IMG/VR virus record: IMGVR_UViG_3300036985_004624
Reading direction: 5' to 3' (one strand)
DNA: 64,000 nucleotides
Source: a virus
In this document: piece by piece, positions 1 through 64,000 of the stretch
Layout of the letters: every line of letters begins with the position of its first letter
How positions within the stretch are numbered: position 1 is the stretch's first letter
Notes under the pieces: generated by a model
Databases searched by the model: none
Told to the model about the DNA's origin: nothing
What the model saw: the letters and a program-made list of their open reading frames with translations, nothing else
Translations under genes and position numbers: made by a program

Positions 1-322
1 ACTCTACACCTAGTATTCTTACATTAACTGGTAAAATTAATAATAAGTCTTCTAGATCTTTTTCAGTTTCATATACAACTACTTCATCTACATTTCTATT
101 TGTAGCAAGTTGTATTTGTCTTTCCACGATACTTTGAACTGGTTTGTTCTTAATTCCTGGCCTGTCGATTGTCGGATCTGTCTGCAATCCTGCTATTAAA
201 TAGTCGCAATGATTTTTAGCTTCGCTCAACATTGCTATATGTCCAGCATGTAGTAAATCGAAGGTAGAGAAAACAATCCCTACCTTCATACCTTTTAGTT
301 CTTTACTTTTATTAAAGATCAT
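1..322 (-). CDS. TagD-like cytidylyltransferase (HIGH-motif nucleotidyltransferase), 3' end runs off the window
   Basis: Hand translation from ATG at 322: MIFNKSKELKGMKVGIVFSTFDLLHAGHIAMLSEAKNHCDYLIAGLQTDP...VERQIQL...VDEVVVY; FDLLHAGH motif. Not in the ORF track because it is truncated. Confidence 0.85.
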   Translation of the reverse strand, partial: MIFNKSKELKGMKVGIVFSTFDLLHAGHIAMLSEAKNHCDYLIAGLQTDPTIDRPGIKNKPVQSIVERQIQLATNRNVDEVVVYETEKDLEDLLLILPVNVRILGVE

Positions 323-333
323 ATAAGATATCC

Positions 334-1017
334 TTATCTCCGTGAATCTACCGGCACTAATCTCATAAATTCAGAACGAACGTGCGATTCATCTTTAAAA
401 CACCCGCCCAATTTACTTGTTACAGTACTCGATCCCACATCTTCCACGCCACGACTCTTAACACAAAAATGTTGAGCATGAATAACTACTCCGATATTAT
501 CTGTTTCAAGAATATATTGTAGTGCATGATAAATCTGCTCAGTTAGTCGCTCTTGGATTTGCGGCCTCTTACTAAAGTATTCAACGATCCGATTAATCTT
601 ACTAAGGCCCAGTACCTTTTGCTTAGGAATATAACCGACCGTTGCAACACCATCGATAACAACAAAGTGATGTTCGCAGTTAGATTGTACATTGATATTC
701 CTTTCAACGACCATTTCGTCGTATTTCATTTTATTATCTACAGTGGTGCATTTAGGAAATGCTTCGTAGTCAAGACCCCAGAAGATTTCGTTTACATACA
801 TTTTAGCGACACGCTTAGGTGTTTCTTCTAAACTATCATCGCTCAGGTCTAGCCCTAGCGTTTCCATGATAGCAGCGAAATGATGTTCGATCTTTTCTAT
901 TTTTTCTTTACGATCCATAAAATCAGATTCGCAGGGTGTTTCGACACCCATTCTAACTAGATGCTCGTGTACTTCCTGACCCAATCCCGGGTCGCATTTT
1001 GTTTTATTATATGACAT
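334..1017 (-). CDS. folE: GTP cyclohydrolase I
   Basis: ETPKRVAKMY, SNCEHHF, GLSKINRIV, RPQIQERLT, HFCVKSRGV motifs. Confidence 0.97.
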   Translation of the reverse strand: MSYNKTKCDPGLGQEVHEHLVRMGVETPCESDFMDRKEKIEKIEHHFAAIMETLGLDLSDDSLEETPKRVAKMYVNEIFWGLDYEAFPKCTTVDNKMKYDEMVVERNINVQSNCEHHFVVIDGVATVGYIPKQKVLGLSKINRIVEYFSKRPQIQERLTEQIYHALQYILETDNIGVVIHAQHFCVKSRGVEDVGSSTVTSKLGGCFKDESHVRSEFMRLVPVDSRR

Positions 1018-1083
1018 TGATAACCTTCCTTTATGATGGTTTGTTTTTGATTTGTGCTACCATTGTGTAGCATAGTTATTTAT

Positions 1084-1770
1084 CTAAACACCTAAGATGT
1101 GTTCTCTAAAAGCGGCAGTAGAAATTGGAACGATAGGTTCGATCAATTTCAACATAGCTTCAGCATAAACACGAATTTCGTATTGTGCATGAGAATGTAA
1201 TCTAAGTTTAAGGAAGTGAAATAAGTTATGTAAATCGCAAGTAGCAAACATATGACTATATGTTCCTACCGGTAGTACCGAACGTGCTAACTCACGAGGG
1301 CAACCATTTAATATTAACTTGCGATAATGGCTGAAGGAAGCTTCGCTAGATGATCTGATAATTTCGGCCACGCCTTCTGCATCCCGATGTTGTTCGTCTG
1401 TACGCATCTGCTTATTAGATGATGACTGAGTGGTAATTTGAGCTAGTTCCGGCACGTAGAATTCTTCTGGCAGCTCTGCATAACGAGCAGAAATTTCATT
1501 AAAACTCCAAGTACGATGTCTGTGCCATTGTCTAAATACAAAGATAGGTGCTTTTACATCAAATGTAAAAACGCAAGATTCAAACGGACTGGTATGTTTA
1601 TTTTTTAACAAGTAATGGAGCAATTTGGCATCTTTGCCATCGTCGTCACCTGCTCGCCATTCTGCATCGTAGGATACTCTGGCATTACGCACAATGGATA
1701 AGTCGCTACCCATGCTTTCGACCAATCGTACATGGCCATGATCTAAAACTTTAATAATATTATCTTGCAT
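1084..1770 (-). CDS. thyX: Flavin-dependent thymidylate synthase
   Basis: ARVSY, HTSPFE, RQWHRHRTWSFNEISARY, ELARSVLP, LRLHSHAQYEIR. Start placed at ATG 1770 behind AGGAGA (ORF track starts at 1818). Confidence 0.97.
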   Translation of the reverse strand: MQDNIIKVLDHGHVRLVESMGSDLSIVRNARVSYDAEWRAGDDDGKDAKLLHYLLKNKHTSPFESCVFTFDVKAPIFVFRQWHRHRTWSFNEISARYAELPEEFYVPELAQITTQSSSNKQMRTDEQHRDAEGVAEIIRSSSEASFSHYRKLILNGCPRELARSVLPVGTYSHMFATCDLHNLFHFLKLRLHSHAQYEIRVYAEAMLKLIEPIVPISTAAFREHILGV

Positions 1771-1814
1771 ATCTTCTCCTGATATGCAAATTGTATACGA
1801 AAATCTATCGAAAG

Positions 1815-2060
1815 TCAAAAGCCTTCAATTAATCGCCTAACAATATAATCTGCTTCTGTTATGTTCTCTATAAAATCTGTGTGACCCATACCTAATTCGG
1901 CCGGGCCGTCAGAACCCCATATCTCATATTTTTTATAATAATACTCGAACCACACATATTCGCCTTCCACGCACTGCTTTGGCAAAATTGCAAATCGTTT
2001 CTTATATGCGAAATAAGATTTTAAACCAGGTTCAAGTCGCCAATTACCACTGAACGACAT
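1815..2060 (-). CDS. Hypothetical phage protein
   Basis: 81-aa ORF in operon; KKRFAILP...YVWFEYY pattern typical of small phage proteins. Confidence 0.6.
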   Translation of the reverse strand: MSFSGNWRLEPGLKSYFAYKKRFAILPKQCVEGEYVWFEYYYKKYEIWGSDGPAELGMGHTDFIENITEADYIVRRLIEGF

Positions 2061-2065
2061 ATTAA

Positions 2066-2090
2066 ATAAGGGGCCGAAGCCCCTTTCCTA
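2066..2090. terminator. Probable intrinsic terminator
   Basis: AAGGGGC-CGAA-GCCCCTT hairpin (UUCG loop on the minus strand) after the cell wall hydrolase. Confidence 0.7.
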
Positions 2091-2627
2091 TTCTTTTGCT
2101 GGATACAATTTATAAAAATCGTGATTTCCAACTGACATTGTTTTAATCAACTCGTGTTTCCAAGCAGGATTACTTGTATGTGGATTATGGAAATGAGTTG
2201 CCCCATTTGTATTATCATCCACATTACCTCCAAGCACAGTAATCGCTACAATACTGGCAACCTGGAATTGATCTACTACTCGTTGATTAACTGTTCCATC
2301 TTTATTTCTCACAGGTATTTCTCTACCTTTCTTGTCATTTTCGCAATACCAGGAAAACGCACAGACAAGTCGTTTACTGATTCTTGATACAGCGGTTTGT
2401 TTAACCACTGCACAAACAGTATCCGGAAATCGCCCATCATTGGCGCGATTTAAGGTAACAGAAGCAACTGCAAATTGACCTCGGATATCTTCATTTCTTG
2501 CTTCATAATAGATATTCTCTGCCAAGCAATACGCTTGTTCAGGGTCTACCTTAGATGTGTCAACGTCTATACCGACGATGTTAGCTGTACTAATGAGATA
2601 CGCTAATAATAATTTAGCTGTAATCAT
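2088..2627 (-). CDS. SleB/Hydrolase_2-family cell wall hydrolase with N-terminal signal/anchor
   Basis: CLAENIYYEARNE, AVASVTLNR, FPDTVCAVVKQ, AFSW, GATHFH, GNHDFY. Start at ATG 2627 with GAGGT SD. Confidence 0.9.
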   Translation of the reverse strand: MITAKLLLAYLISTANIVGIDVDTSKVDPEQAYCLAENIYYEARNEDIRGQFAVASVTLNRANDGRFPDTVCAVVKQTAVSRISKRLVCAFSWYCENDKKGREIPVRNKDGTVNQRVVDQFQVASIVAITVLGGNVDDNTNGATHFHNPHTSNPAWKHELIKTMSVGNHDFYKLYPAKE

Positions 2628-3279
2628 TCTTACCTCGCGATTTATATATTCGCCCCTTCTTCCACTCGACTCCCGGCGATTCCTTTTGCATTTTACACAG
2701 TGTACCGTTGTTCCACCATAATACACCACGCGATAATCTCCCATTATACCACCCAGTGCCTGGACATTCCTTTGATCTCATCTCCGTTATTCCATCAGTC
2801 CAGTGTGGCAAATTCGATTTTAATCTGGCACTTCTTTTAATTCCGTTATTATCCTCTTCAGCTATAAGTCGTTTCTGTACTTCCGAAAATATTTTACCAG
2901 ATTCTTGTGTATGTTTCTTACCGCGCATCTTCATACGTGTCTCTTCTGTATGAATATACCCTTCCATAGACTTAATAAACATAATTCGTGCCTGTTCATA
3001 TGCTCGCGCAGTAATCTTGTATTTTCTTATTAATGTGCCGTGCATATTCTTCTGTGACATAAACCACAATCCCTGTGCTAATTTAGAATTGGTTGGATAA
3101 ATTTTGCATAATAGATAATGTGCTACATAATGCTCTCTGGCCGTAAGTATAGCAATATTTTCTCTATCGTTTGTACCCTTCATCGAAACAGGAATAATAT
3201 GGTGCCTCTCTGTATAATCGCTAATTTTACGATTCAGTGAACGATGTATTAAATCTGAATATATTTTTGTATAATTCAA
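2614..3279 (-). mobile_element. Free-standing HNH homing endonuclease with NUMOD3-type DNA-binding repeats
   Basis: YTERHHIIPVSMKGTND...LTAREHYVAHYLL HNH motif; HTEETRMKMRGKKHT; WTDG/WWNNG...GW-x-GR C-terminal repeats. Confidence 0.88.
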
Positions 3280-3334
3280 TACTCTCCCCTAATGCTCCCT
3301 CTAAACTCACAAGGGATAGTTATTTAGCAATAGT

Positions 3335-3364
3335 ATTATAGCATAAAGTACATTGTGAAGTCAA
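3335..3364 (-). promoter_or_regulatory. Sigma70-like early promoter
   Basis: TTGACT-18 nt-TATAAT on the minus strand. Confidence 0.6.
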
Positions 3365-3408
3365 ATCAAAAATTATGGATAAATAATGTAAATGAAAAAG
3401 GGTTTCTT

Positions 3409-5487
3409 ATGAAGTTATCACATGTCACAGAAAATGGTATTCCAACGGGAGATGAAGCTGCCGAAAGAGTCACTAAGTACTTACAATCAAGGAAACATCT
3501 AAAGGCGGCGCCGGCTGCACATGTAAGAAATCCGGGCAATAATGAATATCATAGGGAACAAGATCGGTCAGAACAAAGACGAAGGGACGAACTATCATCT
3601 ATAGAAGAATCTCCTGATATGCCTGAGCCGGGCGATAATATACGAACTAGAAAAACAAAGATGGAAGGTAAGGTTAAGAAAGTTAGTGGTGATATAGTCT
3701 TATTTCAATTGGTCGATGGTAGAATGATGAAGACATCTATTGGAAATGTTATAGTGATAGAAAAACTTGCAGACGAGGATGACGAGATCATGGAAGCAGG
3801 TTGGAAAAATGCAGTCGCTGCCGGTGCTATGGCATTAGGCTCATTAGGATCAGGTGGCGCACATGCCGGTGGCGTATCGCTTGACCACGGACAAGGTTTT
3901 CAACCACAAGATCAGGTTACATTAAATCAACGAGTTCAGCAGCAACAAAATCGGCAGGATCTCAGCAATTATAGCACAGAATATTTACAGAAAGCGGCCG
4001 ACCCCAATCGTTTCGGACGGTTTATGGTAAGTGTCGACAATGCTAAAGCAGAATTACAAGATAGAGAGAACGGCAAACAACAGACAGTTGCGGCGCCAAC
4101 CGCAGAAAAACAGTCAAGTGGGTATAGCACAGAATATTTACAGAAAGCTGCCGATCCGAAACGTTTTGGTAGATTTCTAATTAGTGTAGAAAAAGCACAG
4201 GAGTTATTAGATCAAATGAAAGAATCTTTCGAACTTAACGAAATATCAGACACAGTTATCAATAAATGGCAGAAGGAAAAACTTGGACCGCAAATGGATG
4301 CTGCAAAAGCAAGAGGCGATACAGAAGAGGAAGATCGGGTTTATGGTAAGATTATAAAATCTACAAAACATATGGGCGATAACTTCGAAAGAAGGGCAGC
4401 GCAGAAGGTGGCAGCACAGCAAGATGTTGAGGAAGGGAAGGCAGATTATAATTTTAGCATAGAAGACTTAAAACGCCTCGAACAAATTAGAGATCTTCCT
4501 ACATTAAAAGTTCAAGCGATGAACTTAATTAGTAAACCTAGCATTAAGCCGATGAAGCCGGAGAAGATCGAATGGTTCAAAAATTCGTTAGAAAGAATGA
4601 ATAGCCCGACAAAAGTTATTAAATTAATGTACGATCTATTATTAAGTGGCGAAGGTAATTCGGTTATAGGTACAAGATCTTCGATGAAGTCTAATGACTA
4701 TCGTCAACGATTCGGCGAGCAAGGTGTGGACGAAGAGCAAATTAATGAATTAGATCGCGAAACTGTGAAAAGATACGTACCAGCAAGAATAAATAAGGCA
4801 AAAGAATTAGCTCGAACAGACTTTGATAAGGCCGAAAGAGTCACACAACAAGATTTACCGCGTGCATTAGGTAAACTTAAAGATAAGTCATATGGTTACG
4901 CTGGAAAGGATATACTGTTCTATGCTAAATTATCTAATGGACAGAAAGTTTATGCCAGAATTAAAGATAAAGAGCAGTTAGGAGACTTACAACAACAATA
5001 TGCTGATGCAGAATGTAAGATGTTCGATTTTAATCGTCCCGATATACAAAAATGGTTGGAAGCACGCAGAATTAATCTGCGTAAATTCGAGCCAGGTATG
5101 GTTCAGACTATGGGTAACGTAACAGAAGGCGAAGAAATCAATAATCCTGCCGATACAGTAACAGTAGATGTACCTTTATTGATTCGGATCATGGAATACG
5201 CCAAAGAAGACGCAAAAACCGACTTAGATTTGCACAATGCAGCCGAGAAGTTAATCGAGTTAAGCCAGGAAGGCAGAACACTCACAATGGATGACTACGC
5301 AACCATGATTGGTGATGTAAATGAAGGTGGTATGGGTGGCATAAACCGGTCTGCACCTTCCAACGATGTGAGTTATCAGGATGTACTAGATGACTCAACA
5401 GATGAGTGGAGGGGTGATACTGTAAAGGTGAAGGAATCAATACCTTATTCAGTAAGACTTAAAACTTTCTTGAAAGATATCGATTAA
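3409..5487 (+). CDS. Large acidic modular late protein, probable internal head protein or polyprotein
   Basis: GATAAATA late motif at ~3378; start MKLSHVTE; duplicated module YSTEYLQKAADPxRFGRF; modules separated by hydrophobic-x-E motifs. Confidence 0.65.
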   Translation: MKLSHVTENGIPTGDEAAERVTKYLQSRKHLKAAPAAHVRNPGNNEYHREQDRSEQRRRDELSSIEESPDMPEPGDNIRTRKTKMEGKVKKVSGDIVLFQLVDGRMMKTSIGNVIVIEKLADEDDEIMEAGWKNAVAAGAMALGSLGSGGAHAGGVSLDHGQGFQPQDQVTLNQRVQQQQNRQDLSNYSTEYLQKAADPNRFGRFMVSVDNAKAELQDRENGKQQTVAAPTAEKQSSGYSTEYLQKAADPKRFGRFLISVEKAQELLDQMKESFELNEISDTVINKWQKEKLGPQMDAAKARGDTEEEDRVYGKIIKSTKHMGDNFERRAAQKVAAQQDVEEGKADYNFSIEDLKRLEQIRDLPTLKVQAMNLISKPSIKPMKPEKIEWFKNSLERMNSPTKVIKLMYDLLLSGEGNSVIGTRSSMKSNDYRQRFGEQGVDEEQINELDRETVKRYVPARINKAKELARTDFDKAERVTQQDLPRALGKLKDKSYGYAGKDILFYAKLSNGQKVYARIKDKEQLGDLQQQYADAECKMFDFNRPDIQKWLEARRINLRKFEPGMVQTMGNVTEGEEINNPADTVTVDVPLLIRIMEYAKEDAKTDLDLHNAAEKLIELSQEGRTLTMDDYATMIGDVNEGGMGGINRSAPSNDVSYQDVLDDSTDEWRGDTVKVKESIPYSVRLKTFLKDID

Positions 5488-5585
5488 GAACTTCGTTTTT
5501 GTGCTGGCCAATTTGGGCAGGCTTCACACGGCTGAAGAAGTTTCGTGAGAGAACATTCGATGCAACTCATCCAGAATACTTTCAT
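5484..5585 (-). CDS. 33-aa Cys-rich peptide (CxxC...CxxC)
   Basis: Hand translation MKVFWMSCIECSLTKLLQPCEACPNWPAQKRSS; ATGA overlap with the upstream gene stop. Confidence 0.45.
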   Translation of the reverse strand: MKVFWMSCIECSLTKLLQPCEACPNWPAQKRSS

Positions 5586-5767
5586 ACTGACTCCAGTTCA
5601 GCAATCTTCTTGCGATATTCTTTACAGCGGTCGCATAGATATCTAATCAAACCAGAAGAAAGTTCGATAGCTGAGTCTTTACCAAACTTCTCCTGCCACA
5701 TTTTCCAGAATTCCATCTCTTCCTCAAGTTCCGGTGTAAGTTCAAACTGGTGATGTAGTGTTTTCAT
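5582..5767 (-). CDS. Hypothetical protein
   Basis: Starts just after the nadV stop, GAGG SD. Confidence 0.55.
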   Translation of the reverse strand: MKTLHHQFELTPELEEEMEFWKMWQEKFGKDSAIELSSGLIRYLCDRCKEYRKKIAELESV

Positions 5768-5768
5768 A

Positions 5769-7211
5769 TTACTTCCTCGCGTTAGCGCGAACTTCGTCAA
5801 AGGTGATTTCCTTCACCAAGACACCATCACGATAGACTTCCGAGAGAGCCTCGACCCACGGGCCAATGCTCTTGTCAGCCCAACCACGGGGTTGTTCAAC
5901 AGCAGATTCAAACGAACCGCCGCTTTGCCAAAGAGTCACGCGACCCTTCTTGGATGCCTTGCCGTGATCAGTGATCGGATCCTTGAACACATCACGCCAT
6001 TCTACCCGAGACGGGGTGACAAATGTTGGATCATCGCTAAACTCTACATACTCACGAACACCGATCGCAGAACACTTCATTGCAAAACGCATTGTGTCAC
6101 GATTGACTTGTTGAAGCAGCGCACCACCTTGACCAAATGCCACATTGTCTGCACTGAATCCAGCAAGTTCCATACAGAACAAAATGCTGCGAATTGTAGC
6201 ATGATCAATGCCATCACCTTGGATAACGCGGACATTGTTTAATACACGGAATCCCTTGGCGTTCTTCACAGAACCGTAGTACTTTTCCAGAATGTAAAGA
6301 CACTTGGTGACCACTTCGCTTGGTTCACCAGAGTCAGGACGAATGACAACAACAGCGCCTGAGTCAAGCACGTCTTGTTTCAGTTCTGTGCCCCACATCT
6401 TGCAGGCATTGTAAATGTCGTATGAGTCCGAGACGAACGCAATCGGGGCGCCGGCCTTGCCGTGTGTTTTCAGCATGTTCCTGTAGGAATCTACTTCGTG
6501 GTCCTTGCCCCAGGATGTTACAGTAGAATGCTCCATAGCAGGTATGCTGAACCCAGCAATACCAGCATTATAAAACTCACCTGCGTACAATAACCCAGAT
6601 ATGTTGTCAGTTCCCATGAAGTTAATGAGGTGTGCTGCTCCACCCAATCCGGAACTTTCGAAGCTACTAACGCCACGGGCGCCAAAGTCGTGAAGCTTAA
6701 AATCAATAAGAGTAGGGTCACCAGTTTTCTCCAAGTAGTCAAGAATAATTTTCTTCGATTCGTAGCTGTTTGTAGCTACTGTGGTAGGATACCAGATTGC
6801 GCGCAGAATGGCCGTTTCCAGGAAGCTTGTGAGCCACCAGCACTTCGGGTCGGTGTTGACGATTGTTGCTAGGACGTTCTTAGTCGGAATGAGTGTACCT
6901 TCTGGGGCCGCTTTAATGACGACTGGAAGACGACCTTCGTGCGCCTCAAGAATATATTCCCACCCTTCACGATAAAACGGTTCACCGTGAGCAGTGATAA
7001 TGGCTTCTGCAACATCGATATCTTCCTTGGTGATCGGAGTAGTCAAATACTCCTTGATGAATGCCTGCAATCCGAAAAAGACTGTTTTGTTCCACTGACC
7101 GCCACGCGATTCAATGTAAGAATACACATATTCGGTATTTTTAGGGTATTGATTCCACTGAGAGAATTTATAACTGTCACTATTAAGTATCAGGTTGTGA
7201 GATAATTTCAT
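5769..7211 (-). CDS. nadV: Nicotinamide phosphoribosyltransferase (NAMPT)
   Basis: DSYKFSQ, LHDFGARG, SIPAMEHS, VSDSYD, IRPDSG, IQGDG, FGQGGALLQ, RDT..FAMK, KDPITD..KASKKG. Confidence 0.96.
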   Translation of the reverse strand: MKLSHNLILNSDSYKFSQWNQYPKNTEYVYSYIESRGGQWNKTVFFGLQAFIKEYLTTPITKEDIDVAEAIITAHGEPFYREGWEYILEAHEGRLPVVIKAAPEGTLIPTKNVLATIVNTDPKCWWLTSFLETAILRAIWYPTTVATNSYESKKIILDYLEKTGDPTLIDFKLHDFGARGVSSFESSGLGGAAHLINFMGTDNISGLLYAGEFYNAGIAGFSIPAMEHSTVTSWGKDHEVDSYRNMLKTHGKAGAPIAFVSDSYDIYNACKMWGTELKQDVLDSGAVVVIRPDSGEPSEVVTKCLYILEKYYGSVKNAKGFRVLNNVRVIQGDGIDHATIRSILFCMELAGFSADNVAFGQGGALLQQVNRDTMRFAMKCSAIGVREYVEFSDDPTFVTPSRVEWRDVFKDPITDHGKASKKGRVTLWQSGGSFESAVEQPRGWADKSIGPWVEALSEVYRDGVLVKEITFDEVRANARK

Positions 7212-7300
7212 AATAAAGTTCCTTTATTTAAATGCCTAACTCTATCGTCAGGACTTTTCTTACTATGACTTATTGTAGCAGAATTACTATTTTAAGTCAA
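7212..7300 (-). promoter_or_regulatory. Early promoter plus two-hairpin leader of nadV
   Basis: TTGACT-17-TACAAT (7300-7272); CCUGAC-GAUAGA-GUUAGG hairpin; AAUAAAG-GAA-CUUUAUU hairpin covering the SD and abutting the AUG. Confidence 0.7.
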
Positions 7301-8276
7301 TTTTTTTGGACAATACCAAATTCCCGCACGTAACTAATCCTTGTTCCTCGTCCATCGAAGGAACAAAAACTAACACATCGTAGCCTGCCAGTTTAAGTGA
7401 TTCCTCTACCGTCTTATACGGTAGATAGGAGTCATATCCGCCAACAGTTTTAATGTTGTTTTTCCTACATGCGTCATTATTATGAATCGGAGTAATCTTT
7501 ACCATAAATTTATTCGGATCAAAAAGACCCAATAGCTTATTAGCATCTATTTCGTAGTTAGTGCTATAAGCAAAATTCAAACAATATTTTCTGCCGATAG
7601 GATCAGGCAGTCGATTTCCAATATCGGATATTTCTTTAAGGGTTAGCTGCCCATACGCAAACATATCATTCCGTTGTTCCTCACTAGTTGAATTTATGCT
7701 CAACTGTAATCCTGCCTGGCCATTATATAGCTCATTTTTAATCTGGCACCATTCATTTAATCTCGCTTCATTGTGCTTAAACTTATTCGGTAACGAAGTA
7801 GTTAGAACAGGATGAATAACTTCGGTACGGAGATTTAACTCTTGCTGAATAATATGCTTGTTAGTAAATAACCATCTTGCGAAGTTGAAAACATGATCAT
7901 TAACAATAGGTTCGCCCATCCGAGCAAAATGAATATTCAACCGGTCAGTATAATGAACTTCGGGAAAACATTTTACTGCCTCATAAAACTGTAACTTAAG
8001 ATCGTCGAAGGATGCATTACCTTTAAATGGAATCTTTGGCACATCGCAAAATCGGCAGTTTTGGATACAACCATATTGCGTTGAGAGTGTGATCACCCAT
8101 TTTTCAGATAAGGGCAAACAATTGCCATTTGCAACTCCGTTGATTTCATTTGGAAATCCGAGAAAATCAGCTTTTATGTTTCGTGATTTTCCGTAGTCTC
8201 CGATGGATAATGTTTCGAGTTCGCCACGTAATCCATCGACTGTAAAAAGGTAGCCAGTTGGTATCTTATTTCTCAT
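7287..8276 (-). CDS. RlmN/Cfr-like radical SAM enzyme
   Basis: STQYGCIQNCRFC (CxxxCxxC), RMGEP, QLSINS, C-terminal TCGNL. Confidence 0.8.
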   Translation of the reverse strand: MRNKIPTGYLFTVDGLRGELETLSIGDYGKSRNIKADFLGFPNEINGVANGNCLPLSEKWVITLSTQYGCIQNCRFCDVPKIPFKGNASFDDLKLQFYEAVKCFPEVHYTDRLNIHFARMGEPIVNDHVFNFARWLFTNKHIIQQELNLRTEVIHPVLTTSLPNKFKHNEARLNEWCQIKNELYNGQAGLQLSINSTSEEQRNDMFAYGQLTLKEISDIGNRLPDPIGRKYCLNFAYSTNYEIDANKLLGLFDPNKFMVKITPIHNNDACRKNNIKTVGGYDSYLPYKTVEESLKLAGYDVLVFVPSMDEEQGLVTCGNLVLSKKIDLK

Positions 8277-9187
8277 TATACAATTCCCAATGTTGTACGA
8301 AGCATCGAGATAGTATCATCGTCGTATCGTATTCTAACCATTTTATATCCATTATCGTTTGCATATGATGTCTTAAATTCATCATTAGTCTTCATATCCT
8401 CCAGATCGTTACAACGATATCCTTCCTCATAATGTTGTTTGCCATCATATTCTAATAGAATATTATATTCAGGCAAATAAAAATCATATTTTAATTTACC
8501 TTTATTTCTAATGCAATTATGAAATGTTTTCTGGGTTGTATATTCGATATGATGTCTAATCAAAAAATTTCTAATTAAATTCTCTCCCTTTGATGAAGAA
8601 TTACAACTGGGACAGCCTACACCACGGCCGTGATCATTTGCTTGTTGTTTAAATATGCCGTGCTTGGGACAAATAATCCGAATTTTAGATGTTGCTCGCT
8701 TATAATCTTCGAAAACATAATTGTATCTATATGAATTTCCATGATGGGATATAGAATTCAATAAAAAATCGTTAATTAATATTTCTTTTGCTTCAGTTGC
8801 ACATTCGGGACACCCGCATCCGCTCAAATGATCGCTATATGATTGTTCAAAAACGCCATGTTTTCTACATATAATTTTTAATTTACTACCAGAGGTATAA
8901 TCAGCATCATTTAAGTAATATTCATATAATTCCCCGTGTTTATGGAGTATTTTACTCTTCATATATTCCCACCCCTTTGGACCAAACGGAGAACACGATC
9001 GACACCCGTATTTAGATGCCTTCATTAGGTGGAAGAATGACGTTTCAAATTCACCATGCTCAAAGCAAACAAAAGTTTCTTTATAATCTACACCACGAAA
9101 AATAAATGTAGGCAAGGTTGTAATTTTGTTACCATATTTTTCATATATTTCTGATACAGCAGATGATGTTGTTCGTTTCTTTTTCAT
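8276..9187 (-). mobile_element. Putative homing endonuclease (zinc-ribbon repeats plus C-terminal Vsr/PD-(D/E)XK-like nuclease)
   Basis: Three C-x-x-HG...H...GCxxC repeats; SKGE...YDFYLP...LLEYDGKQHY...D..K...IRY C-terminus. Confidence 0.82.
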
Positions 9188-9231
9188 AGAATATCTCCTA
9201 TATTGTATTTACCGATAATCATCGGAATAGA

Positions 9232-10260
9232 TTATGCAATCAAGGAAGAAATAATTTCAAAATGATCTTCAAAACATACGGCAGAATCCAATTCGCTTAA
9301 CGGCATAAACCGAGCCTTATCAGCGTCGTCTATTCCCCTCACTTTCGGTAATACTCCGTCGGGAAGATCTATTTTAAATACATGGGTTATTGTGCGGCCG
9401 CGAGTACTTCGATCAATGGCATCAAACACCCTGACTTTATTAATATTACCGATCAGTACAGGGGATGGTACTTTAATCCCGGTCTCTTCTCGCAATTCCC
9501 TAATCATAGCATCTTGTATGCTTCGGTCAGTCTGTGCATTTAAAAACCCACCAGGCAATGCCCATAACCCCTTACCGGGTTCACTCTTACGACGAATCAT
9601 TAGTATATGCCCGGAGCATATTACCACTGCATCTGTTGTTACAAAAACAGGCGCATATGGTAAACTTGAATATTGTTTCTTATACATTTCAACAAATTCT
9701 CGTTCTCGAATAATTTGTTCGTATTCAGGTGTATCTTTCCAACCTTCGAGCAATCTAAATACAGGTTGTGGTACAACACCCTGAATAAAGTGCATATTAG
9801 CATCTCGACGAAAGTAAAGATCACGGATATTTGTAGCATTGAGTGGCTCCAATAACGGAACTTCTACTTGTTCCCATTGCGGAAACATATCAAGATAGAA
9901 ACAAGTGCTATCTTTCTTGTGACCAATCACACCAATTTTATCACCGGGCTGTGTATGTTTTGCCACAATAGACTGAATGCGACCAGCCCATGCTGTATCG
10001 TTATAAATTGTGTCTACATTATGCTCTATGCGAACTGCACATTCGGTTTCCGGAACTATATAGTTCAGAATATTTTCGAGCATGTTTTGGCGGTCTTTGC
10101 TTGTCCACGGATTCTTATAAGTCCGTGGTTGATTGGCACTGCCGACAATGATAATAATTTGTTTGGAGAGTTTGCTTGCTCTACGAATAATTTCTGTATG
10201 AGCGTTGTGGACCGGTTGAAAGCGGCCGATGAATACAAGTGTATGATACTGTTTTGTCAT
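9232..10260 (-). CDS. natV: Bifunctional NMN adenylyltransferase / ADP-ribose pyrophosphatase (NadM-Nudix)
   Basis: FIGRFQPVHNAH, GSAN..RTYKNPW, NATNIRD; Nudix box GLWALPGGF...RELREETG, RSTRGRTIT, DDA, FEDH. Confidence 0.95.
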   Translation of the reverse strand: MTKQYHTLVFIGRFQPVHNAHTEIIRRASKLSKQIIIIVGSANQPRTYKNPWTSKDRQNMLENILNYIVPETECAVRIEHNVDTIYNDTAWAGRIQSIVAKHTQPGDKIGVIGHKKDSTCFYLDMFPQWEQVEVPLLEPLNATNIRDLYFRRDANMHFIQGVVPQPVFRLLEGWKDTPEYEQIIREREFVEMYKKQYSSLPYAPVFVTTDAVVICSGHILMIRRKSEPGKGLWALPGGFLNAQTDRSIQDAMIRELREETGIKVPSPVLIGNINKVRVFDAIDRSTRGRTITHVFKIDLPDGVLPKVRGIDDADKARFMPLSELDSAVCFEDHFEIISSLIA

Positions 10261-10355
10261 AACATAAATCCTATGTTGTTTAATGATATAGTAAAGTCTA
10301 TCTCTACTATTGTTATTTAGCCTTTATTATACAATAACGGCATAATCTTGGTCAA
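10261..10355 (-). promoter_or_regulatory. Early and late promoters plus two-hairpin leader of natV
   Basis: TTGACC-18-TATAAT (10355-10326), CTAAATA (10320-10314); AUAGUAGAG-AUAGA-CUUUACUAU hairpin; AACAUAG-GAU-UUAUGUU hairpin abutting the AUG. Confidence 0.7.
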
Positions 10356-10612
10356 TCTTCGCTAATATTACCCGAGTTATTAACTATGTGCAGGAACTCT
10401 TCCTCTTCTTCGGGTGTCCATTCTAAAAACTCATCGTATATGTCTTCATACGGTTCGCTAAACATGGGGTTTTTTACATTATTGTCTTCCGCCCACTGTT
10501 TGGCTTTAACTAATGCATCTTCCGAAGAAGTTGCATTAATTATAATATGATGTACATCTGATGCAGTAGGTCCGCATTCGACACTAATATTCCATTTTAA
10601 TAATTCTGTCAT
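10352..10612 (-). CDS. Hypothetical acidic protein
   Basis: 86-aa ORF in gene-dense strand. Confidence 0.6.
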   Translation of the reverse strand: MTELLKWNISVECGPTASDVHHIIINATSSEDALVKAKQWAEDNNVKNPMFSEPYEDIYDEFLEWTPEEEEEFLHIVNNSGNISED

Positions 10613-10630
10613 TGTGGACCTATTTATAAA

Positions 10631-10885
10631 TTATTCTGCTTGTTCAGCAATAAACTTATTTCTGATGCTCGAAGCAAAAAACTTGCCTTTAGAAGCTGCT
10701 GCGACAAAGCTCTCCATTGTCTTTTCGTCAACGGCCTTATACAAATAAGTACCGCCGTTATTAAACTTCAATGCAAGATCATTACCTGTACGTGCATAAG
10801 AAGCAACGAGCGAACTTCCTTCAACAGGAATAAATTTTGCAGCTTTATCAATCTTTACCAATTTCTTTGCGTTTGTGTTTGTCAT
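10631..10885 (-). CDS. KTSC-domain protein
   Basis: SSLVASY...LALKFNNGGTYLYKAV...FVAAASKGKFFASSIRNKF. Confidence 0.88.
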   Translation of the reverse strand: MTNTNAKKLVKIDKAAKFIPVEGSSLVASYARTGNDLALKFNNGGTYLYKAVDEKTMESFVAAASKGKFFASSIRNKFIAEQAE

Positions 10886-10970
10886 AAATTCTCCAAGTTA
10901 AAATTTTGTTAAGCCAGTATGGCTGCAACAGTTGTAATATTACTAGTCTGCGGCGCTTTTGTCAAATTTT

Positions 10971-11738
10971 TCATTTAAACTCAACAAATCTGTCAACAAC
11001 AAAGCCCTTCTTACCCGATAGCATTACTGCACCAGATAAAAATCCGCCCTTACCGCAACCGGTATCTAAAAATATCACCTTGCCACCATTCTTATTAGAA
11101 ACGGTCATCGGCTCTGTTATATCAACATTATGAATAGGCATTTTATCATGCCCCACCATAACCGTTTTCCCCAAAGGTACATCTTCTATCCAGTTATATA
11201 GCCTAACAGGATATCCATCATCATATTTTTGACCGTTTGTTTCGCCTACTAAAAACCTAGCCTTCTCTGTTTTACTCATAACAAAGCCAGATTCCCACAT
11301 ACGCTTGTGGCATCCTGCATGTACTAAAGTAAACTCGTCGAATTTATGAAAGAATCCAGAAAACATCTTATCATCTATCATAGAGACATACATTTTTAAG
11401 AAATCTTCCATTCTGTCCGCCCCAACGTCGTCTAATGTACGCTTGGCATCCGTAGAAAAGCTTACTTTTGCACCATCCGCATATCTACGAAATTTATCAT
11501 CGTGATTTCCTATCACTAAACCCGCACGACCTTCGTACATTGCTTCATACATTGCTTTAACTACTTCGAATGGTTGGCGGCCACGGTCAACTAAGTCGCC
11601 CATAGACATAAAGAAGAAATTCTCGCTCTTGGCGAAATTATACGCCTTTTCGAAGGAAGTATAATCTCCGTGGGTATCCCCAAACACTAACATTCCATCG
11701 AAACCATTTTTCACATAATTTTCTAAACTATTATACAA
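10971..11738 (-). CDS. Calcineurin-like metallophosphoesterase (PPP/Pnkp-phosphatase-like)
   Basis: GDTHG, GDLVDRG, GNHD, VHAG, VGH, LDTG motifs. Confidence 0.9.
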   Translation of the reverse strand: MYNSLENYVKNGFDGMLVFGDTHGDYTSFEKAYNFAKSENFFFMSMGDLVDRGRQPFEVVKAMYEAMYEGRAGLVIGNHDDKFRRYADGAKVSFSTDAKRTLDDVGADRMEDFLKMYVSMIDDKMFSGFFHKFDEFTLVHAGCHKRMWESGFVMSKTEKARFLVGETNGQKYDDGYPVRLYNWIEDVPLGKTVMVGHDKMPIHNVDITEPMTVSNKNGGKVIFLDTGCGKGGFLSGAVMLSGKKGFVVDRFVEFK

Positions 11739-12102
11739 TTTCTTCTTCCCAGGGACACTGTTTCCATCCTATTCTATTAAAACATTCTTCTACTAAAGGA
11801 CTTACTAAACCTTCATTAACGCCGCAATAAAAGTCCATATAATCTTCTGTTGTATTGTAAAACATATTGCGTAGACCCGCAATAACTCCAGCGGATCCTC
11901 TCCACGAAATCGACCATATATTTGAATTTATGCCCTTTAACTTATCGATGATTTTTTGATCGCGATCTCTTTCATCTATCTTTTCCCATCGCATATTACA
12001 CATTGCAGCATAGAATTCTCTCGCAAGTTCTTTATTTTCCAAATGTGTAATTATGATTGGGTCGGCAATCATATCTCGCTCTAAATCAGGCGTTAAGTCC
12101 AT
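11731..12102 (-). CDS. Hypothetical protein
   Basis: FYAAMCN, SWRGSAGVIA, DYMDFYC motifs; coupled to neighbours. Confidence 0.7.
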   Translation of the reverse strand: MDLTPDLERDMIADPIIITHLENKELAREFYAAMCNMRWEKIDERDRDQKIIDKLKGINSNIWSISWRGSAGVIAGLRNMFYNTTEDYMDFYCGVNEGLVSPLVEECFNRIGWKQCPWEEEIV

Positions 12103-12872
12103 AATCCGCGGCGCACCTTAACAAGGCGAACAAGCATATCGTCGTCTTCTTGCTGCCACTCTTCTTCTTTATTCTGACGTGATGTCATAGATTTTACATG
12201 ATCTTTATAGTCGTCGGCTTCTCTGTCGAAATCGTCATCAAAACAGCCCAATGAACCCAGGCCTTGATCATTATATTCGACATATTTTTCTTTTTCTCTT
12301 GCTGGTCGTTCATTCACCCACCATCTATACAATGATAAAGTTTCTCTAGCAAAAACGGCCTGGCTGTCACACCTTTCATGCACCGGTAAAGATGGATCGT
12401 CGAGTGTAGCCGCCCATTCTAGATGTTTGATACCTAACTCGGGTCGTCGAAAAGGATAAAATGTTCGGTAAAACGGCATATGCTTCTCAAACCAACTTGC
12501 ATTCTTGCACTCATCCGACCACCAATATGTATGTATTGCTTGCTCGACTTCGACAAAGTCTTTCAACATGTTGAAGTTAGAATGTAACATTAGTGTATCT
12601 ATATCGTAATATCCAGGTTTCAATCCTGTTTTAACGATATGATATTTGTCATATGTACGATGTCGGATCCATTGATCGATAGCTTCATACTTCCATATCA
12701 TTGGGAGTACGATATTTCTTCTAAACTTTGTTTTAAACCAATATCGGATTGGCGCCTTTTCGCTAAATTCTTTTTCAAAAAGACGCCACCCCTTCGAAGT
12801 CATTGACCCGGGAGGTTGAAATTTAAACCAATGTTTAAATTTCCTTATAGCTAATTTAATATTTTTGTACAT
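12093..12872 (-). CDS. Hypothetical Trp-rich protein
   Basis: 259-aa ORF ending LVRLVKVRRGLWT; consensus promoter just upstream. Confidence 0.75.
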   Translation of the reverse strand: MYKNIKLAIRKFKHWFKFQPPGSMTSKGWRLFEKEFSEKAPIRYWFKTKFRRNIVLPMIWKYEAIDQWIRHRTYDKYHIVKTGLKPGYYDIDTLMLHSNFNMLKDFVEVEQAIHTYWWSDECKNASWFEKHMPFYRTFYPFRRPELGIKHLEWAATLDDPSLPVHERCDSQAVFARETLSLYRWWVNERPAREKEKYVEYNDQGLGSLGCFDDDFDREADDYKDHVKSMTSRQNKEEEWQQEDDDMLVRLVKVRRGLWT

Positions 12873-12879
12873 AGAGAAT

Positions 12880-12908
12880 ATAATACAGTATTTTCCCTAT
12901 GTTGTCAA
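12880..12908 (-). promoter_or_regulatory. Sigma70-like early promoter (probably leaderless transcript)
   Basis: TTGACA-17-TATTAT, ATG 7 nt downstream. Confidence 0.7.
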
Positions 12909-12910
12909 AT

Positions 12911-13123
12911 TTAATGCGATAGATTAGCTTTAGAAATAAATGCATTCATTTTTTCGGCTTCTGTAATAATTTCTTCTGTGGTAGGTGCTGTTGTAGCTGC
13001 AGGTCTGGTCGAATTTGCTGCGGCAGCATTGGCGGCATGTTTCCCGTTGAGAATTAATTGGGCGAGTTGTAATAGCTCTAATCTAATTTCGTATGGTGTC
13101 TTGGGTGTAGTTCTCATGTTCAT
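12911..13123 (-). CDS. Hypothetical protein
   Basis: TPYEIRLELLQLA...PTTEEIITEAEKMNAFIS. Confidence 0.7.
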   Translation of the reverse strand: MNMRTTPKTPYEIRLELLQLAQLILNGKHAANAAAANSTRPAATTAPTTEEIITEAEKMNAFISKANLSH

Positions 13124-13132
13124 GATTATCCT

Positions 13133-13441
13133 TTAGGTGATGATAGAGCTTTTTTGTGGCAATGCAATTCCCGTCGTAATACTTTCATATTGACTTTCCA
13201 ACTCTACCAACGGTGTAGTTGTAGCGACAATTAATGATCTATTCAAAGAAATTGTTTTTCCCGGATCTGCCATCACCATAAATGGGCCAAATTGTGGACC
13301 TCGTTGACCCATTACCATTTGTAAAGGATTTTTAATCATAATAGCAGTCGATGTTTCTTCAGAAACGCCTGCTATAATTTCTTCCCCTGTAGATAATTTA
13401 AATACCCGTATATATGATGTGTCTTTTTTCTGTAATAGCAT
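13133..13441 (-). CDS. Small beta-rich, possibly Sm-like protein
   Basis: VFKLSTGEEIIA...IKNP...Y..ITTGI pattern common in T4-like phages. Confidence 0.55.
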   Translation of the reverse strand: MLLQKKDTSYIRVFKLSTGEEIIAGVSEETSTAIMIKNPLQMVMGQRGPQFGPFMVMADPGKTISLNRSLIVATTTPLVELESQYESITTGIALPQKSSIIT

Positions 13442-13509
13442 AGTGTCCTTTTATACTGTTGTGTGTGTGTTTATTATATATGCTAAGTAATTAAATTGCA
13501 AACATTCGG

Positions 13510-15399
13510 TTAAATTTCACATCCGCCGGCCGTACAAGCAAGCATTTGTGCACCTTCCACATTATCATCTAATTCTACAATATTATCCCAATCAATATCC
13601 TTAGGCATTTTAGCCGATAATGCTTCGAATTCTTCTTTAGTACAATCTTCGTATGGTGCTTGTTTATAATTACCACCGTCATAAGGTAAGAAAGATACAC
13701 CTGACATCTCATCGAAGTGATCCCAGACAAATGCACCCACTGCCGGCCATTCTTTTTCACTAACAGAGATAGTTACTGACGGTTTATGCTCACAATAGTG
13801 TCGCTGATAAACAAGCCACAGATTCAAATGCTTTATAGCATCTAATTGGCAACGTAATACTGCCCCGTCAGGTGCTTTCTTTGGGAAAGTAAATACCATC
13901 GTACTACCTGGTTTCATTACATCAGGCTCGCAAGGTACTCCTGCTGCGATCATAGCCTTCGTAAGTGGATCTTTAATATCGCCACGGATACGTCTATAGT
14001 AATAAGCAGCATGGCGTGGATGAATACCGCTTGCTGTATTTGTTAATTGAGATACTGTACCAGACGGCTTAACTGCTGTAATAGCTGCTGCTGCTTGTAT
14101 TCCCAATGATGATGCTAATTTAGTATTTACATCTACCGTTAATGTCTTAATTGCTTCAAGACGTGCAGGTAATTCTTTATCGGATGGGTCATTTAACAGA
14201 TGATTATCTAATATACCGGTCATAGACACACCTAATAAGCGTTCTTGTTCGGTATTGTCGCGCCAAATCTTACGAAGGTAAGGAAAATGAGTCATTGTCG
14301 ACTGGAATGTACCCATTATTGTTGCAATACGGGCTTTCCTCAATAAATCATCTAATGTATCTGTAGATCGAACAATGATTTCGGTCAAATTACAGAATTG
14401 GTATGGACGTAAAATGATCTCTGCACATGGATTTGTACCAAACTCGAAGTCCGGGTTACGACGACCGTTCATCTTAACAATATTCTTTGCTGCTTCTCTA
14501 TTAAATATCCCACGCTCGCCCGATTTAGATTCATATAGTGATAACCACTCTTGCATAAAAATACCCACATCAGGTCGTTCTGTATGGCAAGCACTATTAT
14601 TAGCTAAGGCACGCTGGCCTTGTGTCTCCCACCAAGAACCTGTCTTAGCATTACGCATACGGTCATCAGAAAGATTCGATAAAGAAATCATTGCCGATCT
14701 ACGCACACCGCCTACAACAACCACTTCACCTACCTTACACATAATATCGTGACATTCGATACTATTTAATTTACGTCCTTGAGCATTCTTAAAAATCTTA
14801 ACAACAAACTTGAATAATTCTACCAATGGTTCCGGGCCAGATGCTCGACCACCAAAAGTTTTTAATCTAGCGCCTGCTGGACGAACCTTACTTGTGTCCC
14901 ATCTAGGTGCTTCACCCGAATATAACATTGCAATGACCTGACGCAAAGACTTTGCCCAACCTTCTTTACTATCTGATACAACGATAACAGATTCACTATC
15001 AAAAATTCTTTCTGGTACTTCTGGTAATTTTGCTATATATTGTCTTTCTACACTAAATCCCACACCGGTGCCACATAATAGAATAAACATTGCTTCATCG
15101 AATGCCTTTGGATCGTCGATAGGCAAGTAAGAACAGTTATAACCGGATGTATTATCTCTACCTAATGCTTTACCTGCTGTCATTAAGGCTCGCATAGAAG
15201 GCATGACTTCGAAATTAGTAACTGCACTCTGTAATTCCGATCTTAATTCTTTTGTTAGAGTATAGTTACATTGTTCTTTCAGATGGTCTGTCATAAAGTC
15301 AAAATATCGTACTACAGTTTCATCCCAATTCTCTCGACGTTTCTTAGAATCGATGTATCTGGCGTAGCGACTTTTTGCAATATAGGTTTCGTATATCAT
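13510..15399 (-). CDS. nrdJ: Class II (adenosylcobalamin-dependent) ribonucleotide reductase
   Basis: PSMRALM, YNCS, GTGVGFS, GGVRRSA, TNPCAEI, CNLTE, KPSGTVS, C-terminal ACTAGGCEI; no intein. Confidence 0.93.
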   Translation of the reverse strand: MIYETYIAKSRYARYIDSKKRRENWDETVVRYFDFMTDHLKEQCNYTLTKELRSELQSAVTNFEVMPSMRALMTAGKALGRDNTSGYNCSYLPIDDPKAFDEAMFILLCGTGVGFSVERQYIAKLPEVPERIFDSESVIVVSDSKEGWAKSLRQVIAMLYSGEAPRWDTSKVRPAGARLKTFGGRASGPEPLVELFKFVVKIFKNAQGRKLNSIECHDIMCKVGEVVVVGGVRRSAMISLSNLSDDRMRNAKTGSWWETQGQRALANNSACHTERPDVGIFMQEWLSLYESKSGERGIFNREAAKNIVKMNGRRNPDFEFGTNPCAEIILRPYQFCNLTEIIVRSTDTLDDLLRKARIATIMGTFQSTMTHFPYLRKIWRDNTEQERLLGVSMTGILDNHLLNDPSDKELPARLEAIKTLTVDVNTKLASSLGIQAAAAITAVKPSGTVSQLTNTASGIHPRHAAYYYRRIRGDIKDPLTKAMIAAGVPCEPDVMKPGSTMVFTFPKKAPDGAVLRCQLDAIKHLNLWLVYQRHYCEHKPSVTISVSEKEWPAVGAFVWDHFDEMSGVSFLPYDGGNYKQAPYEDCTKEEFEALSAKMPKDIDWDNIVELDDNVEGAQMLACTAGGCEI

Positions 15400-15458
15400 G
15401 TTTTCTCCGGTGATTGTATAATGATTAATCTGTGGCGATTATCTTTTTAGTTGTTGTA

Positions 15459-15896
15459 TTATTTTATTTTTTTGATTTGTTCTTTTCGATATTTGTCTAA
15501 TATCTTAAATTTTTCTTCAATTTCTGAGTAATTATTTACCGCAGAAAGTTCAAAATTTAAAACAAATTGATTATCGATCACAGGCAACAAATAAATGCCT
15601 TCGTTATCTTCTACAAGATATAATTCTACTGTATTTTGTATATTTAAGAGATCTAATGTATAAAACATTAGTAAACTAATGGAACTTGTGCAGAAAGAAC
15701 CATGAAATAATATTTCCCATGGCGACGGCCATTCCATAGGACTATAATAGTCCAGTGTCCTGGCTCCAAAAGGGATTGTAGAACAAAATTTTGCAATTTG
15801 TTCTAATTGTTCCTCTAAAGATTTCTCTTGTATTTCTACTCTTAAATTTTTCCAAAGACGGAGTCGCTCGTCATTAGAGATTGTGTGCCAAATCAT
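15459..15896 (-). CDS. Hypothetical protein
   Basis: RLRLWKNLR, WPSPWEIL motifs. Confidence 0.7.
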   Translation of the reverse strand: MIWHTISNDERLRLWKNLRVEIQEKSLEEQLEQIAKFCSTIPFGARTLDYYSPMEWPSPWEILFHGSFCTSSISLLMFYTLDLLNIQNTVELYLVEDNEGIYLLPVIDNQFVLNFELSAVNNYSEIEEKFKILDKYRKEQIKKIK

Positions 15897-15906
15897 GATT
15901 AATTAT

Positions 15907-16626
15907 TTAAAGAGAAACCCACTTGATTGTGCTTGTGCTAAACATCAAATCAGTAGGAAAATCGTGTTTATATAATATCTGTATCATTGTATTGGTAACG
16001 GTATCATATTGTGCAATAAGACTCAAATTGCATACATCTGTGGGTGATAAATTAATTTCTGTATGTACATCACTTAGTGATGCAGGAGTAGTATCTGGAT
16101 ATGGAGGATTAGGAATATCGGGAGAAAAATACTCTACGGCAGTAATCTGTAACTGGCCATTTCTAGAAAACGTGGTACCTACCACATTACTCTCTTCTAA
16201 TGATGAATTAGTGACTCCATACAATATATTAATGAACGGTGTCGATGGATACTCTAATGTGTTAGGTCCAGGTCCTACTCTTGTTATATTGACATAAGTG
16301 CCCGATGGTGGTAAAACCCACATATAGGGTTCTAATCTATCAAGTACTGTCGCACCATTTGCACCAGTGTCAACTATTATGTATTCGCCGTTCGAGTTCC
16401 CCATATAGACATTACCGGAATCAGTACATAGTGCTAATTCTCCAGCTAAAAGTACATTAGGATAATTTATCGAATCAAAGTCAGGGTAGCTACCATATCC
16501 TCCGGTACCAGTATACCCAAAAGGGTATACACTATTCGGCCCAGCGGGATTATAGACATAACCATCGAACTGGTCTTGCGTACCACGTCTATTTTGTATT
16601 CTTGAAACTATTACAGGTGTTGCCAT
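15907..16626 (-). CDS. Probable virion structural protein
   Basis: N-terminal VSRIQNRRG and LAGELALCTD..NVYMGN motifs typical of tail/baseplate-associated proteins; late motif upstream. Confidence 0.6.
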   Translation of the reverse strand: MATPVIVSRIQNRRGTQDQFDGYVYNPAGPNSVYPFGYTGTGGYGSYPDFDSINYPNVLLAGELALCTDSGNVYMGNSNGEYIIVDTGANGATVLDRLEPYMWVLPPSGTYVNITRVGPGPNTLEYPSTPFINILYGVTNSSLEESNVVGTTFSRNGQLQITAVEYFSPDIPNPPYPDTTPASLSDVHTEINLSPTDVCNLSLIAQYDTVTNTMIQILYKHDFPTDLMFSTSTIKWVSL

Positions 16627-16653
16627 TTTTATAAATTCCTTTGTGTGATGTAT

Positions 16654-17319
16654 TTAGCAGATACCGAACCGATCATAATAATCACACACGGTGTTCGCCC
16701 ACTTAGTTTCGTAGTGGGTAAATTCGTCACCTTCTATCACAAATTCCTGGTATTTAGCGTCCCGTGTGGCAATCATTATGACACCACGATGAATATCTGT
16801 GCCAAACATCTCATTATGGGAAAGGGTATAAGCGCATAATTGCATAAAATACCCCTCAATCCATTCCCTCCTCTTTTCCTTCAAGCTATTCTTATAATCC
16901 ATAATAGATGGTATACCGTCGTGCAAGCCTACCAAGTCTGTTGTTCCTGCATAAAGGCCCGTCGAATATAAAGATACTTCTGTACCCCAGACTTCACTTA
17001 CTTTAGAGATACCTTTTTTAATTATCAAATTTGCTAAAGATTTTGCCATGAAAGATCCGGTCATAGGCTTGTCTAATATGTAATTTTCTATATTATTATG
17101 CATGCCTGTACCAAGACCGCTGGCTTCTGTGGTAATTCTTGTGGCTTCCTTTTCGCCCACGTTAGCACGCCACTCTAATAGGTGTGTCATATCTTGCGTT
17201 TTGCTAAGGATTGTTGTTACAGACGGGAGTGGTCTGCCTTCACCGACTATATATCGTCTACCGTTTCCTGTATCTACTCGTTTTAAGGGTTTATAGTCGA
17301 ATTTATTTGTTATTATCAT
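16654..17319 (-). CDS. PD-(D/E)XK (Cas4/RecB-like) exonuclease
   Basis: LPSVTTIL, GTGMH, YAGTTDLV, IMDYKNS, YFMQLCAY. ATG 17319 lies 6 nt after a TACACT -10. Confidence 0.88.
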   Translation of the reverse strand: MIITNKFDYKPLKRVDTGNGRRYIVGEGRPLPSVTTILSKTQDMTHLLEWRANVGEKEATRITTEASGLGTGMHNNIENYILDKPMTGSFMAKSLANLIIKKGISKVSEVWGTEVSLYSTGLYAGTTDLVGLHDGIPSIMDYKNSLKEKRREWIEGYFMQLCAYTLSHNEMFGTDIHRGVIMIATRDAKYQEFVIEGDEFTHYETKWANTVCDYYDRFGIC

Positions 17320-17359
17320 TGATAAAGTGTAACACAAAGAGTATCACTAAGTCAATGTT

Positions 17360-18526
17360 TTACCAGCAGATTTTCCACTGTATCGTACTGCCGGTTTGAG
17401 GATTTACTTGTATTAAAATAGTATATCCTAACCCAGCAAAATAAGACAATACGGCATTTAATTGCATTTGAATCGGTTTATTAGTAGTTGTGCCGGCCCA
17501 GACTTCCCAATATAAGTGAGGGTCCGTTCCGAACGTATTATTCGCCGAATTTATGGTAATTACAGCCGGCGGTGCGGGTGGATTAGGCAAAGGTGCTGTG
17601 ACAGGATTTAATACAGCACCTGTGGCAGAACTAGTGTATTGTGATCCGGGTGTAAGTACATTAATTGCCGAAACGGCGTCACCAGTTAATACAACAGATG
17701 TGGTGGCGCCGGTACCGGGGTCTGTTATAATTACATAAGGCGGAAATACAGCGTATCCTGCTCCTATATTTTCTATGATTACTTGTGTAATTGTTCCTAG
17801 TATATTAGTATTCACATATGCTGAGAAACCTGCGCCTAATGGGTAAGGCAATAAAGGATTTATAGAGGAAACAATCTGTACTTCCGCAAGGCTAGGCTGA
17901 TAACCTGATCCTGGATTTAAAATAGCAATCGATAGAATTTCACCTGTTATACTGACTGCTGTAATCGCAAATCTTGCATCAACATACCCGGCATTTGGTA
18001 ACACTGCGCGGGTAGCAACAACTGAATCGAGTGTTGTGTAGCCACTACCTCCTGAAACAATACTGATACCTACTATATTACCTGTTGCGTTAACAAGAGG
18101 TGTTAAATTTGCGTTTATGCCAGCTAAAGAACTTACGTCCATAGTTGCTGGTACGGGTTGATAATCTAATCCACCCGATACCATATTGATAGATAAGATA
18201 CTTCCACCATTTGTTGTAACTGTTGCCGATGCTGTCGACGAAGGTGTGGACCCAACAGGTGGTATAAAAACAACCGCTGGGCTATCCTCATAATAATCGG
18301 CGCCACCATCTACCACTGTTATTGATGTTATACCAGTAACAAATGTCATAGGAGTATTTCCTACCACTGTGGTGCACATTTGGCCGCCGCCGGGTTGGCA
18401 CTGACTAGATGCTGCAAGAACAGCTTGTTGAATTGCACATATTTCTTCCCAGACTACTGGTAGATTTGTTGCAAGGCCTTCCATTTGGGAGGCATTTGGG
18501 AAACCAGTAGTTGTATCACAAGACAT
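17360..18526 (-). CDS. Virion structural protein with GxGY beta repeats
   Basis: Repeated I..I.I...G.GY units (GGADY, GGLDY, GGSGY, PGSGY, IGAGY). Confidence 0.65.
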   Translation of the reverse strand: MSCDTTTGFPNASQMEGLATNLPVVWEEICAIQQAVLAASSQCQPGGGQMCTTVVGNTPMTFVTGITSITVVDGGADYYEDSPAVVFIPPVGSTPSSTASATVTTNGGSILSINMVSGGLDYQPVPATMDVSSLAGINANLTPLVNATGNIVGISIVSGGSGYTTLDSVVATRAVLPNAGYVDARFAITAVSITGEILSIAILNPGSGYQPSLAEVQIVSSINPLLPYPLGAGFSAYVNTNILGTITQVIIENIGAGYAVFPPYVIITDPGTGATTSVVLTGDAVSAINVLTPGSQYTSSATGAVLNPVTAPLPNPPAPPAVITINSANNTFGTDPHLYWEVWAGTTTNKPIQMQLNAVLSYFAGLGYTILIQVNPQTGSTIQWKICW

Positions 18527-18535
18527 GTCTATTTC

Positions 18536-18859
18536 CTATTTAATCTTCGTGGCTTTTTGTGCCATATCGCCAACTCTGGCTGCTGCGTCCTCTCCAGGAT
18601 CACTACCGCCCTGTGCCGAACCTTCTGCATCTGTCATGCGAACAAGTGTAGGTGTTGCATTAAGCACTGCAGGATTTCGACTTAATAATAACATTAAACT
18701 ATTCTCGTCTACCGAATAACCCATACCTTGTAATTGCGAAACAAGATCCTGTGTATTAATTTCCAAAGACCCGGCGCCTTTAGCGCCTATAAGAAGATTA
18801 CTGAGATCTGATTCTAAGTTCTCATTATAATCTTCTTCGAGTATTTCTCTTGCTCTCAT
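18536..18859 (-). CDS. Head-associated hypothetical protein
   Basis: MRAREILEE N-terminus, acidic. Confidence 0.6.
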   Translation of the reverse strand: MRAREILEEDYNENLESDLSNLLIGAKGAGSLEINTQDLVSQLQGMGYSVDENSLMLLLSRNPAVLNATPTLVRMTDAEGSAQGGSDPGEDAAARVGDMAQKATKIK

Positions 18860-18867
18860 TGCGGATA

Positions 18868-20322
18868 TTAATATGTTTTGCTAACGTGGATTTGACCGCC
18901 GCTGGCACTTTGATCGTTACCAGATTTTCTAATTTCTTTAGCATATCCGGCAGTCTTATTTCTATCAGCTACAGCAGCAGGATTTGATGCATCTTTCTTA
19001 GTTCTAGAAAATGTATTATCACCCGAATATTTGTTGCGTGAAGAAATTTCTACCTTTTCTTCAACTTCTTGAGCTTCTTTAAGTGCCTTTGCCTTGGCAA
19101 TAAGCTTCTTCATTTCCATAACTTTATGCTGTAGGATAGACTCCATCTTCTTAGAACGCCCCAATGCTTCTTCACTACCGAAGTCATCTTCGGGTTCACC
19201 GAGTTCAGCACCAATATTATCTAAATCGGCATCGTCTCCCATGCCGTCATCTTCCGGAGGTACGCCGTCCATGCCGTCCATGCCGTCCATCCCAGTATCC
19301 ATGCCAATATCTTTATCCATATCAGTCTCGGCACTCACTTGTCCAGTTGCTGCCATGTTTCCGACTGCATCATCCACTTGTCCTTTAGCAGTATAAAGAG
19401 CATCCATAACACTTTGCAGTGCACCATATATCTGTGTCTGGAAAGCCGAAGCCGATTCCATACCATATGTTTCTCTCATCTGATCAGTAACAGGAGGCAG
19501 ATCTTCGTTTTGTAAGCGACCGATCTTTTCTACCATTTCTTGCAGCTCGCCTGAGAAGCCTTTAGCTGCCATCATAACCTCTGCTTGACTAACTTCTGTT
19601 TCCAAAAGACGTCTTAGGTTTTTTACTAAATTTGCGTGTTCTTTCATTGCTATTCCTTTACTTCTTGCGTCTGCTTGTGCAGCAAATGGGTCTGGTACCA
19701 TACGACCGCTCTTATCGCGAATCATTGGTGTCTGTTCTTCGTCTTCTTCAATTCCTACAGTTGCTTCGCTGTCTTCTTGGGCTGCTTCGCCGTCTGTCTC
19801 TTCCGTTACAGAAATTTGCGATTCTACATGTACAGAATCTGCATTAAGTTGAGACAATGCTATAAGTGCAGACATTGCACCAGCCCGAACTTTTTCCTCG
19901 ATGAGGTCGTTAGGAAAATCTTTATCACTTTTGCGATATTCTCTCATTGTGTGTTCGATAGCCTTCTCGAAGTCGGACATACTCACTCCTGCTCCTTCGA
20001 AATGATCAACAACCGCAGATACCATGCCGTCGATAAGAGGTTTTAACTGACTCGACTGAAATTGCTTCTGAATCATTGCATATTCTTTAATACTTCTTAT
20101 GCCTTCCAGAACTAGTAATCTCTTCGATACTTCCGAAGAACTTCTTGCATCATCACCCTTAATCTTTAAGTCAGCAATTTCTTCTTCTATCTGTTCTGTT
20201 ATAAAGACTAGATCTTTATCGCTAATATTCTCAGAAATCTTAAAACCGTAGTTAGTTTCGAGGTACTGATTTATCCTTCTGAATGTGGTGTCTGGTGATT
20301 TACCAATATCGTTTAAAAGCAT
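18868..20322 (-). CDS. Acidic coiled-coil head protein (scaffold/core-like)
   Basis: LLETEVSQAEVMMAAK, QEMVEKIGRLQNEDLP, Met/Asp/Gly low-complexity linker; GATAAATA upstream. Confidence 0.6.
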   Translation of the reverse strand: MLLNDIGKSPDTTFRRINQYLETNYGFKISENISDKDLVFITEQIEEEIADLKIKGDDARSSSEVSKRLLVLEGIRSIKEYAMIQKQFQSSQLKPLIDGMVSAVVDHFEGAGVSMSDFEKAIEHTMREYRKSDKDFPNDLIEEKVRAGAMSALIALSQLNADSVHVESQISVTEETDGEAAQEDSEATVGIEEDEEQTPMIRDKSGRMVPDPFAAQADARSKGIAMKEHANLVKNLRRLLETEVSQAEVMMAAKGFSGELQEMVEKIGRLQNEDLPPVTDQMRETYGMESASAFQTQIYGALQSVMDALYTAKGQVDDAVGNMAATGQVSAETDMDKDIGMDTGMDGMDGMDGVPPEDDGMGDDADLDNIGAELGEPEDDFGSEEALGRSKKMESILQHKVMEMKKLIAKAKALKEAQEVEEKVEISSRNKYSGDNTFSRTKKDASNPAAVADRNKTAGYAKEIRKSGNDQSASGGQIHVSKTY

Positions 20323-20371
20323 ATAAACCGTTCCTGTTAAGTTTTATTTGTATTATTTATCATTCTACTTA

Positions 20372-20827
20372 CTATTTTACTCTCTTGAAATTAAAGATAC
20401 TGTCCTTAGTTCCTTTAGCGTAAGTCTCTGCAACTTGAAATTTGTCTTCTAATATAGCCATTCGCTCTATATCATGCTTTTGCTTGGCACCTTTAAGACA
20501 ATTTAAATAATGAATCATATCTGTATGATATTTTGAGAATTTTTCTTCTAAAGATAATACTTTTTTTATAATACTAGATTCGCCCGAGTTATATCTCTGA
20601 GCAATTATTACCGCGATATCAAATATAGATATATTTTCATAAATTATCTCTTTATCGGTGGTTACAACATTGTATAATCCCGATGAATTCTTTTCTACTA
20701 ATGTATTACCGACAAGAGTAATACTATTAGACATTTTCATAGGGTACCCTTTAGTAAAGGCCAGACGAGCACCCCGAGTTGTAGCCTTATCTAGCTTATC
20801 TATTAAGACAGATCTACTAGTTTTCAC
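20372..20827 (-). CDS. Hypothetical protein
   Basis: 151-aa ORF coupled to neighbours. Confidence 0.65.
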   Translation of the reverse strand: MKTSRSVLIDKLDKATTRGARLAFTKGYPMKMSNSITLVGNTLVEKNSSGLYNVVTTDKEIIYENISIFDIAVIIAQRYNSGESSIIKKVLSLEEKFSKYHTDMIHYLNCLKGAKQKHDIERMAILEDKFQVAETYAKGTKDSIFNFKRVK

Positions 20828-21426
20828 TTTTTAAACCCATTATTTGTTCTACTTGCCGTCTTCTTATTGTTTGCTGCGAGGGTAGCGGACAATTCACCCG
20901 ATGCCTGATTTGGTTTTGTATCGCCTACTACTGTTTTTGCTACTTCCGGAGTATATTCTTTCTTTATTTTTTCGTCGGTTGGTTGACGACGGTTCATAGA
21001 GCCCATCGACTTAGGTGCTACAGCGATACCACTGGCGCTTATGCCACCACAGCTACCATCTTCTACAATGCCGGCCAATTGCTTCATTCTTGCAAGTGCT
21101 TTATCTTCGACCACAGGTTTTCCAGATTGATCAACAGACGGTTTCATCCATTCCATTTTACCTGTCTGCGGATTCTTAACCTGAACGCCACGCGGGTCAG
21201 CTTCCGGTTTCAATGGTGCAGGTGCTGTAGCGGCAGGTCGACTTTGTTGGCCTGCCGCTGGCTGTGTCGCGGCTGGTGCTGTAGGTGATATTGGTTTCCC
21301 CGATGGTGGCACAATATCGGCACTTGCTTCATCTAACGCATAGTAGTCTTTAAATGACATACTCGAAATCATTTCTCTTGGTTCACCATGCATAAGCGAA
21401 TTAATAATTTTATCATGTTTAATCAT
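20824..21426 (-). CDS. Head-associated hypothetical protein
   Basis: Pro/Ala linker; RMKQLAGIVED motif shared with 40134-41321. Confidence 0.6.
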   Translation of the reverse strand: MIKHDKIINSLMHGEPREMISSMSFKDYYALDEASADIVPPSGKPISPTAPAATQPAAGQQSRPAATAPAPLKPEADPRGVQVKNPQTGKMEWMKPSVDQSGKPVVEDKALARMKQLAGIVEDGSCGGISASGIAVAPKSMGSMNRRQPTDEKIKKEYTPEVAKTVVGDTKPNQASGELSATLAANNKKTASRTNNGFKK

Positions 21427-21923
21427 ATCGTAGCCATCCTTGAAAATGCTATATTCTTTAACCAACCCGACGGGCTTCCTGTTACTGTAGTAATTCTGAC
21501 ACCACTCGGAATAATGACACCATTTAAATCGTCTACCAGTAAACCGACCGGGCCGGGTGTACCATAGGGAGTAAAATTATAAAATTGAACACCTCGTTCT
21601 ACAGCAAATTTCCATACAAAACCTTCTCCAGATAATTCCGGAGTATAATCGGCTAATTGTAAGACTGCTGCAGGATCTGATAGAACAACAGGCATGGCTC
21701 TTAGTCCTATGCTCATTAAAAACACTTCGAAATTCTTTTGACTCTGATCTAAGGGACTACCTGTAACTTGAATGTTTATTAAACGTGCTAATTCTTCAGA
21801 TGGAGGCGGATTGGGATTAGGATCAGTAAAGGCACCCGGAGAAGACGCATAGCAAACATAGAATGCCAAATCTGCTGTCAGATTTTGCATTGCTGTGGCC
21901 GCGCCATGTATTTTTTGTACCAT
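21423..21923 (-). CDS. Probable virion protein (paralog N-terminus MxQKIxGAA)
   Basis: MVQKIHGAA start, AAGGA SD, late motif upstream. Confidence 0.6.
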   Translation of the reverse strand: MVQKIHGAATAMQNLTADLAFYVCYASSPGAFTDPNPNPPPSEELARLINIQVTGSPLDQSQKNFEVFLMSIGLRAMPVVLSDPAAVLQLADYTPELSGEGFVWKFAVERGVQFYNFTPYGTPGPVGLLVDDLNGVIIPSGVRITTVTGSPSGWLKNIAFSRMATI

Positions 21924-21943
21924 TTCTTATCCTTATCCGTTAT

Positions 21944-22183
21944 TTATGTTAAAGTCCAGGGATGGCCTTCAGCGGGGCTAACTGTACCCGGTGACGTATA
22001 TACATTATATGGACGATAGCTGGGGCTAGATGTGTCGCCGCCGGCTTGGCGCTCGACCTGTGCTATCATTCCCAGTTTAATATCTCGTTTAGTTAATGCC
22101 GGGTTCGGCGATATACTACCTTGATAGTCAATATAATCGTTCCAACTAGTATATCCTGGCGGCACTGGAGGCGGTGTAGACAT
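21944..22183 (-). CDS. Hypothetical Pro-rich protein
   Basis: AAGGA SD, late motif upstream. Confidence 0.55.
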   Translation of the reverse strand: MSTPPPVPPGYTSWNDYIDYQGSISPNPALTKRDIKLGMIAQVERQAGGDTSSPSYRPYNVYTSPGTVSPAEGHPWTLT

Positions 22184-22263
22184 TTTTGTTCCTTATCATT
22201 TACATTATTTATCAAGTTCTGTGCTATACACATAAATTTTGATATACTGAAATTTTATTCATT

Positions 22264-22288
22264 AAAAAAGGCTCCGAAGAGCCTTTTT
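22264..22288. terminator. Intrinsic terminator (bidirectional type)
   Basis: AAAAAGGCTC-CGAA-GAGCCTTTTT. Confidence 0.8.
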
Positions 22289-22304
22289 ATTTTAAAAACA
22301 ACAA

Positions 22305-22898
22305 TTAAGTTGTAATTAAAGCTACTGGTTGGTAGCTGTTTGCAGAGCCAATAGGGGCTCCGTTTGGATATGTTGTAGAACCAGGTGTGGAACCCACGCC
22401 AGTTTCTAAATCACCATTAGCTAATGTAGCAACTGGCATTGTGCCGTCGAACGCTGCGAAATACATAGTGAATGTCAAATACGAATCGCTAACATCAACT
22501 AGTTGTCCAAGCACTGTGTTTCCACCTGCTGTTGTAATAACTGCTTTAGCACCAACCACTGTATTGCCAGTAGAAATAGCACCGACGTTATCCGAGAAGT
22601 AACCTTCCGAACATCCAACCATCACGTCAACAACTGTACCTGCTGCGCTCAAAGCAGAAATACCTAATACTGTTGCCTTCAACTCTAAGTTCTTCAAAGC
22701 TTGAACAACTGCAGACTCAACCACACCAAAAGAAGTATCACCTTCGGAAGTTGTTGTTGTTGCTGTATTTGTTCCAGTTAAAAACATGCTTGCTGCAGGA
22801 ATAGCCAGAAGACTGTGATTAAATGTAAGCTTGATGAAAGCTACTTGTTTTTCGACCCAGATACCAGGATATGCTGCGCCATTAATTTTTTGTGTCAT
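22305..22898 (-). CDS. Probable abundant virion (head decoration-like) protein
   Basis: MTQKINGAA start, strong AAGGAG SD, own late promoter and terminator, Ala/Thr/Gly-rich. Confidence 0.6.
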   Translation of the reverse strand: MTQKINGAAYPGIWVEKQVAFIKLTFNHSLLAIPAASMFLTGTNTATTTTSEGDTSFGVVESAVVQALKNLELKATVLGISALSAAGTVVDVMVGCSEGYFSDNVGAISTGNTVVGAKAVITTAGGNTVLGQLVDVSDSYLTFTMYFAAFDGTMPVATLANGDLETGVGSTPGSTTYPNGAPIGSANSYQPVALITT

Positions 22899-22974
22899 TT
22901 TAAAAACTCCTTATTTTTTGATAGGATAGTCCTATACATAAACTTATTTATCATTTTGAGATAAAATAGTTTCC

Positions 22975-24999
22975 TTATTTAATTAAATCGTGTATATTTA
23001 GATGAATCTGAGATAAAAGTCCTGCATAATGTTTACTATGCTTTTTACCGCTCTTCCACGACTGTATAATCTGGTTCTTTATACGAGTTACATTTATATC
23101 AGTGCCAGTTTTTGTTTTCATGTGACGTAATATTTTAATGTACTGATCCGATTTTAGTACATCGCTTAATGTTACACTTTCATCTATAATGGTATCGTCG
23201 ACTTTCTTGTTACGACCCAAAGAGTTATATTCGTGCTCTCTAATAACCTCATTCTGCATAGTTCTCTTTTCTAAAACTATAGCTGTAAAAATTTGCTTTA
23301 CTTCTTCGGTAGTAACTTTCCTACCGAATATCTTCTTACCTAAGTCGGCTGCTCTGCCAAACATTCTTTCGCCTGCGCCGGCGGCCTTATCTAACCACCC
23401 TGGTTCTTCTTCTTTACTTAATTCTTCGCCATATTCTTTTTGCATAAATGCAATTAAATCTTTCTTTAGGCCGCTCTTATTAACATGATCCATTATAATA
23501 TCGATAGCTTTACTCACAGATCCCGAATTTGATTCACTGGAATCTCTGTCATTTTCGCCACGACCAAAGACGGTAGAAAAGACTTTATCACGCGCATCGC
23601 TATCATACCCGAAGCTTTTCAGAATTCTAACTATCTTTTCCGAATCATCTGTATAACCCGTATCTTTCCAAGCCTGTTGAAGGTCTTTTATATCTACTCT
23701 TTTCCTAGAAAATCCCGGCTTAGATACCTGTATAAATATATCTCTTATATCATCCTTATCTAATGCCTGTTCCGTTAAAGTGGTATCATTTAATGCTTGC
23801 CACAACGACTTTCTTTGTTCGGGTGACATACGTTTAATTATATTCTTTATCTTATCTAACTGTTCTTCCGGTTCTACTTCTGCTGTAGGTGCCACATCTG
23901 TTCCCGTATTAATCTCTGCGTCAGATATCTTTGATTGTAATAAAGTAAAGACTTTTTCGACACCTTTTTCATCTATTTCTGTCGGTTTATCTATAAATTC
24001 CTCGACCAGACCAGTTGCAGGAGTATCTTTGTCGGGTACATTTCTATATTTCTTTTTGTCTATAATATTATAATTGTCGTCATATGTTAAATTTAGACTA
24101 GTTTCTCCGGTAGGATCGTCGGGATCATCGATAGTTACCCCTAATGTGCCATTACCATTTCTTGTAAGGCCCTGACCTCCGGTCACTTTCATCATATCAC
24201 TCTTACGCTTATCTTTTTCTATCTCTTCTTTACTTTTCGGTTTTGCTGGTTTAGGTGCAGGAGCAGGAGGTGTACCTGGTTTAGGTGCTGGCGCAGGAGG
24301 TGTACCTGGTTTAGGTGCTGGCGCAGGAGGTGTACCTGGTTTAGGTGCTGGCGCAGGAGGTGTACCTGGTTTAGGTGCTGGCGCAGGAGGTGTACCTGGT
24401 TTAGGTGCAGGAGCAGGAGGTGTACCTGGTTTAGGTGCTGGCGCAGGAGGTGTACCTGGTTTAGGTGCAGGAGCAGGAGCAGGAGGTGTACCTGGTTTAG
24501 GTGCGCTTGGCGGACCTTTTTTCGAAATAACAGTCTCTATCGCGCCATTAATTGTTTCATCATCTAAATGAGTATTAGTCTTTAAGAATTTTGTAAGCAT
24601 ATCGGTAGTTACTTTCTTCTTATACGAAAGTTTACCAGTCTTTGGGTCAGATTGAGTGGCAACTACTTGATTATTTTTTAAGAACTGAATCCATGCTTTT
24701 GTTAATTCTTTAGATGGCGCACCTGCAGCAGGTGCTGGCGGGTTCGATGCTTTTGGTGCTGCCGGGTTCGATGCTTTTGGCTTGGCTGCTTTTGGCTTTG
24801 CTGCTTTTGGCTTTGCTGCTGTTGGCTTTGCTGCTGTTGGCTTTGCTGTATGTACTAATCCTGTCGGCGTCTTTGTAATTGTGCCTCCTGTACTAGATTT
24901 TGACTTGTTTGCACCGCTTAGTGTATTACTCATCTGGCCAAATGCGTCGGCACCACCTGGCGGACGTTTAGATGAACGTGATATTTCATTTAAGTTCAT
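22975..24999 (-). CDS. Large late protein with Pro/Ala/Lys tandem repeats
   Basis: MNLNEIS start; PKPGTPPAPA x8 and AAKP(T/K) x5. Confidence 0.75.
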   Translation of the reverse strand: MNLNEISRSSKRPPGGADAFGQMSNTLSGANKSKSSTGGTITKTPTGLVHTAKPTAAKPTAAKPKAAKPKAAKPKASNPAAPKASNPPAPAAGAPSKELTKAWIQFLKNNQVVATQSDPKTGKLSYKKKVTTDMLTKFLKTNTHLDDETINGAIETVISKKGPPSAPKPGTPPAPAPAPKPGTPPAPAPKPGTPPAPAPKPGTPPAPAPKPGTPPAPAPKPGTPPAPAPKPGTPPAPAPKPGTPPAPAPKPAKPKSKEEIEKDKRKSDMMKVTGGQGLTRNGNGTLGVTIDDPDDPTGETSLNLTYDDNYNIIDKKKYRNVPDKDTPATGLVEEFIDKPTEIDEKGVEKVFTLLQSKISDAEINTGTDVAPTAEVEPEEQLDKIKNIIKRMSPEQRKSLWQALNDTTLTEQALDKDDIRDIFIQVSKPGFSRKRVDIKDLQQAWKDTGYTDDSEKIVRILKSFGYDSDARDKVFSTVFGRGENDRDSSESNSGSVSKAIDIIMDHVNKSGLKKDLIAFMQKEYGEELSKEEEPGWLDKAAGAGERMFGRAADLGKKIFGRKVTTEEVKQIFTAIVLEKRTMQNEVIREHEYNSLGRNKKVDDTIIDESVTLSDVLKSDQYIKILRHMKTKTGTDINVTRIKNQIIQSWKSGKKHSKHYAGLLSQIHLNIHDLIK
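24247..24505 (-). repeat. 30-bp coding tandem repeat (~8.5 copies, PKPGTPPAPA)
   Basis: Unit TGTACCTGGTTTAGGTGC(T/A)GG(C/A)GCAGGAGG repeated head to tail. Confidence 0.95.
24773..24848 (-). repeat. 15-bp coding tandem repeat (AAKPT/AAKPK)
   Basis: TGGCTTTGCTGCT(G/T)T units, ~5 copies. Confidence 0.85.
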
Positions 25000-25007
25000 G
25001 TTATTGA

Positions 25008-25277
25008 CTAATCTCTATCTATCTCGTCACCATCTTTTATACGATTTACCATTCGAGTAAATCTAGCTGGATCTGATCCTCTGATACTCGAGACAAAGCG
25101 TTTCTTTAATGCTTCAGCCTCGGCGGGCGAGAATGAATCATCTATCGATTCAAGTAAATTTATTGCTGATACTATAATATGTTGCGCTCGTGCCTCAATC
25201 AGATCTTCTTTACTTTTCTGAGGTACGTAGGCGCTAATTTCTTCTAATATAGATCTGCTTCTGCGATTAATAGACAA
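25008..25277 (-). CDS. Hypothetical protein
   Basis: RSILEEI, AINLLE, RFVSSIR..DPARF; TTG start with GGAG SD. Confidence 0.7.
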   Translation of the reverse strand: MSINRRSRSILEEISAYVPQKSKEDLIEARAQHIIVSAINLLESIDDSFSPAEAEALKKRFVSSIRGSDPARFTRMVNRIKDGDEIDRD

Positions 25278-25315
25278 TTTATAGTCTCCAATAACTTTTA
25301 ATTATTTATCGTCTT

Positions 25316-26755
25316 TTATCTTTTCTTAAGAAATGCTCGAACACCAGCTGCACCTTCTAACGGGTCTACTGTAGATTTATTTTGTGTGAAACTAGTAATC
25401 TCGCCCGTTTTTGCATCAACTTTTTCACTCGATCTGACAACACTGTTCCGCTTCAATTGCTCCATCACACTCTTAGAAGTTGCTGCAACTGCACCTTCAT
25501 CACCCTCTTCTAAGTCTGATATACGCAAACTCTTATTATTGAATGCTAAATCTATCTTAGACCCAACACCCGAACTCGAACGTGTCTTAATAAATTGAAT
25601 CTGATAACGGCCGCTTTCCTTCATAGCAGCACTTGTAAAAATGCCTATAACATTATCAGCTGTGTTCACCTTAGAAATACCACCTGCAATATGACTAGGG
25701 TCATATTCTATTTCTTCGTATGAACCGCGATTCAATTGTGATGCAGATACTGTCACTATATCGAGTTCTACCGCTAAATTTCGTAATTCTTCTGTAACAT
25801 ACTTGTCTTTAACGAATAAATTCTCTGCAGAAATCTTCTTGCTCATAGGAGACATAAGATCTAAGTAGTCAACTAAGATTGCATCTACTTTTTTACCACA
25901 ACTAATTTCATATTCTTTAATATATGCTCTAATATCATTGGTCGTACATCCATTCGGCATTTGTTTAATACGCAAGGAGCCTTGACTTTTCTGTTGAGAT
26001 GCACGAATACGCATATGTACATCATCAATATTACGCATAACTTCTCTTGTTTCATAATTCGTGTGCATTGCATCGATACGCATAGCACTAAGCTTTTCAC
26101 TTAACTCTAAAGATAGATATACTACATTAAATCCCGCTTGTGCCCAATTAACTGCTAAATTCTGTAAGAATAAAGACTTACCTGCACCGGATTGTCCTGC
26201 AAAAATAGTTAATTCACCCTTGTTCAGTCCGCCGAACAATTTATCATCGACTGTTTTCCATCCGGTAGATACTTGTCCCTTATTTTCTCTTAAAGCTTCT
26301 AATCGTGCCCTCGGGTCAGCATAATAATCGAGTCCGAGATCCTTAACCAATGCAATTTCCACCGCAGCTTTAATATCAGCCAATACCTCACCATATCTGC
26401 CCTCATCTAATCTTTCCGGTGATGCTAGAATTGCATCACGCAATGCTTTGTGTTGGCAGAACTTTTCAAACTCTCTTAAGAACCAGCCATCGTGTACGGC
26501 TGCTTCTTCTTCCATTATTTTGATTTCTTTTTTTGTTACTGCCCGGATTTCATCTAAGGACGGTATAATCGAGAAGGCAGTACTATATCCTTCTATGAAT
26601 GCAACTGTGTCACGGTTTTGTTTATCGTCGAAATAAGCAGATTTTATAATTCCCTTACATCTAACAAACAGATCTTTATTACTCATCATAAAACTGATGA
26701 ATATATCCTCTATATCTTTACTATAGTCATTAATTTCGCTGGCATCATCGCTCAT
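25316..26755 (-). CDS. DnaB-like replicative helicase (T4 gp41-like)
   Basis: GQSGAGKS Walker A, YLSLEL, LVDYLDLM, SASQLNR, IKTR. Confidence 0.93.
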   Translation of the reverse strand: MSDDASEINDYSKDIEDIFISFMMSNKDLFVRCKGIIKSAYFDDKQNRDTVAFIEGYSTAFSIIPSLDEIRAVTKKEIKIMEEEAAVHDGWFLREFEKFCQHKALRDAILASPERLDEGRYGEVLADIKAAVEIALVKDLGLDYYADPRARLEALRENKGQVSTGWKTVDDKLFGGLNKGELTIFAGQSGAGKSLFLQNLAVNWAQAGFNVVYLSLELSEKLSAMRIDAMHTNYETREVMRNIDDVHMRIRASQQKSQGSLRIKQMPNGCTTNDIRAYIKEYEISCGKKVDAILVDYLDLMSPMSKKISAENLFVKDKYVTEELRNLAVELDIVTVSASQLNRGSYEEIEYDPSHIAGGISKVNTADNVIGIFTSAAMKESGRYQIQFIKTRSSSGVGSKIDLAFNNKSLRISDLEEGDEGAVAATSKSVMEQLKRNSVVRSSEKVDAKTGEITSFTQNKSTVDPLEGAAGVRAFLKKR

Positions 26756-27806
26756 ATTTTCGTTGTCTCTCGTTTTGTTCTAATTCCCATGCCACTTTAA
26801 TCTTGACTTTACCGGATACTGCTGAAGAAATTATGGAATGAGTCGTCAATAATCTTCCATATCTTACTGCTGCGGCTGCGGCATCTTTTATGTCTACTTC
26901 CCACTTCGGGAAGGATACTGCCCAATTATTTTCGATAGCGGCATCGACTAGATCGCCACCCTTCTTATCTCTATCAGGACATACAATAATATTCTTCTGT
27001 AATCTGTTAATTATATCAACTTTAGATTGTCCTATTTCGCCTAATATACTTATGCCATCTGTTACCCAGGCATCCAGTACACCCTCAGTGGCTATAGTGT
27101 ATTTACGTGACCACCCTTGCTGATGATCCAAGTTATAGACAAAGTCTGTCGGCGACTGCTGAAAGTATTTAGGTATCGATTTGTCTGGAACATCGTAACA
27201 TAGCCTACCTGTATATCCTACTATGTTATCCTTATAGAAATAGGGTATAATAAGTCGTTGATGCATATTATGCATCTTAGAAGGTGACCAATAAAAATTC
27301 TGTAAATCAAATATCTTTCTATCTATCGCATAATTGACTACTCTTAAGAAATTTCTGTCTGTTAATCCATTTTCTAACCAAGTCGAAACGGAACAAGCAT
27401 CCTCGGGTAACTCCATGGGCTTCCATTTCTGAAATAATGCTTTAAATTTACTCTCGGGATCTTCTACTACTGCACCTTCTCTAACGGACTGGATTTGATT
27501 CTTTTGTTTGAATATTTCAAACTCCATTTGCTCGATAAATTTTTCATCTATGTGTAGTTGATTCAAGAAAAACTTAAAAGACTTGGATAACTCCTTACCT
27601 TCTGTATATCCCGAAGAGAATCCACAGTTAAAGCAATTCATCGCAATAGAATTAGGATTAAATTGTATTCCGAAACGGAAGCGAGTATCTCTACCGTGGC
27701 CCTGTGTGTGACAGAGTGGACAATTGCGCTTATTCCAGCCCTTAGGTGCTTGCTTGAGCGGGCCTATATTCGAAAGTATTGCGTCTTTTAAGACATCTAT
27801 AATCAT
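26745..27806 (-). CDS. DNA primase (T4 gp61-like)
   Basis: CPLC...CFNC zinc finger, RLIIP...GYTGR, TOPRIM EGVLDA and PDRD, KDA. Confidence 0.9.
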   Translation of the reverse strand: MIIDVLKDAILSNIGPLKQAPKGWNKRNCPLCHTQGHGRDTRFRFGIQFNPNSIAMNCFNCGFSSGYTEGKELSKSFKFFLNQLHIDEKFIEQMEFEIFKQKNQIQSVREGAVVEDPESKFKALFQKWKPMELPEDACSVSTWLENGLTDRNFLRVVNYAIDRKIFDLQNFYWSPSKMHNMHQRLIIPYFYKDNIVGYTGRLCYDVPDKSIPKYFQQSPTDFVYNLDHQQGWSRKYTIATEGVLDAWVTDGISILGEIGQSKVDIINRLQKNIIVCPDRDKKGGDLVDAAIENNWAVSFPKWEVDIKDAAAAAVRYGRLLTTHSIISSAVSGKVKIKVAWELEQNERQRKYER

Positions 27807-27812
27807 TCAGTA

Positions 27813-27841
27813 AGTATAACAGATAACCTAACGAAAGTCAA
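27813..27841 (-). promoter_or_regulatory. Sigma70-like promoter of primase (leaderless)
   Basis: TTGACT-17-TATACT, ATG 6 nt downstream. Confidence 0.65.
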
Positions 27842-27854
27842 TTAGGTTATGTAG

Positions 27855-28733
27855 TTATGTTCTTACAATCAGCTTCTTAAAGATACCCGGATCTAATACT
27901 TGTGTGCTTGGAAAGTATCTAAACTTCAGAAATAGTACGTTAGCCTGAAATGTCCAGGCCTGCGTTCCTGTATATTGCATATATTCTATATCGACCGACA
28001 TAGTTGACGGATAAATCTTGAACCATCTTGTATCTTGCAGGTATGGATCGGGCGTTTCTTCTAGTGTTCCCCATATTTCGAGAATACCTGTGAAGTTTTC
28101 CGTATAGGTCGAGAATGATTGAACAGAGTCTTTATGATTTAATACTCTTCCACCCGGTATTCTGCTACTATAGAAACAAGGGCGCGGCGCACCACCCCCA
28201 TTTACTGAAACCAATATATCGGGTGTCCAATCTTCAGGATTTAATGTTATGCCTGGTTGTGGCGACTTAAATGCCTGATTTGTAATTTCTATCTGCATAG
28301 AAATGTTATCGTACATATCGCTATACAAAGGTTTCTCTACGTAATATCCGGGAAAATTTTCCACAAAATTTTCCGTCCTTATCAGAACCATGTTATATAT
28401 TGCAGGTGCCACATCGGATATGTCGCCGCTATCCAATTCTAACGTGATTAATCCTTTTGCCGGACCTAATCGGCATAATTTTTCTAACACAATTGTATTA
28501 TTATCAGTGTTAATTATTCTTGCATATACTTGCTGATTACAGGAAACATCGGCAGGTATTCTGTCGGGACCTAATGCTCTAAAGATAATTTTATTGTCTA
28601 TTCCTCTATGTGCTAAAATTGTATTCTTGTTCATCGGGCCTGTATCCTTGAGTGGGCAGAACACATCATTAACAACCAATAGTTGTCTAACGTGATCGTA
28701 CAAATATACTTTATTGAATGTTATGTCTGTCAT
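27855..28733 (-). CDS. Probable virion structural protein
   Basis: GATAAATA 4 nt upstream; beta-rich, HRGIDNKIIF and FTGILEIWGTL motifs. Confidence 0.55.
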   Translation of the reverse strand: MTDITFNKVYLYDHVRQLLVVNDVFCPLKDTGPMNKNTILAHRGIDNKIIFRALGPDRIPADVSCNQQVYARIINTDNNTIVLEKLCRLGPAKGLITLELDSGDISDVAPAIYNMVLIRTENFVENFPGYYVEKPLYSDMYDNISMQIEITNQAFKSPQPGITLNPEDWTPDILVSVNGGGAPRPCFYSSRIPGGRVLNHKDSVQSFSTYTENFTGILEIWGTLEETPDPYLQDTRWFKIYPSTMSVDIEYMQYTGTQAWTFQANVLFLKFRYFPSTQVLDPGIFKKLIVRT

Positions 28734-28801
28734 ATTATATATTTATCAGTAAGAACATCGAAAAAAGTTTCAGCTGATTCTAAAACGTATAAATAACTGG
28801 T

Positions 28802-29173
28802 ATGACAAATATTCTAGAGATAAAAGATAAATTTCCGTTCTTAAGTGGACTAAAATCGCCTACCTATGAATATATAGGTATTATTCAAAACTCCGATGAC
28901 AGAATAATAAGCTTCTACGATTATGAAGCCATACATACTCCGCAAGAAAAGATACTTTTCTTAGAGTTAGGTGAAATATGGTGGTGGGAAAGTAATAGGT
29001 TGCTACCTATTAATATATTCTTACAAGGCCAGATGAACCCGTTTCGTTATTGTATGAAGACTGTAGTTAATAAAGACATAGAAGTTATGTTTGGCACATT
29101 GACTAGTCTAAATAATATAATGAAGAAACGCATTAAGAAGCGTCAGATACAGTTAATCAGAAATACTGATTAA
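28802..29173 (+). CDS. Hypothetical protein
   Basis: TATAAATA upstream; KFPFLS, YIGIIQN, LGEIWWWESNRLLPINIFL. Confidence 0.75.
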   Translation: MTNILEIKDKFPFLSGLKSPTYEYIGIIQNSDDRIISFYDYEAIHTPQEKILFLELGEIWWWESNRLLPINIFLQGQMNPFRYCMKTVVNKDIEVMFGTLTSLNNIMKKRIKKRQIQLIRNTD

Positions 29174-29760
29174 TCTTTCGATATTTTCTCAATCAATAAA
29201 TTTAAATTTACTATAATAGCTAACGCATAGCTAAGAGAGTGACAGCGTTTGAATTGATAGGTTTCGTCACCTTGTACCTTAACCCATACTTCTGCTTTAA
29301 TCTTATCCCAGGAACTATGCTGTAGATAAGCCTTAGCTGGTCTAATGATAGCAAGTATCATTGCTAAATCTTCTACGGACTTAGGTTTATATTTCTGTAA
29401 TAAGTCACTATGCCCTTTTAAATGGAATAACTGCTCAGTTATTTCTTCATATTCGAAGAAGTCCCAGGGCGGTTCTTTATCAATAAGTTCTAATAAGTGA
29501 TCTTCATCACGCACAGACTCATACATATTGACATTAAGAAAATCTACCTTAAAGTATCCGTACTCGTTTGCTACCCTGTGATCCACAGTCGACATATTTG
29601 TTGTCGGATCTCTCGGTATATTTTGGAAATATACACCGGTAGGATGCTTCTCTACCTTATTATCTGCACGACTGATAGAGCCGTATATACATTCTAAGCC
29701 ACGCAATATATCTTCGCGACCTATGCAATCTATATCTACGTCTGTCGAAACTTTTTTCAT
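29170..29760 (-). CDS. Minimal DNA polymerase III alpha (DnaE) palm-like protein
   Basis: TDVDID, KHPTGVY, FKVDFLN, AIIRP, YQFKRCHSLSYA correspond to DnaE PDxDxD, HAAGV, KxDxL, AxxRP, YxFNKSHxxxY. Confidence 0.8.
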   Translation of the reverse strand: MKKVSTDVDIDCIGREDILRGLECIYGSISRADNKVEKHPTGVYFQNIPRDPTTNMSTVDHRVANEYGYFKVDFLNVNMYESVRDEDHLLELIDKEPPWDFFEYEEITEQLFHLKGHSDLLQKYKPKSVEDLAMILAIIRPAKAYLQHSSWDKIKAEVWVKVQGDETYQFKRCHSLSYALAIIVNLNLLIEKISKD

Positions 29761-30020
29761 TTTATCTCGGGAATATATGGGCAATAATACATAGCTGTTC
29801 TTATAGGTGTTTTACCTGTATACCATATCTTAGGTATAAAACATTTTTCAAATGTTAACTTAAATGCTACTAGATCCTCATCATTGGCAAACTCATATGT
29901 TTCTACCTTGTCTATACCTTCGTGATGTATTACTCGTCTTACATCAGATCCGGATCTTTGTATCCAGTCCAGAAATTCCTGCTGCGATAAATCCCAGTCA
30001 GCCATAATAATGCCACTCAT
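29757..30020 (-). CDS. Hypothetical protein
   Basis: ATGA-coupled on both sides; FxNDEDLVAFKLTF. Confidence 0.6.
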   Translation of the reverse strand: MSGIIMADWDLSQQEFLDWIQRSGSDVRRVIHHEGIDKVETYEFANDEDLVAFKLTFEKCFIPKIWYTGKTPIRTAMYYCPYIPEIK

Positions 30021-30688
30021 AACCTTGCCTGTTCTAATAATTCTCTGATATATTCGACATCATCGTCAGACTTTTTAAATTTCTTCATCCAGCCGCCTGG
30101 ATCAATTATATCGCCTATAATTTTCGAATGATCTTCGTTGAATCGAGATAACAAATCGTCACCTTTATTGGCAAGGTATAGTACCCACGGGCTAATTCTG
30201 CCAGTCTTTATAAGATAAGCCGCTTCGTTTGCAGGCACATCTCGGAAGAAATCTTCAAACTGCACATTATTCTTACTACTCCAATCCATTATTTCGATGA
30301 TTGTTCTCTCTGTAGCACTTACAGCAGGCTCTTTCTTTATAAGATCTATTACATACGTTTCATATACAAAATCTTTAGACCAGTCTTTCAGCTTTATACC
30401 ATTTAAGATAACAAAATCTATATATTTTTCAATATAGATAGGTTTTAATAATGCTAAATGGTTTCCAAACTTAGCAAAATCTATATAATATGGACTGTTG
30501 ATAAAATCTTCTACAGATTTTACCTTTTTGCATTGTGTTGTTAATTCGTAGAATCGTTGAAATGCTCTTAGACCAAAACGAGAACCTGCGGCCTCTATAT
30601 CCAAAAATCTTTGTTTTTTCACACAGACATGTGTCGACAACGTCTTCATATGAAGGAATGACTTGCCGCAATATTTACAGATATTCAT
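30017..30688 (-). CDS. Conserved protein with N-terminal C2H-type zinc finger
   Basis: CKYCGKSF....TLSTHVC; GRISPWV. Confidence 0.75.
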   Translation of the reverse strand: MNICKYCGKSFLHMKTLSTHVCVKKQRFLDIEAAGSRFGLRAFQRFYELTTQCKKVKSVEDFINSPYYIDFAKFGNHLALLKPIYIEKYIDFVILNGIKLKDWSKDFVYETYVIDLIKKEPAVSATERTIIEIMDWSSKNNVQFEDFFRDVPANEAAYLIKTGRISPWVLYLANKGDDLLSRFNEDHSKIIGDIIDPGGWMKKFKKSDDDVEYIRELLEQARL

Positions 30689-30689
30689 T

Positions 30690-31298
30690 TTACTTCGCTT
30701 TACTCTTAGTCTCGCCCTTAAACAATTCTTTTATAGTCTTATCGTCGTACCCGTGATCCTTAAAAAACGTCTTAAGGTCCAGTTGTGTATTCATGTGTAA
30801 CAGGAGTTCTATATCATCATCTTTCATTAACGGGAAGTGTGAAATAAGAGCTGCTATTAACGGACTTTTCTTTACACCCTTCGGTGCTCCGGGCCACTCG
30901 TGACGTTCTTTTCTACCTGTCCCTGTAATAGCAAGAAGCATCCATTCCAGTTCTTTATGTTTGCCTGTTTCTAAGGAATTTTCTGTTTTCTTAGAACTAA
31001 ACAAACTAGAGCGTTTATTCATTGTCTCATTTACAGTATATATCTGATCTGCATAGCAGCTAGATACCGAACTCATCCATCTTGTTAGTTGCCAAATAGA
31101 TATTTCTTTCTTTTGTACATCCGTTAAGGTCGAATAATAGTTCTTATTATTCCTGTCGAGCGCGGGCAATACATCCGCGAATAGGTCGTTCTTATATTCT
31201 TTTATTGTAACTTCTTCCTCTACTGGTGCAGCATCGGGATTTAATTCATGAAATCCTGACAACCAATCCCCTATTTCGTTACTCAAAGAGTGCTCCAA
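30690..31298 (-). CDS. Possible clamp-loader small subunit (gp62-like)
   Basis: LPALDR....YY..LT..QKKE...W.L.RWMS, HKELEW; position in replication block. Confidence 0.45.
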   Translation of the reverse strand: MEHSLSNEIGDWLSGFHELNPDAAPVEEEVTIKEYKNDLFADVLPALDRNNKNYYSTLTDVQKKEISIWQLTRWMSSVSSCYADQIYTVNETMNKRSSLFSSKKTENSLETGKHKELEWMLLAITGTGRKERHEWPGAPKGVKKSPLIAALISHFPLMKDDDIELLLHMNTQLDLKTFFKDHGYDDKTIKELFKGETKSKAK

Positions 31299-31782
31299 TA
31301 TCTATAACATCCGGTAATTTACTTACTTCTTTAACAAATAATACACAGTTAGGAAATGGTTTATCTTCTACGGGTACAACAAGGATATTTCCGTTTTTTA
31401 ATTTAGGAAAGAACCATTTTAATTCTGCATACACATTTGTAATGACGACTTCCTGCGGTCTAGGCACCATATGACGCAAAGGATTAAATGCCATGGTATG
31501 AAAACCTCTGTCATTTAAGCTAGTTAATGGCATAATCTCTAAATCGCTATAATCCGAATCACACACAAGTATAGACCAATCTAAAGGCATTTGTACTGTA
31601 AATTTTCCTATATTAAGAACTACAGCAGGTGCATAGAAGCTTTCTAAAAAGATGAGTGGTATAAAAAAGTAATCAGGATTTTTAGGATCTGAATAATCTA
31701 ATACACAATATCTAATATCCTGATCCTCTGGCGGAATTCTGTCCAGATTGTATGCTACGTTATCGTTAGTTAGTATATTAAT
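31279..31782 (-). CDS. Conserved hypothetical protein downstream of uvsW, probable AUU start
   Basis: Frame open 64 codons upstream of ATG 31590; AGGAG SD 6 nt before ATT at 31782; upstream part reads NILTNDNVAYNLD...PDYFFIPLIFLESF. Confidence 0.7.
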   Translation of the reverse strand: MNILTNDNVAYNLDRIPPEDQDIRYCVLDYSDPKNPDYFFIPLIFLESFYAPAVVLNIGKFTVQMPLDWSILVCDSDYSDLEIMPLTSLNDRGFHTMAFNPLRHMVPRPQEVVITNVYAELKWFFPKLKNGNILVVPVEDKPFPNCVLFVKEVSKLPDVIDIGALFE

Positions 31783-31794
31783 TTTATTCTCCTG

Positions 31795-32157
31795 TTAATA
31801 CATTACTCGTGTCCAGCCCTTCTCGACTCCGAGAGACTTTTTATATTCTTCATAATCTTTATCTGTTGCAGACCTGATCGGCACCTTACCAAAATTAAAG
31901 GTATTTTCGCTGATTCCGCATCGTTTTAAATAGTCACACAACATATTTTCGACACTACAATGTTTTAAAGCTAAGAATGCTAGTGTATCTGCCGAATCTG
32001 AAAATTCGTCATAAGATAATGTTATCTTAGGTACAGAACCATAACTAAACTGGTTTGTTTTTATAGTGCCTATCTCTATATCTAATTCGTTTGCTTCGCA
32101 AAACGTCTTAATTAATGGTATGTATCCTTCAGATATACAGGTTACTATTGTTTTCAT
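31795..32157 (-). CDS. Hypothetical protein
   Basis: 120-aa ORF between uvsW and the next gene. Confidence 0.6.
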   Translation of the reverse strand: MKTIVTCISEGYIPLIKTFCEANELDIEIGTIKTNQFSYGSVPKITLSYDEFSDSADTLAFLALKHCSVENMLCDYLKRCGISENTFNFGKVPIRSATDKDYEEYKKSLGVEKGWTRVMY

Positions 32158-32163
32158 TGCTAT

Positions 32164-33624
32164 TCAATATGTTATCTTTAATACAGAGTACGGATACTCC
32201 TGCTCTGTGTAAAACTTCTTTCTTTTTGTCAAATGTCTCTTAGAAAACTTACAATTAGAACATATATCATACACATTAACAAAATCTTTGTCGGGTGCTA
32301 CACGGATGCCGCGTCCAATACTCTGAATAACACGAACAAAACTCTTTCCTGCTTCAAATAGTATTAAATTATATATTCTAACAATATTAATACCGGTCGA
32401 TGCTACACCATATGTTGCTATAATAACTTTCCCGTCAACTTCTTGAACTTCTTTATACTCTGCTTTTCGATCTTTCGACTTCATTCTGCCAGAAACAAAT
32501 ATTGAATCCGGTATAAGTGATTGTAACATCTCTCCCGTCTCTATGCGATCAACCAATATAAGAGTATTGCCGGTTTCTGATATCTCTTGTACTTTACCAG
32601 CCACAAATTTTAATCTTGGCTCATTTGTTGTCAGCCATTTAAGTTCTGTTTGGTAGTTACCTGATGCAGCGGCTCCGACATCTTGCATTTGTAACACATT
32701 TACGTGTAACTGAGCCAGTATTCCTTTATCCTGCAGATCTTTGGTGTTGATCTTGCCTAGTAGTGGCCCAATACATGCAACCACACCAACTTTATCGCCC
32801 TCTTCTTCGGGCATTGTGCCAGTTAATCCCCACCTAATAGGTGCATTATTTAAATAGGTCGATAATAAACGTCTCAATACATCGGCTTTTGCTTTGTGTA
32901 CTTCGTCTACGATAACGCAGACTACTCCTTTGAAGAAAGCGTTTATATCTATCTCTAAATTGTGTTCTTTTGATTTCTTTGCCAGGCTTTCTAAGCTTTG
33001 CCATGTGCATATTGTGTGGGTCTTTAAATACTCTTTCCTATCACCGAAGAATACACCCACATCTAATCCCATATTAATATAATCTTCTTCAGTTTGTGTC
33101 ACTAAATCCTTAGTTGGCACAATTACTATGCTGCGACCATATGGCTGCACTTTGTGGCTAAGAATCGCCGTTATTAGGGTTTTTCCCGAGCCTGTTGGGG
33201 CGATATTGATCCCGGTTATGTTAGTTAGATAGGAATTGATTACTTCTAACTGATGTTCCTTAATTAAGATAGGATTGCCTTCATATGTATGTCCTGCCGG
33301 CCAGCATAAATGACTATAACTATCTTCTTTGACTAACTCAAATTCAAAATTCTCATTTACTTGACGTTGGTCGTCTATTTCTACATCATATCCGAAGTGC
33401 TGAACGATAGGTAGCAGTTTATCTAATAAATTTAGATATGATCGTGCGCCTATATCACAGTAACTCATCTTACCATTCCATCTGCCCAATCTGACTGCGG
33501 GAGTATATTGGGCGCCCGGTACATAAAATTCGAGAGACGATGTCATCTTACGACGACATTCGGGAGATAAGTCTGTAAACTTTATGTTTACTTCATCTAA
33601 TATTTGTAAGGTTGTTGTTGCCAT
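32164..33624 (-). CDS. uvsW: SF2 DNA helicase UvsW
   Basis: WNGK, APTGSGKT, DEVH, GLTGT, QSIGRGIR, HLTKRKKFY. Confidence 0.93.
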   Translation of the reverse strand: MATTTLQILDEVNIKFTDLSPECRRKMTSSLEFYVPGAQYTPAVRLGRWNGKMSYCDIGARSYLNLLDKLLPIVQHFGYDVEIDDQRQVNENFEFELVKEDSYSHLCWPAGHTYEGNPILIKEHQLEVINSYLTNITGINIAPTGSGKTLITAILSHKVQPYGRSIVIVPTKDLVTQTEEDYINMGLDVGVFFGDRKEYLKTHTICTWQSLESLAKKSKEHNLEIDINAFFKGVVCVIVDEVHKAKADVLRRLLSTYLNNAPIRWGLTGTMPEEEGDKVGVVACIGPLLGKINTKDLQDKGILAQLHVNVLQMQDVGAAASGNYQTELKWLTTNEPRLKFVAGKVQEISETGNTLILVDRIETGEMLQSLIPDSIFVSGRMKSKDRKAEYKEVQEVDGKVIIATYGVASTGINIVRIYNLILFEAGKSFVRVIQSIGRGIRVAPDKDFVNVYDICSNCKFSKRHLTKRKKFYTEQEYPYSVLKITY

Positions 33625-34085
33625 TAAATACTCGCATCGTCGAGTCCTGCAACCCGTAATTTAATAATATGCCCTGTCATGAAGTTTTTAGCTTCAAAAC
33701 CTTTACTAATAGACAAATACTTGTTTCTTAATAAAGCTACTTCATTTATTAGTAATGTTGTATCCACTATACTTGCCACACCATCTACATATTTTTCTGC
33801 GTCTCGAGAACTAAGACTTTTCTGATATGCTTCTAAAAACTTCTTAAATTCTGCCGACCTATCTTTACGCAATTGAATGTTGAGATACTCCAGTACTGCT
33901 TCTATCTCTTGTAATTGGGTAAACCGTTGTTCAACGAGCCCAGGTAACTCGGCTGCATGTTTTTCCAACGATTTACCCTTTAAAGATAATTCTGTTCGTG
34001 CATCTTCTAATTCTTTTTCGAAGTGATCTATAAAATCGGGGATTAATCCCAGATCATTAGTTACTTTGTAAAACCAACTGCTCAC
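33624..34085 (-). CDS. uvsY: Recombination mediator UvsY-like
   Basis: Helical; FLEAY...LSSRDAEKYVDG, LRVAG; between uvsX and uvsW. Confidence 0.75.
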   Translation of the reverse strand: MSSWFYKVTNDLGLIPDFIDHFEKELEDARTELSLKGKSLEKHAAELPGLVEQRFTQLQEIEAVLEYLNIQLRKDRSAEFKKFLEAYQKSLSSRDAEKYVDGVASIVDTTLLINEVALLRNKYLSISKGFEAKNFMTGHIIKLRVAGLDDASI

Positions 34086-34390
34086 AATCCATGCACTCTT
34101 TTAATTGCTATTTCCATTGCTTGCACTAATAACACAGCCTTTTGCGTTCTTGACATCAATACTCTTTTTATCATCATAGCTCTGGGAGGGACATTCAAGT
34201 CTTCCGCTAGAGCCTTATGTACTCTAGTCAAATTCACTGGTTCTGAAATCCACACAACGTAATCCGCACCTACAGCAGGATCTTTCATACTTTCTCTAAA
34301 CTGTTGGATCTGCGTTACGGATTTCAGAACATCCTTACTATTAATGGTCGAGAGCATGGCCTCGCCGAATTCAATCGCTGGAGTAGTCAT
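34082..34390 (-). CDS. Hypothetical protein
   Basis: ORF within the recombination operon. Confidence 0.6.
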   Translation of the reverse strand: MTTPAIEFGEAMLSTINSKDVLKSVTQIQQFRESMKDPAVGADYVVWISEPVNLTRVHKALAEDLNVPPRAMMIKRVLMSRTQKAVLLVQAMEIAIKRVHGL

Positions 34391-34619
34391 CTTCGTCATC
34401 TTCGTCATCTTCGTCTTCTGTATATTCCGATAAGTGACTTCTTGCAGCGGCCCTAAGTTCTTTATCGAGGTCTTCGTCTAATAGTTCTTCATCAACTAAA
34501 CTGAATTCGTCAAATACTACCATCAGAATGTCTGCTACTTCCAATCTTTCTTTAGGCTGAATATGGGATTTGATACGGGCCCATAATTCCATAATCAATT
34601 CATGATTTTCATTAACCAT
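34371..34619 (-). CDS. Hypothetical protein with acidic tail
   Basis: Follows uvsX; Asp/Glu C-terminus. Confidence 0.7.
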   Translation of the reverse strand: MVNENHELIMELWARIKSHIQPKERLEVADILMVVFDEFSLVDEELLDEDLDKELRAAARSHLSEYTEDEDDEDDEDDYSSD

Positions 34620-34621
34620 AA

Positions 34622-35716
34622 TTATTCTCCTGTTTGTACAACAATTGCAATTTTCTCTTCTTCGCTATCAGGAATAACAACACGCAGATCATCCTGTGTG
34701 AATTCATCCATGATTACTTTCATTTTATTAATATCATTCCAGTCTTTTCTGAAGTATTTCATCTCTTCTTTAGTTTTCTTGGAAACATATTTATATCTAT
34801 TACCCTCTTTTATTAACACACCAGACTTTTCAAATAAGTCAAACAATCCGGAGATTGGATTCATACCCGATTCCCATGGAATATCTAGCTTGATAGATTC
34901 GAACGGCTTAGAGTATCGAGTTTTAACAACTTTACAAGTTGCACGAATACCTTTTACATCTGTGACCTTGTTACCGTCTTCGTCTTCCTTTAACTTATAT
35001 TTCTTCATAGCAACAATAATGCTCGAAGCAAACATAAATCCAGATCCTCCAGAAATTTTATCATCTGGATCAAACATATCCTGACTTGCATATGTGTGAT
35101 TAGTTACGACCATACCTATATTCAGATCGCCAAACATATTAACGCAGTTTGATACGAACGCCTTAAGCTGTTTAGCTTTACGACCCATATCGCCCTTCAT
35201 ATCTCCTGCTTGGAATTGATTTACTTCGGTAGGTGTTAATAACATACCTAAAGAGTCTACAATGAATAGAATTTTAGGACGTTGGTCTTTTGGAATATCT
35301 AGATAGTTTGTCTTATACTCTGTAACAAAGTCATGCACAATCTTTGCTACTTCATCTATCATAGATGCGCTAATGCGAAGCATCTTATCTTCAGATGTTT
35401 CTACACTTAAATTCTTTAGCCATTTTTCATCTAAAGCATTTTCCGTGTCAATCATAACCACAAAAATGTTTTGTTCTTGTGCTGCTTTCGCAATATTCCC
35501 GGAAACAATATAAGATTTACCGGCGCCGGATTCGCCTGCAAATACTGTTACCTTACCCATAGGAACCCCTTTATAGAAGTCTCCGCTGATAAGATAGTTT
35601 AACCCATAAGATCCTGTGCTGATCCATGTGTCTGGATCATTGAATCCTGTTGAAATACCTGTAATGTTTTTTGTTAAGTTTTTACGAAACTTTGATATGT
35701 CGAATGGCCGAGTCAT
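34622..35716 (-). CDS. uvsX: RecA-like recombinase UvsX
   Basis: AGESGAGKS, IDTENALD, VDSLGML, TNHTY, SGGSG, KTRY. Confidence 0.95.
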   Translation of the reverse strand: MTRPFDISKFRKNLTKNITGISTGFNDPDTWISTGSYGLNYLISGDFYKGVPMGKVTVFAGESGAGKSYIVSGNIAKAAQEQNIFVVMIDTENALDEKWLKNLSVETSEDKMLRISASMIDEVAKIVHDFVTEYKTNYLDIPKDQRPKILFIVDSLGMLLTPTEVNQFQAGDMKGDMGRKAKQLKAFVSNCVNMFGDLNIGMVVTNHTYASQDMFDPDDKISGGSGFMFASSIIVAMKKYKLKEDEDGNKVTDVKGIRATCKVVKTRYSKPFESIKLDIPWESGMNPISGLFDLFEKSGVLIKEGNRYKYVSKKTKEEMKYFRKDWNDINKMKVIMDEFTQDDLRVVIPDSEEEKIAIVVQTGE

Positions 35717-35735
35717 GGCTTCTCCTTAAAGATGT

Positions 35736-35762
35736 ACGGGACGGTATTTAGCCGTCCCGTTG
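35736..35762 (-). terminator. Hairpin after gene 32 (terminator or stability element)
   Basis: ACGGGACGG-TATTTAG-CCGTCCCGT 9-bp stem; the loop holds a CTAAATA late motif on the minus strand. Confidence 0.55.
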
Positions 35763-35769
35763 TTAAGAC

Positions 35770-36819
35770 TTACTTATTGCGATTTCTCAACATTGCAAGA
35801 ATTTCTTGCGGAGATTTACCTGCTGTAGGTGCAGCAGGTGCTGCAACTGTTTCCTTTACTGCCTCTGCCGGAGCATCTGGTGTAAAGTCTTCATCCGAAT
35901 CGTCATGAACGATAAGAGGTGCTGCTTTTGTTGACTCTGCAACTGGTGCAGGCTTTGTTGCCGCTGGGCGCTGAACGTAAGCAGTACGTGTTACTGTTTT
36001 ACCTTCTCCGCCATCTGCATCATCTGTACCTGCATCAAAGCCAAACGGCTTGTAATGCTGACCCCAGCGAGCTGGATCATACAGTTCGCCGTCTAACGAT
36101 TCCTGGAACATTTCAAAGATGATTGACAATTGTTCAGGTGTTGGACGCTTAGGCAAATATGTTGCCAAATCTACCGGACTGAATTGTGCAATTGCATCTT
36201 GCATATCTTCTGTTAAGCTGGATTCTTTTCTGGCCCACTTAGATGTGCCATAATCTGCATATCCGCCCTTGCTTGTCTTAGATACAATAAAGTCTGTACC
36301 GTTGACAAAGTCAACTGGACTATATGCCATATCAGGATCCATTAATGCAGCCTTAATGATTGCAAAAAGTTGCGGACCGATAATAAACTTACGAATCGGA
36401 TTTTCAGGTGGTTCGCTTTCATTCATCGGATCTTGTTTAACAAAACCCTGCATGTAATATGTGCGCTTTGCCCAATACTTACGTGCTCTATCTTCCAACG
36501 ACTTATCCTTCCACCATGGGCGAACTTCATTCAAGATAGGGCAAGTCATCTTACCATCCCACATTTCGATACAAGGTACTTGAACAACAACTGGCTTACG
36601 CTCGTCTTGTCCTTTGATACCTGCGAATGGGAGTTTAATAAGTTGACGTTCTACCCAAAAGAAAGTGTTATCTTCGTTTGCGTCTGGTAAAAAGCGGAGT
36701 GTTGTTGAAGTGCCTTCTGGAATATTCCAGTGTGGATAAGTTGCCTTATCTCCTGTACCGCCCTTGCGGTTATCTAATGCTTGTAATTTCTTACGGATTT
36801 CTTCGAGTGTCTTTGACAT
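35770..36819 (-). CDS. Single-stranded DNA-binding protein (T4 gp32-like)
   Basis: LRFLPD, FFW, PCIEMW...CPIL, YW.KR, GTDF..KT.KGGYADY.TSKW, acidic C-terminal region. Confidence 0.9.
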   Translation of the reverse strand: MSKTLEEIRKKLQALDNRKGGTGDKATYPHWNIPEGTSTTLRFLPDANEDNTFFWVERQLIKLPFAGIKGQDERKPVVVQVPCIEMWDGKMTCPILNEVRPWWKDKSLEDRARKYWAKRTYYMQGFVKQDPMNESEPPENPIRKFIIGPQLFAIIKAALMDPDMAYSPVDFVNGTDFIVSKTSKGGYADYGTSKWARKESSLTEDMQDAIAQFSPVDLATYLPKRPTPEQLSIIFEMFQESLDGELYDPARWGQHYKPFGFDAGTDDADGGEGKTVTRTAYVQRPAATKPAPVAESTKAAPLIVHDDSDEDFTPDAPAEAVKETVAAPAAPTAGKSPQEILAMLRNRNK

Positions 36820-36995
36820 GATTTTTATTTCCTATGCTTTAAAGTTAAATTGAACGCTTATTAATTGAACTGCAACCTACTAAGGCAGCGTTATGCCTTT
36901 TCGCGTCTTCTGTGAATGTCTTCGTATGCAGTTAGTATACGAAATTCTTGTGTGTTTGTCAAGAACTCCTATAAAGTTCTTGTATGTTATTTATC
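36820..36995 (-). promoter_or_regulatory. Structured 5' leader of gene 32 (three hairpins, two potential pseudoknots)
   Basis: Hairpins at 36960-36982, 36921-36943 and 36882-36899; loop complements at 36868-36873 and 36853-36857. Confidence 0.65.
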
Positions 36996-37005
36996 TGTTT
37001 CTAAA

Positions 37006-38520
37006 TCAAAAGAATATATTGTTGAATCTTTCATAATACAGTTCGAAATCGGAAGATTCTTTAATTTCTTGCTTATCTTTAGCAACTTTTTCTTCTACCT
37101 TGGCATTTTCTAAAACTTGTTTGAGTACAGCACGCTCGAAATCGTTTACTGTACCTTCTTTACATAATTTTGTACCAATTTTGTTCACAAAGGAAGATAG
37201 TTCGTCGTTCTCCATAATACGCAATGCGAATTCATTTAATTTAAATCCTAAACGAGCATTTTCGCTTGCAAATTCAAATATGGGAGTAGTACTCAGCGAT
37301 TCTCTGCGTAGAATAATTGGTGCGGCGGCTGCTTCTTCGATTCTTTTATGGAAAGTATCTTTCTCTTGCACCAACTGTTTAACAATAGGCAAAACTTCTT
37401 CGAACTTCTCGTCGAATCTTCGAATGGTGAACAAATCCTTTAGTTGAGTTGTGTCATCCTCAGCTAATGCTTCACGTTCGAATGTTTCTAAACGAGCCTT
37501 TACTGTTTCATAAGTCTTAACGCCTGTCAATTTCTTCAATTCCGTACGAATAGTCTCGATATTTTCCTTAACTGTTTCGATAATACCGGAACTATCTTCA
37601 TTTATTAACTTATTTGTTGTTACATATCTGTTAAAAGACTGTAATTTTAATAAATTACTGGTACTTTCACTAATATATTGCCCGACTTTATCGTGCATTG
37701 TTCCACCGTGTGACATATGTTGGGCCATAGCACGGGCACCGGGGAGGTAATTAGATTGGAAACGAACTCTTTCACCATTACATTCTAAGAAAATTGCACT
37801 AATGTGGCGTGAACGAGATCCACGAACATTTTCGTCGACAGGTGTCTTATGCTTTACTAAAATTCTAACATTTTCTAGAGTCTGTTGTGATGTTTTCATC
37901 GAACCGAACATCTTACTGAAACTTTCTACTATTGCTTCATCAACTGTCAATGAATACATAATATCTCCATGTGCATCTGGCTGTGCTGTTATCTTACCAT
38001 TCTGAACTAATCTATTCAATATGGGTTGAATTTCGCTAAGGTCTATTCCTAGATCGTCGGCTAATGTATGGGCAGCGGCCGTGCCAAAATATTTAACTCT
38101 ATGCGATACCTTACCCATTAATTGATGATTGTACGGTTGAACTAAATTATTTTCCATCATTGCCTCGCCTTTTTTTATTTTTGCTTGATATGCATAGTCC
38201 CTTGGCTGAATCGTCTTACCAAAAACTGTTAATTTAAAGTTTAAAGGTGGTACGTTAGTATCTGCCAGATCTCTTACTAAGTTTTCTATAGACTTTGTAG
38301 AATCACCCACATTAGCACCTTTGCTAAATTCTACGTTACCATTATTTTTATCAGAAGGCTCGTTGATTGTAATCATTACATTAGGGTTGAGCACAAAAAA
38401 TCGTCGACCTGTTCCGGGATCGGTTGTATCCGAACCTTCAACATCGAAAATTTTTATCTTTAAACCGTTCCCTTTTAGCAGAGAAAATATTTTGCCCGCT
38501 AAATCATTCATTTCTTCCAT
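37006..38520 (-). CDS. Conserved head-associated protein with an internal winged-helix-like insert
   Basis: RSRHISAIFLE..GER, L.GARAMAQH..HGG..D; late motif upstream. Confidence 0.65.
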   Translation of the reverse strand: MEEMNDLAGKIFSLLKGNGLKIKIFDVEGSDTTDPGTGRRFFVLNPNVMITINEPSDKNNGNVEFSKGANVGDSTKSIENLVRDLADTNVPPLNFKLTVFGKTIQPRDYAYQAKIKKGEAMMENNLVQPYNHQLMGKVSHRVKYFGTAAAHTLADDLGIDLSEIQPILNRLVQNGKITAQPDAHGDIMYSLTVDEAIVESFSKMFGSMKTSQQTLENVRILVKHKTPVDENVRGSRSRHISAIFLECNGERVRFQSNYLPGARAMAQHMSHGGTMHDKVGQYISESTSNLLKLQSFNRYVTTNKLINEDSSGIIETVKENIETIRTELKKLTGVKTYETVKARLETFEREALAEDDTTQLKDLFTIRRFDEKFEEVLPIVKQLVQEKDTFHKRIEEAAAAPIILRRESLSTTPIFEFASENARLGFKLNEFALRIMENDELSSFVNKIGTKLCKEGTVNDFERAVLKQVLENAKVEEKVAKDKQEIKESSDFELYYERFNNIFF

Positions 38521-38557
38521 GGTAACTTCCTTGTTCTCTTATTTATCTATGTAAGGG

Positions 38558-40132
38558 TCAAATACACATTGGCATCGGAGCCGAAGAATCGGATTCTTCG
38601 CCGGAGCCTACGTTACTATTGATTGCCGCCTGAGACTTATCATCCCAGGTAGAAATATAATCTGTCATTCTTATTGCAAGAATCATAGCCATAATTAAGT
38701 CGTCCGTCTGGCCTATTCTGGCCTCGTATGTATTACCTCTAGAAACAAATACTTTAAGTTCAGATAGTAGTCCACGCGAATTTATAGTTAACTTACCGGA
38801 CTCAATTAAGAATTTCAATTTAGCACAAGCTTCTAATTTTGATTTATTCGTAGTTACAAATCCTGCTCTGCGGCCAGATCTACCTTGTAATCTATTTTTA
38901 GGATCGTGCAGCATAGTACCGCGGAAGTTTTCTTCGCCTGTATCCCTGATAACAACTAATGCAGCTTCACCTAAAGAATTGCTTTCTACAGACCAATACA
39001 TTTCAGGCTTGGCTAAATCATATAGTTCTTGTAAGATTTTCTTCATTGTTCTTACTTGTTCTTCAATAGGTGTTTTATTGCTACTCCACTCTGCTACTTG
39101 TACTAGGGTAGGTAATTCTAACACCTGAATTGCTGCATTGTCGCCACCTGTCCCCATAGACGGGTCTAAGGAAACAACATATGTCATATGTGGCTTAATA
39201 TCGGCATACCATCTAACTTGTCCCGATTTACGTATAGGTTGTGTAGGTTCCAACTGAGCAAGCTTAACGGGATTAATAAGAGTTTCTTCAAAGGTAATGA
39301 ACTGACACTTATGTTCACGCAAGAATCTATCTTCACCCAATGCTGCTAATTCTGCATCTGCCCACGTCTGGTCTCTGTCTGGATGAACTTCCCAGGTGGA
39401 CATATAAGGTCTGAACCCGTTAACGCCAATGTTTGTTTCATTTCCGTTTGCATCAACTAATTTATTTGCTCCGAACCATATATCTGCAAACTGATCTTCG
39501 TCAGTATTAGGCGTCGATGTAATAATACACTTACCACCTGTAGACAAGGTAGGAGATAATGATGTCCAAAATTCTTTAGCTATGTTTGGTTCTACGAATG
39601 CAAATTCGTCTAAATAAACTAATGATAATGACATACCACGACCTGTATTTTCCGTGGTGGTAGTTGCCACAATACGTGAATTATTATCAAAATCGATGGA
39701 ACGTTTATTATAAGTCTTTACACCTGCCCGAATATGATCCGGTATGGATTCATATGCATACCGTACTCTATGCATAATTTCCTGTGCGCCGTCATATTTG
39801 TTTGATGCAATCAGTATTGTAGAATCTTCGTTAAACATCGCATACCATAACAGATAACCTGCTGCAACAGTGGTTTTACCCATCTGTCTGGATACCATAT
39901 TAACAGACTTTCTATACTTATGATATGTGTTTATTAGATCTACTTGAAAAGAGTACAGCGATAACTTCTGGCGTCCTTGTGTAGGATGCTGTATATACAT
40001 GAAGTTGCTCATGAAATAGATGGGGCCTGTTTCGGGGTGCAAACATGCCGCTAACTCATCTAATTGTTGCTGTGTGTAATCTGTCTTTTTATTTGCTCGT
40101 TTTACAAGTGAGTCGTCTTGATAAATTGCCAT
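38558..40132 (-). CDS. terL: Terminase large subunit (T4 gp17-like)
   Basis: SRQMGKTT, LDEFAF, ITSTPN, DPSMGTGGD, ESN, DDLIMA. Confidence 0.96.
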   Translation of the reverse strand: MAIYQDDSLVKRANKKTDYTQQQLDELAACLHPETGPIYFMSNFMYIQHPTQGRQKLSLYSFQVDLINTYHKYRKSVNMVSRQMGKTTVAAGYLLWYAMFNEDSTILIASNKYDGAQEIMHRVRYAYESIPDHIRAGVKTYNKRSIDFDNNSRIVATTTTENTGRGMSLSLVYLDEFAFVEPNIAKEFWTSLSPTLSTGGKCIITSTPNTDEDQFADIWFGANKLVDANGNETNIGVNGFRPYMSTWEVHPDRDQTWADAELAALGEDRFLREHKCQFITFEETLINPVKLAQLEPTQPIRKSGQVRWYADIKPHMTYVVSLDPSMGTGGDNAAIQVLELPTLVQVAEWSSNKTPIEEQVRTMKKILQELYDLAKPEMYWSVESNSLGEAALVVIRDTGEENFRGTMLHDPKNRLQGRSGRRAGFVTTNKSKLEACAKLKFLIESGKLTINSRGLLSELKVFVSRGNTYEARIGQTDDLIMAMILAIRMTDYISTWDDKSQAAINSNVGSGEESDSSAPMPMCI

Positions 40133-40133
40133 A

Positions 40134-41321
40134 TTATTTCTTAGACGACTCTTTTAAATAATCTCTGTAGCCATATACCAGTTCTTTGTGAACTTCTGCT
40201 ACCTGCATTTTTTTCTGTTCCGGATTATCGCCATAACGGGCACCCGACGGACCGGCATTTTTCACAACAGGGCCATCTGCACCGTCAGGGAAATAATCCT
40301 GCCCATCGCCTTTAGTTCCGCCATATCCATTATTTAAGTCTATTGCCTCTTCAAATGGGCCATCATATGGCTCAAAATAGTCATCCGGTTCATCAAAATC
40401 GTCTGGGTCTCTTTCTCTTTTTTCCACACCCGAACCGCCACAAGATCTACAACTCGCCCCATCATACATACCTTCTCCTGTACCATCGCAGGTTCTGCAC
40501 GTATCATCGTAGTCTTCGTCGTCAACAATCTCGTCTACTTCATCAAATAGATCATCTATACCTACATCATTCTTTGCTTTATCAATAATACCGTCTGTAT
40601 TTTCATCCATCGGATCATAATCACCATAGTCGCCATAATCTTCATCTGAGCCGTGACCTGCACTTGCTAAAGCATCTGCGTCATCAGACATATCATCCGA
40701 ACCGTGTGGTTCCCCATCATCCATATTATCACGCATATCTTCGTCGTGTAAATAATTTTCTATGCTATCCATTATACTAAGTACCTCGTCGTTATCGAGG
40801 CCTTGGTCCCTTAAATAACGAGATATTTCTACTAAAGTTTCTTCTTGATCGCCAAAGGCATCGCTAGAGCTTTGAAGCATATTCATAATTTCAGCATCTA
40901 CGTCGGAATAATTCGAGAAAGATCCTTCTGCAATACCAACTTCCTTTGCGCGATTTGCTAGCCACTCTTTATTTGTCGGGTTCTCTTTCTTTAAATCGCC
41001 TGTCGATACTTTCCAGTCACCTTGCGGTTGTGCAGCTTTACGCTGAACTGCCGGGATTTCGCTTTTCTTTACTTCTTCCTTCATAGCATTACTAAGAGCA
41101 TTGTCGGGGGCAACTCGACCGGACTTCGGATCTATATTTGAGCCTACTCGTACTAGCTCATCAAGTTGCTGTGATGCATCGTATGCTGCATAAGCTTGAT
41201 TGCGCCCCACTGTCCCAGCGGTTTGCATGTCAGACTCACTATTCGTTCCAATACCCGGAATCGCCATAACACCCTCTGTAAGCTTAATACCTGCTAATTG
41301 TTTCATTCTTTGTAAATTCAT
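40134..41321 (-). CDS. Acidic head-associated protein containing a DnaJ-type zinc-finger module
   Basis: MNLQRMKQLAGIKLTE start; CRTCDGTG...CRSCGGSG. Confidence 0.65.
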   Translation of the reverse strand: MNLQRMKQLAGIKLTEGVMAIPGIGTNSESDMQTAGTVGRNQAYAAYDASQQLDELVRVGSNIDPKSGRVAPDNALSNAMKEEVKKSEIPAVQRKAAQPQGDWKVSTGDLKKENPTNKEWLANRAKEVGIAEGSFSNYSDVDAEIMNMLQSSSDAFGDQEETLVEISRYLRDQGLDNDEVLSIMDSIENYLHDEDMRDNMDDGEPHGSDDMSDDADALASAGHGSDEDYGDYGDYDPMDENTDGIIDKAKNDVGIDDLFDEVDEIVDDEDYDDTCRTCDGTGEGMYDGASCRSCGGSGVEKRERDPDDFDEPDDYFEPYDGPFEEAIDLNNGYGGTKGDGQDYFPDGADGPVVKNAGPSGARYGDNPEQKKMQVAEVHKELVYGYRDYLKESSKK

Positions 41322-41992
41322 TATACAACTCCTGCTCTAGATAAACTAGGCTTTTTGACGCGACCGAAAAGTCCTAGGTCGTCTTTCTTTAAATTCTTTG
41401 GATCGTTAAAACTATCATAATTCTTTGTTAAGGTAGAATGATCTGTTGATGCTGCTGGACTTAAAGCGTTAGTAACAATAGTGATATTCCTCTCTTTTGT
41501 CACTTTATCTAATGCCTTCAGAAATTCTGTATTGTATGCTGCGCCATAAGGCACATCTTCTGCATCGTCGGGTTCACTTCCCAAACGCGCCTTATACGAT
41601 TTTTTATACTCTGGAGAATTTCTATCTAAATATAAATCTGTTTCTATTTGGCGAGGATCATTTTCGGAATATACAGCAAGTTGGCTAGGCGAAATTCCTA
41701 AATTATTGCATACGTATGTTCTTAGAAAATCCAATGACCCTGGATAACCCAGCGTTAAATCGCAAATAAAAACTGCCGTATTCTTTATATTAGGAAAATC
41801 TAAAGGACTTTCTTGAATAGGTGTTTTTCTGAACGATGATGCTTTCTTTAGATCGTATTTTGTTAAACTGGTCTCCAGTTGATCAACCATATCATCAGTC
41901 ATTTCATTTACAGCGAACTTTAAAACATACTTGTATTCTGTCTTAACTTCAGCAACGTAAGTAGCGAATGATTTCTTTTTTTCTTCTGCCAT
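41321..41992 (-). CDS. Conserved head-morphogenesis hypothetical protein
   Basis: KSFATYVAE (similar to the T4 capsid-targeting sequence), KTPIQESPLDFP. Confidence 0.65.
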   Translation of the reverse strand: MAEEKKKSFATYVAEVKTEYKYVLKFAVNEMTDDMVDQLETSLTKYDLKKASSFRKTPIQESPLDFPNIKNTAVFICDLTLGYPGSLDFLRTYVCNNLGISPSQLAVYSENDPRQIETDLYLDRNSPEYKKSYKARLGSEPDDAEDVPYGAAYNTEFLKALDKVTKERNITIVTNALSPAASTDHSTLTKNYDSFNDPKNLKKDDLGLFGRVKKPSLSRAGVV

Positions 41993-42013
41993 ATGATAAC
42001 TCCAATATTGCTA

Positions 42014-42511
42014 CTATTTATCGGTCTTCTGAGAATTAACTATATATCTAAGTAGCTCATTCCTGTCAAATTCTGCGCCGCCCGGTGCTCGCTTATCGCC
42101 GTTTCCCTGATCTAAGTCTATTTGTTCTGAACGAACCTTTTTAAGTTGCAGATCTATCATCTTTAATTTTCTCTCTGCCTTTGCATTTTTAGCTTCAAGG
42201 GCAATCTTAAGCATTTGGGCGCCAACTTCATAAATCTTACCGGCGTGCATATCGGGCACATTCCCGCCAAGTGCAATCAGATCCTCAAATGTCTTAATTG
42301 CCTTCTGTGAAATATCATCCATTTCATTATCGTGTGTGTCTAATCCGATAACCGTAGGTAATGCGTAATTCACCTTTTCTGCTGTCGTTAATGAAGAGTA
42401 AATTTCTCTTGCTTCTACCATAAGTTCTTCCCTAGATTTACCAGGTGGCGCTTCTTCTACCACCGATTCAACGGGTGGCAGATTGAAAAAATCTTCCATT
42501 TTGCGTGTCAA
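42014..42511 (-). CDS. Possible terminase small subunit
   Basis: Helical 165 aa, FEDLIALG.NV, KLKMIDLQLKK, DRNELL; near terL. Confidence 0.45.
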   Translation of the reverse strand: MTRKMEDFFNLPPVESVVEEAPPGKSREELMVEAREIYSSLTTAEKVNYALPTVIGLDTHDNEMDDISQKAIKTFEDLIALGGNVPDMHAGKIYEVGAQMLKIALEAKNAKAERKLKMIDLQLKKVRSEQIDLDQGNGDKRAPGGAEFDRNELLRYIVNSQKTDK

Positions 42512-42514
42512 AAC

Positions 42515-42952
42515 TTAGCCCTTTCCTTTAGGATTATTAAAAATATTACCCTCATTCATGACCCTAAAAGTTAGGCCATGCGCCTTCGCAAATGCTTGTG
42601 CTGCTGCCCATTTGAATGTATTCAATGCGACTGCTGCCTTAGCCTTTTGAGACTTTGCTTGTTCTAAGAAAGTTTCTTTAGCTGGCTTTACTTCAATAAT
42701 CTCTGCTCTCTGACTACCTTTAGCGTCTACATAAGTAACCACAAAATCAGGCACATACACAGTATACTTACCTGTAAAGGGATTCTGATAGGGTATTTTA
42801 AGGGATTCGCTGGCCCAGGTTAGTATATTAGGATTAGTATCGAACATAACCATTACTTTATGTTCCCACGATGAGCGAAATATTATGGGATAAGTACCCA
42901 CATATTTACTCGGATTTATGGGTTTATACTGGCCTTGTACATAAGATCGCAT
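42515..42952 (-). CDS. Head completion nuclease (T4 gp4-like, TnsA-like fold)
   Basis: GQYKP.NPSKY.G, RSSWE, WASE...IPY, Y.PDF, EVKP, KW.AA. Confidence 0.9.
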   Translation of the reverse strand: MRSYVQGQYKPINPSKYVGTYPIIFRSSWEHKVMVMFDTNPNILTWASESLKIPYQNPFTGKYTVYVPDFVVTYVDAKGSQRAEIIEVKPAKETFLEQAKSQKAKAAVALNTFKWAAAQAFAKAHGLTFRVMNEGNIFNNPKGKG

Positions 42953-43426
42953 CTAGGACCTTATCTGTCTAGCCTGAAGGCTATATCTGTTATCGACGCT
43001 AGTAGCTCTTCCGACTTGATGACTTGTATCTCTTAAAAGGTTAAATGCCCTATAAGCATCGGGCGTAAGAACTGTCTTACCATTAACTTCTGATCTAACT
43101 AGAAGTTCTGCAGGAGATATACCGAGTATAGTTGCTATATCTATTGCTAATCCAGTCATTGTTTCGGAATAAACTTGAGATCCACCTCTTGATAAGAAAT
43201 AACATAATACCGAATTATAGTCCGATAAAGAATAACTGCCCGGAACGCCTGCACCTAATGCAGCCTGAGAAATACTACCCGGACTAGGAAATACAGTAGT
43301 TCCGGTTGCATACTTATATGTATTTCCTATACCCCCAAATACATTTTTAACAGTTCGTTGTGTACCCAAATACGTTAGCATCTGCGAACTGAAGCGGCCG
43401 ATTGAAGAAATACTAGTATTAGCCAT
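42953..43426 (-). CDS. Probable baseplate/tail-associated protein
   Basis: Position in the tail operon. Confidence 0.5.
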   Translation of the reverse strand: MANTSISSIGRFSSQMLTYLGTQRTVKNVFGGIGNTYKYATGTTVFPSPGSISQAALGAGVPGSYSLSDYNSVLCYFLSRGGSQVYSETMTGLAIDIATILGISPAELLVRSEVNGKTVLTPDAYRAFNLLRDTSHQVGRATSVDNRYSLQARQIRS

Positions 43427-44673
43427 TATCCTCCACCTGCTCTATCCATATCAGGGTACATGGTTGTATCGGGAACCGCAGTAGAATTAAAAGGTCTAGT
43501 CTGAATATAAGGTGAATCTTGTACATTAATCGGTGTGGGAGATATATCTACACTACCGGCAATTGCACTAGAACTGGTTCTTACTCCGGATATATCTAAT
43601 CTTCTGGGGTCGGTCGCTGCAAACGGTGATGTACTCTGTCCTCCACCCGCATCATTTACAGTTCCTATATCTGCCTGAAGATTATAGTTATCACGATCAA
43701 CATTTCGATTCACAAATTGTGCATCTGGTTGTTGGTTCGGTGTTTCTATAAAATCCGGATCATATTGAGTAAATGAAAGATTTGTTAGTTCCAAAAAGTC
43801 GCCATGTTCAAATTGTGTTATCGTAGAATTATTATTTGGCTCGCCCGCACCTAATTTCATATTCTGTATTGTGTAGAATGCATATTCATATTCCCACGTA
43901 AATGTAAGTTCGAGTGTCTTATCACTTGTCGCATAACTTAGCACATCATGAGTAAACGCTGAAATTCGGGGATTTACTAATGTTACTTGATTAAATCTTC
44001 CACCGTGTACCTGGTATATATCTATTGTTTGAATTAAATTTCTTATATTTTGAATGGTAGGTAAATTAAATCCAAAATTATGATTATCTAAGGTATCTGA
44101 TACAATATTTTGTATACCTTGCTTCTCGCCGTCTGTATTAGTGGATGAAGATATACTATTTGCTAAAACCTCGCCCTGTGAGCCTCGACCGGCGCCAGCG
44201 CCGCCTCCGTCTTGATAATAGGTTCCGCCGAAAGATTGTACATAGTCACTCCTGCCTTTATCTATATTCTTACCCGGCTCACTACCATCCATAAAATAGT
44301 ATCTGTAATACATTTCCCAAAACTTTAATGTTTTTCCATCTGCTACATCATGAAACACCATTTTGACAGGCTCAAATGCTATTTTTGTCTGACTTAATCG
44401 TTTTCTATTATATTGATTAAGTGGTGCAGTTTCAATTTTAAAGGCCGGCATATCAACTGTTTTCACTAAAGGCATAATCTGCTCTAAGTCGGGCCCATTA
44501 AAAAATTGAGATATAAAGAACTGTGCTGTACTTACATTATTTAAATTAATATTAATATAGTACTCAAACGGAAATCTTGGTTGGTTTCTAAATAAGGACG
44601 GAGATTGCTGATTAAAATTATACGCAGCATGATGAGAAGATTTCTCATAATAAAATTTAGAGGAAATTGACAT
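43426..44673 (-). CDS. Tail-tube-like baseplate protein (gp48/gp54-like)
   Basis: LVKTVDMP, NQYNRKR, F.PVKMVFHD, L.NP.I..F.HD, LTFTWEYE tube-fold motifs. Confidence 0.6.
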   Translation of the reverse strand: MSISSKFYYEKSSHHAAYNFNQQSPSLFRNQPRFPFEYYININLNNVSTAQFFISQFFNGPDLEQIMPLVKTVDMPAFKIETAPLNQYNRKRLSQTKIAFEPVKMVFHDVADGKTLKFWEMYYRYYFMDGSEPGKNIDKGRSDYVQSFGGTYYQDGGGAGAGRGSQGEVLANSISSSTNTDGEKQGIQNIVSDTLDNHNFGFNLPTIQNIRNLIQTIDIYQVHGGRFNQVTLVNPRISAFTHDVLSYATSDKTLELTFTWEYEYAFYTIQNMKLGAGEPNNNSTITQFEHGDFLELTNLSFTQYDPDFIETPNQQPDAQFVNRNVDRDNYNLQADIGTVNDAGGGQSTSPFAATDPRRLDISGVRTSSSAIAGSVDISPTPINVQDSPYIQTRPFNSTAVPDTTMYPDMDRAGGG

Positions 44674-44715
44674 AATGTACTATTTACCTTCTTTTCATTT
44701 ATAGGAAATTAAAAA

Positions 44716-44743
44716 AATATAGGGGCTAAATGCCCCTATATTT
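44716..44743 (-). terminator. Intrinsic terminator after tail tube
   Basis: AATATAGGGGC-TAAAT-GCCCCTATATT followed by a T-run on the minus strand. Confidence 0.8.
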
Positions 44744-44758
44744 AAGTAGATAAAAATC

Positions 44759-45376
44759 TTAAGCGAACGTTGTGCCGCCTGTTGGGCTAGGAATGTTCGG
44801 ATACGGATCAGGTCCGTTGTAGTTAGGATTATTTCCTGCTAAGTTCGTAGCATTGTCAAATCTAATTGTTAATGTAACTTCCTGTGGATCGCCACTTGCA
44901 TAATCTGCTTCAGAATATGTTGCTGCATTAATCCAGCAACCTTCTAAGAACCAGGATTCTATTTCTTCATTTGTCGTACCATCCAACGAATGAACTTCCA
45001 TAGAAAATTTATAATTTATACCTGCGGATGCACTTGTCTGCTCGAAGTGATTCATTTGCTTCTGCACCTGAGCACCTACACTAGCTACAATTGAATTAGT
45101 TATATCGTCACGCAGTTTAATTTCGAGTGGATCAAAACTGTGTTTACCTGCAATCCATGCTACTGAATTATATGAATCTAGTTTCACTTCTTCGTATGTA
45201 ACCTTTGGGCGGCTGCATGTCATAACATTTGCTGTCATTGTGTTTGCACCGACTCCATCGCCAAATCCATACCACATAACTCTAAAGCGATACTTTTGTT
45301 TAGGGTGTAAAATACCCTGATTTTGTCCGTCAATCGGAACCCCGAATTTGGATAATGTTGAAAAACTCTGTGCCAT
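44759..45376 (-). CDS. Tail tube protein (gp19-like)
   Basis: PKQKYRFRV, RP.V.YEE, AGKH.F.P, LRDD, W.LEGCW, LTIRFDNA; follows sheath. Confidence 0.9.
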   Translation of the reverse strand: MAQSFSTLSKFGVPIDGQNQGILHPKQKYRFRVMWYGFGDGVGANTMTANVMTCSRPKVTYEEVKLDSYNSVAWIAGKHSFDPLEIKLRDDITNSIVASVGAQVQKQMNHFEQTSASAGINYKFSMEVHSLDGTTNEEIESWFLEGCWINAATYSEADYASGDPQEVTLTIRFDNATNLAGNNPNYNGPDPYPNIPSPTGGTTFA

Positions 45377-45454
45377 CTTATTCTCCTGCTATAAAAGCTA
45401 ATACTATTTATCAAATCTGTCGAATTTTTCTTCGAGAGGTATTAAAAAGGCCAA

Positions 45455-45487
45455 AATAAAAGGGCAAGTGCTTTGCCCCTTTATTTG
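45455..45487 (-). terminator. Intrinsic terminator after tail sheath
   Basis: AAATAAAAGGGCAA...TTGCCCCTTTATTT inverted repeat. Confidence 0.7.
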
Positions 45488-45498
45488 ATAGTTTTCAC

Positions 45499-48045
45499 TT
45501 ATGCTGTTAAACTAGCTCCTGTATTTTTAATTCTGATAGGAATGTAAATAAATTCAATTGCTTTAACAGGTTGAATTGCAACGTCAATCCACAATTCGTT
45601 TCTATCTATACGAGCAGGTGTGTTGTTGCTCAAGTCGCAAACAACCAAGAAGTCATATAAACCACGCAATGTAATAAGTTCAGATAAGAATCTATTGAAT
45701 GCATCTAACACAGATTTACGTGTTGTTGTATCATTAGGCTCGAATAAGAACGGTTGTGCAAGATTGTTCAATTGATAACGTAGGTAATTTTCCAAACGAA
45801 CTACATTGATACGGTCTGTTGCACTCGAGTATGGTTGACGTGTCTTTTGTCCAAACACAACAATACCACCTTGTGGCATAACACGAATTGGATTAATACC
45901 GTTTTGATATAAAATATCACGTTGGCCTTCATTCAACTTAACTGTAATAAATTGTCCAGACGAATTAACATATCCGACTGCCCCTGCATTATTTACAACA
46001 CCGCGTTGTAATCCAGCTGGTGCAAACCAAGGATAAGCAACTTGATCGTTATAAGCAATTGTTCGTAAAGCCATATGGGATGGTGGAACAACTACGTCTG
46101 TACCATCGACATTTGTACTTAATCCGCTTGGATACCATGCGGCAAAGTATTTGCTTGCAGAAACAAGGCCATCTGCTCCGTTACCGTAAGCAACACTATG
46201 ATTTGTTGCCCAATTCTGTAAAGATGTTCCTGTTGCACTTAATGTAAACGGTGTATCTCCTACTACGAACGCTGTGTCTTTACGGTCATCGTTCAACACA
46301 AGCATTTCGTCGATAGCTTCTACATAGCCTGGTGCAGCAATTAAGTTAAAATATAAATCTTCTGCACGAATATCTTCGTTAGAAGTAATAGTTGCTTGAA
46401 TTGCTTTTACGATAACAATTTGTTGTGCTGCTGCACCCATATATGGTACGCCGCCCGGATTATTACCTGATATAGTTACCCAACGACCCAAAGAGTCGTT
46501 ATTGGTATCATCTGGCTGCGCTGTTACGCCATCAAATACATACGGTGCTTCCCAAGACTTAACATTGTTTGTAGAATAGCGTGTATTCCATAATAAGAAG
46601 CCTTTCGGATATAATGCAGCTTGTGGTGCATCTGCATCTAAGTCAGGATTTGTGCCACCTGCATTATTCTCTCCCGTGTATGCGCCATCATGATATAATG
46701 GGCCAGGACGAGCATCCTGGAAGATAATACCGTTAGGTGTTGTCTGATCTGTATTGTCCACTAGTACCCAAGCAGTTCCACTCCAGCGATTAATAACAGG
46801 ATAAGGGACTGCATCGGTGTTGACCCAAATATCACCAGCATCTAATGCCGGAGTAGGGACATTATCTAGTGGATCATCAGGCTGCGGATATAAAGTGGGT
46901 TCGCCCGGTAATACTGTATAAGTGAAACCAGGAAGATTAATATTTTGCCATGCACCTGTACCATCAGCAATTAACACATCTACTGTAGATTCTCCATCAC
47001 TATTTAATCCTAATAATGCATTAAACCACGACTGGCCGTTTACCGGACCTGCCGTAGGTGCTGTGGCTGAACCGACAATAGTGGTCAGTGCTGCCCAGAC
47101 ACCGTCTGTACATAACATAAATCTGAATAAATTTGGTGTGGTAGATTCTGCACCTTGTGCAATCTTAATATATACCTGGCCATTAGATCCTGCAGGATTT
47201 GCAGCATAATATGTATTTGCTGCTGCATCATCAACAAGTATCGGTGCCTCAACTTGCAAGAAAGATCCTGTCGATGCGCTCATCTTTCTTAAAACAAGAT
47301 CTGCACCTTGTGCTGCCGAACCCGTCTTAATCCAGTACGTCTGTGTAACTAACACATCTGTTAAATCAGGCCATACAGACTGGATAACTACGCTCGAATC
47401 TAATGTGGGGTCTTGTAATTTTACCCAGCTGCCTTCTAAACTTACCCAATAAGATAATTCGCCTGGTTCTGTTTCAAACACCACTGCAACGTCCAATTCG
47501 TCGGCCGTAGCCGTTGGTTCATTAGCTGTACCTGTTGCAAAATTATATACATATCTTGGTGTAACTGGCGACCATATTTCAGAACCTGGCGCGCCTGTAC
47601 GTATGAATAAACCATATGAAGATACAGATTCATCTAACCAATATGTTCCGGCTGCTGCAGGACTTGTTGGTGCAATCGGTGTAGGCTCTAATTGAGCGGT
47701 ATTCACATCTGCTCTAACAACTCTGCATAAATTAGAAATACCTAAATATGAATAAGCTGCTAAAAGTCCGTATTCATTTAATGGATACCCGTTCAACGAT
47801 GTACCACTTACTGAGTAGAAAGTAGGATCGCCGAAAGTTTGTACCAAATCACGTTGAGATGTGATAGACCATACAATGCCGGCATTAGCCTTTGTTGTTC
47901 CAACTGCAACAGTTGTCCCAGCTGGAATGGTTTTATCTTGTTGTGTGGCGATAAAAATAAGTGGAACTGTTCCTGGACCAGCGCCAACATTGATGCTTTG
48001 GTCGATAACTGAAATACTTACGCCTGGGGATACTAAAACTGCCAT
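45499..48045 (-). CDS. Contractile tail sheath protein (gp18-like)
   Basis: LVSPGV, NEYGLLAAY, WFAPAG.QRG, RINVVRL, FLFEPND, NNTP.RIDRNEL, PVKAIEFIYIP. Confidence 0.95.
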   Translation of the reverse strand: MAVLVSPGVSISVIDQSINVGAGPGTVPLIFIATQQDKTIPAGTTVAVGTTKANAGIVWSITSQRDLVQTFGDPTFYSVSGTSLNGYPLNEYGLLAAYSYLGISNLCRVVRADVNTAQLEPTPIAPTSPAAAGTYWLDESVSSYGLFIRTGAPGSEIWSPVTPRYVYNFATGTANEPTATADELDVAVVFETEPGELSYWVSLEGSWVKLQDPTLDSSVVIQSVWPDLTDVLVTQTYWIKTGSAAQGADLVLRKMSASTGSFLQVEAPILVDDAAANTYYAANPAGSNGQVYIKIAQGAESTTPNLFRFMLCTDGVWAALTTIVGSATAPTAGPVNGQSWFNALLGLNSDGESTVDVLIADGTGAWQNINLPGFTYTVLPGEPTLYPQPDDPLDNVPTPALDAGDIWVNTDAVPYPVINRWSGTAWVLVDNTDQTTPNGIIFQDARPGPLYHDGAYTGENNAGGTNPDLDADAPQAALYPKGFLLWNTRYSTNNVKSWEAPYVFDGVTAQPDDTNNDSLGRWVTISGNNPGGVPYMGAAAQQIVIVKAIQATITSNEDIRAEDLYFNLIAAPGYVEAIDEMLVLNDDRKDTAFVVGDTPFTLSATGTSLQNWATNHSVAYGNGADGLVSASKYFAAWYPSGLSTNVDGTDVVVPPSHMALRTIAYNDQVAYPWFAPAGLQRGVVNNAGAVGYVNSSGQFITVKLNEGQRDILYQNGINPIRVMPQGGIVVFGQKTRQPYSSATDRINVVRLENYLRYQLNNLAQPFLFEPNDTTTRKSVLDAFNRFLSELITLRGLYDFLVVCDLSNNTPARIDRNELWIDVAIQPVKAIEFIYIPIRIKNTGASLTA

Positions 48046-48132
48046 ATATTTAACTCCTATTGAAGATGTTTCTTCTAGTTGCTAGTATTTATCAGGAAGG
48101 GTGTTAAATATGCTGCAAATAAAGCACCAATC

Positions 48133-48765
48133 TTACAATTTATTGGAGAATATTTTCTGTACCTGGCCTTCTAGATTTTCTAATGTACTATCGTTATTTA
48201 GCTCATAATCAATTTTCGACCCCACCCATGCCCATTCACTTAAATGAGCAGCAGAATATGTCTCAGTCATCACTGCTTTTGCGATAGAATTTCCCCGATT
48301 TGCTAAGATAGCTGTTTCATACCAAATGGGTGCAGGGCCACGATTTACCTTAATTAACGTGCCGCCTTGCTCTTGAATAAATTTTATTTCGTTAGGAAAA
48401 CGAACATCACTAATAACTACATTCTGATCAGGATTTTTACGAATTCTGTTTCGAAGTGTTAAGAACCACATATCTTGATGGAAGTTATTACGCATAACAT
48501 CTGTACCAATTACTTGCAATGCAAGTCTGGGACTAAAATTAGGCATGTTCAATTGTTCGGCCCACCACGGGTCTACAATTTCACGCCATTCCCGAGACTC
48601 TTTTGTATCGCCTTCGAGCATATGCCTGGGCCAATCAAACATAACGGCACAAGCATCTTTCAAACCTGCTGCAAAACTATCTTGCCTAAAATCATATCTA
48701 TTGACAAGTTGCGATGCAACAGTACCTTTACCGCTATTAATGAATCCGAGTAGGCCTACAATCAT
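48133..48765 (-). CDS. Deoxynucleoside monophosphate kinase (T4 gp1-like)
   Basis: G.INSGKGT, SFA..LKD, PR..LQ.IGT, ISDVRFPNE, HLSE. Confidence 0.92.
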   Translation of the reverse strand: MIVGLLGFINSGKGTVASQLVNRYDFRQDSFAAGLKDACAVMFDWPRHMLEGDTKESREWREIVDPWWAEQLNMPNFSPRLALQVIGTDVMRNNFHQDMWFLTLRNRIRKNPDQNVVISDVRFPNEIKFIQEQGGTLIKVNRGPAPIWYETAILANRGNSIAKAVMTETYSAAHLSEWAWVGSKIDYELNNDSTLENLEGQVQKIFSNKL

Positions 48766-48834
48766 AAGAAACCCCTAAGTTAATGTTTATGTAGTTATAC
48801 ACAAACCGCTTAGGGGTTGAATAATTTTGTTATT

Positions 48835-49587
48835 TTAACCGATTACAAAGCTATATCCATCCGAAGCAGTTACGAGATTTTGTAGTTGTAATTCTAACTT
48901 ATCCATCTCTACCTGAGCTTCTTGCTTAATAGTAGCACCATTAAGAGTAACATTGCCATTCGGTCCCGGAAAACCTCCCGGAAACTTATCTCTTGCTTCG
49001 CCTAACATATACTTAGAATATGCTGTAGAATAAGAACGTAACCAAGGCCCTGTATAAGGATCGTTAATGATATCATCTTCCGATTTGCTTGCATAAACGC
49101 GCACCGCTACCTCTTCGTCTGCTGTCGGTCGGCGAATAATTTTCAATGTATGAGAATTTACGTCCCATGTGAAATTCATCTGACTTGCAAATAATCGTTC
49201 GGTTGTTTCCAAGAATTGATTATACATATCCCATGTAGCCAATCCGCCGGACCTATTTGGTTGCAACATATAGATATTATAGAATGCAGCATCTACTGGA
49301 TCAAAATTGATACCGCCGTTTGTATATGCACCGACGCCCCGGCGATATAGTCTTCTAACTTCCTGAACTTCGTCCGGTAATGTATATTCTGTTATATCTC
49401 GTGTAATATGTAAAAAGATATCTTTCTCAAGATTAGCGCCATCCGATTGTTGACGCAACTTTTGAATACCAATCGTAATACCTAAATTTATGTGTTCTTG
49501 GTCGAGTTCGACATCCACCATCTGAGAACCGAGCAAAAGCTCTATTTGGCGAATTAGCAGGGATCTCGGTGTATATTGTGCAGACAT
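48835..49587 (-). CDS. Neck / head-tail adaptor protein (gp13-like)
   Basis: LG..MVDVELD, W...Y..A..K..LG..R.KF, GP.G.VTLNG, F.IG end. Confidence 0.85.
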   Translation of the reverse strand: MSAQYTPRSLLIRQIELLLGSQMVDVELDQEHINLGITIGIQKLRQQSDGANLEKDIFLHITRDITEYTLPDEVQEVRRLYRRGVGAYTNGGINFDPVDAAFYNIYMLQPNRSGGLATWDMYNQFLETTERLFASQMNFTWDVNSHTLKIIRRPTADEEVAVRVYASKSEDDIINDPYTGPWLRSYSTAYSKYMLGEARDKFPGGFPGPNGNVTLNGATIKQEAQVEMDKLELQLQNLVTASDGYSFVIG

Positions 49588-49618
49588 AGTGTATCAACTC
49601 CAGTGATACACTATTTAT
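49588..49618 (-). promoter_or_regulatory. Late promoter overlapping an RBS-flanking hairpin of the neck gene
   Basis: GATAAAT-AGTGTATCA-CTGGAGT-TGATACACT-ATG. Confidence 0.6.
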
Positions 49619-50079
49619 CAATATCCTAAGGTTGCCTTCTTCATAATAAATGCATCATCCAATGCATTATGTGCATCATATCCAAATTTAACCAATAGTG
49701 CTTCTTCTACAAGATCCGACACCCTAACAGGAAATATCATATTCTTTTCTAAATTTTCAGGCCAAAGTGTTTCTACTAATCTTCTTAAATGCGGCCAATC
49801 CCATGATGGATTATCGGAAGCAATAATACATGGCACATTTCGTTCTTCTATCCATTTACTTATGGCTAAGGAACATTCGTAATGCGTCATTCTGTGCGGC
49901 CCTGGCCCTCTCAGAAGTACCAATACATCCGATTTTACAAAATCAGAACAGTCTTTCAGTTCGTATGTATCGGTTAATTCAGCATAAAAGTAGTTTTCGT
50001 CTTCGTCGACCAAAGCAATGCTGATCAGCTTATTGCCGGGTATTAGATCAGTGAATTCAGTATCTAAAAATAATCTCAT
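49618..50079 (-). CDS. DEDDh 3'-5' exonuclease (Rv2179c-like)
   Basis: LFLDTEFT, LISIALV, WDW, HNALDDA. Confidence 0.88.
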   Translation of the reverse strand: MRLFLDTEFTDLIPGNKLISIALVDEDENYFYAELTDTYELKDCSDFVKSDVLVLLRGPGPHRMTHYECSLAISKWIEERNVPCIIASDNPSWDWPHLRRLVETLWPENLEKNMIFPVRVSDLVEEALLVKFGYDAHNALDDAFIMKKATLGY

Positions 50080-51224
50080 TTATCAATCCTCAGAATAACA
50101 TGATTCTCGTTAAGTTTGCCGCCGCACGGAATATCGAGTGTTGTTAAATCCTTCAAAAAAGTGCGAAGTTTGACCTTACTTGCCTTCTTGAAGTCTGCGA
50201 GCGTCTCGACAGGCTTACGCAGTGTTTTTTCTACAGAATCTGACGAATAATTCAGTAAACTTGCGCCTTTAACACTGAGCCCGCCTGCGTCAACTGCTTT
50301 GTACTGAGATAACTTGCGTGTTCTAACATTGTATGTCCATACTTCCTTAGCACCAATTATTTGTGTAGGATTCAAACTAACAATACCCAGTGTTTTATCA
50401 TCCTTCTTATATTTTAATTTAGATACAACTTTATCGGCAGAAACAAGTTTCTTTTTGCGGGGTGCTCTTTCTACCTTTGCAGATTCTTGCATCATTGTGC
50501 AAGCCTTAAATAGATTCCTATTGAATAGATCTGCCTTCTTCAATTCTGCATTAGTATAATTAGAATATGCTTCTACCAATTCTTTATCTTTACCTTGTAG
50601 TGCTTCGGCCATCTCCTTTAGTCGACCTTCAAACTCTGCTTGTATGAACTTCATGTGCGGTGCTTTTAATTCATTTGATTTAAATAAATTCACAAAATCC
50701 TCCACCGACTTTACAGGAAGTTTTTTATCCATACAGAAGTCGTCTATCCATCCTTCTATTTCTCCCGCAATCTGACACGATTTTTCACGCAACCTGTCCT
50801 GAATAGAGATAACTGCTTTAATAGGCTCTTGAACTTTGAGAACGGATCTATCCTGTGATTCTTTTTCAACTGCCGCAAGCCTTTTTTCTTCTTCATATAT
50901 TACTTTCTCCAAGGCGGGCATTAATTTAGGAAAAACGCTATCGGGTATATCGCATCCGTGGTTTAATAGATACATATACTTTCCCACAGTAGCAAATCTA
51001 TTTTCGTGCATATCTTTAATACGATCCAGTAATGGATGTTTTAGATTAATTGATTTAAGATACTTTATTACTTCCTTTTTTAATTCTGATGTTGAAAGTT
51101 CATAATGAGCATATAGCATGGCACTGTGAAAATTTCTCACGAAGTGCTTATTTGTTTTTACCGTATATTCGAAATCGGGTTTGGGCCAACTCACAAATAC
51201 ACCTGCCGAACTCTTTGTTGCCAT
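50076..51224 (-). CDS. Conserved hypothetical protein of large T4-like phages
   Basis: SIQDRLRE, IIGA..VW.YN..TRKL, KTLRKP, G.LNE...ILR. Confidence 0.75.
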   Translation of the reverse strand: MATKSSAGVFVSWPKPDFEYTVKTNKHFVRNFHSAMLYAHYELSTSELKKEVIKYLKSINLKHPLLDRIKDMHENRFATVGKYMYLLNHGCDIPDSVFPKLMPALEKVIYEEEKRLAAVEKESQDRSVLKVQEPIKAVISIQDRLREKSCQIAGEIEGWIDDFCMDKKLPVKSVEDFVNLFKSNELKAPHMKFIQAEFEGRLKEMAEALQGKDKELVEAYSNYTNAELKKADLFNRNLFKACTMMQESAKVERAPRKKKLVSADKVVSKLKYKKDDKTLGIVSLNPTQIIGAKEVWTYNVRTRKLSQYKAVDAGGLSVKGASLLNYSSDSVEKTLRKPVETLADFKKASKVKLRTFLKDLTTLDIPCGGKLNENHVILRIDK

Positions 51225-51323
51225 TTCTTATCCTTATGATATAAGATTATTTTAGCATCAGCCAAAAATAATCGCAACTAATCTTGGTTAGCTGCTCAGA
51301 GGATATTTATACGATCGGGTATC

Positions 51324-51494
51324 TTATTGGCCGGATTCAGGCTTCTTAGGATGTTTCTCTTTGCGAGTAAACTTCTTTTCCGTATGAGAGCCAGCACCTG
51401 AAGTAGGTGCGTTTTTCGCTACAAAATTGCGGGGTATGGTAGCAGGTACTTTTTTCTTATCAGTTTTTGCTTCAAATAATTCAAACAGTCTCAT
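51324..51494 (-). CDS. Small basic late protein (MRLFELFE start)
   Basis: GGAG SD; PRNFVAKNA...GAGSH...R..KH. Confidence 0.7.
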   Translation of the reverse strand: MRLFELFEAKTDKKKVPATIPRNFVAKNAPTSGAGSHTEKKFTRKEKHPKKPESGQ

Positions 51495-51510
51495 ACGCAC
51501 TCCAAATATA

Positions 51511-51590
51511 AAGATAAGGAACGGTAGCGAATCGTTCCTTATCGACGCCTGCGTTAGCAGTAGCCACAACGGTCCTAGAGGTAGTTGTTA
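51511..51590 (-). ncRNA. Candidate structured RNA downstream of a late promoter
   Basis: ACAAC/GTTGT stem enclosing CCT-CT-AGG; CTGC-TAAC-GCAG; 11-bp GATAAGGAACG/CGTTCCTTATC stem. Confidence 0.55.
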
Positions 51591-51611
51591 ATTATATTTA
51601 TCTAAAATACA

Positions 51612-52094
51612 TTAAATATTAGGATCAGGTCGTGCCAGTACCTGAAAAATTTCATCTGCTGATGTTAAAGATCCACCCCACATCTCCACGACAAAAGGTG
51701 CTCTGTAAGTACACTTCGTAACAAGTCTATTATACTGCGCGTCAGTGATTACTCCTGCGGCAACAAACCCATTAAGCATGGATTGTGTTTCTACTGTGCT
51801 AAAATCTAAAGGATTAGGATTGCCCGATTGAAGATAATTAATTAAAATCGCACAAGCATTTTTAATCATATTATCATCCGGCATAGTACTGTCTTGCGAA
51901 ATCTTAAAAATCTTAATCCATAACCCCTCAATTCCCAAAAATGTAAGAAGCCATGACGGTGTAACGGGGCCTAACTTAGGAACTGTCATAGCATTTAGAA
52001 TCTCAGCAATCTCTTCATATTTTTCTCCTGCTGCTAAAGTAGCAAGGTTCGTATCGGCAAAGATATATGCCTTCATGTCACTAAATCGATTCAT
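51612..52094 (-). CDS. Hypothetical protein
   Basis: 160 aa, GGGGA SD. Confidence 0.65.
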   Translation of the reverse strand: MNRFSDMKAYIFADTNLATLAAGEKYEEIAEILNAMTVPKLGPVTPSWLLTFLGIEGLWIKIFKISQDSTMPDDNMIKNACAILINYLQSGNPNPLDFSTVETQSMLNGFVAAGVITDAQYNRLVTKCTYRAPFVVEMWGGSLTSADEIFQVLARPDPNI

Positions 52095-52112
52095 AATTAA
52101 TTCCCCCGAATC

Positions 52113-52277
52113 TTATCCGCATTTATCTAAAAATTCTTTAAATTTTTCCATTGTGTTAAACTTAGCAACACTGTACTCGTACAGCATATACTCCTGTATT
52201 GCGAAAAAATATTCCACAGGAGTTTTAGACTTTATTAATTTAGAAGTTTGCCAAGATCTCATTATTCCAGCACTCAT
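52113..52277 (-). CDS. Small hypothetical protein (54 aa)
   Basis: Hand translation MSAGIMRSWQTSKLIKSKTPVEYFFAIQEYMLYEYSVAKFNTMEKFKEFLDKCG; ATGA overlap with the upstream stop. Confidence 0.5.
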   Translation of the reverse strand: MSAGIMRSWQTSKLIKSKTPVEYFFAIQEYMLYEYSVAKFNTMEKFKEFLDKCG

Positions 52278-52642
52278 TTTCTTTTATACCTTATATAATT
52301 ATCTAATATTGATTCTATATTTATCGTCCCTGTTGGGTTCTTACTATGCACAGTAAATGAGAATTTATCAGGCATAGAATTTGTATCCATGTCATATTCC
52401 ACCAACCATTTGGCAAAATCATATCCTGTTTTTTCATCAGAATAATCATTTGCATAATGCATCAAACCCAGATCATGGTCAAACGATATTACGTCTGGAA
52501 ATCCGTTATCTTGGACCCATTTAATTGCTTCATCGTAAGACCTAACAATTTGCCAATCTGCACCCCGTGAGCCAACGCCGCCGATAAGCAGCCACTTAAC
52601 ATCTGCAGGCATTCTTTCATCATCTAAAAATAAATATTTCAT
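52274..52642 (-). CDS. Cyclic-phosphate-processing receiver-domain protein
   Basis: LFLDDER.P, ISFDHDLG, TGYDFAKWL, VHS.NP.G. Confidence 0.85.
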   Translation of the reverse strand: MKYLFLDDERMPADVKWLLIGGVGSRGADWQIVRSYDEAIKWVQDNGFPDVISFDHDLGLMHYANDYSDEKTGYDFAKWLVEYDMDTNSMPDKFSFTVHSKNPTGTINIESILDNYIRYKRK

Positions 52643-53499
52643 TCTTTACTACCGGTTAATCTAATTACTGTATTGACTAATTCTGTTTCTCTTAATACAG
52701 TTAATCTATTTTCTTTATCGAATCCAATCATCGCCTTAACATCCTTAGGGAAGCAGGTGCCTCCATACCCGAATTGCCCATCCGGTCCAGGCACATCCAG
52801 ATGAGAATGACCGATCCTTAAATCAGTGTCTAGCAGATTTATGAATTCAGACCAATCCATGCCTGATACATGATCGTAGTCATCGTATGTATCTTTATAC
52901 AACTGATAAAGTTGATTCATAAATACGACTTTGCTTGCAAGATAAGAATTTATAGCATATTTGGCTAATGCTGCTGCTCTATAATCAACAATATTAAATA
53001 TAACATCCGTACAATTAATATTAGAATGATTTTCATATATTGATTGTAAGAGCTTGCAATCAAAAAAACTTCCTGCCATAATTATCTGATAAGGTGTTAG
53101 GGCATCTTTTTCCCAATCTCTTTCTCTTAGAAATTCGGGAGAATATATGTATCGTAAAGGCCCCTCTTTATTCATTACCTTATCTCTACCAAATCTAATA
53201 TAAAGATCGTCGACTATGGTAGGAGGCAATGTACTCTTTAATACAACAATACCTTTATATTCTATATTTACTAATTGTTCGAATATGTTATAAATTACTG
53301 ATGCGTCGACCGACCTATCATCTAAGGTAGGGGCATTTATCGAAACAAAAACAAGCGGCGGCTCACGTATTCGTAAATCTGATATTACTATATTCGAATG
53401 TCGCGGATCGATTATAATCGCTTCCGTATTATGCTCGAATGCCTTATGACATGCCTTGCCTACAAATCCGTATCCTATAAATGCAATGCTTTTTAACAT
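52639..53499 (-). CDS. UDP-glucose/GDP-mannose dehydrogenase family protein (short form)
   Basis: IGYGFVG, LKSTLPP, SPEFLRE, KY..N..LA.KV, GYGGTCFPKD. Confidence 0.9.
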   Translation of the reverse strand: MLKSIAFIGYGFVGKACHKAFEHNTEAIIIDPRHSNIVISDLRIREPPLVFVSINAPTLDDRSVDASVIYNIFEQLVNIEYKGIVVLKSTLPPTIVDDLYIRFGRDKVMNKEGPLRYIYSPEFLRERDWEKDALTPYQIIMAGSFFDCKLLQSIYENHSNINCTDVIFNIVDYRAAALAKYAINSYLASKVVFMNQLYQLYKDTYDDYDHVSGMDWSEFINLLDTDLRIGHSHLDVPGPDGQFGYGGTCFPKDVKAMIGFDKENRLTVLRETELVNTVIRLTGSKE

Positions 53500-53513
53500 A
53501 TTTCCCTTTTATC

Positions 53514-53542
53514 AAAAGAATAGGGCTTAACGGCCCTATTCT
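53514..53542 (-). terminator. Intrinsic terminator
   Basis: AGAATAGGGC...GCCCTATTCT-TTT. Confidence 0.7.
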
Positions 53543-53749
53543 GTGTGTACTGGATTCCCCTGTTAAACTTTTACATCTAACCCCAGTTCCCCGTCCTATA
53601 TTAAGGAACCTCCGCGGTTACATTTCTCTTGTAGGAAAAAGTGCCGCTCCATCAATAAATAAAACGCATGTATACCATGCACGGTATTTTACACATAGGC
53701 GCCATCGATCAATCATAGGTACACAAACCGGCTCTACATAGCCACACAC

Positions 53750-54115
53750 TCATTTTAAAACACCTAAATTATAATACGTCTCGCATTGCGATGCTGCAAG
53801 AGCTGCTATTTTATCTTCGTACGGTGTCTCATCTATTAACTTTTTCTTTCCGTATATCTTAGAAACTACATTATTAAAATTATGTATCAAATCATATAAA
53901 TTGTTCTGTACAATTTTGGTATACGAAGTAGACTGTTTCTTTATATACTCTTCAATGCACGTTGCAATTTTCGCTTCTTTGATTAGATCTATATGTTCTA
54001 CGGAAGGTGTTATTTCTGGAAATATGTCGTTCGATTTTGCTATACTACTCAAAGGCAACATACATACCAAAAATAACACAGTAATTATGCCTACTCGGAG
54101 GCATAATTTCTTCAC
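53750..54115 (-). CDS. Secreted/periplasmic hypothetical protein
   Basis: Basic plus hydrophobic N-terminal signal peptide; follows rIIB. Confidence 0.6.
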   Translation of the reverse strand: MKKLCLRVGIITVLFLVCMLPLSSIAKSNDIFPEITPSVEHIDLIKEAKIATCIEEYIKKQSTSYTKIVQNNLYDLIHNFNNVVSKIYGKKKLIDETPYEDKIAALAASQCETYYNLGVLK

Positions 54116-54120
54116 TGGAT

Positions 54121-55191
54121 TTACTCCAGTTCTTCGTCCGTTCCGGCAAGAACAATCTTCAACATAGCCTTCTTTTGCTGACTATTCTTCTCGACGCGAT
54201 CTGTGGCTTCTTCCAATGTCATATCAGTGTATTCGACCCAACCGCCATAAACACGGACCAAGTCGTACAACTGATCTTCATCTTCGTCCTCGAATTCGCC
54301 ATCCTCGTGTACGCATGTACAACCTCCACAATCGTCCGAACAATCGTCTTTAGGGAAAGGCCAGCTGCCACTAGGAACATCCGGCGATGTAGTGAACGGC
54401 CACGCAGATTGTGGACTTAATGTAGTAGTCTTTGCCTTGGGCGAGTATTCGCGATTGACTACTTCATTGAATGCTTCCTTAGGATCGCCACCGACCTGGC
54501 CCACAACTTCGTATCTGCAGCAACGACCTTTTGCACCGTCGTAATCGGTAGGAATACTAACAACATCGGCTGGATTGATCTTCAAGATCATAACGGGGTC
54601 GTCAACGCAGCCGAAACCGGCCAAATAGCTTTCGCTACAGAAGTGTAGACCTGACGAACAGTAAGAATCAGGGTTATCGTCAACCAAATTTCGTTCCATT
54701 TCTACAATTTGTCCGATACTGTTATCGATAGTCCTTGTGTGAAGATCTTTATAATTAGTGTTCACCTTCTTAAATGCAAGGAAATAGCCATCTTCCGTGA
54801 TAGGCAAACTATTCTTTTCCAAGAACCCATATACTTGTTCTACAGACCGCTTAGATGGATTATCCATCAAGTTTTCCATAAAATTAATCATAGGATCAAC
54901 AGGAAAACCTTCCTGATACATTTCCAGCATACGCACAGACAATGCATTATGGAATGGTTCTTCCTTCCACATAACAATGCCGTCTTCTACTGTAACAAAA
55001 CCGCGACCAAAATTGATGATTGCCTTCTTAGGTTCGACTAAATCACGCAATTCGTCCCAGTCCGAGTCCTTCAATGCTTCGACAATCTTCTCATAATTCA
55101 TATGAGTGTCGCGACTAATGGTATGACTTTTACCGTCCAATACCAAAATAATGTTTTTACCTTGCAAAAGATAAGCGGGAGTTGAGTTCAT
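54121..55191 (-). CDS. rIIB: rIIB protein
   Basis: F.ENL..NPS, LPIT.DG.FLAFK.V, CSSGLHFC, KINP.DVVSIP.DY...KGRCCRYEV. Confidence 0.92.
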   Translation of the reverse strand: MNSTPAYLLQGKNIILVLDGKSHTISRDTHMNYEKIVEALKDSDWDELRDLVEPKKAIINFGRGFVTVEDGIVMWKEEPFHNALSVRMLEMYQEGFPVDPMINFMENLMDNPSKRSVEQVYGFLEKNSLPITEDGYFLAFKKVNTNYKDLHTRTIDNSIGQIVEMERNLVDDNPDSYCSSGLHFCSESYLAGFGCVDDPVMILKINPADVVSIPTDYDGAKGRCCRYEVVGQVGGDPKEAFNEVVNREYSPKAKTTTLSPQSAWPFTTSPDVPSGSWPFPKDDCSDDCGGCTCVHEDGEFEDEDEDQLYDLVRVYGGWVEYTDMTLEEATDRVEKNSQQKKAMLKIVLAGTDEELE

Positions 55192-55216
55192 AAAATGCCT
55201 TTCTGTGTAATGTTAA

Positions 55217-55245
55217 ATTATATAGTGAAAAATCTACAATGTCAA
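55217..55245 (-). promoter_or_regulatory. Consensus sigma70 promoter of rIIB
   Basis: TTGACA-17-TATAAT. Confidence 0.85.
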
Positions 55246-55259
55246 ATATGGTTGTATAT

Positions 55260-57392
55260 TTACCCTTTATCGACCAAGTTAATATAATGTGCTACGTGAC
55301 CTGCATCAGCACTGGAAATATAGTCTAGCAAAGGATACTTATTCTTAATCTTCTTCTTTTCGTCGGCAATTTCCTGACGTATCCGATCCACACGAATTGC
55401 CTTACCGTATGTACCCGATAAAGAAACAATTGCGTCCAAACCAACTTCTTGTTTCTTTATATTACCATATTTATTAACAAATATAGCATAATCGGATGTC
55501 GGTAATACTTTATTGGCAATACTTTTATTGGTATATATTTCGTGACCATACTGAGTAAGGACAGAAGATGCAACCATCGCCGAAACCATAGCATCTGATA
55601 TTTTAGCTGTTTCTTTATGCAAAATATCTTCTATCCACTTCCAGTTCTTTAAGTTTTTAATATCCTTAATGCGACTCTTTTGCACACCGATGACACTAAT
55701 CTCGGTCAAACTATCAATTTTCGCCGTATCGATTAAATCTTTGACATGTTTTATATTAAAAGCAGTACCGTCGAGTTTAGTCGAAGTTGTATTGGTCAGA
55801 CAAACATAATTGTATGTTGTCTTATCATCCAAATCTTCACGATACGGTGCCCAAACATATTTACATTCAGAACCGCCATATCTTTCATATGTAGCCTTCT
55901 TAGTCAAGATCATAATACCTTGATTAGATAATGCTTCGCGTTTAACTGTTTCTTTCTTGTTAAGTGTGCTTGCCATTACCACAATCGGCGGATTATGTAA
56001 TTCTTTAATGAACTTATTGTATTCGACTTGACGTACGGCTAAGTCCGGTGACGAATGCGATACGCAATATACATTAACCGAAGAGCCAGGCAGATTAGAA
56101 TAATGATACTGAGCTCTTGCCACTGCACCAGTTTTCAGATCGTTCAAAACAATGATGACATCTTTATCGACAGGAATCTTCGAAGTTTTTACATATACAC
56201 CATTTATATGATCAGTACCGTCACCAATCTTATGACCGGATCTGCTCGAATTAACATACCGAGCCGAAATACTAAGTCCACGAGTAAGTAAATCAGAAAC
56301 AGGAAATGTAAATATTTTCTTTCCGCAATATTGATCTTTATCATACAAAGGGAATTTTGTATCCTTCGCATATTTCTTTACCGCGCTGCCGTAGAGTTTG
56401 GAGTTAGCCTGTTCATTCAGATAAAATGCACGTTCCCATTCACTTGTAAGTGCATCTGCCTTTAAAGCAAGGTGCTTGGCCAAATTAGCATTCAGTAAGT
56501 CTAATTTACGCTTAATGCTTGCGATAGTGATAGGAACATAACTCAACACTTCACGAGATGCTGCAAAATCTAGTTCTCCAATGTTAAATTCGAGAACCAA
56601 TCCACAAGACAACAATTGAGCTGTATCCGGGAAGTGCTTTTCTGGTTCCGAAATATTCAACGGGTAACAAATATTGCCCATCAATGCAATAGACGTGGAA
56701 TTGTAATTGTATCCCGATTCCATTGTATGAACGCCAGGAACAATATCTGTCTCAATATACTTAGGTGTTGTATGTTCAAATCGAGTGCCAATAACTTTAG
56801 GTTTATTCTTAAACCACTTGAATACATTGGATGATTCATACTTAAAGCTGTCATAGTCTTGCCTATTAACAACACTGAATTTTACTTCAACACCGTTGCC
56901 TGCTTCAGTAGGCTCAGTATTCATCTCTGCAATACTAGGCACACCCATATCGTTAATAAATGCGCTATAGATACGCTTAATGCCATCCTTAATAGCTGTA
57001 ACTGTAAAATTCTCAGTATAACTAAATGGCGATTTAGATCCAAGACCCAATGCACCAATATAGTCATTGGAATCCGTCTTAGTAGACTCGAAATAAGTTG
57101 TATAGATATTAGTTACTTGATCGCCATCCAAGCCAAGACCAAAATCTTGTACGGAAAACCAGGGTTCTAACATAGAAGGTAGATGCACCTCGAACGGCAC
57201 TTCTGTTTTTCCTGCTGCAACATGACTATCCACCGCATTGCACGATAGCTCACGAATGATAGCTTTAATCTTATTCGAATATAATCCGGAACTAAGAATA
57301 GAAAAAGCTTTTGCTGAATTGCGAATTCTAAATTCGCCTACTGTACCCACATTAGTTAGTGTAACTACATTTACATCGTTGCTAAGTTGCAT
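55260..57392 (-). CDS. rIIA: rIIA protein (GHKL ATPase N-terminus)
   Basis: LYSNK..A.IRELSCNAVDSH, DFG.GL, STK..SND.IG.LGLGSKSPFSYT, SRE.LSY. Confidence 0.93.
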   Translation of the reverse strand: MQLSNDVNVVTLTNVGTVGEFRIRNSAKAFSILSSGLYSNKIKAIIRELSCNAVDSHVAAGKTEVPFEVHLPSMLEPWFSVQDFGLGLDGDQVTNIYTTYFESTKTDSNDYIGALGLGSKSPFSYTENFTVTAIKDGIKRIYSAFINDMGVPSIAEMNTEPTEAGNGVEVKFSVVNRQDYDSFKYESSNVFKWFKNKPKVIGTRFEHTTPKYIETDIVPGVHTMESGYNYNSTSIALMGNICYPLNISEPEKHFPDTAQLLSCGLVLEFNIGELDFAASREVLSYVPITIASIKRKLDLLNANLAKHLALKADALTSEWERAFYLNEQANSKLYGSAVKKYAKDTKFPLYDKDQYCGKKIFTFPVSDLLTRGLSISARYVNSSRSGHKIGDGTDHINGVYVKTSKIPVDKDVIIVLNDLKTGAVARAQYHYSNLPGSSVNVYCVSHSSPDLAVRQVEYNKFIKELHNPPIVVMASTLNKKETVKREALSNQGIMILTKKATYERYGGSECKYVWAPYREDLDDKTTYNYVCLTNTTSTKLDGTAFNIKHVKDLIDTAKIDSLTEISVIGVQKSRIKDIKNLKNWKWIEDILHKETAKISDAMVSAMVASSVLTQYGHEIYTNKSIANKVLPTSDYAIFVNKYGNIKKQEVGLDAIVSLSGTYGKAIRVDRIRQEIADEKKKIKNKYPLLDYISSADAGHVAHYINLVDKG

Positions 57393-57427
57393 TGTGTTGT
57401 TCTTTCTATAAATTAAACAATGTAGCT

Positions 57428-57456
57428 ATTATGCACTAAATAGCGATTTGAGTCAA
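57428..57456 (-). promoter_or_regulatory. Sigma70-like promoter of rIIA
   Basis: TTGACT-17-CATAAT. Confidence 0.65.
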
Positions 57457-57557
57457 GTCCGGTAAGTAGATTGATAAATAGTGTACACTGTGGAAATAGT
57501 TCCACATTGAATGATGGAGATCCCCTATTAAGGGAGTACCCATTCAAGGAGATTATC

Positions 57558-58922
57558 ATGGGAAGACCCATACAGAAAAAATGGTTCGGACCGGCCACAG
57601 GCACAGGTTCACAAATTGTAGTTAGCGGCGTTAAATTTGCCGACGGAACTACAGCAACAAGCGATTTTATTATCAAACAAACAGGCTCTAATGCTTATGT
57701 TGTGCAAGATTCCGCATTATCACATGATGCAGAAATTGTATTCATGGTTAATGCAACAGACGTAGGAGATTTAAACCCCGGCGAATGTTTCATTCTTGCT
57801 ACACCATTTGGTGGTTCTGCTCTACCATGTGCAAAAATTGCACAATACAGAGTAGATCTATTTGAGGCAGATGGCTCGGTTGCAAGTTATAGTTGGTCAA
57901 CAATACCTGCTGCTGCGCCGGGCGAAGCTGATTTAATTACTGGATCGGGCGGTGTTGGTGCATTGTTAACACTTGCTGTCGACGTTGCCGGGTCTGGATA
58001 TTTTACTGCACCTGCTGTAACACTTACAGGCGGTGGTACAGGTGGTGCTGCTCACGTAACTGTCGCAGGTGCAACTGGAGTAGTAGCAACTGCGGTTATC
58101 GATTCAGCTGGATGGGGATATTCAGGTGTGTCGGTTGCTGCTCCTCCTGCATCAGTTACTGCTGTTTTAACTCCGACGTTGACAAACGGTGTGTTGAGTT
58201 TAGTTGTTGCTAATGCTGCTGCAAATGGATACTATAATGCTGTTCCAGCAGTAACAGTTGCCGCGCCACCGGCCGCTACAACTGCCACTGCCACTGCCAC
58301 TATTTCTGCTGGCCAAGTAAACGGCTATATAACACTTGTAGGCGGCGGTTATTATCCGGCTATACCTTTAATTGCTGTCGGTGCTCCACCGGCACCCGTT
58401 ACTGCTACCGCAACACCCCCATTAAATGATGGTGCTGATGGTGTAACACTAGGCGCATTGGTAATAACTGCTGCTGGCGGGTATTATTCCGTAGAACCAG
58501 TAGTCACATTAGGTGGCGGTAATGGTGATGCTGTTGCTGTCGCAACTGTAGCCAACGGTGTAGTTACTGGTGTAACTGTTACTGGCGCTGGAACAGGCTT
58601 CGTCGGGCTTGTCACTGTTTCTATTGCTGTACCCGACGTGGCACCCGTTCAGGCGGTTCTTAGCGCAGTATTAACAAACGGTGCTGTGACAAGTATCTCC
58701 AGAGATACACTGGGTGCAGGATACCTTGCTGCACCTGGTCTGGTTTTTGATGCTCCTCCAGCGGCTGTTGCTGGTGCTGCAACTGCTACACTGACTGCTC
58801 ATAGAGTCACATCAGTGGCCGGTGTTACTGGGTCTGGATATTTCACAGCGCCGGTAGTGTCGGTTGCGGCAGCAAATGTTGCGCCAGTTCAGGCCACATT
58901 GACTGCTACATTCTCTGTCTAA
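57558..58922 (+). CDS. Ala/Gly/Val/Thr-rich virion structural protein
   Basis: MGRPIQKKWFG start, IIKQ.G...Y, repeated G.GY..AP.V...APPA..A.ATA units; late motif GATAAATA at 57473, AAGGAG SD. Confidence 0.75.
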   Translation: MGRPIQKKWFGPATGTGSQIVVSGVKFADGTTATSDFIIKQTGSNAYVVQDSALSHDAEIVFMVNATDVGDLNPGECFILATPFGGSALPCAKIAQYRVDLFEADGSVASYSWSTIPAAAPGEADLITGSGGVGALLTLAVDVAGSGYFTAPAVTLTGGGTGGAAHVTVAGATGVVATAVIDSAGWGYSGVSVAAPPASVTAVLTPTLTNGVLSLVVANAAANGYYNAVPAVTVAAPPAATTATATATISAGQVNGYITLVGGGYYPAIPLIAVGAPPAPVTATATPPLNDGADGVTLGALVITAAGGYYSVEPVVTLGGGNGDAVAVATVANGVVTGVTVTGAGTGFVGLVTVSIAVPDVAPVQAVLSAVLTNGAVTSISRDTLGAGYLAAPGLVFDAPPAAVAGAATATLTAHRVTSVAGVTGSGYFTAPVVSVAAANVAPVQATLTATFSV

Positions 58923-58937
58923 GAAATTTAGCTCAAC

Positions 58938-58964
58938 AAAAAGCCCACTTTATGTGGGCTTTTT
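58938..58964. terminator. Bidirectional intrinsic terminator
   Basis: AAAAAGCCCAC-TTTAT-GTGGGCTTTTT between convergent units. Confidence 0.85.
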
Positions 58965-58966
58965 AT

Positions 58967-59003
58967 TGGTACCGCTAGTAGGAATCGAACCCGGATCTAA
59001 TCT
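58967..59003 (-). pseudogene. 3' half of an interrupted tRNA
   Basis: AGATT-AGAT-CCGGG-TTCGATT-CCTAC-TAGCGGT-A-CCA; acceptor strand pairs with ATCGCTA at 59750-59744. Confidence 0.75.
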
Positions 59004-59023
59004 ATAATGATGATAAATACTGT

Positions 59024-59689
59024 ATGATTAAATATATAAACTGCTGCCATTGTGGAATACATACAGAATTACCTAAATCAAACCCATATAAAAAGTTTTG
59101 CTCGATTAAATGTGGAGCATTATTTCAAAATAAAGATAAAATAAATCTGTTAGCGATCGAATACGAAAAATCACCTAATATATGTTTCACATGCGAATGT
59201 AATCTGCCGTACTCAAAAAGACATAATAAATATTGTTCACGATCTTGTTCCGCGAAAACTACGAAAAATAATACCACTCACGGAAAATACATAATAACAG
59301 AGAAAGAATGTATTATATGCAAATCTATAACAACCAATAACAAAGTATGTTCGACATCTTGTAGGGAAATTCTATTATCAAAACCAAGAAAATATTTTAC
59401 AGAGGAAGAAAGATTACATGCTAAACGAGCAATACAACGTGAAGCAAATGCCAGGTATTGCGCTAAAAAGAAATATAATACACCAGTTGACGAAGATTTA
59501 TCCGCTATAAAACTTTTTTACAGAAACTGTCCGCCGGGATATGAAGTGGATCATAAAACACCCATATCTAAAGGCGGTGCCCACTCCTTGGTTAATATGC
59601 AATATCTCACAATTTCTGATAATAGAAAAAAACATGCTAAACTAGATTGGTGCCCCGGGGGCGAATCAAACGCCCGACACCATTCTTAG
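59024..59689 (+). mobile_element. HNH endonuclease with N-terminal Cys-rich zinc-binding repeats
   Basis: CxxC...(F/Y)CSxxC repeats; YEVDHKTPISKGGAHSLVNMQYL...NRKK; own GATAAATA late motif. Confidence 0.88.
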
Positions 59690-59723
59690 GAGGAATGTAC
59701 TCTATTCACTGAGCTACCGGGGC
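59648..59723 (-). tRNA. tRNA-Arg(CCT)
   Basis: GCCCCGG acceptor, CATTC-CTCCTAA-GAATG anticodon arm, GGGCG-TTTGATT-CGCCC, encoded CCA. Confidence 0.92.
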
Positions 59724-59750
59724 CTATTCTATCCATTGAACTATAGCGAT
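59724..59750 (-). pseudogene. 5' half of an interrupted tRNA
   Basis: ATCGCTA-TA-GTTC-AATGGATA-GAAT-A-G (acceptor 5' strand plus D-arm). Confidence 0.75.
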
Positions 59751-59751
59751 T

Positions 59752-59985
59752 TTATGTTTCACTTAACGCCTGTCGAAATCCTGTATATCCGCCCGGAACA
59801 AAAGACCCATCTATAAAAATTTGTGGCACAGTTCGTACTTTTGTACCGATTCTATCTTCTAAAGTTTGAAGATTCGAACCTTCTCTAACATTTATATAGT
59901 TGTATTGTATATCATTTGTTTCACATAATTGAACTGCTTGTGTGCAATAGGTACATGAATCCGCTCCGTAAATCTCTACCTGCAT
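59752..59985 (-). CDS. Glutaredoxin
   Basis: CTYC, RTVPQIFIDG..V.GGY. Confidence 0.92.
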   Translation of the reverse strand: MQVEIYGADSCTYCTQAVQLCETNDIQYNYINVREGSNLQTLEDRIGTKVRTVPQIFIDGSFVPGGYTGFRQALSET

Positions 59986-60029
59986 ATTGTGTCTCCGTTA
60001 AGTTACTTACTTACCTAAAAACTTGTAGG

Positions 60030-60239
60030 TTAATCTATAAATGACATAAATTCTAGCCGACCATCTGGATACTCGAATAGCCCCAATAATGATACATTTT
60101 CTCTACGATTTCGTCCCTGCGGATATTCTGCTATCTTAATGACTAATACATTTTTTCGGTATGTTTCTGTTATCTTAACTACTTCGCCTTTGTATCCTTC
60201 GAACTGAAGTTTACTGCCTTCTTTATAATATGATGCCAT
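60030..60239 (-). CDS. Hypothetical protein
   Basis: 69-aa ORF with AAGG SD. Confidence 0.55.
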   Translation of the reverse strand: MASYYKEGSKLQFEGYKGEVVKITETYRKNVLVIKIAEYPQGRNRRENVSLLGLFEYPDGRLEFMSFID

Positions 60240-60250
60240 TATGCCTTTTA

Positions 60251-61180
60251 TTAAATCCCCGGAATCGTGCCAGTAAACGACGGAGAAGATTTTATACCTT
60301 CTAAATCAGAATATGTTGTACACATTGGCAATTTGCATATAATGGGCTCCTTAGATAAAGTAAATCCTGTAAAAATATTACTTAAATTTGCACCCTGATT
60401 ACAGCAAGTATTCGAAACATTGCCTATTTCATCAATCCGAACATAGGTATTAGGTACATGACATGTCCACCCGGTATATCTGTTCATATTTTTTGATACC
60501 ATCTCTGCTGGATCTGTTCGATATATAATTTCATCATTGTGATTATATATCCGTACCCATTTATCCACTGGATATGCCGATTCCGATATCCACGATATCT
60601 GTTCGGATGTATATCTTTCATTAACAGTTTGCCAATTATCCATAATTGCCTTTGTTGTCACAGAAAATCCGGCAGCGACTAATATATTATATACTGCAAT
60701 GCATTCATCCCATCTGTCGGGCAGCATCATTAAGCAAATTTTTCCTAACTTCTTATGCACGTTATAGATGAGATCAGCAATAGCTATAAATCTATCTAAA
60801 TTAGCATACTCTAAATGATAGGATAGAAATACAGCATTTATCATTGGTGTAATTCTTTCCCAGAATGCAATAGGTCTTGCACCATTACTTAATAAGTTAA
60901 TATTAATATAATCTGGTTTCTCTAAAATAATCTTTTCAATATCTGGATGATACGTCGGTTCGCCGCCACCTAATAACACATCACACGGTGGTAATTTTTT
61001 CAATGTATCCTGTACCACCTGTGTATTATGAAACGGAGAATTCCCCGAATAAAATTTAGGAATACAATAGCTGCACCGATATGTGCATATGTTGCCTAAT
61101 ATCCAGTATACTTTTATATTTCTGCGAGATTTGCCATCTATATAAGCTACTTCCGGATCATAAATATTCAATTCATTCAT
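60251..61180 (-). CDS. Radical SAM protein with twitch/SPASM-like C-terminus
   Basis: CTYRCSYC, GGGEPT, SNG, GW.C, CC, C...C. Confidence 0.88.
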   Translation of the reverse strand: MNELNIYDPEVAYIDGKSRRNIKVYWILGNICTYRCSYCIPKFYSGNSPFHNTQVVQDTLKKLPPCDVLLGGGEPTYHPDIEKIILEKPDYININLLSNGARPIAFWERITPMINAVFLSYHLEYANLDRFIAIADLIYNVHKKLGKICLMMLPDRWDECIAVYNILVAAGFSVTTKAIMDNWQTVNERYTSEQISWISESAYPVDKWVRIYNHNDEIIYRTDPAEMVSKNMNRYTGWTCHVPNTYVRIDEIGNVSNTCCNQGANLSNIFTGFTLSKEPIICKLPMCTTYSDLEGIKSSPSFTGTIPGI

Positions 61181-61446
61181 ACAATACTTATCTGACTTGC
61201 TGCTATCATTTTTGCTGCAATTTCCTCTGCTCTGGCCTGTATATCCGATTTAGTCATACACGCTTTCTTCCTGATTAATGCATCTCTTACCCATTGCGGG
61301 AAATGAGATCCTTCTAAGTTGGCAAGTTGCTCGGCCGTATAATTATCTAAATTATCTAGTACAAGTTGAACGTCTGGCTTCTTTTTCATTTTATTAAAAA
61401 ACGAATCTTTGTATCCGCGTGGGCCTAAAGCATAATTACCTTCCAT
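61177..61446 (-). CDS. Hypothetical protein
   Basis: Start MEGNY directly after the upstream stop (ORF track extends to 61572). Confidence 0.55.
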   Translation of the reverse strand: MEGNYALGPRGYKDSFFNKMKKKPDVQLVLDNLDNYTAEQLANLEGSHFPQWVRDALIRKKACMTKSDIQARAEEIAAKMIAASQISIV

Positions 61447-61447
61447 A

Positions 61448-61921
61448 TTAATATACCATCTTAGATTTATCGAACTTAAAATAGTATACTCGGCCGTTAC
61501 CATATGAGCTAGGTATATATTGATGCATACCGCCGCACTCGACAGCTTTATACATATACATCCTGCCTTCATAAAGAAATATGAGTGCTAGGTAATCTAA
61601 CCTCTTAATCTCTGCTGCCTTCTTGTATTGCTCGAATTTATCATCTACCGTAAAGCATTTATTACCATTTATTGTATATATAGAATTTTTAGATTTTACA
61701 TCTACCGCAAATGTTCCTTTGGTAGGATTTTTATTATATACTGCGAAATCTGGGAGAACTACTTTACCTTCTGTCCCGTATAAGCAAGGTCCTGCAAATT
61801 CTCCGTGTTTCTGTTGCCGGAGATCTTCTACGTAGCTATTATGTGCCACCAAATATGGATAGACCAGATTCTCTGCATCTATCCCCATCTCTAATTTTTC
61901 TTTAAAGTGCTCTGATTGCAT
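61448..61921 (-). CDS. PD-(D/E)XK nuclease-like protein
   Basis: G..AE, LPDF, VDVKSK. Confidence 0.6.
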   Translation of the reverse strand: MQSEHFKEKLEMGIDAENLVYPYLVAHNSYVEDLRQQKHGEFAGPCLYGTEGKVVLPDFAVYNKNPTKGTFAVDVKSKNSIYTINGNKCFTVDDKFEQYKKAAEIKRLDYLALIFLYEGRMYMYKAVECGGMHQYIPSSYGNGRVYYFKFDKSKMVY

Positions 61922-62380
61922 CTCTTACACGCATTAAAGTAATACCTAATAAGTTTTGGCCACGCCAAGTGTTTTGATCTAGTGCGCGTGGATCCTCTTC
62001 GGTGAGTCCAATACCCCAAATTCTGTCAACGGGGCTTGCCTCAACAATGATTGTATCGCCTGTATTTAATAGTGCTTCTTTCAATAAAGGGTTCTGATTA
62101 AATTTTTCAAATAAACCTTCTACCATTATATCGACTCGCTTTGCTGACCAGATTGCTTCATCATAATTAGCTACCATTCTGCCTAAATCTTTCTGTTCTT
62201 TAGGATTTCCGGTTAAGAGGATGGCATGAGCGGTATTGATATCGCCAAACATAATAGCTTTTTGGTACATCATGTATTGTTCGCCGCGGGAAAAAGAAAT
62301 ACCGTTATGAGTAAAAATACTAGGGTACCAATTTGAGAAGGGCATCTATTCTGCCAAAAAAATGTAAAGTTATGTGTCAT
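61902..62380 (-). CDS. NADAR (YbiA-like) ADP-ribosyl/N-glycosidase with a frameshift near the N-terminus
   Basis: FSNWY, EQYMMYQKA..F.D, K.LGR, KF.QN, VEASP.DRIWGIG, G.NLLG..LM.VR. The N-terminal MTHNFTFFWQNR from ATG 62380 is in a different frame. Confidence 0.88.
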
Positions 62381-62397
62381 TGTTTTCTTTCGTTATT

Positions 62398-62474
62398 TGG
62401 TACCACCGGCGAGATTCAAACTCACATCGTACGCTTTAGAAGAGCGTTGCCTTATTCGGTTAGACCACGGTGGT
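62398..62474 (-). tRNA. tRNA-Arg(TCT)
   Basis: ACCACCG/CGGTGGT acceptor, ACGCT-CTTCTAA-AGCGT, GTGAG-TTTGAAT-CTCGC, CCA. Confidence 0.92.
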
Positions 62475-62482
62475 GTAAAATT

Positions 62483-62713
62483 CTATCTAATTCTCGTAGC
62501 TTTGTAATTGCCTTTGATAAACTGATGCCAGAACCTACCTTTAGATCCGGATTTAGTCCATTTTTCAAACATAGTTCTTGTAATTCCCGGAATAGAGAAT
62601 GACTTACCATTAGACAATCTCATTGTCAGTACCTTATTCGGTCTATTATGAGTAAGGTTTGATATCCACGTAGATTCTACCTTCTTTTCTAATAATAGTT
62701 CGAATAATTTCAT
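62483..62713 (-). CDS. KTSC-domain protein with MKLFELLLE N-terminus
   Basis: VESTWISNL...LTMRLSNGKSF...SKGRFWHQFIKGNY; late motif upstream. Confidence 0.75.
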   Translation of the reverse strand: MKLFELLLEKKVESTWISNLTHNRPNKVLTMRLSNGKSFSIPGITRTMFEKWTKSGSKGRFWHQFIKGNYKATRIR

Positions 62714-62731
62714 TATACCATATTTATCATT

Positions 62732-62820
62732 TGGCGGAAGATGGAGGTATCGAACCCCAGGCCGTTGCCGACCCCAACTGTTTTCGAGGCAGTGTTATAC
62801 ACCTGTATAAATCATCTTCC
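62732..62820 (-). tRNA. tRNA-Ser(CGA), 8/4 fold with Sec-like D-arm
   Basis: GGAAGATG/CATCTTCC 8-bp acceptor, TTATAC-AGGT-GTATAA D-arm, CTCGAAA loop, long variable arm, GGGG/CCTC T-stem, G73-CCA. Confidence 0.85.
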
Positions 62821-62936
62821 ATTTCAGTATAGCGTTTTAAACATGCTTCCATTACACCAATTCCCCTTTCGGAGAACTGCGGATTCGAACCGCAACCGCT
62901 CTTTTATGAAAAGATTTTTATTTGCTGAAACTATAC
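62821..62936 (-). ncRNA. Circularly permuted tRNA-like RNA (YrlA/Y-RNA-like or tRNA mimic)
   Basis: Order 5'->3': anticodon arm TCTT-TTCATAA-AAGA, T-arm TGCGG-TTCGAAT-CCGCA, acceptor GTTCTCC-GAAA-GGGGAAT, TG, D-arm GTGT-AATGGAA-GCAT; ends pair via GTATAG/CTATAC and TTTCAG/CTGAAA. Confidence 0.8.
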
Positions 62937-62943
62937 TTTAAAA

Positions 62944-63249
62944 CTATTCATATATCGTAACTACTTCGGTAATACCGTTCGCCTTAAAATATGCATCACG
63001 TATTACATAATTTGGCTGCGTGACTTTCGCAGCAAGCCATGCATCACCATTAATTTGTGTATCGAACACTACGACATGTCGATAAACATTATCTATCAAT
63101 AGATTCTGTCCGAATGATAAAATAAATCCTTCGACAGAATGATTCCAATTATCTATGGCAACCGAAGTTGCATATGCCGATTGTCCGCTTTTAGCGAACC
63201 AATCGATATTGGCAGGTTTTGTTGCCTCTATCTTAATTACATATGCCAT
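62944..63249 (-). CDS. Hypothetical protein
   Basis: 101-aa ORF between tRNA genes. Confidence 0.6.
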   Translation of the reverse strand: MAYVIKIEATKPANIDWFAKSGQSAYATSVAIDNWNHSVEGFILSFGQNLLIDNVYRHVVVFDTQINGDAWLAAKVTQPNYVIRDAYFKANGITEVVTIYE

Positions 63250-63259
63250 TTAAAATATC

Positions 63260-63333
63260 TGGTATCGACGTCAGGAATCGGACCTGAGTTGAGCCCTTAT
63301 AAGGAGCCTATTCTACCATTGAATTACGCCGAT
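63260..63333 (-). tRNA. tRNA-Ile(TAT)
   Basis: ATCGGCG/CGTCGAT, GGCTC-CTTATAA-GGGCT, TCAGG-TCCGATT-CCTGA, A73-CCA. Confidence 0.85.
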
Positions 63334-63340
63334 AAATTCT

Positions 63341-63451
63341 TTACTTCTTTGTGCTAAATGTAGCCCACCATTCTTTAATCTGATTCCATACCTTCATCCA
63401 GAATGGAGCAAATGCTGCACCAACTGCAATACCTATAATAAAATTAAACAT
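63341..63451 (-). CDS. 36-aa membrane peptide
   Basis: MFNFIIGIAVGAAFAPFWMKVWNQIKEWWATFSTKK; GGAGG SD, GATAAATA late motif. Confidence 0.65.
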   Translation of the reverse strand: MFNFIIGIAVGAAFAPFWMKVWNQIKEWWATFSTKK

Positions 63452-63487
63452 ATAACCTCCGGATCAAAATACTATTTATCTCTAATT

Positions 63488-63561
63488 TGGAGCGGGGTGC
63501 GAGAATCGAACTCGCACTATCAGCTTGGAAGGCTGAAATCCTACCATTAAATGAACCCCGC
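63488..63561 (-). tRNA. tRNA-Gly(TCC)
   Basis: GCGGGGT/ACCCCGC, TCAGC-CTTCCAA-GCTGA, GCGAG-TTCGATT-CTCGC, U73-CCA. Confidence 0.93.
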
Positions 63562-63562
63562 A

Positions 63563-64000
63563 TTACTTAAAATATTCTATAAAGTATTCATTCCTTAGTT
63601 TTTCTAAATCTTCATCTAATACAGTGATATCAAGTAGCTTATTATATGCATCTATCTGCCGTTGTTCACGTACACTAAGATATTTAGCATCTTCTTGTTG
63701 TAATTGTATACTAAATCCCGGATCAAGTCTACCGGATTTTAATGAAACTATATTACTATCGCTCACAGGATTGATACCAAAACTAATATTCTTGATACCT
63801 TGCTTCTTAAACGAAATTACATACTCGATTATAGATTGTATATCTTTATAATTTAATAATGTTACCGTAATGACAATGTTTAATATAATATCTGAGTACA
63901 CATTACTACGTTCATTTAAACTGCTTGCTAATTCTTCAAAATTTCGTTTCCATAAATCCCAATTAAGATATTTTCGTGTTGCATTTTTCCCTAATGTATC
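63563..64000 (-). CDS. C-terminal part of a probable radical SAM protein (5' end outside the window)
   Basis: Frame open to the window edge: DTLGKNATRKYLNWDLWKRNFEEL...ITVTLLNY. Confidence 0.5.
   Translation of the reverse strand, partial: DTLGKNATRKYLNWDLWKRNFEELASSLNERSNVYSDIILNIVITVTLLNYKDIQSIIEYVISFKKQGIKNISFGINPVSDSNIVSLKSGRLDPGFSIQLQQEDAKYLSVREQRQIDAYNKLLDITVLDEDLEKLRNEYFIEYFK

Follow-up and report, generated by a model that had tools for sequence, protein, structure and literature searches.

Does a phage control the two genes of its NAD salvage pathway through one RNA structure placed in front of each, and if so, what reads that structure? The question is raised by the window, the whole 64,000-nucleotide stretch of DNA analysed here (IMG/VR record IMGVR_UViG_3300036985_004624), in which nadV and natV are each preceded by a leader with two hairpins. 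NadV and NatV together constitute the NARP2 pathway, with which phages are reported to rebuild NAD+ after its destruction by defence systems (bioRxiv 10.1101/2024.02.11.579819). The source phage is a freshwater, T4-like virus; a search of INPHARED by DNA found no close relatives of it.

Two leaders in front of nadV and natV

The two genes and the parts of their leaders, of which the 5' hairpin is termed HP1 and the hairpin next to the start codon HP2, are the following.

5769 to 7211, minus strand: nadV, nicotinamide phosphoribosyltransferase, 480 aa (Pfam NAMPT_N and NAPRTase; tblastn to phage NadV proteins)
7211-7209, minus strand: start codon AUG of nadV, directly after HP2
7212 to 7228, minus strand: HP2 of nadV, a 7-bp A/U-rich stem (AAUAAAG/CUUUAUU) with the loop GAA, reaching the AUG
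7229 to 7234, minus strand: linker of nadV, CAUUUA, in which CAU is complementary to AUG
7235 to 7252, minus strand: HP1 of nadV, a 6-bp stem (CCUGAC/GUUAGG) with GAUAGA at the apex, -6.8 kcal/mol
9232 to 10260, minus strand: natV, bifunctional NMN adenylyltransferase and Nudix ADP-ribose pyrophosphatase, 342 aa (Pfam CTP_transf_like and NUDIX)
10260-10258, minus strand: start codon AUG of natV, directly after HP2
10261 to 10277, minus strand: HP2 of natV, a 6-7-bp stem enclosing the Shine-Dalgarno (SD) sequence UAGGAU, reaching the AUG
10278 to 10287, minus strand: linker of natV, AUCAUUAAAC, in which UCAU is able to pair with AUGA at the start codon
10288 to 10310, minus strand: HP1 of natV, a 9-bp stem with a 5-nt loop AUAGA closed by G-C, -6.9 kcal/mol

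The letters of the two leaders (7252-7212 and 10310-10261, minus strand) agree exactly with those given in an earlier reading made without database searches (the sequence-only reading). Both leaders follow one plan: a stable hairpin with GAUAGA at its apex is followed by a short, G-poor linker and then by a weak hairpin that carries GGA in its loop and reaches the AUG. HP1 of natV attains nine base pairs when the G and the C beside AUAGA pair; in HP1 of nadV a G replaces the closing C of the family consensus, a variant that is also found in L001, L003, L012 and L017. ViennaRNA folds both hairpins in both leaders, with z of about -2.8 relative to shuffles. HP2 alone is weak at 37 C (-1.3 kcal/mol in nadV, -1.9 kcal/mol in natV), yet it is predicted to form in context. 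The SD of nadV, AAGGAA, is half-buried, and its flanks are predicted to be less than 0.1 unpaired in context.

GATAGA occurs 59 times in the window, five of these copies lie in a hairpin of at least 5 bp, and only at the two NAD leaders does an SD hairpin follow. We defined the two-hairpin NAD-salvage leader by a covariance model (R3) of 105 copies from phages and bacteria. In the window this model matches the natV leader at 10258-10311 (47.6 bits, E 9e-8) and the nadV leader at 7209-7254 (30.1 bits, E 8e-4), and besides these two no match reaches E 0.5. A model of HP1 only (R1) was rejected for containing too little information; with it the nadV leader scored 14.4 bits, among noise, and all of the weak matches that were inspected in the window lie inside ORFs. 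In the sequence-only reading the arrangement had not been noticed at other genes. This holds for HP1 but not for SD hairpins of the HP2 type, which stand at about seven other starts of 78 (e.g. thyX), so that HP1 is the NAD-specific part. With HP2 defined by a covarying stem, a GGA(G) loop, a 3' arm at the AUG and a position 4-14 nt after HP1, the natV and nadV leaders meet all of the HP1, HP2 and gene-position criteria for membership in the family.

Other features of the locus comprise predicted promoters, a degenerate leader and a further ORF.

7272 to 7300, minus strand: nadV promoter, sigma-70-like (TTGACT, 17 nt, TACAAT, with TG before the second hexamer); consensus match only, start site unmapped
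7287 to 8276, minus strand: radical-SAM-like ORF (phrog_24834), 329 aa, between natV and nadV
9188 to 9225, minus strand: decayed third leader copy (CCGAU-GAUU-AUCGG, linker UAAAUAC, AAUAU-AGGAG-AUAUU) before a DUF723 ORF starting at 9187
10314 to 10320, minus strand: CTAAATA box, candidate T4-type late promoter 3 nt before natV HP1, its function inferred
10326 to 10355, minus strand: natV promoter, sigma-70-like (TTGACC, 18 nt, TATAAT); consensus match

A TAAATA box is present at the same position in many natV leaders of relatives. The sequence TTAAATA between HP1 and HP2 of nadV was considered as a late promoter and rejected, since it is unconserved in relatives. In L003 the homologue of the radical-SAM-like ORF bears an intact leader with GAUAGAG. 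Metatranscriptome contigs from four runs give shallow coverage of parts of natV, of nadV and of the natV leader; they provide no RNA ends, and DNA carry-over is possible.

Conservation across phages and bacteria

Leaders of this design also stand before nadV and natV in IMG/VR phages with NadV proteins of only 55-92% identity. Of 80 bacterial loci, almost all have such leaders around nadM-Nudix and nadV, 144 further matches in total; every one of the 144 is on the coding strand and lies just before nadM or just before the next gene, nadV. Among the bacteria with this element at the head of their nadM-nadV operons are Burkholderia, Ralstonia, Stenotrophomonas, Xanthomonas, Lysobacter, Caulobacter, Pseudoalteromonas, Methylocystis and Sulfurovum. 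The nadV copy occupies a gap of 75-135 nt within these operons, and its HP2 often includes the AUG. Carriers belong to the Alpha-, Beta- and Gammaproteobacteria, the Campylobacterota and phages of several families; cultured ones are Synechococcus phage B23, Ralstonia phages RSP15 and RsoM2USA, and S. maltophilia.

A lack of enrichment of the motif upstream of NAD genes had been set beforehand as a result that would refute the sequence-only reading. The enrichment is strong, and in whole phage and bacterial genomes the motif is found almost only at natV/nadM and nadV. All matches with E < 0.05 in ten whole phage records or genomes (about 2 Mb) are at NAD genes, and all matches with E <= 10 in five whole bacterial genomes (33 Mb) are in the nadM-nadV locus. 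Occasionally the motif stands before other genes, namely a radical-SAM gene, an SPFH gene or a small ORF. A GAUAGAC hairpin in a gene-free gap of L057 was taken as chance (E 0.46, without an SD hairpin). When R3 was run on an even sample of 151 Gammaproteobacteria, two credible carriers were obtained, which is too few for a co-occurrence table; seven matches in a third genome, on both strands, look like repeats. Phages that have both enzymes and are free of the motif exist (ACP17, Rhizobium phage B1VFA and a KVP40-like Vibrio phage), and therefore the enzymes do not require it. Clustering of all ORFs from 128 loci showed that NadM-Nudix and NadV are the only proteins common to phage and bacterial motif loci, and it revealed no regulator gene common to these loci. 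A KTSC-domain ORF beside natV was considered as an RNA-binding reader and rejected, since it is found only in the closest relatives.

The stems of the two window leaders had been reported to differ in sequence and nevertheless to keep pairing, and the wider family bears this out: both helices covary across more than 100 copies. For HP1 alone, both-side changes are seen at nine of nine pairs, and 78% of cells pair compared with 50% after shuffling. For HP1 and HP2 together in 25 sequences, pairing is 88% and covariation is 0.816, against 0.22 for shuffled and at most 0.16 for slid alignments; in 104 distinct phage and bacterial copies 87% of cells pair and covariation is 0.822, against 0.19 and at most 0.11, respectively. 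The stem sequence of HP1 is free, while its apex, with the consensus G-A-N-A-G-A-C, is nearly invariant. The loop G, A, A and G are invariant wherever a letter is present (101-102 of the 104 copies), the last A of the loop is found in 99 copies and the closing C in 97, and only N varies. HP2 has the loop GGA(G) or GGAGY, and the AUG either directly follows its 3' arm or is part of it. The CAUU(U/A)A spacer, proposed as another shared feature, is not family-wide. The linker varies in sequence and length (4-14 nt; about 60 nt with an inserted hairpin in Psychrobacter) and is unstructured, G-poor and CAA-rich, with (U)CAA(C/U) in 44 of 104 copies against 25 expected.

A mutual-information scan found no column that covaries with the loop in a base-pairing manner; the best one, the HP2 closing pair, tracks G+C content. 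A pseudoknot or kissing interaction was rejected, since the loop lacks complementarity to the HP2 loop, to the linker and to itself. Pairing of GAUAGA with UUUAU(C/U) in the 3' arm of HP2 was also rejected; it fails in many leaders with UUUUGCG or CUCAUG arms. On the strength of these sequence comparisons, we conclude that both leaders represent one conserved, structured RNA, which stands in the mRNA before each NAD-salvage cistron.

Possible action and readers of the leader

The element lies inside operons and over each start site, and therefore it most likely sets translation; that the leader acts on translation is an inference that we consider probable. We propose that the leader would set the frequency with which its cistron is translated. 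HP2 would serve as a marginally stable hairpin presenting the SD, GGA(G), in its loop, and the apex of HP1 (G-A-N-A-G-A-C) would be a recognition handle. A protein of the cassette, more likely NatV (NadM-Nudix) than NadV, could bind HP1 and the adjacent linker, and binding would either keep the start-site hairpin closed or obstruct the 30S subunit. The pathway would thereby limit its own synthesis, and bound substrate or product would probably modulate this effect.

Only NadM-Nudix and NadV accompany the motif across phages and bacteria, which suggests that the reader is one of them, a metabolite or a universal cell component. Because these two proteins always co-occur here, co-occurrence cannot separate them from each other, nor either of them from a metabolite. 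Our best guess, which we hold tentatively, is that a cassette enzyme is the reader; this and the repressive effect of binding are both inferred, without binding data. A variable linker and a loop without a base-pairing partner are the usual pattern for a hairpin recognised by a protein. However, neither NadM-Nudix nor NadV is known to have RNA-binding activity, the preference for (U)CAA(C/U) in the linker could belong to a ligand pocket, and very small hairpin motifs have previously proved to be riboswitches, as in the case of guanidine-II; each of these points counts against an enzyme, as do the phages that have both enzymes without the motif.

It is possible, if on the whole unlikely, that the leader is itself a minimal riboswitch, in which ANAGA loop, linker and SD hairpin would together bind NAD+, NMN, ADP-ribose, nicotinamide or PRPP, and the start-site hairpin would be stabilised or opened. 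A sensor that needs no further factor would explain how the leader acts in very different hosts and phages that share only two enzymes. The layout of two small hairpins, a variable linker and a second hairpin at the SD is that of guanidine-II; the enrichment of the linker for (U)CAA(C/U) points the same way, and the marginal stability of HP2 is as expected for a switchable element. However, only about six unpaired bases are invariant, the fold lacks junctions, internal loops and pseudoknots, the loop has no covarying column that would suggest a tertiary pair, and neither NAD+-I, NAD+-II nor any other Rfam model matches. It is doubtful that the leader represents a new minimal riboswitch class for a metabolite of the NAD pathway, which would be the third one related to NAD and common to Proteobacteria, Campylobacterota and large phages. 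If it were true, the counter-defence enzymes of NARP2 would respond directly to the collapse of NAD+ in abortive infection, and bacteria as well as phages could tune salvage directly to the NAD pool, for instance upon depletion of NAD+ by a defence system.

A universal reader, such as the ribosome or S1 at a standby site or enhancer, an RNase or a global RNA-binding protein, would impose a fixed translation rate or mRNA lifetime. The span of the motif over three proteobacterial classes (Alpha-, Beta- and Gamma-), Campylobacterota and several phage families would suit such a reader, as would an unstructured, G-poor, CAA-rich linker; additionally, in phage transcripts HP1 is close to the 5' end, just past the promoters, where a stable hairpin can protect mRNA. 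We nevertheless regard this as improbable: a general signal would be expected at many genes, whereas the motif is found at one locus per genome in the 33 Mb of bacterial and about 2 Mb of phage sequence, and a protective hairpin has no need of six invariant loop bases.

It is very hard to credit that HP1 acts at the level of DNA, as an operator whose inverted repeat is bound by a transcription factor, for example an NrtR-type NAD regulator. The arms of HP1 do form an inverted repeat in DNA as well, and NrtR is known to control nadM-nadV of Synechocystis via operators upstream of the operon (PMC2330246). However, arms that are unconserved but covary around an invariant, asymmetric centre are the opposite of a palindrome read by a protein; moreover, the matches are all on the coding strand, copies lie between cistrons of one operon and directly over ribosome-binding sites, and the loci share no regulator gene. 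Finally, a chance likeness of the two window leaders, or a functionless recent copy-over, might be suggested by A/T-rich sequence in which GATAGA is common, but it is already refuted by more than 100 independent copies with compensatory changes in the same gene context in distant phages and bacteria.

With a cassette enzyme as the preferred reader and a metabolite as the next candidate, the leader would be either a new feedback loop between enzyme and RNA or a riboswitch of a new, minimal kind. At 55 nt, with clear covariation and six invariant bases, this RNA is compact and open to testing.

Comparison with known control elements

The leader is a control element that is absent from the catalogues and papers searched, and it sits before two NAD genes and almost nothing else. 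No family in Rfam 15 matches it, the motif is not described in the searchable full-text literature, and nothing was found there on control of the NadV/NatV (NARP2) pathway. Together with the covariation and the near-exclusive NAD-gene context, the lack of an Rfam match supports the proposal of an undescribed cis-regulatory RNA that co-regulates NAD salvage. The further claim that it is unlike the known NAD+ riboswitches was also upheld, as the Rfam models of NAD+-I and NAD+-II do not match and the architecture differs from that of NAD+-II (PMC9841397).

Both NAD+-I and NAD+-II are likewise cis-regulatory RNAs of NAD metabolism. NAD+-II is composed of P1, a large conserved internal loop and P1a; its terminal loop is variable, a pseudoknot of 3 bp reaches the SD, and the RNA turns translation off by hiding the SD (PMC9841397). 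In contrast, the two hairpins of the NAD leader are separate, internal loop and pseudoknot are both absent, and it is the terminal loop that is conserved. The NAD+-II model matched neither at the gathering score nor at E <= 10, and its pseudoknot partner was not found in the leader. The tandem bulged-stem domains of NAD+-I are not met either, with no Rfam match and no conserved bulge in either leader stem. The genes also differ, being nadM and nadV rather than pnuC (NAD+-II) or nadA (NAD+-I).

The classic study of NAD regulons leaves Xanthomonas and Burkholderia unmentioned (PMC2330246). NrtR operators are conserved DNA palindromes upstream of operons, whereas the leader is strand-specific, lies between cistrons and has free, covarying arms. 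The conserved half-sites on both strands that characterise an NrtR-type operator are not met, since the arms vary freely and matches are on the coding strand only.

Guanidine-II (mini-ykkC) comprises two small hairpins with covarying stems and conserved loops, joined by a linker of variable length, and the second hairpin is at the ribosome-binding site; its loops are both ACGR and kiss each other. The NAD leader has the same two-hairpin layout, but its loops are different (GANAGAC and GGAGY) and non-complementary, and its genes serve NAD salvage, not guanidine handling. The guanidine-II model of Rfam does not match, and ACGR tetraloops are not present.

The binding loops of PyrR in the pyr leaders of Bacillus (RF00515) are purine-rich, of the A-N-A-G-A type, and are read by a protein of the pathway; we treat this likeness as a lead only. 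In Firmicutes, PyrR attenuates transcription of pyr genes, whereas the NAD leader lies over the start sites of natV and nadV and not in pyr leaders. RF00515 does not match at E <= 10, and the motif loci have no PyrR-like gene in common.

Autogenous operators read by enzymes are known from gene 43 of T4 and RB69, whose product is DNA polymerase, and from E. coli thrS, which is bound by ThrRS. They resemble the NAD leader in being small hairpins with a specific loop and a free stem near the SD or AUG, with translation initiation as the target. In contrast to these operators, the NAD leader has no known binding protein, one type of it serves at least two cistrons, and it is common to phages and four bacterial lineages.

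Leaders of the two NAD salvage genes

The sequence-only reading had described the same two-hairpin leader in front of nadV and natV, and the leader sequences it reported agree exactly with the window DNA. Each leader consists of an upstream hairpin with a GAUAGA-type apex (HP1), a linker, and a hairpin around the Shine-Dalgarno (SD) sequence that ends at the AUG (HP2). The window is A/T-rich T4-like phage DNA (38.7% G+C) encoding RIIA, tail sheath, UvsX, large terminase and ribonucleotide reductase, with nearly all genes on the minus strand; freshwater and sediment metagenomes contain near-identical DNA.

5769-7211, minus strand: nadV, with Pfam domains NAMPT_N and NAPRTase
7287-8276, minus strand: radical-SAM-like ORF
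8276-9187, minus strand: DUF723/zinc-finger ORF
9232-10260, minus strand: natV, with Pfam cytidylyltransferase-like and NUDIX domains
Ahead of the nadV leader: strong sigma-70-like promoter, TTGACT-17-TACAAT
Ahead of the natV leader: strong sigma-70-like promoter, TTGACC-18-TATAAT

Both hairpins are predicted in both leaders by ViennaRNA. HP1 is predicted to be stable (-6.8 and -6.9 kcal/mol); HP2 is weak in isolation (-1.3 and -1.9 kcal/mol at 37 C, -4.2 and -4.5 at 15 C), and in context its predicted formation is highly probable, leaving the SD region free at three loop bases only. A covariance model built from phage copies (R2) scores the natV and nadV leaders at 50.8 and 16.9 bits, and one built from 105 phage and bacterial copies (R3) at 47.6 and 30.1 bits, with no further R3 match in the window at E <= 0.5. 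The earlier impression that other genes lack the arrangement thus holds for the complete leader but not for HP2, as similar SD hairpins occur at about seven other starts of the 78 in the window, including thyX. What sets the NAD genes apart is therefore HP1.

The thyX start hairpin (1764-1788, minus strand; GCAUAUC-AGGAGAA-GAUAUGC) has the SD in its loop and the AUG in its stem, and lies directly 3' of a sigma-70-like promoter, in the HP2 design without HP1. A very stable SD hairpin with a 9-bp stem and a CUGGAGU loop (49588-49612, minus strand) terminates exactly at the ATG of ORF 48835-49587, where the folding energy of the -30..+6 region is -12.7 kcal/mol, as against -3.2 on average in the window.

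In many natV leaders a TAAATA box lies 3-6 nt 5' of HP1. The structural and late-gene leaders of the window phage share GATAAATA about 20-30 nt ahead of the ATG (for example, on the minus strand, before 49587, 45376, 41992, 38520, 25277, 22183 and 20322), and CTAAATA occupies the same place in the natV leader, besides the sigma-70-like promoter. T4 late promoters are the basis on which this box is interpreted. We infer that it is a putative T4-type late promoter, in which case HP1 would occupy the extreme 5' end of such transcripts.

A decayed leader, with loop GAUU replacing GAUAGA, precedes the DUF723 ORF (9188-9225, minus strand). Because this copy is decayed while the homologous radical-SAM gene of a related phage (L003) has an intact one, the endonuclease-like gene may have separated the radical-SAM gene from its leader by insertion. 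The closest relative (L001) lacks 7424-9225 (1802 bp), which holds the decayed leader, the homing-endonuclease-like DUF723/zinc-finger ORF and the first 283 radical-SAM-like codons; it retains only the last 46 codons, at 100% identity. Position 7423 is joined to 9226 also in one metatranscriptome contig. The difference is a strain-level indel, not splicing; most likely the relative has lost the segment.

Covariation and anatomy of the family

A protein-guided scan of IMG/VR yielded 48 loci with NadV identities of 36-92%. Most nadV loci with NadV identity of at least 55% carry a GAUAGA(C)-apex hairpin on a completely different stem, followed by a second hairpin around AAGGAG that ends at the ATG, and the natV leaders of these loci likewise have the two-hairpin design. 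Covariation was scored on fixed-register alignments against shuffled and slid controls.

Covariation of the leader hairpins
HP1 only: 35 sequences; 78% of cells paired (50% shuffled); score 0.726; shuffled 0.217; slid <= 0.216
HP1 + HP2: 25 sequences; 88% of cells paired; score 0.816; shuffled 0.22; slid <= 0.16
HP1 + HP2: 104 distinct sequences; 87% of cells paired; score 0.822; shuffled 0.19; slid <= 0.11

All nine HP1 pairs show both-sided changes in the HP1-only alignment, and HP2 alone has 98.7% of its cells paired in the 25-sequence alignment. The apex consensus is G-A-N-A-G-A-C: its G, A, A and G never change wherever a letter is present (101-102 of 104), the last A occurs in 99 sequences and the closing C in 97, and N is U in 80, C in 15, A in 6 and G in 1. 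The pair two steps beneath the HP1 loop is preferably G-C or G-U. The linker is variable (4-14 nt), with only 7% G, and is enriched in (U)CAA(C/U) (44/104 vs 25 expected, a figure inflated by related sequences). HP2 is a stem of about 6 bp closing a GGAGU/GGAUU loop, and the 3' arm adjoins or includes the AUG (for example CAUGAG...CUCAUG). Searches for pseudoknots, kissing pairs or tertiary covariation in the family gave nothing; the variable loop base has its highest mutual information with the HP2 closing pair, tracking G+C content.

Distribution in phages and bacteria

The proposed search for association with NAD genes bore out the expectation: phage matches with E < 0.05 lie at NAD genes only, both in five whole IMG/VR records (1.0 Mb) and in four of five complete genomes (Synechococcus phage B23, Ralstonia phages RsoM2USA and RSP15, and two from IMG/VR). 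R3 found no match in the fifth, a 385-kb record (L012), whose nadV leader had matched R2 at 22.2 bits. In two cases (L017 and L006) the motif precedes a small ORF heading the natV operon. Some phages that encode both enzymes lack the motif (ACP17, B1VFA and a KVP40-like Vibrio phage), which makes the element an optional layer of control rather than an enzyme requirement.

A GAUAGAC-apex hairpin without an SD hairpin (E 0.46) lies in a 725-nt gene-free gap of a related phage (L057 1501-1556, minus strand; 29103-29158 in the record of L001) and is probably due to chance. The gap, which may hold a non-coding RNA, adjoins an ORF resembling by eye a TROVE/vWA (Ro-like) protein.

With an alignment of 17 NatV proteins we retrieved 80 bacterial nadM-Nudix loci, in which R3 has 144 matches, all on the coding strand, directly 5' of nadM and directly 5' of the next gene, nadV (tblastn). 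Hosts include Burkholderia, Paraburkholderia, Ralstonia, Stenotrophomonas, Xanthomonas, Lysobacter, Caulobacter, Methylocystis, Pseudoalteromonas, Thiothrix, Methylomonas and Sulfurovum, among others. A scan of 33 Mb, made up of five whole bacterial genomes, has no match at E <= 10 outside the nadM-nadV locus, and an even sample of 151 Gammaproteobacteria has only two credible carriers. Four Psychrobacter loci (L110, L124, L126, L131) keep HP1 and HP2 about 130 nt before nadV, with an additional, roughly 40-nt hairpin in the linker, because of which the covariance models missed them; their nadM genes have no HP1. Some Gammaproteobacteria have a third copy 3' of nadV (L135 7116-7170, L128 4555-4612, L097 6593-6645), which precedes an SPFH/Band-7 gene in L135 and L128 and has no gene assignment in L097. 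A prohibitin-family gene is likewise near nadV in Rhizobium phage B1VFA.

Mode of action and known systems

The nadV copy fills the short nadM-nadV intercistronic gap and overlies the start site, and we therefore infer that the element quite probably acts on translation of each cistron. When every ORF in 128 loci from phages and bacteria was clustered, NadM-Nudix and NadV were the only proteins shared; the reader of the leader is thus to be sought among these two enzymes, metabolites and universal cell components. Protein-read translational operators have the same layout, in which a weak start-site hairpin stands beside a stable one whose apex is sequence-specific. Our tentative preference, without binding data, is that a cassette enzyme would bind the leader RNA, NatV being likelier than NadV. 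A minimal riboswitch, for which guanidine-II offers a precedent of two tiny hairpins and the linker sequence preference also speaks, is a somewhat weaker possibility. Reading by a universal cell component seems doubtful, given a motif confined to one locus per genome. A DNA operator is very improbable in view of the covarying arms, strand specificity and position between cistrons, and chance likeness can be practically dismissed.

Covariation, gene specificity and the absence of a match in Rfam or the literature searched support the original inference of an undescribed cis-regulatory RNA. We conclude that the NadM-Nudix/NadV salvage module has, in this leader, a genuine cis-regulatory RNA of wide distribution, uncatalogued as far as we could find. 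Rfam 15 contains no family matching the window, its leaders (E <= 10) or ten bacterial loci; the four tRNA genes at 59651-63561 (minus strand), which match the Rfam tRNA model, stand apart. No description of the motif was found in the full-text literature searched; the NrtR paper covers nadM-nadV in Synechocystis only, and Xanthomonas and Burkholderia are absent from it (PMC2330246). The leaders failed to match the Rfam models of NAD+-I, guanidine-II and the PyrR site (E <= 10). The remaining NAD+ class differs in architecture: NAD+-II consists of P1, a conserved internal loop and P1a, forms a pseudoknot with the SD and has a terminal loop that varies (PMC9841397), and the leader is the reverse on every one of these points, so that the dissimilarity to the NAD+ riboswitch classes stated in the sequence-only reading is upheld.

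Follow-up and report, generated by a model that had tools for sequence, protein, structure and literature searches.

An HNH endonuclease gene and an overlapping tRNA-Arg(CCU) gene in place of the anticodon arm of a tRNA gene in a T4-like phage

Introduction

How does an endonuclease gene come to lie within a tRNA gene, and what becomes of the function of the gene that it interrupts? The question is raised by a locus in 64,000 nt of DNA from a T4-like phage that encodes rIIA and a tail sheath (IMG/VR record IMGVR_UViG_3300036985_004624; this whole stretch, with a G+C content of 38.7%, is called the window throughout). To our knowledge, homing endonuclease genes are thought to persist in conserved genes only by way of introns or inteins, or to reside between genes. 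In the window, two pieces with the appearance of tRNA halves are separated by a second, complete tRNA gene and by an antisense gene for an HNH endonuclease. A preliminary description of the locus had proposed intron-less homing, in which the nuclease disrupts a resident tRNA gene and supplies a replacement to which it is physically locked. The comparison with related loci presented here leads to an answer to which a probability of roughly four in five is attached: a mobile cassette, composed of a free-standing HNH homing-endonuclease gene and a convergent, overlapping tRNA-Arg(CCU) gene, probably invaded the phage's own tRNA-Arg(CCU) gene.

Organisation of the locus

The features of the locus are collected in Table 1. 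Along the minus strand, the glutaredoxin gene is followed by the 5' half of the resident tRNA gene, the cassette tRNA gene, the antisense HNH gene, the 3' half and the terminator.

Table 1. Features of the interrupted tRNA locus, in window coordinates
Feature	Coordinates	Strand	Basis or content
Glutaredoxin (NrdC-like) gene, upstream flank	59752..59985	-	ORF; Pfam Glutaredoxin, E 5e-12
5' half of the resident tRNA-Arg(CCU) gene	59724..59750	-	tRNA positions 1-27: acceptor strand, D arm, first anticodon-stem base
Cassette tRNA-Arg(CCU) gene, complete, CCA encoded	59648..59723	-	ARAGORN; Rfam
HNH endonuclease gene, 221 aa	59024..59689	+	ORF; Pfam; PHROG
ATAAATA box, candidate T4-late-type promoter	59013..59019	+	4 nt 5' of the HNH ATG
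Whole inserted cassette, 723 nt	59001..59723		Three-way comparison of window, L335 and L005
Donor-derived start of the 3' half	58990..59000	-	Anticodon-stem end, variable loop, T-stem 5' strand (CCGGG)
Native remainder of the 3' half	58967..58989	-	T loop, T-stem 3' strand (CCTAC), acceptor strand, discriminator, CCA
Bidirectional hairpin terminator, A run and T run	58938..58966		Read directly; common to the tRNA unit and the convergent gene
Ala/Gly-rich virion-protein-like gene, convergent, downstream flank	57471..58922	+	PHROG: head closure, virion structural proteins

The cassette tRNA had been described as complete and fused to the 5' half. Both ARAGORN, which reports it as Arg(CCU), and the Rfam tRNA model (55.9 bits against a gathering score of 29) agree with this, and the fusion is direct, with no spacer between the two. 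The acceptor strands of the halves, also noted before as complementary, pair at seven of seven positions (59750-59744 against the 3' half), one of the pairs being G-U. As for the 3' half, which had been placed at 59003-58967, its end at 58967 stands, and its homology to the intact gene begins at 59000 rather than at 59003. The open reading frames of the insert are the HNH gene and two short unannotated ones (45 and 50 aa) that lie within it. Downstream, the convergent virion-protein-like gene shows 73-84% nucleotide identity to its counterpart in the related contig L335 and is highly variable among relatives. The hairpin at 58938..58966 was not listed by a terminator scan.

The uninterrupted gene in related phages

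Relatives of the locus were located by means of the glutaredoxin protein, which served as an anchor. Two independent metagenome contigs, L335 and L336, encode a glutaredoxin that is 99% identical in amino acid sequence to that of the window, and they share 98.3% nucleotide identity with the window over 60239-59723. Between the glutaredoxin gene and the same terminator, these contigs carry one uninterrupted 75-nt tRNA-Arg(CCU) gene (positions 490-564 of L335), the first 27 nt of which are the 5' half, correctly recognised in the window at 59750-59724, and the last 23 nt of which are the 3' end found in the window. The stem-loop and the T run of the terminator are the same in L335, the sole difference being a single A in the A run before the stem. 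Six further contigs, compared as gene maps only, have the same 121-nt gap and no HNH gene; one of them has the same glutaredoxin as L335 and L336, and the other five a glutaredoxin that is 86% identical. Beyond this group, an intact tRNA-Arg(CCU) gene is present in the IMG/VR contig L001, the empty-site partner of a second cassette-bearing contig, L005 (upstream flank 95.7% identical), and an intact tRNA lies at the end of the tRNA array of a distant relative, L002, whose glutaredoxin is 49% identical. The locus is thus polymorphic for the presence or absence of the cassette at one site in two pairs, the window against L335 and L336 (98.3%) and L005 against L001 (95.7%).

A search for an uninterrupted tRNA in relatives, together with a reading of its anticodon, had been set beforehand as the test of the disruption, and such a gene was found in L335, L336, L001 and L002, with the anticodon CCU. 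Its presence in these four contigs rules out a chance resemblance of the two halves, which do not come from different tRNAs and are matched by both ends of one gene in all four. Since the relatives carry the uninterrupted gene, the intact resident gene is the ancestral state, and the two halves of the window are the ends of one such gene. That the arrangement is an assembly artefact, or a chance juxtaposition of two tRNA-like fragments, is hardly credible: the window does come from the assembly of an uncultured phage, but the same architecture is found in the independent IMG/VR contig L005, with variants in more than 10 contigs from different samples, and the halves match the intact gene base for base.

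As judged from the D-arm pattern among the matches listed, the resident tRNA is a member of a phage tRNA-Arg(CCU) family that is very widespread. Exact searches of IMG/VR with the two tRNA halves gave no match, and GenBank phages yielded no relative of the locus, the sole DNA match there being a tRNA similarity of 55-61 nt to SPO1-like phages.

What the window has lost with respect to its relatives is the anticodon arm. The cassette (59723-59001) stands in place of 13-14 nt of this arm, positions 28-41 of the resident tRNA, and the proposed disruption of a resident gene by the HNH cassette is therefore borne out by a gene that is intact in relatives and lacks these 13-14 nt in the window. It is scarcely conceivable that the interrupted tRNA still functions, through splicing of an unrecognised intron or assembly in trans. 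Such a view could appeal to the acceptor strands, which are still perfectly complementary, and to the T arm, which is intact in L005 and in a further cassette-bearing contig, L322; it is contradicted by the missing anticodon, by a chimeric T stem with two mismatches and by an insert that consists of a complete tRNA and an antisense ORF, and no group I intron is matched. The cost of the loss may be small, because AGG makes up only 6.9% of the arginine codons in the long ORFs of the window and a tRNA-Arg(UCU) is also encoded; the resident tRNA may be non-essential, and a spare one perhaps little needed.

Three arrangements known from other interrupted or occupied tRNA genes were considered and rejected. 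A group I intron had already been judged absent, and no Rfam match to one was obtained at E <= 1 in 58000-64000, nor in a sample of 33 related loci scanned at relaxed thresholds; besides the lack of a core, the joined halves would still miss 13-14 nt that include the anticodon. The HNH reading frame is antisense to the interrupted gene and lies outside any detected intron or intein. A split tRNA of the archaeal type is incompatible with the absence of the anticodon arm and with the two mismatches of the chimeric T stem. Finally, an integrase island at a tRNA gene would require more than this insert, which at 723 nt is too small for an integrase and does not restore the resident tRNA.

Traces of recombination at the junctions

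The alleles available for comparison make it possible to follow the origin of each segment of the locus. Across 59752-58885 the window is 91.6% identical to L005, whereas the flanks are only 69-76% identical. Within the cassette, identity to L005 amounts to 97.9% in the N-terminal half of the HNH gene, 88.0% in its C-terminal half and 86.8% in the cassette tRNA. The T stem of the resident gene is formed by GTAGG paired with CCTAC in L335 and by CCGGG paired with CCTGG in L005 and L001; that of the window is chimeric, CCGGG being followed by CCTAC, with two mismatches. The 11-nt tract 58990..59000 agrees with L005 and L001 and not with L335, and is in this sense of donor type, while 58967..58989 is the same as in L335 and differs from L005 at three positions. 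The 5' half is native throughout, including two D-loop positions that are different in L005. Relative to the alleles compared, the 5' crossover falls less than 10 nt from its junction, and the 3' crossover at a distance of 11-14 nt from its own.

The two T-stem mismatches accordingly mark the point of crossover between two alleles and are a recombination scar. Their interpretation as decay of a pseudogene was ruled out, as L335 reveals a chimera of two functional alleles. The tertiary pair 19-56, between D loop and T loop, covaries among the loci (G-C in L335 and the window, U-A in L001 and L005), which indicates that each pair of halves derives from one working tRNA. The same junctions recur in different resident alleles, namely those of the window, of L005 and of the L417 group, which has a different acceptor stem.

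Taken as a whole, the alignments show that the cassette was copied in by recombination, in a pattern that matches a break in the anticodon arm repaired from a cassette-bearing template. The proposal of intron-less homing gains support from the polymorphism, the conserved cassette, the donor tract, the identical junctions and the lack of an intron core, and cleavage is the step that we infer. Known cases of T4 homing usually co-convert longer stretches than the tracts seen here. These very short conversion tracts suggest that the true donor may differ from L005.

The HNH endonuclease gene

The HNH protein has its HNH domain at the C terminus, preceded by three Cys-rich repeats of zinc-ribbon-like character. 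The assignment of this domain is based on a match to Pfam PF01844 (23.2 bits against a cut-off of 21.4, residues 174-206), on a match to phrog_1271, 'HNH endonuclease' (E 1.7e-10), and on an alignment in which D176, H177, N191 and N200 are invariant in 11 homologues. In the AF2 model, strands 173-177 and 192-196 and helix 197-203 form a beta-beta-alpha arrangement (pLDDT 86-92). The best Foldseek matches in the PDB are HNH domains, at the level of the domain only and with E values from 7e-3 to about 1e-2, and nothing informative was obtained in that search for the N-terminal Cys-rich repeats. A sequence search of the PDB returned Cas8-HNH domains as its only matches, and GenBank phages contained no close homologue of the protein.

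Between the window and L005, the HNH gene has accumulated 34 synonymous and 8 non-synonymous changes, and a dN/dS of 0.05 points to purifying selection. Synonymous divergence is unequal along the gene (dS 0.08 in the N half, 0.74 in the C half), which argues that the cassette is itself a mosaic.

The HNH reading frame and the cassette tRNA gene overlap by 42 nt, and the TAG stop codon (59687-59689) is the complement of nucleotides 35-37 of the tRNA. The positions of this overlap, and of the stop codon opposite the anticodon loop, had been given correctly, and the stop position proves incidental, since it varies among relatives: in L005 the frame ends four codons earlier, on TGA, and in other variants it ends in the variable loop. 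The last 14 HNH codons, which are antisense tRNA, are not conserved, and a meaningful coincidence of stop codon and anticodon was dropped as an explanation because of these shifts. What appears to matter is not the stop codon but the abutment of the HNH domain on the tRNA, as the distance between the conserved end of the domain and the 3' end of the tRNA is two codons or less in all tRNA-Arg variants. To this extent, the proposed physical lock of the nuclease to the tRNA holds throughout.

As for expression, 11 of 12 cassette variants, and 16 of the 18 relatives examined, have an ATAAATA box at a distance of 3-6 nt ahead of the ATG, and the HNH ATG has no Shine-Dalgarno sequence. The box resembles a T4 late promoter and, as a candidate one, would yield a nearly leaderless HNH mRNA. 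Within the window, TATAAATA is not enriched (5 found against 10.6 expected), and only five ORFs have an ATAAATA box just before their ATG, so that it is the conservation among cassettes that speaks for the late-promoter reading. Of the claim that the gene has its own late promoter, the presence of the box is sustained, and so is its conservation (16/18); enrichment of the motif in the window is not part of the picture. A sigma-70 scan found fewer promoter-like sites than in shuffled sequences.

The cassette tRNA and its survival without the nuclease

The cassette tRNA and the resident tRNA share the anticodon CCU, in agreement with the proposal that a replacement is supplied. They differ at 34 of 76 aligned positions overall and, around the insertion point, at 18 of 34. 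Compared with L005, two T-stem pairs of the cassette tRNA are changed on both sides, in a compensatory manner. The cassette tRNA is kept by selection, presumably as a functional replacement, and is predicted to read the same codon, AGG, as the resident.

The fate of the carried tRNA can be followed in other large phages with long tRNA arrays, L417, L419, L420 and L421, in which the tRNA of the window's type is 96-97% identical over 97 nt. These 97 nt are the only nucleotide similarity of L417 and L419-L421 to the 64-kb window, and neither the HNH gene nor the 3' half is present in them. In the L417 group, a fossil 5' half is fused to the tRNA; the junction between them is the same, and the acceptor sequence of the half is a different one. 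The near identity of the tRNA in otherwise dissimilar loci indicates that it has moved between otherwise dissimilar phages and outlives the nuclease. Loss of the HNH gene with retention of the tRNA would be the expected end of a homing cycle, and its retention in the L417 group is the best evidence for the prediction that the carried tRNA is a working one.

The same observations could be read from the side of the tRNA, namely as a replacement driven by an incoming tRNA-Arg(CCU) that escapes a host anticodon nuclease or another tRNA-directed defence, with the HNH gene hitch-hiking or helping it to spread. Retention of the tRNA after loss of the HNH gene in L417 would suit this explanation, as would the strong unlikeness of cassette and resident tRNAs in the anticodon stem and elsewhere and the non-canonical shape of the carried RNA in one type of cassette (type B, below). 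There is a precedent as well, in a published study that connects the homing endonuclease SegB with phage tRNA genes and with evasion of a defence that cleaves tRNA (PMC13096335). Defence by itself does not account for the fixed place at which the resident gene is destroyed; as the whole explanation it is improbable, and it is compatible with invasion by a homing cassette rather than exclusive of it.

Recurrence of the design

The contigs that encode HNH homologues were identified, and the survey extended to 80 IMG/VR loci. The succession of a 5' half, a whole tRNA, an antisense HNH gene and a 3' half with a complementary acceptor strand was found with at least four different cassette tRNAs. 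According to the tRNA that they carry, the cassettes comprise type A, in the window and L005; type B, in L082, L083, L084, L322 and L323, at the same locus as in the window; type C, in L324-L326, in a different phage context; and type D, in L327 and L328, which carries tRNA-Arg(UCU). The gene carried by type B encodes a 73-nt tRNA-like RNA with CCU in the anticodon loop, which is missed by ARAGORN and Rfam; its proposed fold is 100% paired and includes four compensatory pairs. In L338, a 5' half is fused to a tRNA-Arg(UCU). More distant HNH relatives adjoin tRNA-Trp, tRNA-Met and tRNA-Pro genes, and others (L339-L342 and L354) are without a convergent tRNA. Whichever tRNA the cassette carries, it is invariably the anticodon arm that is missing from the resident gene, and this holds across independent lineages.

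This regularity bears on the alternative that general or illegitimate recombination between conserved tRNA sequences moves the cassette, the HNH protein being a passenger or otherwise employed and having no tRNA targeting. The D arm and the T loop are near-identical across the very large family of phage tRNA-Arg(CCU), among the matches listed, and the crossovers fall in those conserved stretches; the mosaic structure of the HNH gene (dS 0.08 against 0.74) speaks of frequent recombination, and some HNH relatives sit beside tRNAs without splitting them. Recombination alone is nevertheless unlikely to be the explanation, as the anticodon arm is always the part lost in independent lineages, the junctions are the same in different resident alleles, and strong purifying selection acts on the nuclease, whose linkage to the tRNA is always tight and whose constant presence would be left unexplained. 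The other tasks conceivable for an HNH protein are nicking for replication or packaging and the exclusion of competitors.

Proposed mechanism

For invasion by a homing cassette, the following course of events is envisaged. In a mixed infection, a cassette-free phage would have its uninterrupted tRNA-Arg(CCU) gene cut by the HNH endonuclease, within the anticodon arm or next to it. The cassette-bearing genome would serve as template for the repair of this break, the homology being provided by the conserved tRNA halves and the flanks. This repair is documented by two crossovers in the alignment, one in the T arm and a second about 9 nt or less from the 5' junction. The 723-nt cassette would be copied in and the 13-14 nt of the anticodon arm lost, which would leave the resident gene dead and the filled site presumably no longer cuttable. 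Decoding of AGG would then be taken over by the accompanying tRNA, transcribed from the resident upstream context, with the old 5' half acting as a leader that would be removed by RNase P. With the end of the HNH domain set against the 3' end of the tRNA, recombination could hardly separate the nuclease from the tRNA that compensates for its action. Later loss of the HNH gene would be possible with the new tRNA kept, as in L417.

The enzyme would thus cut the intact allele and spare both the filled site and its own tRNA gene. The anticodon arm is the putative target because its sequence is found neither in the filled allele nor elsewhere in the window, no copy of an 11-mer of the resident anticodon arm being left anywhere in it. 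Type-B tRNAs hold the same 13-nt core of the anticodon arm as the L001-type resident gene, and recognition must therefore involve neighbouring sequence and not the core alone.

Relation to known systems

Full-text literature searches found no description of a strategy that combines an HNH endonuclease with a replacement tRNA. The nearest system described is that of SegB, a free-standing homing endonuclease of the GIY-YIG family in the tRNA gene cluster of T4 and T6 (PMC2330249; PMC13096335). SegB recognises the T-psi-C motif, a conserved element of tRNA genes, and drives the inheritance of itself and of neighbouring tRNA genes into related phages from which it is absent (PMC2330249). It has in common with the HNH gene of the cassette that it is a free-standing nuclease gene among phage tRNA genes. 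SegB differs in being a GIY-YIG enzyme encoded between genes, none of which it splits, while the HNH gene lies inside a tRNA gene; SegB is not known to destroy a tRNA gene and replace it by a carried isoacceptor, nor to be locked to a tRNA gene by an overlap, both of which are features of the cassette. The tRNA region of phage T5 resembles the window in having ORFs for site-specific endonucleases within a phage tRNA cluster. Neither a split tRNA gene nor a replacement tRNA is known to us from that region.

Endonuclease genes are also found inside genes other than those for tRNAs. In phage Aeh1, the insertion of MobE splits nrdA. The 'fractured genes' with split inteins provide further examples of endonuclease genes inside protein genes (PMC2677866). 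These cases share with the cassette a free-standing endonuclease gene that lies, with no intron around it, in an important gene whose function is restored by other means. The pieces of the fractured genes and of nrdA still make a product, by protein trans-splicing or assembly of subunits, whereas those of the resident tRNA gene are dead, and function would be rescued by a second, complete gene carried in the element. A different solution is represented by group I introns with endonuclease ORFs, which occupy the anticodon loops of tRNA genes in bacteria and cyanobacteria. The target, the anticodon arm, is the same in both, as is the need to occupy a conserved gene without harm; unlike these introns, the cassette has no intron core, its ORF is antisense, the arm is deleted and a spare gene takes the place of splicing.

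Implications for phage tRNA genes

The locus describes an element that would occupy a conserved gene by replacing it with a complete, diverged copy welded to the nuclease gene. To the recurrent design, the window adds an empty-site partner at 98% identity and mapped crossovers that account for the T-stem mismatches, as well as evidence for the full life cycle of the element, from invasion through maintenance to loss of the nuclease with the tRNA retained. It offers a clean, testable system, in which the nuclease is small and the alleles of both the empty and the filled site are defined, and it points to natural enzymes with specificity for tRNA genes.

Held with only a little more confidence than doubt is the broader proposal that cassettes of an HNH gene and a tRNA represent a third general way into conserved genes, beside self-splicing introns and inteins, in which the target is destroyed while a diverged, cut-resistant copy is carried along. 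The family would have diversified onto tRNAs for Arg (CCU and UCU), Trp, Met and Pro, and the odd shapes of some carried tRNAs may reflect escape from their own nuclease. Such cassettes would be a driver of tRNA turnover and of the horizontal transfer of tRNA genes between unrelated phages. Genes for tRNAs are among the most conserved targets, and the proposal, if true, would explain why endonucleases crowd the tRNA arrays of phages, why tRNA fragments litter those arrays and why one tRNA gene, 96-97% identical, is found in phage loci that otherwise have no detectable nucleotide similarity.

Retention and remodelling of cassette components

The tRNA carried by the cassette can be found apart from the nuclease. 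In L417, a locus of a large phage with a long tRNA array, positions 11905-12001 hold the cassette tRNA of the window at 96-97% identity, fused to the fossil 5' half of another tRNA-Arg, and the same arrangement is present in three further loci of this kind (L419, L420 and L421). Neither the HNH gene nor the 3' half is left at any of these four loci, and in L417 the cassette tRNA is the sole tRNA-Arg(CCU) among the 27 tRNAs of the array. The nuclease gene itself is a mosaic in terms of divergence. Compared with L005, a contig with the same split gene and cassette, its N-terminal half (window 59024-59353) has accumulated about ninefold less synonymous divergence than its C-terminal half (59354-59644), a difference that points to internal recombination between the DNA-binding and catalytic parts.

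Non-canonical tRNA genes

The type-B cassettes at the same locus (L082, L083, L084 and L322) carry a tRNA-like gene that was missed by both ARAGORN and Rfam (listed in the table). In its proposed fold, the acceptor stem joins the D stem without a linker, the D loop has 5 nt and the anticodon stem has 6 bp, including a conserved A-A mismatch. Every pair of this fold forms, with double-sided changes in four of them.

The match to the Rfam tRNA-Sec model in the window falls slightly below the gathering score and has no ARAGORN call; since the array of L005 contains a 90-nt tRNA-Ser(CGA) at 1943-2032, it is probably a long-arm tRNA-Ser-like gene. The tRNA-Ile(UAU) is called with a normal length in the window versus 92-93 nt in L005, L196 and the distant relative L002, where the long version could represent an insertion or a non-canonical form. 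In L271 (3422-3800), the tRNA-Arg 5' half occurs in three tandem copies, of which only the third belongs to a complete tRNA-Arg(CCU), while the first and second are followed by a GA-rich hairpin in place of the remaining tRNA.

Unusual tRNA genes and an additional ORF in the window and related loci
Feature	Location	Strand	Remarks
123-aa ORF, phrog_11637, unknown function	window 28788-29173	+	strand opposite to neighbours
tRNA-like gene, 73 nt, anticodon loop CCU	L084 1648-1720	-	no ARAGORN or Rfam call
tRNA-like gene, 73 nt, anticodon loop CCU	L082 1839-1911	-	no ARAGORN or Rfam call
tRNA-like gene, 73 nt, anticodon loop CCU	L083 2550-2622	-	no ARAGORN or Rfam call
tRNA-like gene, 73 nt, anticodon loop CCU	L322 2973-3045	-	no ARAGORN or Rfam call
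tRNA-Sec model match	window 62736-62820	-	Rfam 46.4 bits, gathering score 47
tRNA-Ile(UAU), 92-93-nt call	L005 1743-1834; L002 2241-2332; L196 6026-6118		anticodon at position 31
tRNA-Ile(UAU), 74-nt call	window 63260-63333		normal

Genomic surroundings and placement of HNH relatives

In the phage contig L324, which bears a type-C cassette, a stretch adjoining the tRNA array matches bacterial RNase P RNA class A over the full length (847-1202, minus strand; 59 bits, E 8e-16, gathering score 100). Less than 1 kb from an HNH relative, two viral contigs encode a tmRNA of beta-proteobacterial type (L341 2688-3005, plus strand; 176 bits) and a skipping-rope RNA (L345 1014-1128, plus strand; 54.6 bits).

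The ATAAATA-type start is also found elsewhere in the window: a perfect TATAAATA lies 6 nt upstream of the ATG of the phrog_11637 ORF, giving it the same start context as the HNH gene.

With regard to placement, an HNH relative in L126 (7634-7708 and 7140-7170) shares sequence with a whole tRNA-Arg(CCU) gene that belongs to the resident family type; beyond the HNH start there is only a decayed T-arm remnant, and the 5' half is absent. This arrangement may be an older or a different stage of the HNH-tRNA element. In L339-L342, the HNH gene is co-directional with a tRNA and begins 5-17 nt past its CCA end, with an ATAAATA box between the CCA end and the HNH ATG in L340 and L341. This tRNA-then-HNH order is a second form in which the HNH clade resides in tRNA arrays.

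What the first reader, a model, noticed from the sequence alone, without database searches (positions are those of the whole stretch)
62821..62936. Circularly permuted tRNA(CAU)-like RNA clamped by a terminal pseudoknot
Seen: all tRNA arms are present but in permuted order: anticodon arm (UCUU-UUCAUAA-AAGA), variable region, canonical T-arm (UUCGAAU), 7-bp acceptor stem closed by a GAAA tetraloop (no CCA end), U8-G9, then the D-arm. The chain opens between the D-arm and the anticodon arm. The flanks pair in two crossing ways (GUAUAG/CUAUAC and UUUCAG/CUGAAA) next to a CAGCAAA segment. Its 3' end abuts tRNA-Ser, so RNase P would release it. Known: bacterial YrlA Y RNAs have a T-arm-before-D-arm tRNA module with a closed acceptor and bind Ro60; permuted tRNA genes are known from some algae and archaea. 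A retained anticodon arm is not what I recall for YrlA. Inference: a non-chargeable tRNA decoy for CAU-specific anticodon nucleases or tRNA-sensing defences, a new Y-RNA class, or a precursor that is circularised and reopened into tRNA-Met/Ile2. This is the best candidate for an undescribed system here, together with the adjacent KTSC protein.
Basis: partly seen in the sequence, partly recalled or inferred. Interest (0 to 1): 0.88.

Follow-up and report, generated by a model that had tools for sequence, protein, structure and literature searches.

The report
Phage Ro-partner RNA mimicking whole tRNA
This 116-base stretch is a real small RNA gene of a giant phage: a complete tRNA look-alike with its arms in rotated order and its amino-acid end sealed, mounted on a conserved "handle". 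It belongs to a large, unannotated RNA family that always travels with a Ro60-like ring protein, so it is most likely that protein's partner RNA and not a working tRNA.

Summary
On the minus strand of 62821-62936 lie, in order: anticodon-like arm, 4-nt variable loop, T arm, 7-bp acceptor stem capped by GAAA, U8-G9, and D arm. A 6-bp terminal helix (GUAUAG/CUAUAC) and a CAGCAA motif enclose them. Re-permuted, ARAGORN calls it tRNA-Met(CAU).

It is not a one-off. A covariance model built from it finds 71 matches (64 distinct) in IMG/VR phages. All five helices covary (97% paired, 25 of 26 pairs changed on both sides), and tRNA tertiary pairs are kept.

The "anticodon" is not conserved: 16 different triplets occur, and it is the most variable site among near-identical copies. 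The proposed second, crossing pairing ("pseudoknot") has no support, and the KTSC link is not supported.

The family co-occurs with a DUF2828/DUF7788 protein whose predicted fold matches Ro60. That gene is present in 11 of 11 near-complete carrier genomes, against 1.4% of GenBank phages.

Best reading: a Y-RNA-like adaptor. It is a new variant of YrlA-type tRNA mimics that keeps a full anticodon arm and uses a handle like that of Dictyostelium Class I RNAs. It is cut from the tRNA array by RNase P.

It fails the Rfam YrlA and Class I thresholds.

This scan had already found the Ro-like system on adjacent DNA of the same genome.

The parts
62931..62936 (-). Handle helix, 5' strand (GUAUAG)
   Evidence: Pairs with 62827-62832. 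All 6 pairs covary across 64 distinct homologs and 98.7% of cells are paired.
62922..62930 (-). Conserved single-stranded handle motif UUU-CAGCAA (CAGCAA = 62922-62927)
   Evidence: CAGCAA is present in 57-61 of 64 distinct members, column by column. It aligns to the CUUACAGCAA motif of the Rfam Dictyostelium Class I model.
62899..62915 (-). Anticodon-arm mimic: A-UCUU / UUCAUAA / AAGA-G. The triplet CAU is at 62906-62908.
   Evidence: ARAGORN cloverleaf of the re-permuted sequence. All four modelled pairs covary. 35 of 58 members have at least 4 bp plus a 7-nt loop at tRNA spacing, against 4.3 in shuffles; the loop consensus is C32-U33-NNN-A37-A38.
62895..62898 (-). Variable loop (CGGU); the last U is position 48
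   Evidence: A15:U48 occurs in 48 of 64 members, and both G15 members have C48.
62878..62894 (-). T arm: UGCGG-UUCGAAU-CCGCA
   Evidence: The loop is nearly invariant and the stem covaries (99.4% paired).
62860..62877 (-). Acceptor-stem mimic, 7 bp (GUUCUCC/GGGGAAU, with G3:U70 and U7:G66), sealed by a GAAA tetraloop (62867-62870); no free ends, no CCA
   Evidence: All 7 pairs covary (98.3% paired). Loops vary (GAAA, GUAA, or 8-9 nt). G3:U70 occurs in only 10 of 61 members.
62843..62859 (-). U8-G9 and D arm: GUGU-AAUGGAA-GCAU
   Evidence: U8:A14 in 60 of 64 members, and G18 G19 are conserved. Position 9 covaries with pair 12:23 (G9 with G12:C23 in 35 members, A9 with U12:A23 in 11).
62833..62842 (-). 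3' linker GUUUAAAACG (purine 26, then a conserved A-run)
   Evidence: The column after the D stem is G or A in 53 of 64 members. Four A-rich columns lie before the handle's 3' strand.
62821..62832 (-). Handle helix 3' strand (CUAUAC) and tail UGAAAU
   Evidence: UG follows the helix in 56-59 of 64 members, like the CUG(U) end of Class I RNAs (PMC7919456).
62736..62820 (-). Downstream tRNA-Ser(CGA); RNase P cleavage at its 5' end would set the 3' end of the element
   Evidence: Rfam tRNA-Sec model 46.4 bits; ARAGORN tRNA-Ser(cga) at a relaxed threshold. Family-wide, 28 of 62 members have a tRNA within 15 nt downstream.

Best explanation
The element is a gene for a stable non-coding RNA of the Y-RNA kind, and it has two modules. 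The first is a conserved handle: a 6-bp terminal helix, the single-stranded motif NUN-CAGCAA on the 5' side, an A-run on the 3' side, and a 3' ...C-UG end. The handle is inferred to be the binding site for the phage's Ro60-fold ring protein (Pfam DUF2828 + DUF7788). The second module is the payload: a complete, L-shaped tRNA mimic. It has an anticodon arm, a class-I variable loop, a T arm, a sealed 7-bp acceptor stem and a D arm. The chain enters and leaves between positions 26 and 27. The RNA is transcribed within the phage tRNA array. Its 3' end is made when RNase P cuts the 5' end of the adjoining tRNA-Ser. It cannot be charged as it stands because it has no free acceptor end, and it does not decode. 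By analogy with Y RNAs, which tether Ro60 to PNPase, the tRNA-shaped module is inferred to dock the Ro-like ring onto a tRNA-recognising partner, or to present a tRNA-like bait. Shown: the structure, its conservation, the co-occurrence with the protein, the protein's predicted fold, and the embedding in tRNA arrays. Inferred: physical binding, processing, and the downstream function.
For: Structure: the cloverleaf is recovered after re-permutation. There are 71 CM matches (64 distinct) in IMG/VR, and all five helices covary (97.4% paired, 25 of 26 pairs changed on both sides, slid controls 38-46%). tRNA tertiary signatures are kept (U8:A14, R15:Y48, 9:12:23, G18G19, T loop). Handle shared with other payloads: the complete relative G001 has at least 7 RNAs with the same handle. 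A cluster of them ends 13 nt before the start codon of a 477-aa gene. Partner: that gene is DUF2828 + DUF7788. Its AlphaFold model (pLDDT 82.6) has Ro60/TROVE structures as its 13 best PDB matches (E 5e-10 to 1e-6, TM 0.45-0.63). Co-occurrence: the gene is in 33 of 49 carrier records and in 11 of 11 that are at least 90% complete, against 710 of 50,697 GenBank phages. In mycobacteriophage Kingsolomon a family member lies about 100 nt after the gene annotated 'Ro-like RNA binding protein'. Kinship to Y RNA: the tRNA-like core of member L066 matches Rfam YrlA at 36.5 bits, E 5e-7, with the same order of arms. Processing: 28 of 62 members have a tRNA within 15 nt downstream. No promoter-like site lies between the upstream ORF and the element. 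Not a decoder: 16 different triplets occur, and near-identical bodies carry different triplets.
Against: The Ro-like gene of this very genome lies beyond the window. No Ro-like gene is inside the window. The window's element and its G001 homolog are not next to the Ro-like gene (about 3-5 kb and 42 kb away). The partner protein fails the Pfam TROVE model, so 'Ro-like' rests on a predicted fold. The alignment used for the pair counts was fitted to the model's structure, which favours that structure. Only 35 of 58 members keep a canonical anticodon-like arm, so that arm may not be essential to the family's function.
Confidence: 0.7

Rival explanations
1. The RNA is an anticodon-arm decoy or sensor. 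The sealed tRNA mimic, alone or held by the Ro-like ring, soaks up or reports host tRNA-targeting defence nucleases (PrrC/RloC, VapC, PARIS AriB, retron or PtuAB-type effectors) and so protects the phage's working tRNAs. This is a specific version of the payload's function and is compatible with the best explanation.
For: A full anticodon arm with the U33/A37 loop signature is kept in 35 of 58 members, unlike YrlA (10.1101/312249). The triplet is the most variable site among near-identical RNAs, while the rest of the arm is invariant. G34 is preferred (about 25 of 35 triplets begin with G, counted from the list). The RNA sits in large phage tRNA arrays.
Against: High variability of the triplet is equally expected from simple lack of constraint. 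23 of 58 members lack a canonical arm. No nuclease or defence gene is linked to it. Nothing was tested experimentally.
Confidence: 0.13
2. The sealed acceptor is opened in vivo by RNase P at G1 and receives CCA, as shown for Mycobacterium smegmatis YrlA. This would give a two-piece tRNA-like RNA held together by the handle and tertiary contacts. It might even be charged, since G3:U70 is the AlaRS determinant.
For: [quoted passage not shown] The window copy has G3:U70.
Against: The cap is a stable GNRA tetraloop with no single-stranded leader. Stem length and loop vary in the family (6-8 bp; loops of 4-9 nt). G3:U70 is present in only 10 of 61 members.
Confidence: 0.08
3. It is a true circularly permuted tRNA gene. 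The transcript would be circularised through its paired flanks, reopened at the acceptor, and matured into a working tRNA-Met or tRNA-Ile2(CAU), as in Cyanidioschyzon merolae.
For: The 3' half precedes the 5' half. The re-permuted sequence scores as a tRNA. The flanks pair.
Against: The triplet changes among RNAs with the same body: GUA, GGA, GAA, ACG and GCG on one scaffold with a 4-nt variable loop. In bacteria that scaffold would not fit the Tyr or Ser synthetases (my knowledge). The flanks form a plain 6-bp helix with long linkers, not a bulge-helix-bulge motif, and no splicing endonuclease is known in bacteria or phages (my knowledge). The same handle carries non-tRNA payloads of 10 to about 190 nt. 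Only 4 nt join the acceptor strands, and no CCA is encoded.
Confidence: 0.03
4. It is a dead relic: a leftover of a tandem tRNA duplication followed by deletions, or of a nuclease-cassette rearrangement in the tRNA cluster, with no function.
For: The closest relative that has the upstream 101-aa gene (L001) has tRNA-Ser 14 nt after that gene with no element in between. Homing-nuclease traffic in this tRNA cluster was noted by the scan.
Against: 64 distinct homologs have compensatory changes in every helix and conserved tertiary nucleotides. The family is present in cultured phages of several genera.
Confidence: 0.02

Closest known systems
YrlA, the tRNA-mimicking Y RNA of bacterial and mycobacteriophage Ro60/Rsr (Rfam RF02553; Chen et al. 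2014, PMC4201824; crystal structure preprint 10.1101/312249)
   Same: The order is T arm -> closed acceptor-like stem-loop -> U8-N9 -> D arm. The tertiary nucleotides are conserved (T loop, G18G19, U8:A14, Levitt pair). The 5' and 3' ends pair. It is encoded with a Ro60-fold protein and often next to tRNAs. A member's core aligns to the YrlA model (36.5 bits). M. smegmatis YrlA also has a 7-bp acceptor stem.
   Different: YrlA 'lacks the anticodon loop': its anticodon stem is made by the two ends and runs straight into the Ro-binding module. Here a separate anticodon stem-loop is kept, and the handle leaves the body between positions 26 and 27 through 16-nt and 10-nt linkers. The motif is CAGCAA, not GNCGAA(N)G. 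The partner is DUF2828/DUF7788, not a Pfam TROVE protein. The window element gives no YrlA hit even at E <= 10.
Dictyostelium Class I RNAs (Rfam RF01414; Kjellin et al. 2021, PMC7919456)
   Same: A short terminal stem joins the 5' and 3' ends. A conserved motif...UUACAGCAA, lies directly after the 5' strand. The 3' end is CUG(U) and the interior is variable. Handle-only neighbours of family members reach 35.3 bits over the full length of the model.
   Different: Class I RNAs are 42-65 nt, eukaryotic, use the DUSE promoter, and have no tRNA-like interior. They were reported as unique to dictyostelids, with an RRM protein as binder. The window element scores 13.2 bits against a cut-off of 41.5.
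Circularly permuted tRNA genes of Cyanidioschyzon merolae and some archaea (my knowledge; reviewed in PMC4090602)
   Same: The 3' half of a tRNA is encoded upstream of the 5' half, and the flanks pair.
   Different: Those genes yield working tRNAs through a bulge-helix-bulge motif and the splicing endonuclease, and each has a fixed anticodon. Here there is no such motif, the triplets vary, the acceptor is sealed, and the RNA is linked to a Ro-like protein.
Deinococcus radiodurans Yrn1 (Y RNA)
   Same: It is a Ro60 partner RNA for which a possible 'anticodon arm' with a 5-bp stem was modelled (PMC4201824).
   Different: The Yrn1 loop has 6 nt. The arms are oriented differently relative to the RNA ends, and the D arm is doubtful. 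No sequence match was seen here.

Membership tests
Canonical tRNA (Rfam RF00005) | Contiguous cloverleaf with free 5' and 3' acceptor ends; model score at least 29 bits | tested here: not met
   The element gives no RF00005 hit at the gathering threshold or at E <= 10. ARAGORN finds a tRNA only after artificial re-permutation. The acceptor is sealed by GAAA.
Circularly permuted tRNA gene (C. merolae type) | 3' half encoded upstream of 5' half | tested here: met
   The order is anticodon arm, T arm, acceptor 3' strand, acceptor 5' strand, D arm.
Circularly permuted tRNA gene (C. merolae type) | One fixed decoding identity (anticodon kept with its body), with maturation signals at the termini (bulge-helix-bulge) | tested here: not met
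   16 triplets occur among 35 members, and different triplets sit on near-identical bodies. The flanks form a plain 6-bp helix. The absence of a bulge-helix-bulge motif is my own reading of the sequence.
YrlA (Rfam RF02553) | Covariance-model score at or above the gathering score of 69 bits | tested here: not met
   The window element gives no hit at E <= 10. Relatives score 36.5 bits (L066 core) and 37.9 bits (Kingsolomon).
YrlA (Rfam RF02553) | tRNA-like domain ordered T arm, closed acceptor stem-loop, D arm, with conserved elbow and tertiary nucleotides | tested here: met
YrlA (Rfam RF02553) | Anticodon stem formed by the 5' and 3' strands, no anticodon loop, continuing into the Ro-binding module with the GNCGAA(N)G motif | tested here: not met
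   A separate anticodon stem-loop is present. The motif is CAGCAA. The definition comes from PMC4201824 and 10.1101/312249.
YrlA (Rfam RF02553) | Encoded near, and bound by, a TROVE-domain Ro60 ortholog | tested here: inconclusive
   Five related records give no Pfam TROVE hit. However, the co-occurring DUF2828/DUF7788 protein has a predicted Ro60 fold. Binding cannot be tested with these tools. The gene in this genome lies outside the window.
Dictyostelium Class I RNA (Rfam RF01414) | Covariance-model score at or above 41.5 bits; length 42-65 nt | tested here: not met
   13.2 bits, E 5.5, with a 69-nt insertion. The element is 116 nt.
Dictyostelium Class I RNA (Rfam RF01414) | Short terminal stem, conserved motif containing CAGCAA next to the 5' strand, 3' CUG(U) | tested here: met
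   The alignment, the column counts, and the description in PMC7919456.
Phage CAGCAA-handle RNAs with a tRNA-mimic payload (family defined here by model R1) | Full-length match to the model, with handle helix, CAGCAA, T arm, closed acceptor and D arm, and co-occurrence with the DUF2828/DUF7788 gene | tested here: met
The window element is the seed. 71 matches were found plus G001. Co-occurrence is 11 of 11 in near-complete genomes.

The most novel reading that the evidence does not exclude
Phages carry a modular ribonucleoprotein: one Ro60-like ring (DUF2828/DUF7788) plus a set of interchangeable handle RNAs. This payload is a sealed, full-length tRNA dummy whose exposed 'anticodon' is free to change or is driven to change. 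It would serve as bait that captures or senses anticodon-directed host nucleases or other tRNA-reading factors during infection. The same RNA would also be a living intermediate of the proposed origin of Y RNAs from dimeric tRNA transcripts, and it would tie the orphan Class I RNAs of Dictyostelium to Ro-like proteins.
Probability: 0.15. Interest if true: 0.88.

Novelty: new variant of a known kind. Interest (0 to 1): 0.72.

Why it matters
Y RNAs and Ro60 are known mainly from animals, a few bacteria and some mycobacteriophages, and what the tRNA-like module binds is still an open question. This element shows that a much larger, unannotated set of phages encodes a sister system with a divergent Ro-fold protein. 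The protein is found in 710 GenBank records, including Felixounavirus, Listeria, Campylobacter, Enterococcus and Vibrio phages.

Here the RNA is a complete tRNA mimic that keeps its anticodon arm. That matters for three reasons.

- **Experimental access.** It offers cultured, genetically tractable systems, for example Felix O1-like phages on E. coli or Salmonella laboratory strains, in which to ask what Ro-like rings and tRNA mimics do.
- **Origin of Y RNAs.** Its layout is anticodon arm, T arm and acceptor 3' strand of one tRNA, a 4-nt spacer, then the acceptor 5' strand and D arm of the next. This is what the 'dimeric tRNA origin' model of Y RNAs predicts for an early form (10.1101/312249).
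- **Annotation.** It explains stretches in phage tRNA clusters that are now annotated as spurious ORFs, such as orf047 of phage AYO145A.

Tried and rejected
- **Rfam**, at gathering and relaxed thresholds, gave no tRNA, YrlA or tmRNA hit on the element. The only hits were a 15-nt T-arm match to tmRNA (8 bits) and noise.
- **Permuted or two-piece tmRNA.** G3:U70 and the GGGG start suggested it. I rejected it: ARAGORN finds no tmRNA, there is no room for a tag frame before tRNA-Ser, and G3:U70 is not conserved.
- **Exact and acceptor-relaxed DNA patterns of the window copy** found nothing in viral contigs or metagenome contigs. blastn of the 301-nt region found nothing in GenBank phages. No near-identical genome was reached, so whether CAU is kept in the closest kin is unknown.
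- **Pfam TROVE search** of five related records gave no hit.
- **Single-sequence fold** of the Ro-like protein failed (pLDDT 36). It succeeded only with a 24-sequence alignment.
- **Sequence search of the Ro-like protein against PDB chains** gave nothing meaningful.
- **KTSC link.** Rejected. KTSC homologs sit in tRNA clusters of relatives without the RNA next to them.
- **Terminator reading of the A/U hairpin.** Rejected: no U-tract follows it, and the scan finds nothing there.
- **Cellular genomes.** The family pattern hit 62 stretches, but only 11 match the model, mostly on MAG contigs. This gives no case for a bacterial chromosomal family.
- **Tools unavailable.** As a result I could not read the window's own Ro-like gene or any expression data.
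- **Complex prediction** was not used, because it does not take RNA.
Full report
**What is there.**
The window is part of an uncultured T4-like jumbo phage. It has an rIIA gene, and its tail sheath is about 50% identical to that of Pseudomonas phage PA5oct. The genes in this region lie on the minus strand, in a tRNA cluster.

On the minus strand, 62936->62821 reads GUAUAG / UUUCAGCAA / AUAAAA / A-UCUU-UUCAUAA-AAGA-G / CGGU / UGCGG-UUCGAAU-CCGCA / GUUCUCC-GAAA-GGGGAAU / UG / GUGU-AAUGGAA-GCAU / GUUUAAAACG / CUAUAC / UGAAAU.

When the 5' half (acceptor 5' strand to D arm) is placed in front of the 3' half, ARAGORN calls a tRNA-Met(cat) at its default threshold. In its native order the element matches no Rfam family.

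The next base downstream starts a tRNA-Ser(CGA) with a Sec-like body (Rfam tRNA-Sec 46.4 bits; ARAGORN at a relaxed threshold). The element begins 7 nt after the stop codon of a 101-aa ORF. No promoter-like site lies in between.

**It is a conserved RNA, not a relic.**
A covariance model built from this one sequence (R1) finds a full-length homolog in a complete 364-kb relative (G001, 52 bits). In that homolog the flank helix, T stem, acceptor stem and D stem are all changed by compensatory substitutions. UUCAGCAA, the T loop and the D loop are kept.

A pattern drawn from the two copies (CAGCAA ... GGTTCGANTCC ... TAATGG) hit more than 113 stretches in IMG/VR. R1 confirmed 71 matches in the 80 loci searched, 64 of them distinct and nearly all full-length.

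On that alignment:
- 97.4% of cells are paired, against 59% in shuffles and 38-46% when partners are slid.
- 25 of 26 pairs show changes on both sides.
- Each of the five helices is supported on its own.

The alignment was fitted to the model, which favours the structure. The number of double changes (607 cells) is still far beyond that bias.

Tertiary signatures of the tRNA L-shape are also kept:
- U8:A14 in 60 of 64 members.
- A15:U48 in 48 members, and both G15 members have C48.
- Position 9 follows pair 12:23 (G9 with G12:C23 in 35 members, A9 with U12:A23 in 11).
- G18G19, A21 and the UUCGAnU T loop are conserved.
- A purine occupies position 26.

**The anticodon-like arm.**
35 of 58 members with a CAGCA handle have a hairpin of at least 4 bp with a 7-nt loop, placed 4-5 nt before the T stem. 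Shuffled controls give 4.3.

The loop follows C32-U33-NNN-A37-A38, the signature of an anticodon loop. The 4-nt spacer (GGGU or CGGU) looks like a class-I variable loop. I therefore read the hairpin as an anticodon arm and not as the 'V' arm drawn for YrlA.

The triplet is not conserved. There are 16 different triplets, and G is favoured at position 34.

Within one tight subgroup the stem and the four flanking loop bases are invariant. The middle triplet base is the most variable column of the whole RNA. Two copies in that subgroup differ at a single base, and that base is position 34.

CAU is therefore not a family property, and these RNAs are not decoders.

**The 'pseudoknot'.**
It is 60.9% paired against 62.8% in shuffles, and two of its five pairs are mostly unpaired. 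What is conserved there is the sequence itself, CAGCAA on the 5' side and UG after the helix on the 3' side. These are recognition motifs more likely than a knot.

**The handle and the partner protein.**
It called this element the fifth copy. I therefore tested the claim on relatives.

- **Handle RNAs in G001.** G001 has at least seven RNAs with the handle G-N5 / N3 / CAGCAA ... A-run / N5-C / UG. Their payloads range from 10 to about 190 nt.
- **Cluster before a gene.** A cluster at 50.0-51.3 kb ends 13 nt before the start codon of a 477-aa gene. The cluster includes a second tRNA-like payload on a variant handle.
- **The protein.** The 477-aa protein is Pfam DUF2828 + DUF7788. With a 24-sequence alignment, AlphaFold gives pLDDT 82.6 and pTM 0.83. 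Its 13 best PDB matches are all Ro60/TROVE structures over the full length.
- **Gene order.** KTSC, the 157-aa gene and rIIA follow in the same order in G001 and in the window. No copy lies inside the window.
- **Co-occurrence.** Among records that carry the tRNA-mimic RNA, 33 of 49 encode the protein, and 11 of 11 that are at least 90% complete do. G001 makes twelve. The baseline is 710 of 50,697 GenBank phages, or 1.4%.
- **Cultured carriers of the gene.** Carriers of the Ro-like gene include Felixounavirus, Listeria, Enterococcus, Campylobacter, Vibrio and Staphylococcus phages, and mycobacteriophages in which the gene is already annotated 'Ro-like RNA binding protein'.
- **AYO145A.** In Escherichia phage AYO145A the RNA lies at KR014248.1 27229-27358. 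It is unannotated, under a hypothetical ORF on the other strand.
- **Kingsolomon.** In mycobacteriophage Kingsolomon a member with the CAGCAA handle follows the Ro-like gene by about 100 nt.

**Processing.**
28 of 62 members have a tRNA starting within 15 nt of their 3' end, and 17 have one ending within 30 nt upstream. The window copy abuts tRNA-Ser. Release of the 3' end by RNase P is therefore the natural reading, though it is inferred and not shown.

**Comparison with known families.**
YrlA has the same T arm, closed acceptor and D arm order and the same tertiary core. The core of one member aligns to the Rfam YrlA model at 36.5 bits (E 5e-7), and the Kingsolomon RNA scores 37.9 bits. Both are below the 69-bit cut-off, and the window copy gives no hit at all.

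Published YrlA 'lacks the anticodon loop'. Its anticodon stem is formed by the two ends and leads into a Ro-binding module with the motif GNCGAA(N)G (PMC4201824; 10.1101/312249). Here a separate anticodon arm is kept. The chain opens between positions 26 and 27, the motif is CAGCAA, and the protein is not a Pfam TROVE member. It works like a Y RNA but is not a YrlA member by the tests available.

The handle resembles Dictyostelium Class I RNAs: a terminal stem...UUACAGCAA, and a 3' CUG(U) (PMC7919456). Small handle-only RNAs next to family members score 35.3 bits on that model. The window element scores 13.2 bits.

The layout fits the published idea that Y RNAs arose from dimeric tRNA transcripts (10.1101/312249). 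It runs: anticodon arm, T arm and acceptor 3' strand of one tRNA, a short spacer, then the acceptor 5' strand and D arm of the next.

**Mechanism and confidence.**
Best reading, about 0.7: this is a Y-RNA-like adaptor. The handle binds the Ro-fold ring, and the sealed tRNA mimic docks onto, or baits, a tRNA-reading factor.

The structure and its conservation are close to certain. Binding, processing and function are inferred.

Rivals:
- A decoy for anticodon nucleases. This is compatible with the best reading and is untested.
- Opening by RNase P with CCA addition, as in M. smegmatis YrlA. The 7-bp stem permits it. The GNRA cap and the variable stems argue against it as a family trait.
- A true permuted tRNA gene. 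This is contradicted by the varying triplets and the shared handle.
- A rearrangement relic. This is refuted by the covariation.

**Novelty.**
Literature searches found no paper linking DUF2828 to RNA and no report of permuted tRNA-like RNAs in phages. The jumbo-phage survey mentions only TROVE proteins with 'a tRNA-like partner' (PMC7824862).

I class it as a new variant of a known kind. The wider system was already picked up by this scan on adjacent DNA of the same genome. This report adds the following:
- The family-wide structure of the tRNA-mimic payload.
- The retained but non-conserved anticodon arm.
- The rejection of the pseudoknot, the CAU specificity and the KTSC link.
- The co-occurrence statistics.
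- The presence of the RNA in cultured model phages.

Noticed in passing
window 62736-62820 (-): This is a tRNA-Ser(CGA) with a Sec-like body (6-bp D stem with a 4-nt loop, long variable arm). ARAGORN misses it at its default threshold. It scores 46.4 bits on the Rfam tRNA-Sec model, just under the cut-off of 47.
   Followed up: partly
L001:2889-2984, L002:2683-2774, L003:~1745-1840: Relatives carry a 92-96 nt tRNA with anticodon UAU (Ile) that seems to have a long variable arm or an insertion. The window's tRNA-Ile(UAU) at 63260-63333 is a normal 74-nt tRNA.
   Followed up: no
L011:10059-11290 (G001 50059-51290): At least six handle RNAs lie in a row before the Ro-like gene. Their payloads run from 10 to about 190 nt and their motifs vary (CAGCAG, CAGCAU, CCGCAU). 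One of them (about G001 50820-50925) is a second permuted tRNA mimic. The last ends 13 nt before the start codon, next to the ribosome-binding site.
   Followed up: partly
L203:4895-5152 (KR014248.1 27195-27452, orf047): The hypothetical ORF annotated in Escherichia phage AYO145A, and in wV8 by similarity, lies on the strand opposite the conserved RNA at 27229-27358. It is probably a spurious call.
   Followed up: partly
L066:6948-7355 (-): This phage contig encodes a tmRNA (beta_tmRNA 95.4 bits; permuted tmRNA model 97.4 bits) in the same tRNA-rich region as two tRNA-mimic handle RNAs.
   Followed up: no
L107:1506-1618 (+): A second RNA lies directly upstream of a family member. It matches the Rfam YrlA model over its full length at 39.3 bits (E 3e-5), below the cut-off. 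This suggests arrays of different Y-like RNAs.
   Followed up: no
L002:1771-2226 (+): The gene after the Ro-like gene in G001 encodes a 151-aa staphylococcal-nuclease-like protein with a weak, sub-threshold match to a lipoprotein signal motif (Pfam SNase, E 6e-11). It is a possible effector of the system.
   Followed up: no
window 60251-62345 (-): A NADAR-domain protein (E 2e-50) and a radical-SAM protein lie among the tRNA genes just downstream of the element.
   Followed up: no
alignment A2, acceptor loop of the GGUUCU/GAAUCG subgroup: In one subgroup the acceptor stem is capped by an invariant 7-8 nt loop, GUUGGUC(U/A), instead of a tetraloop. This suggests that the cap itself is recognised in those phages.
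   Followed up: no
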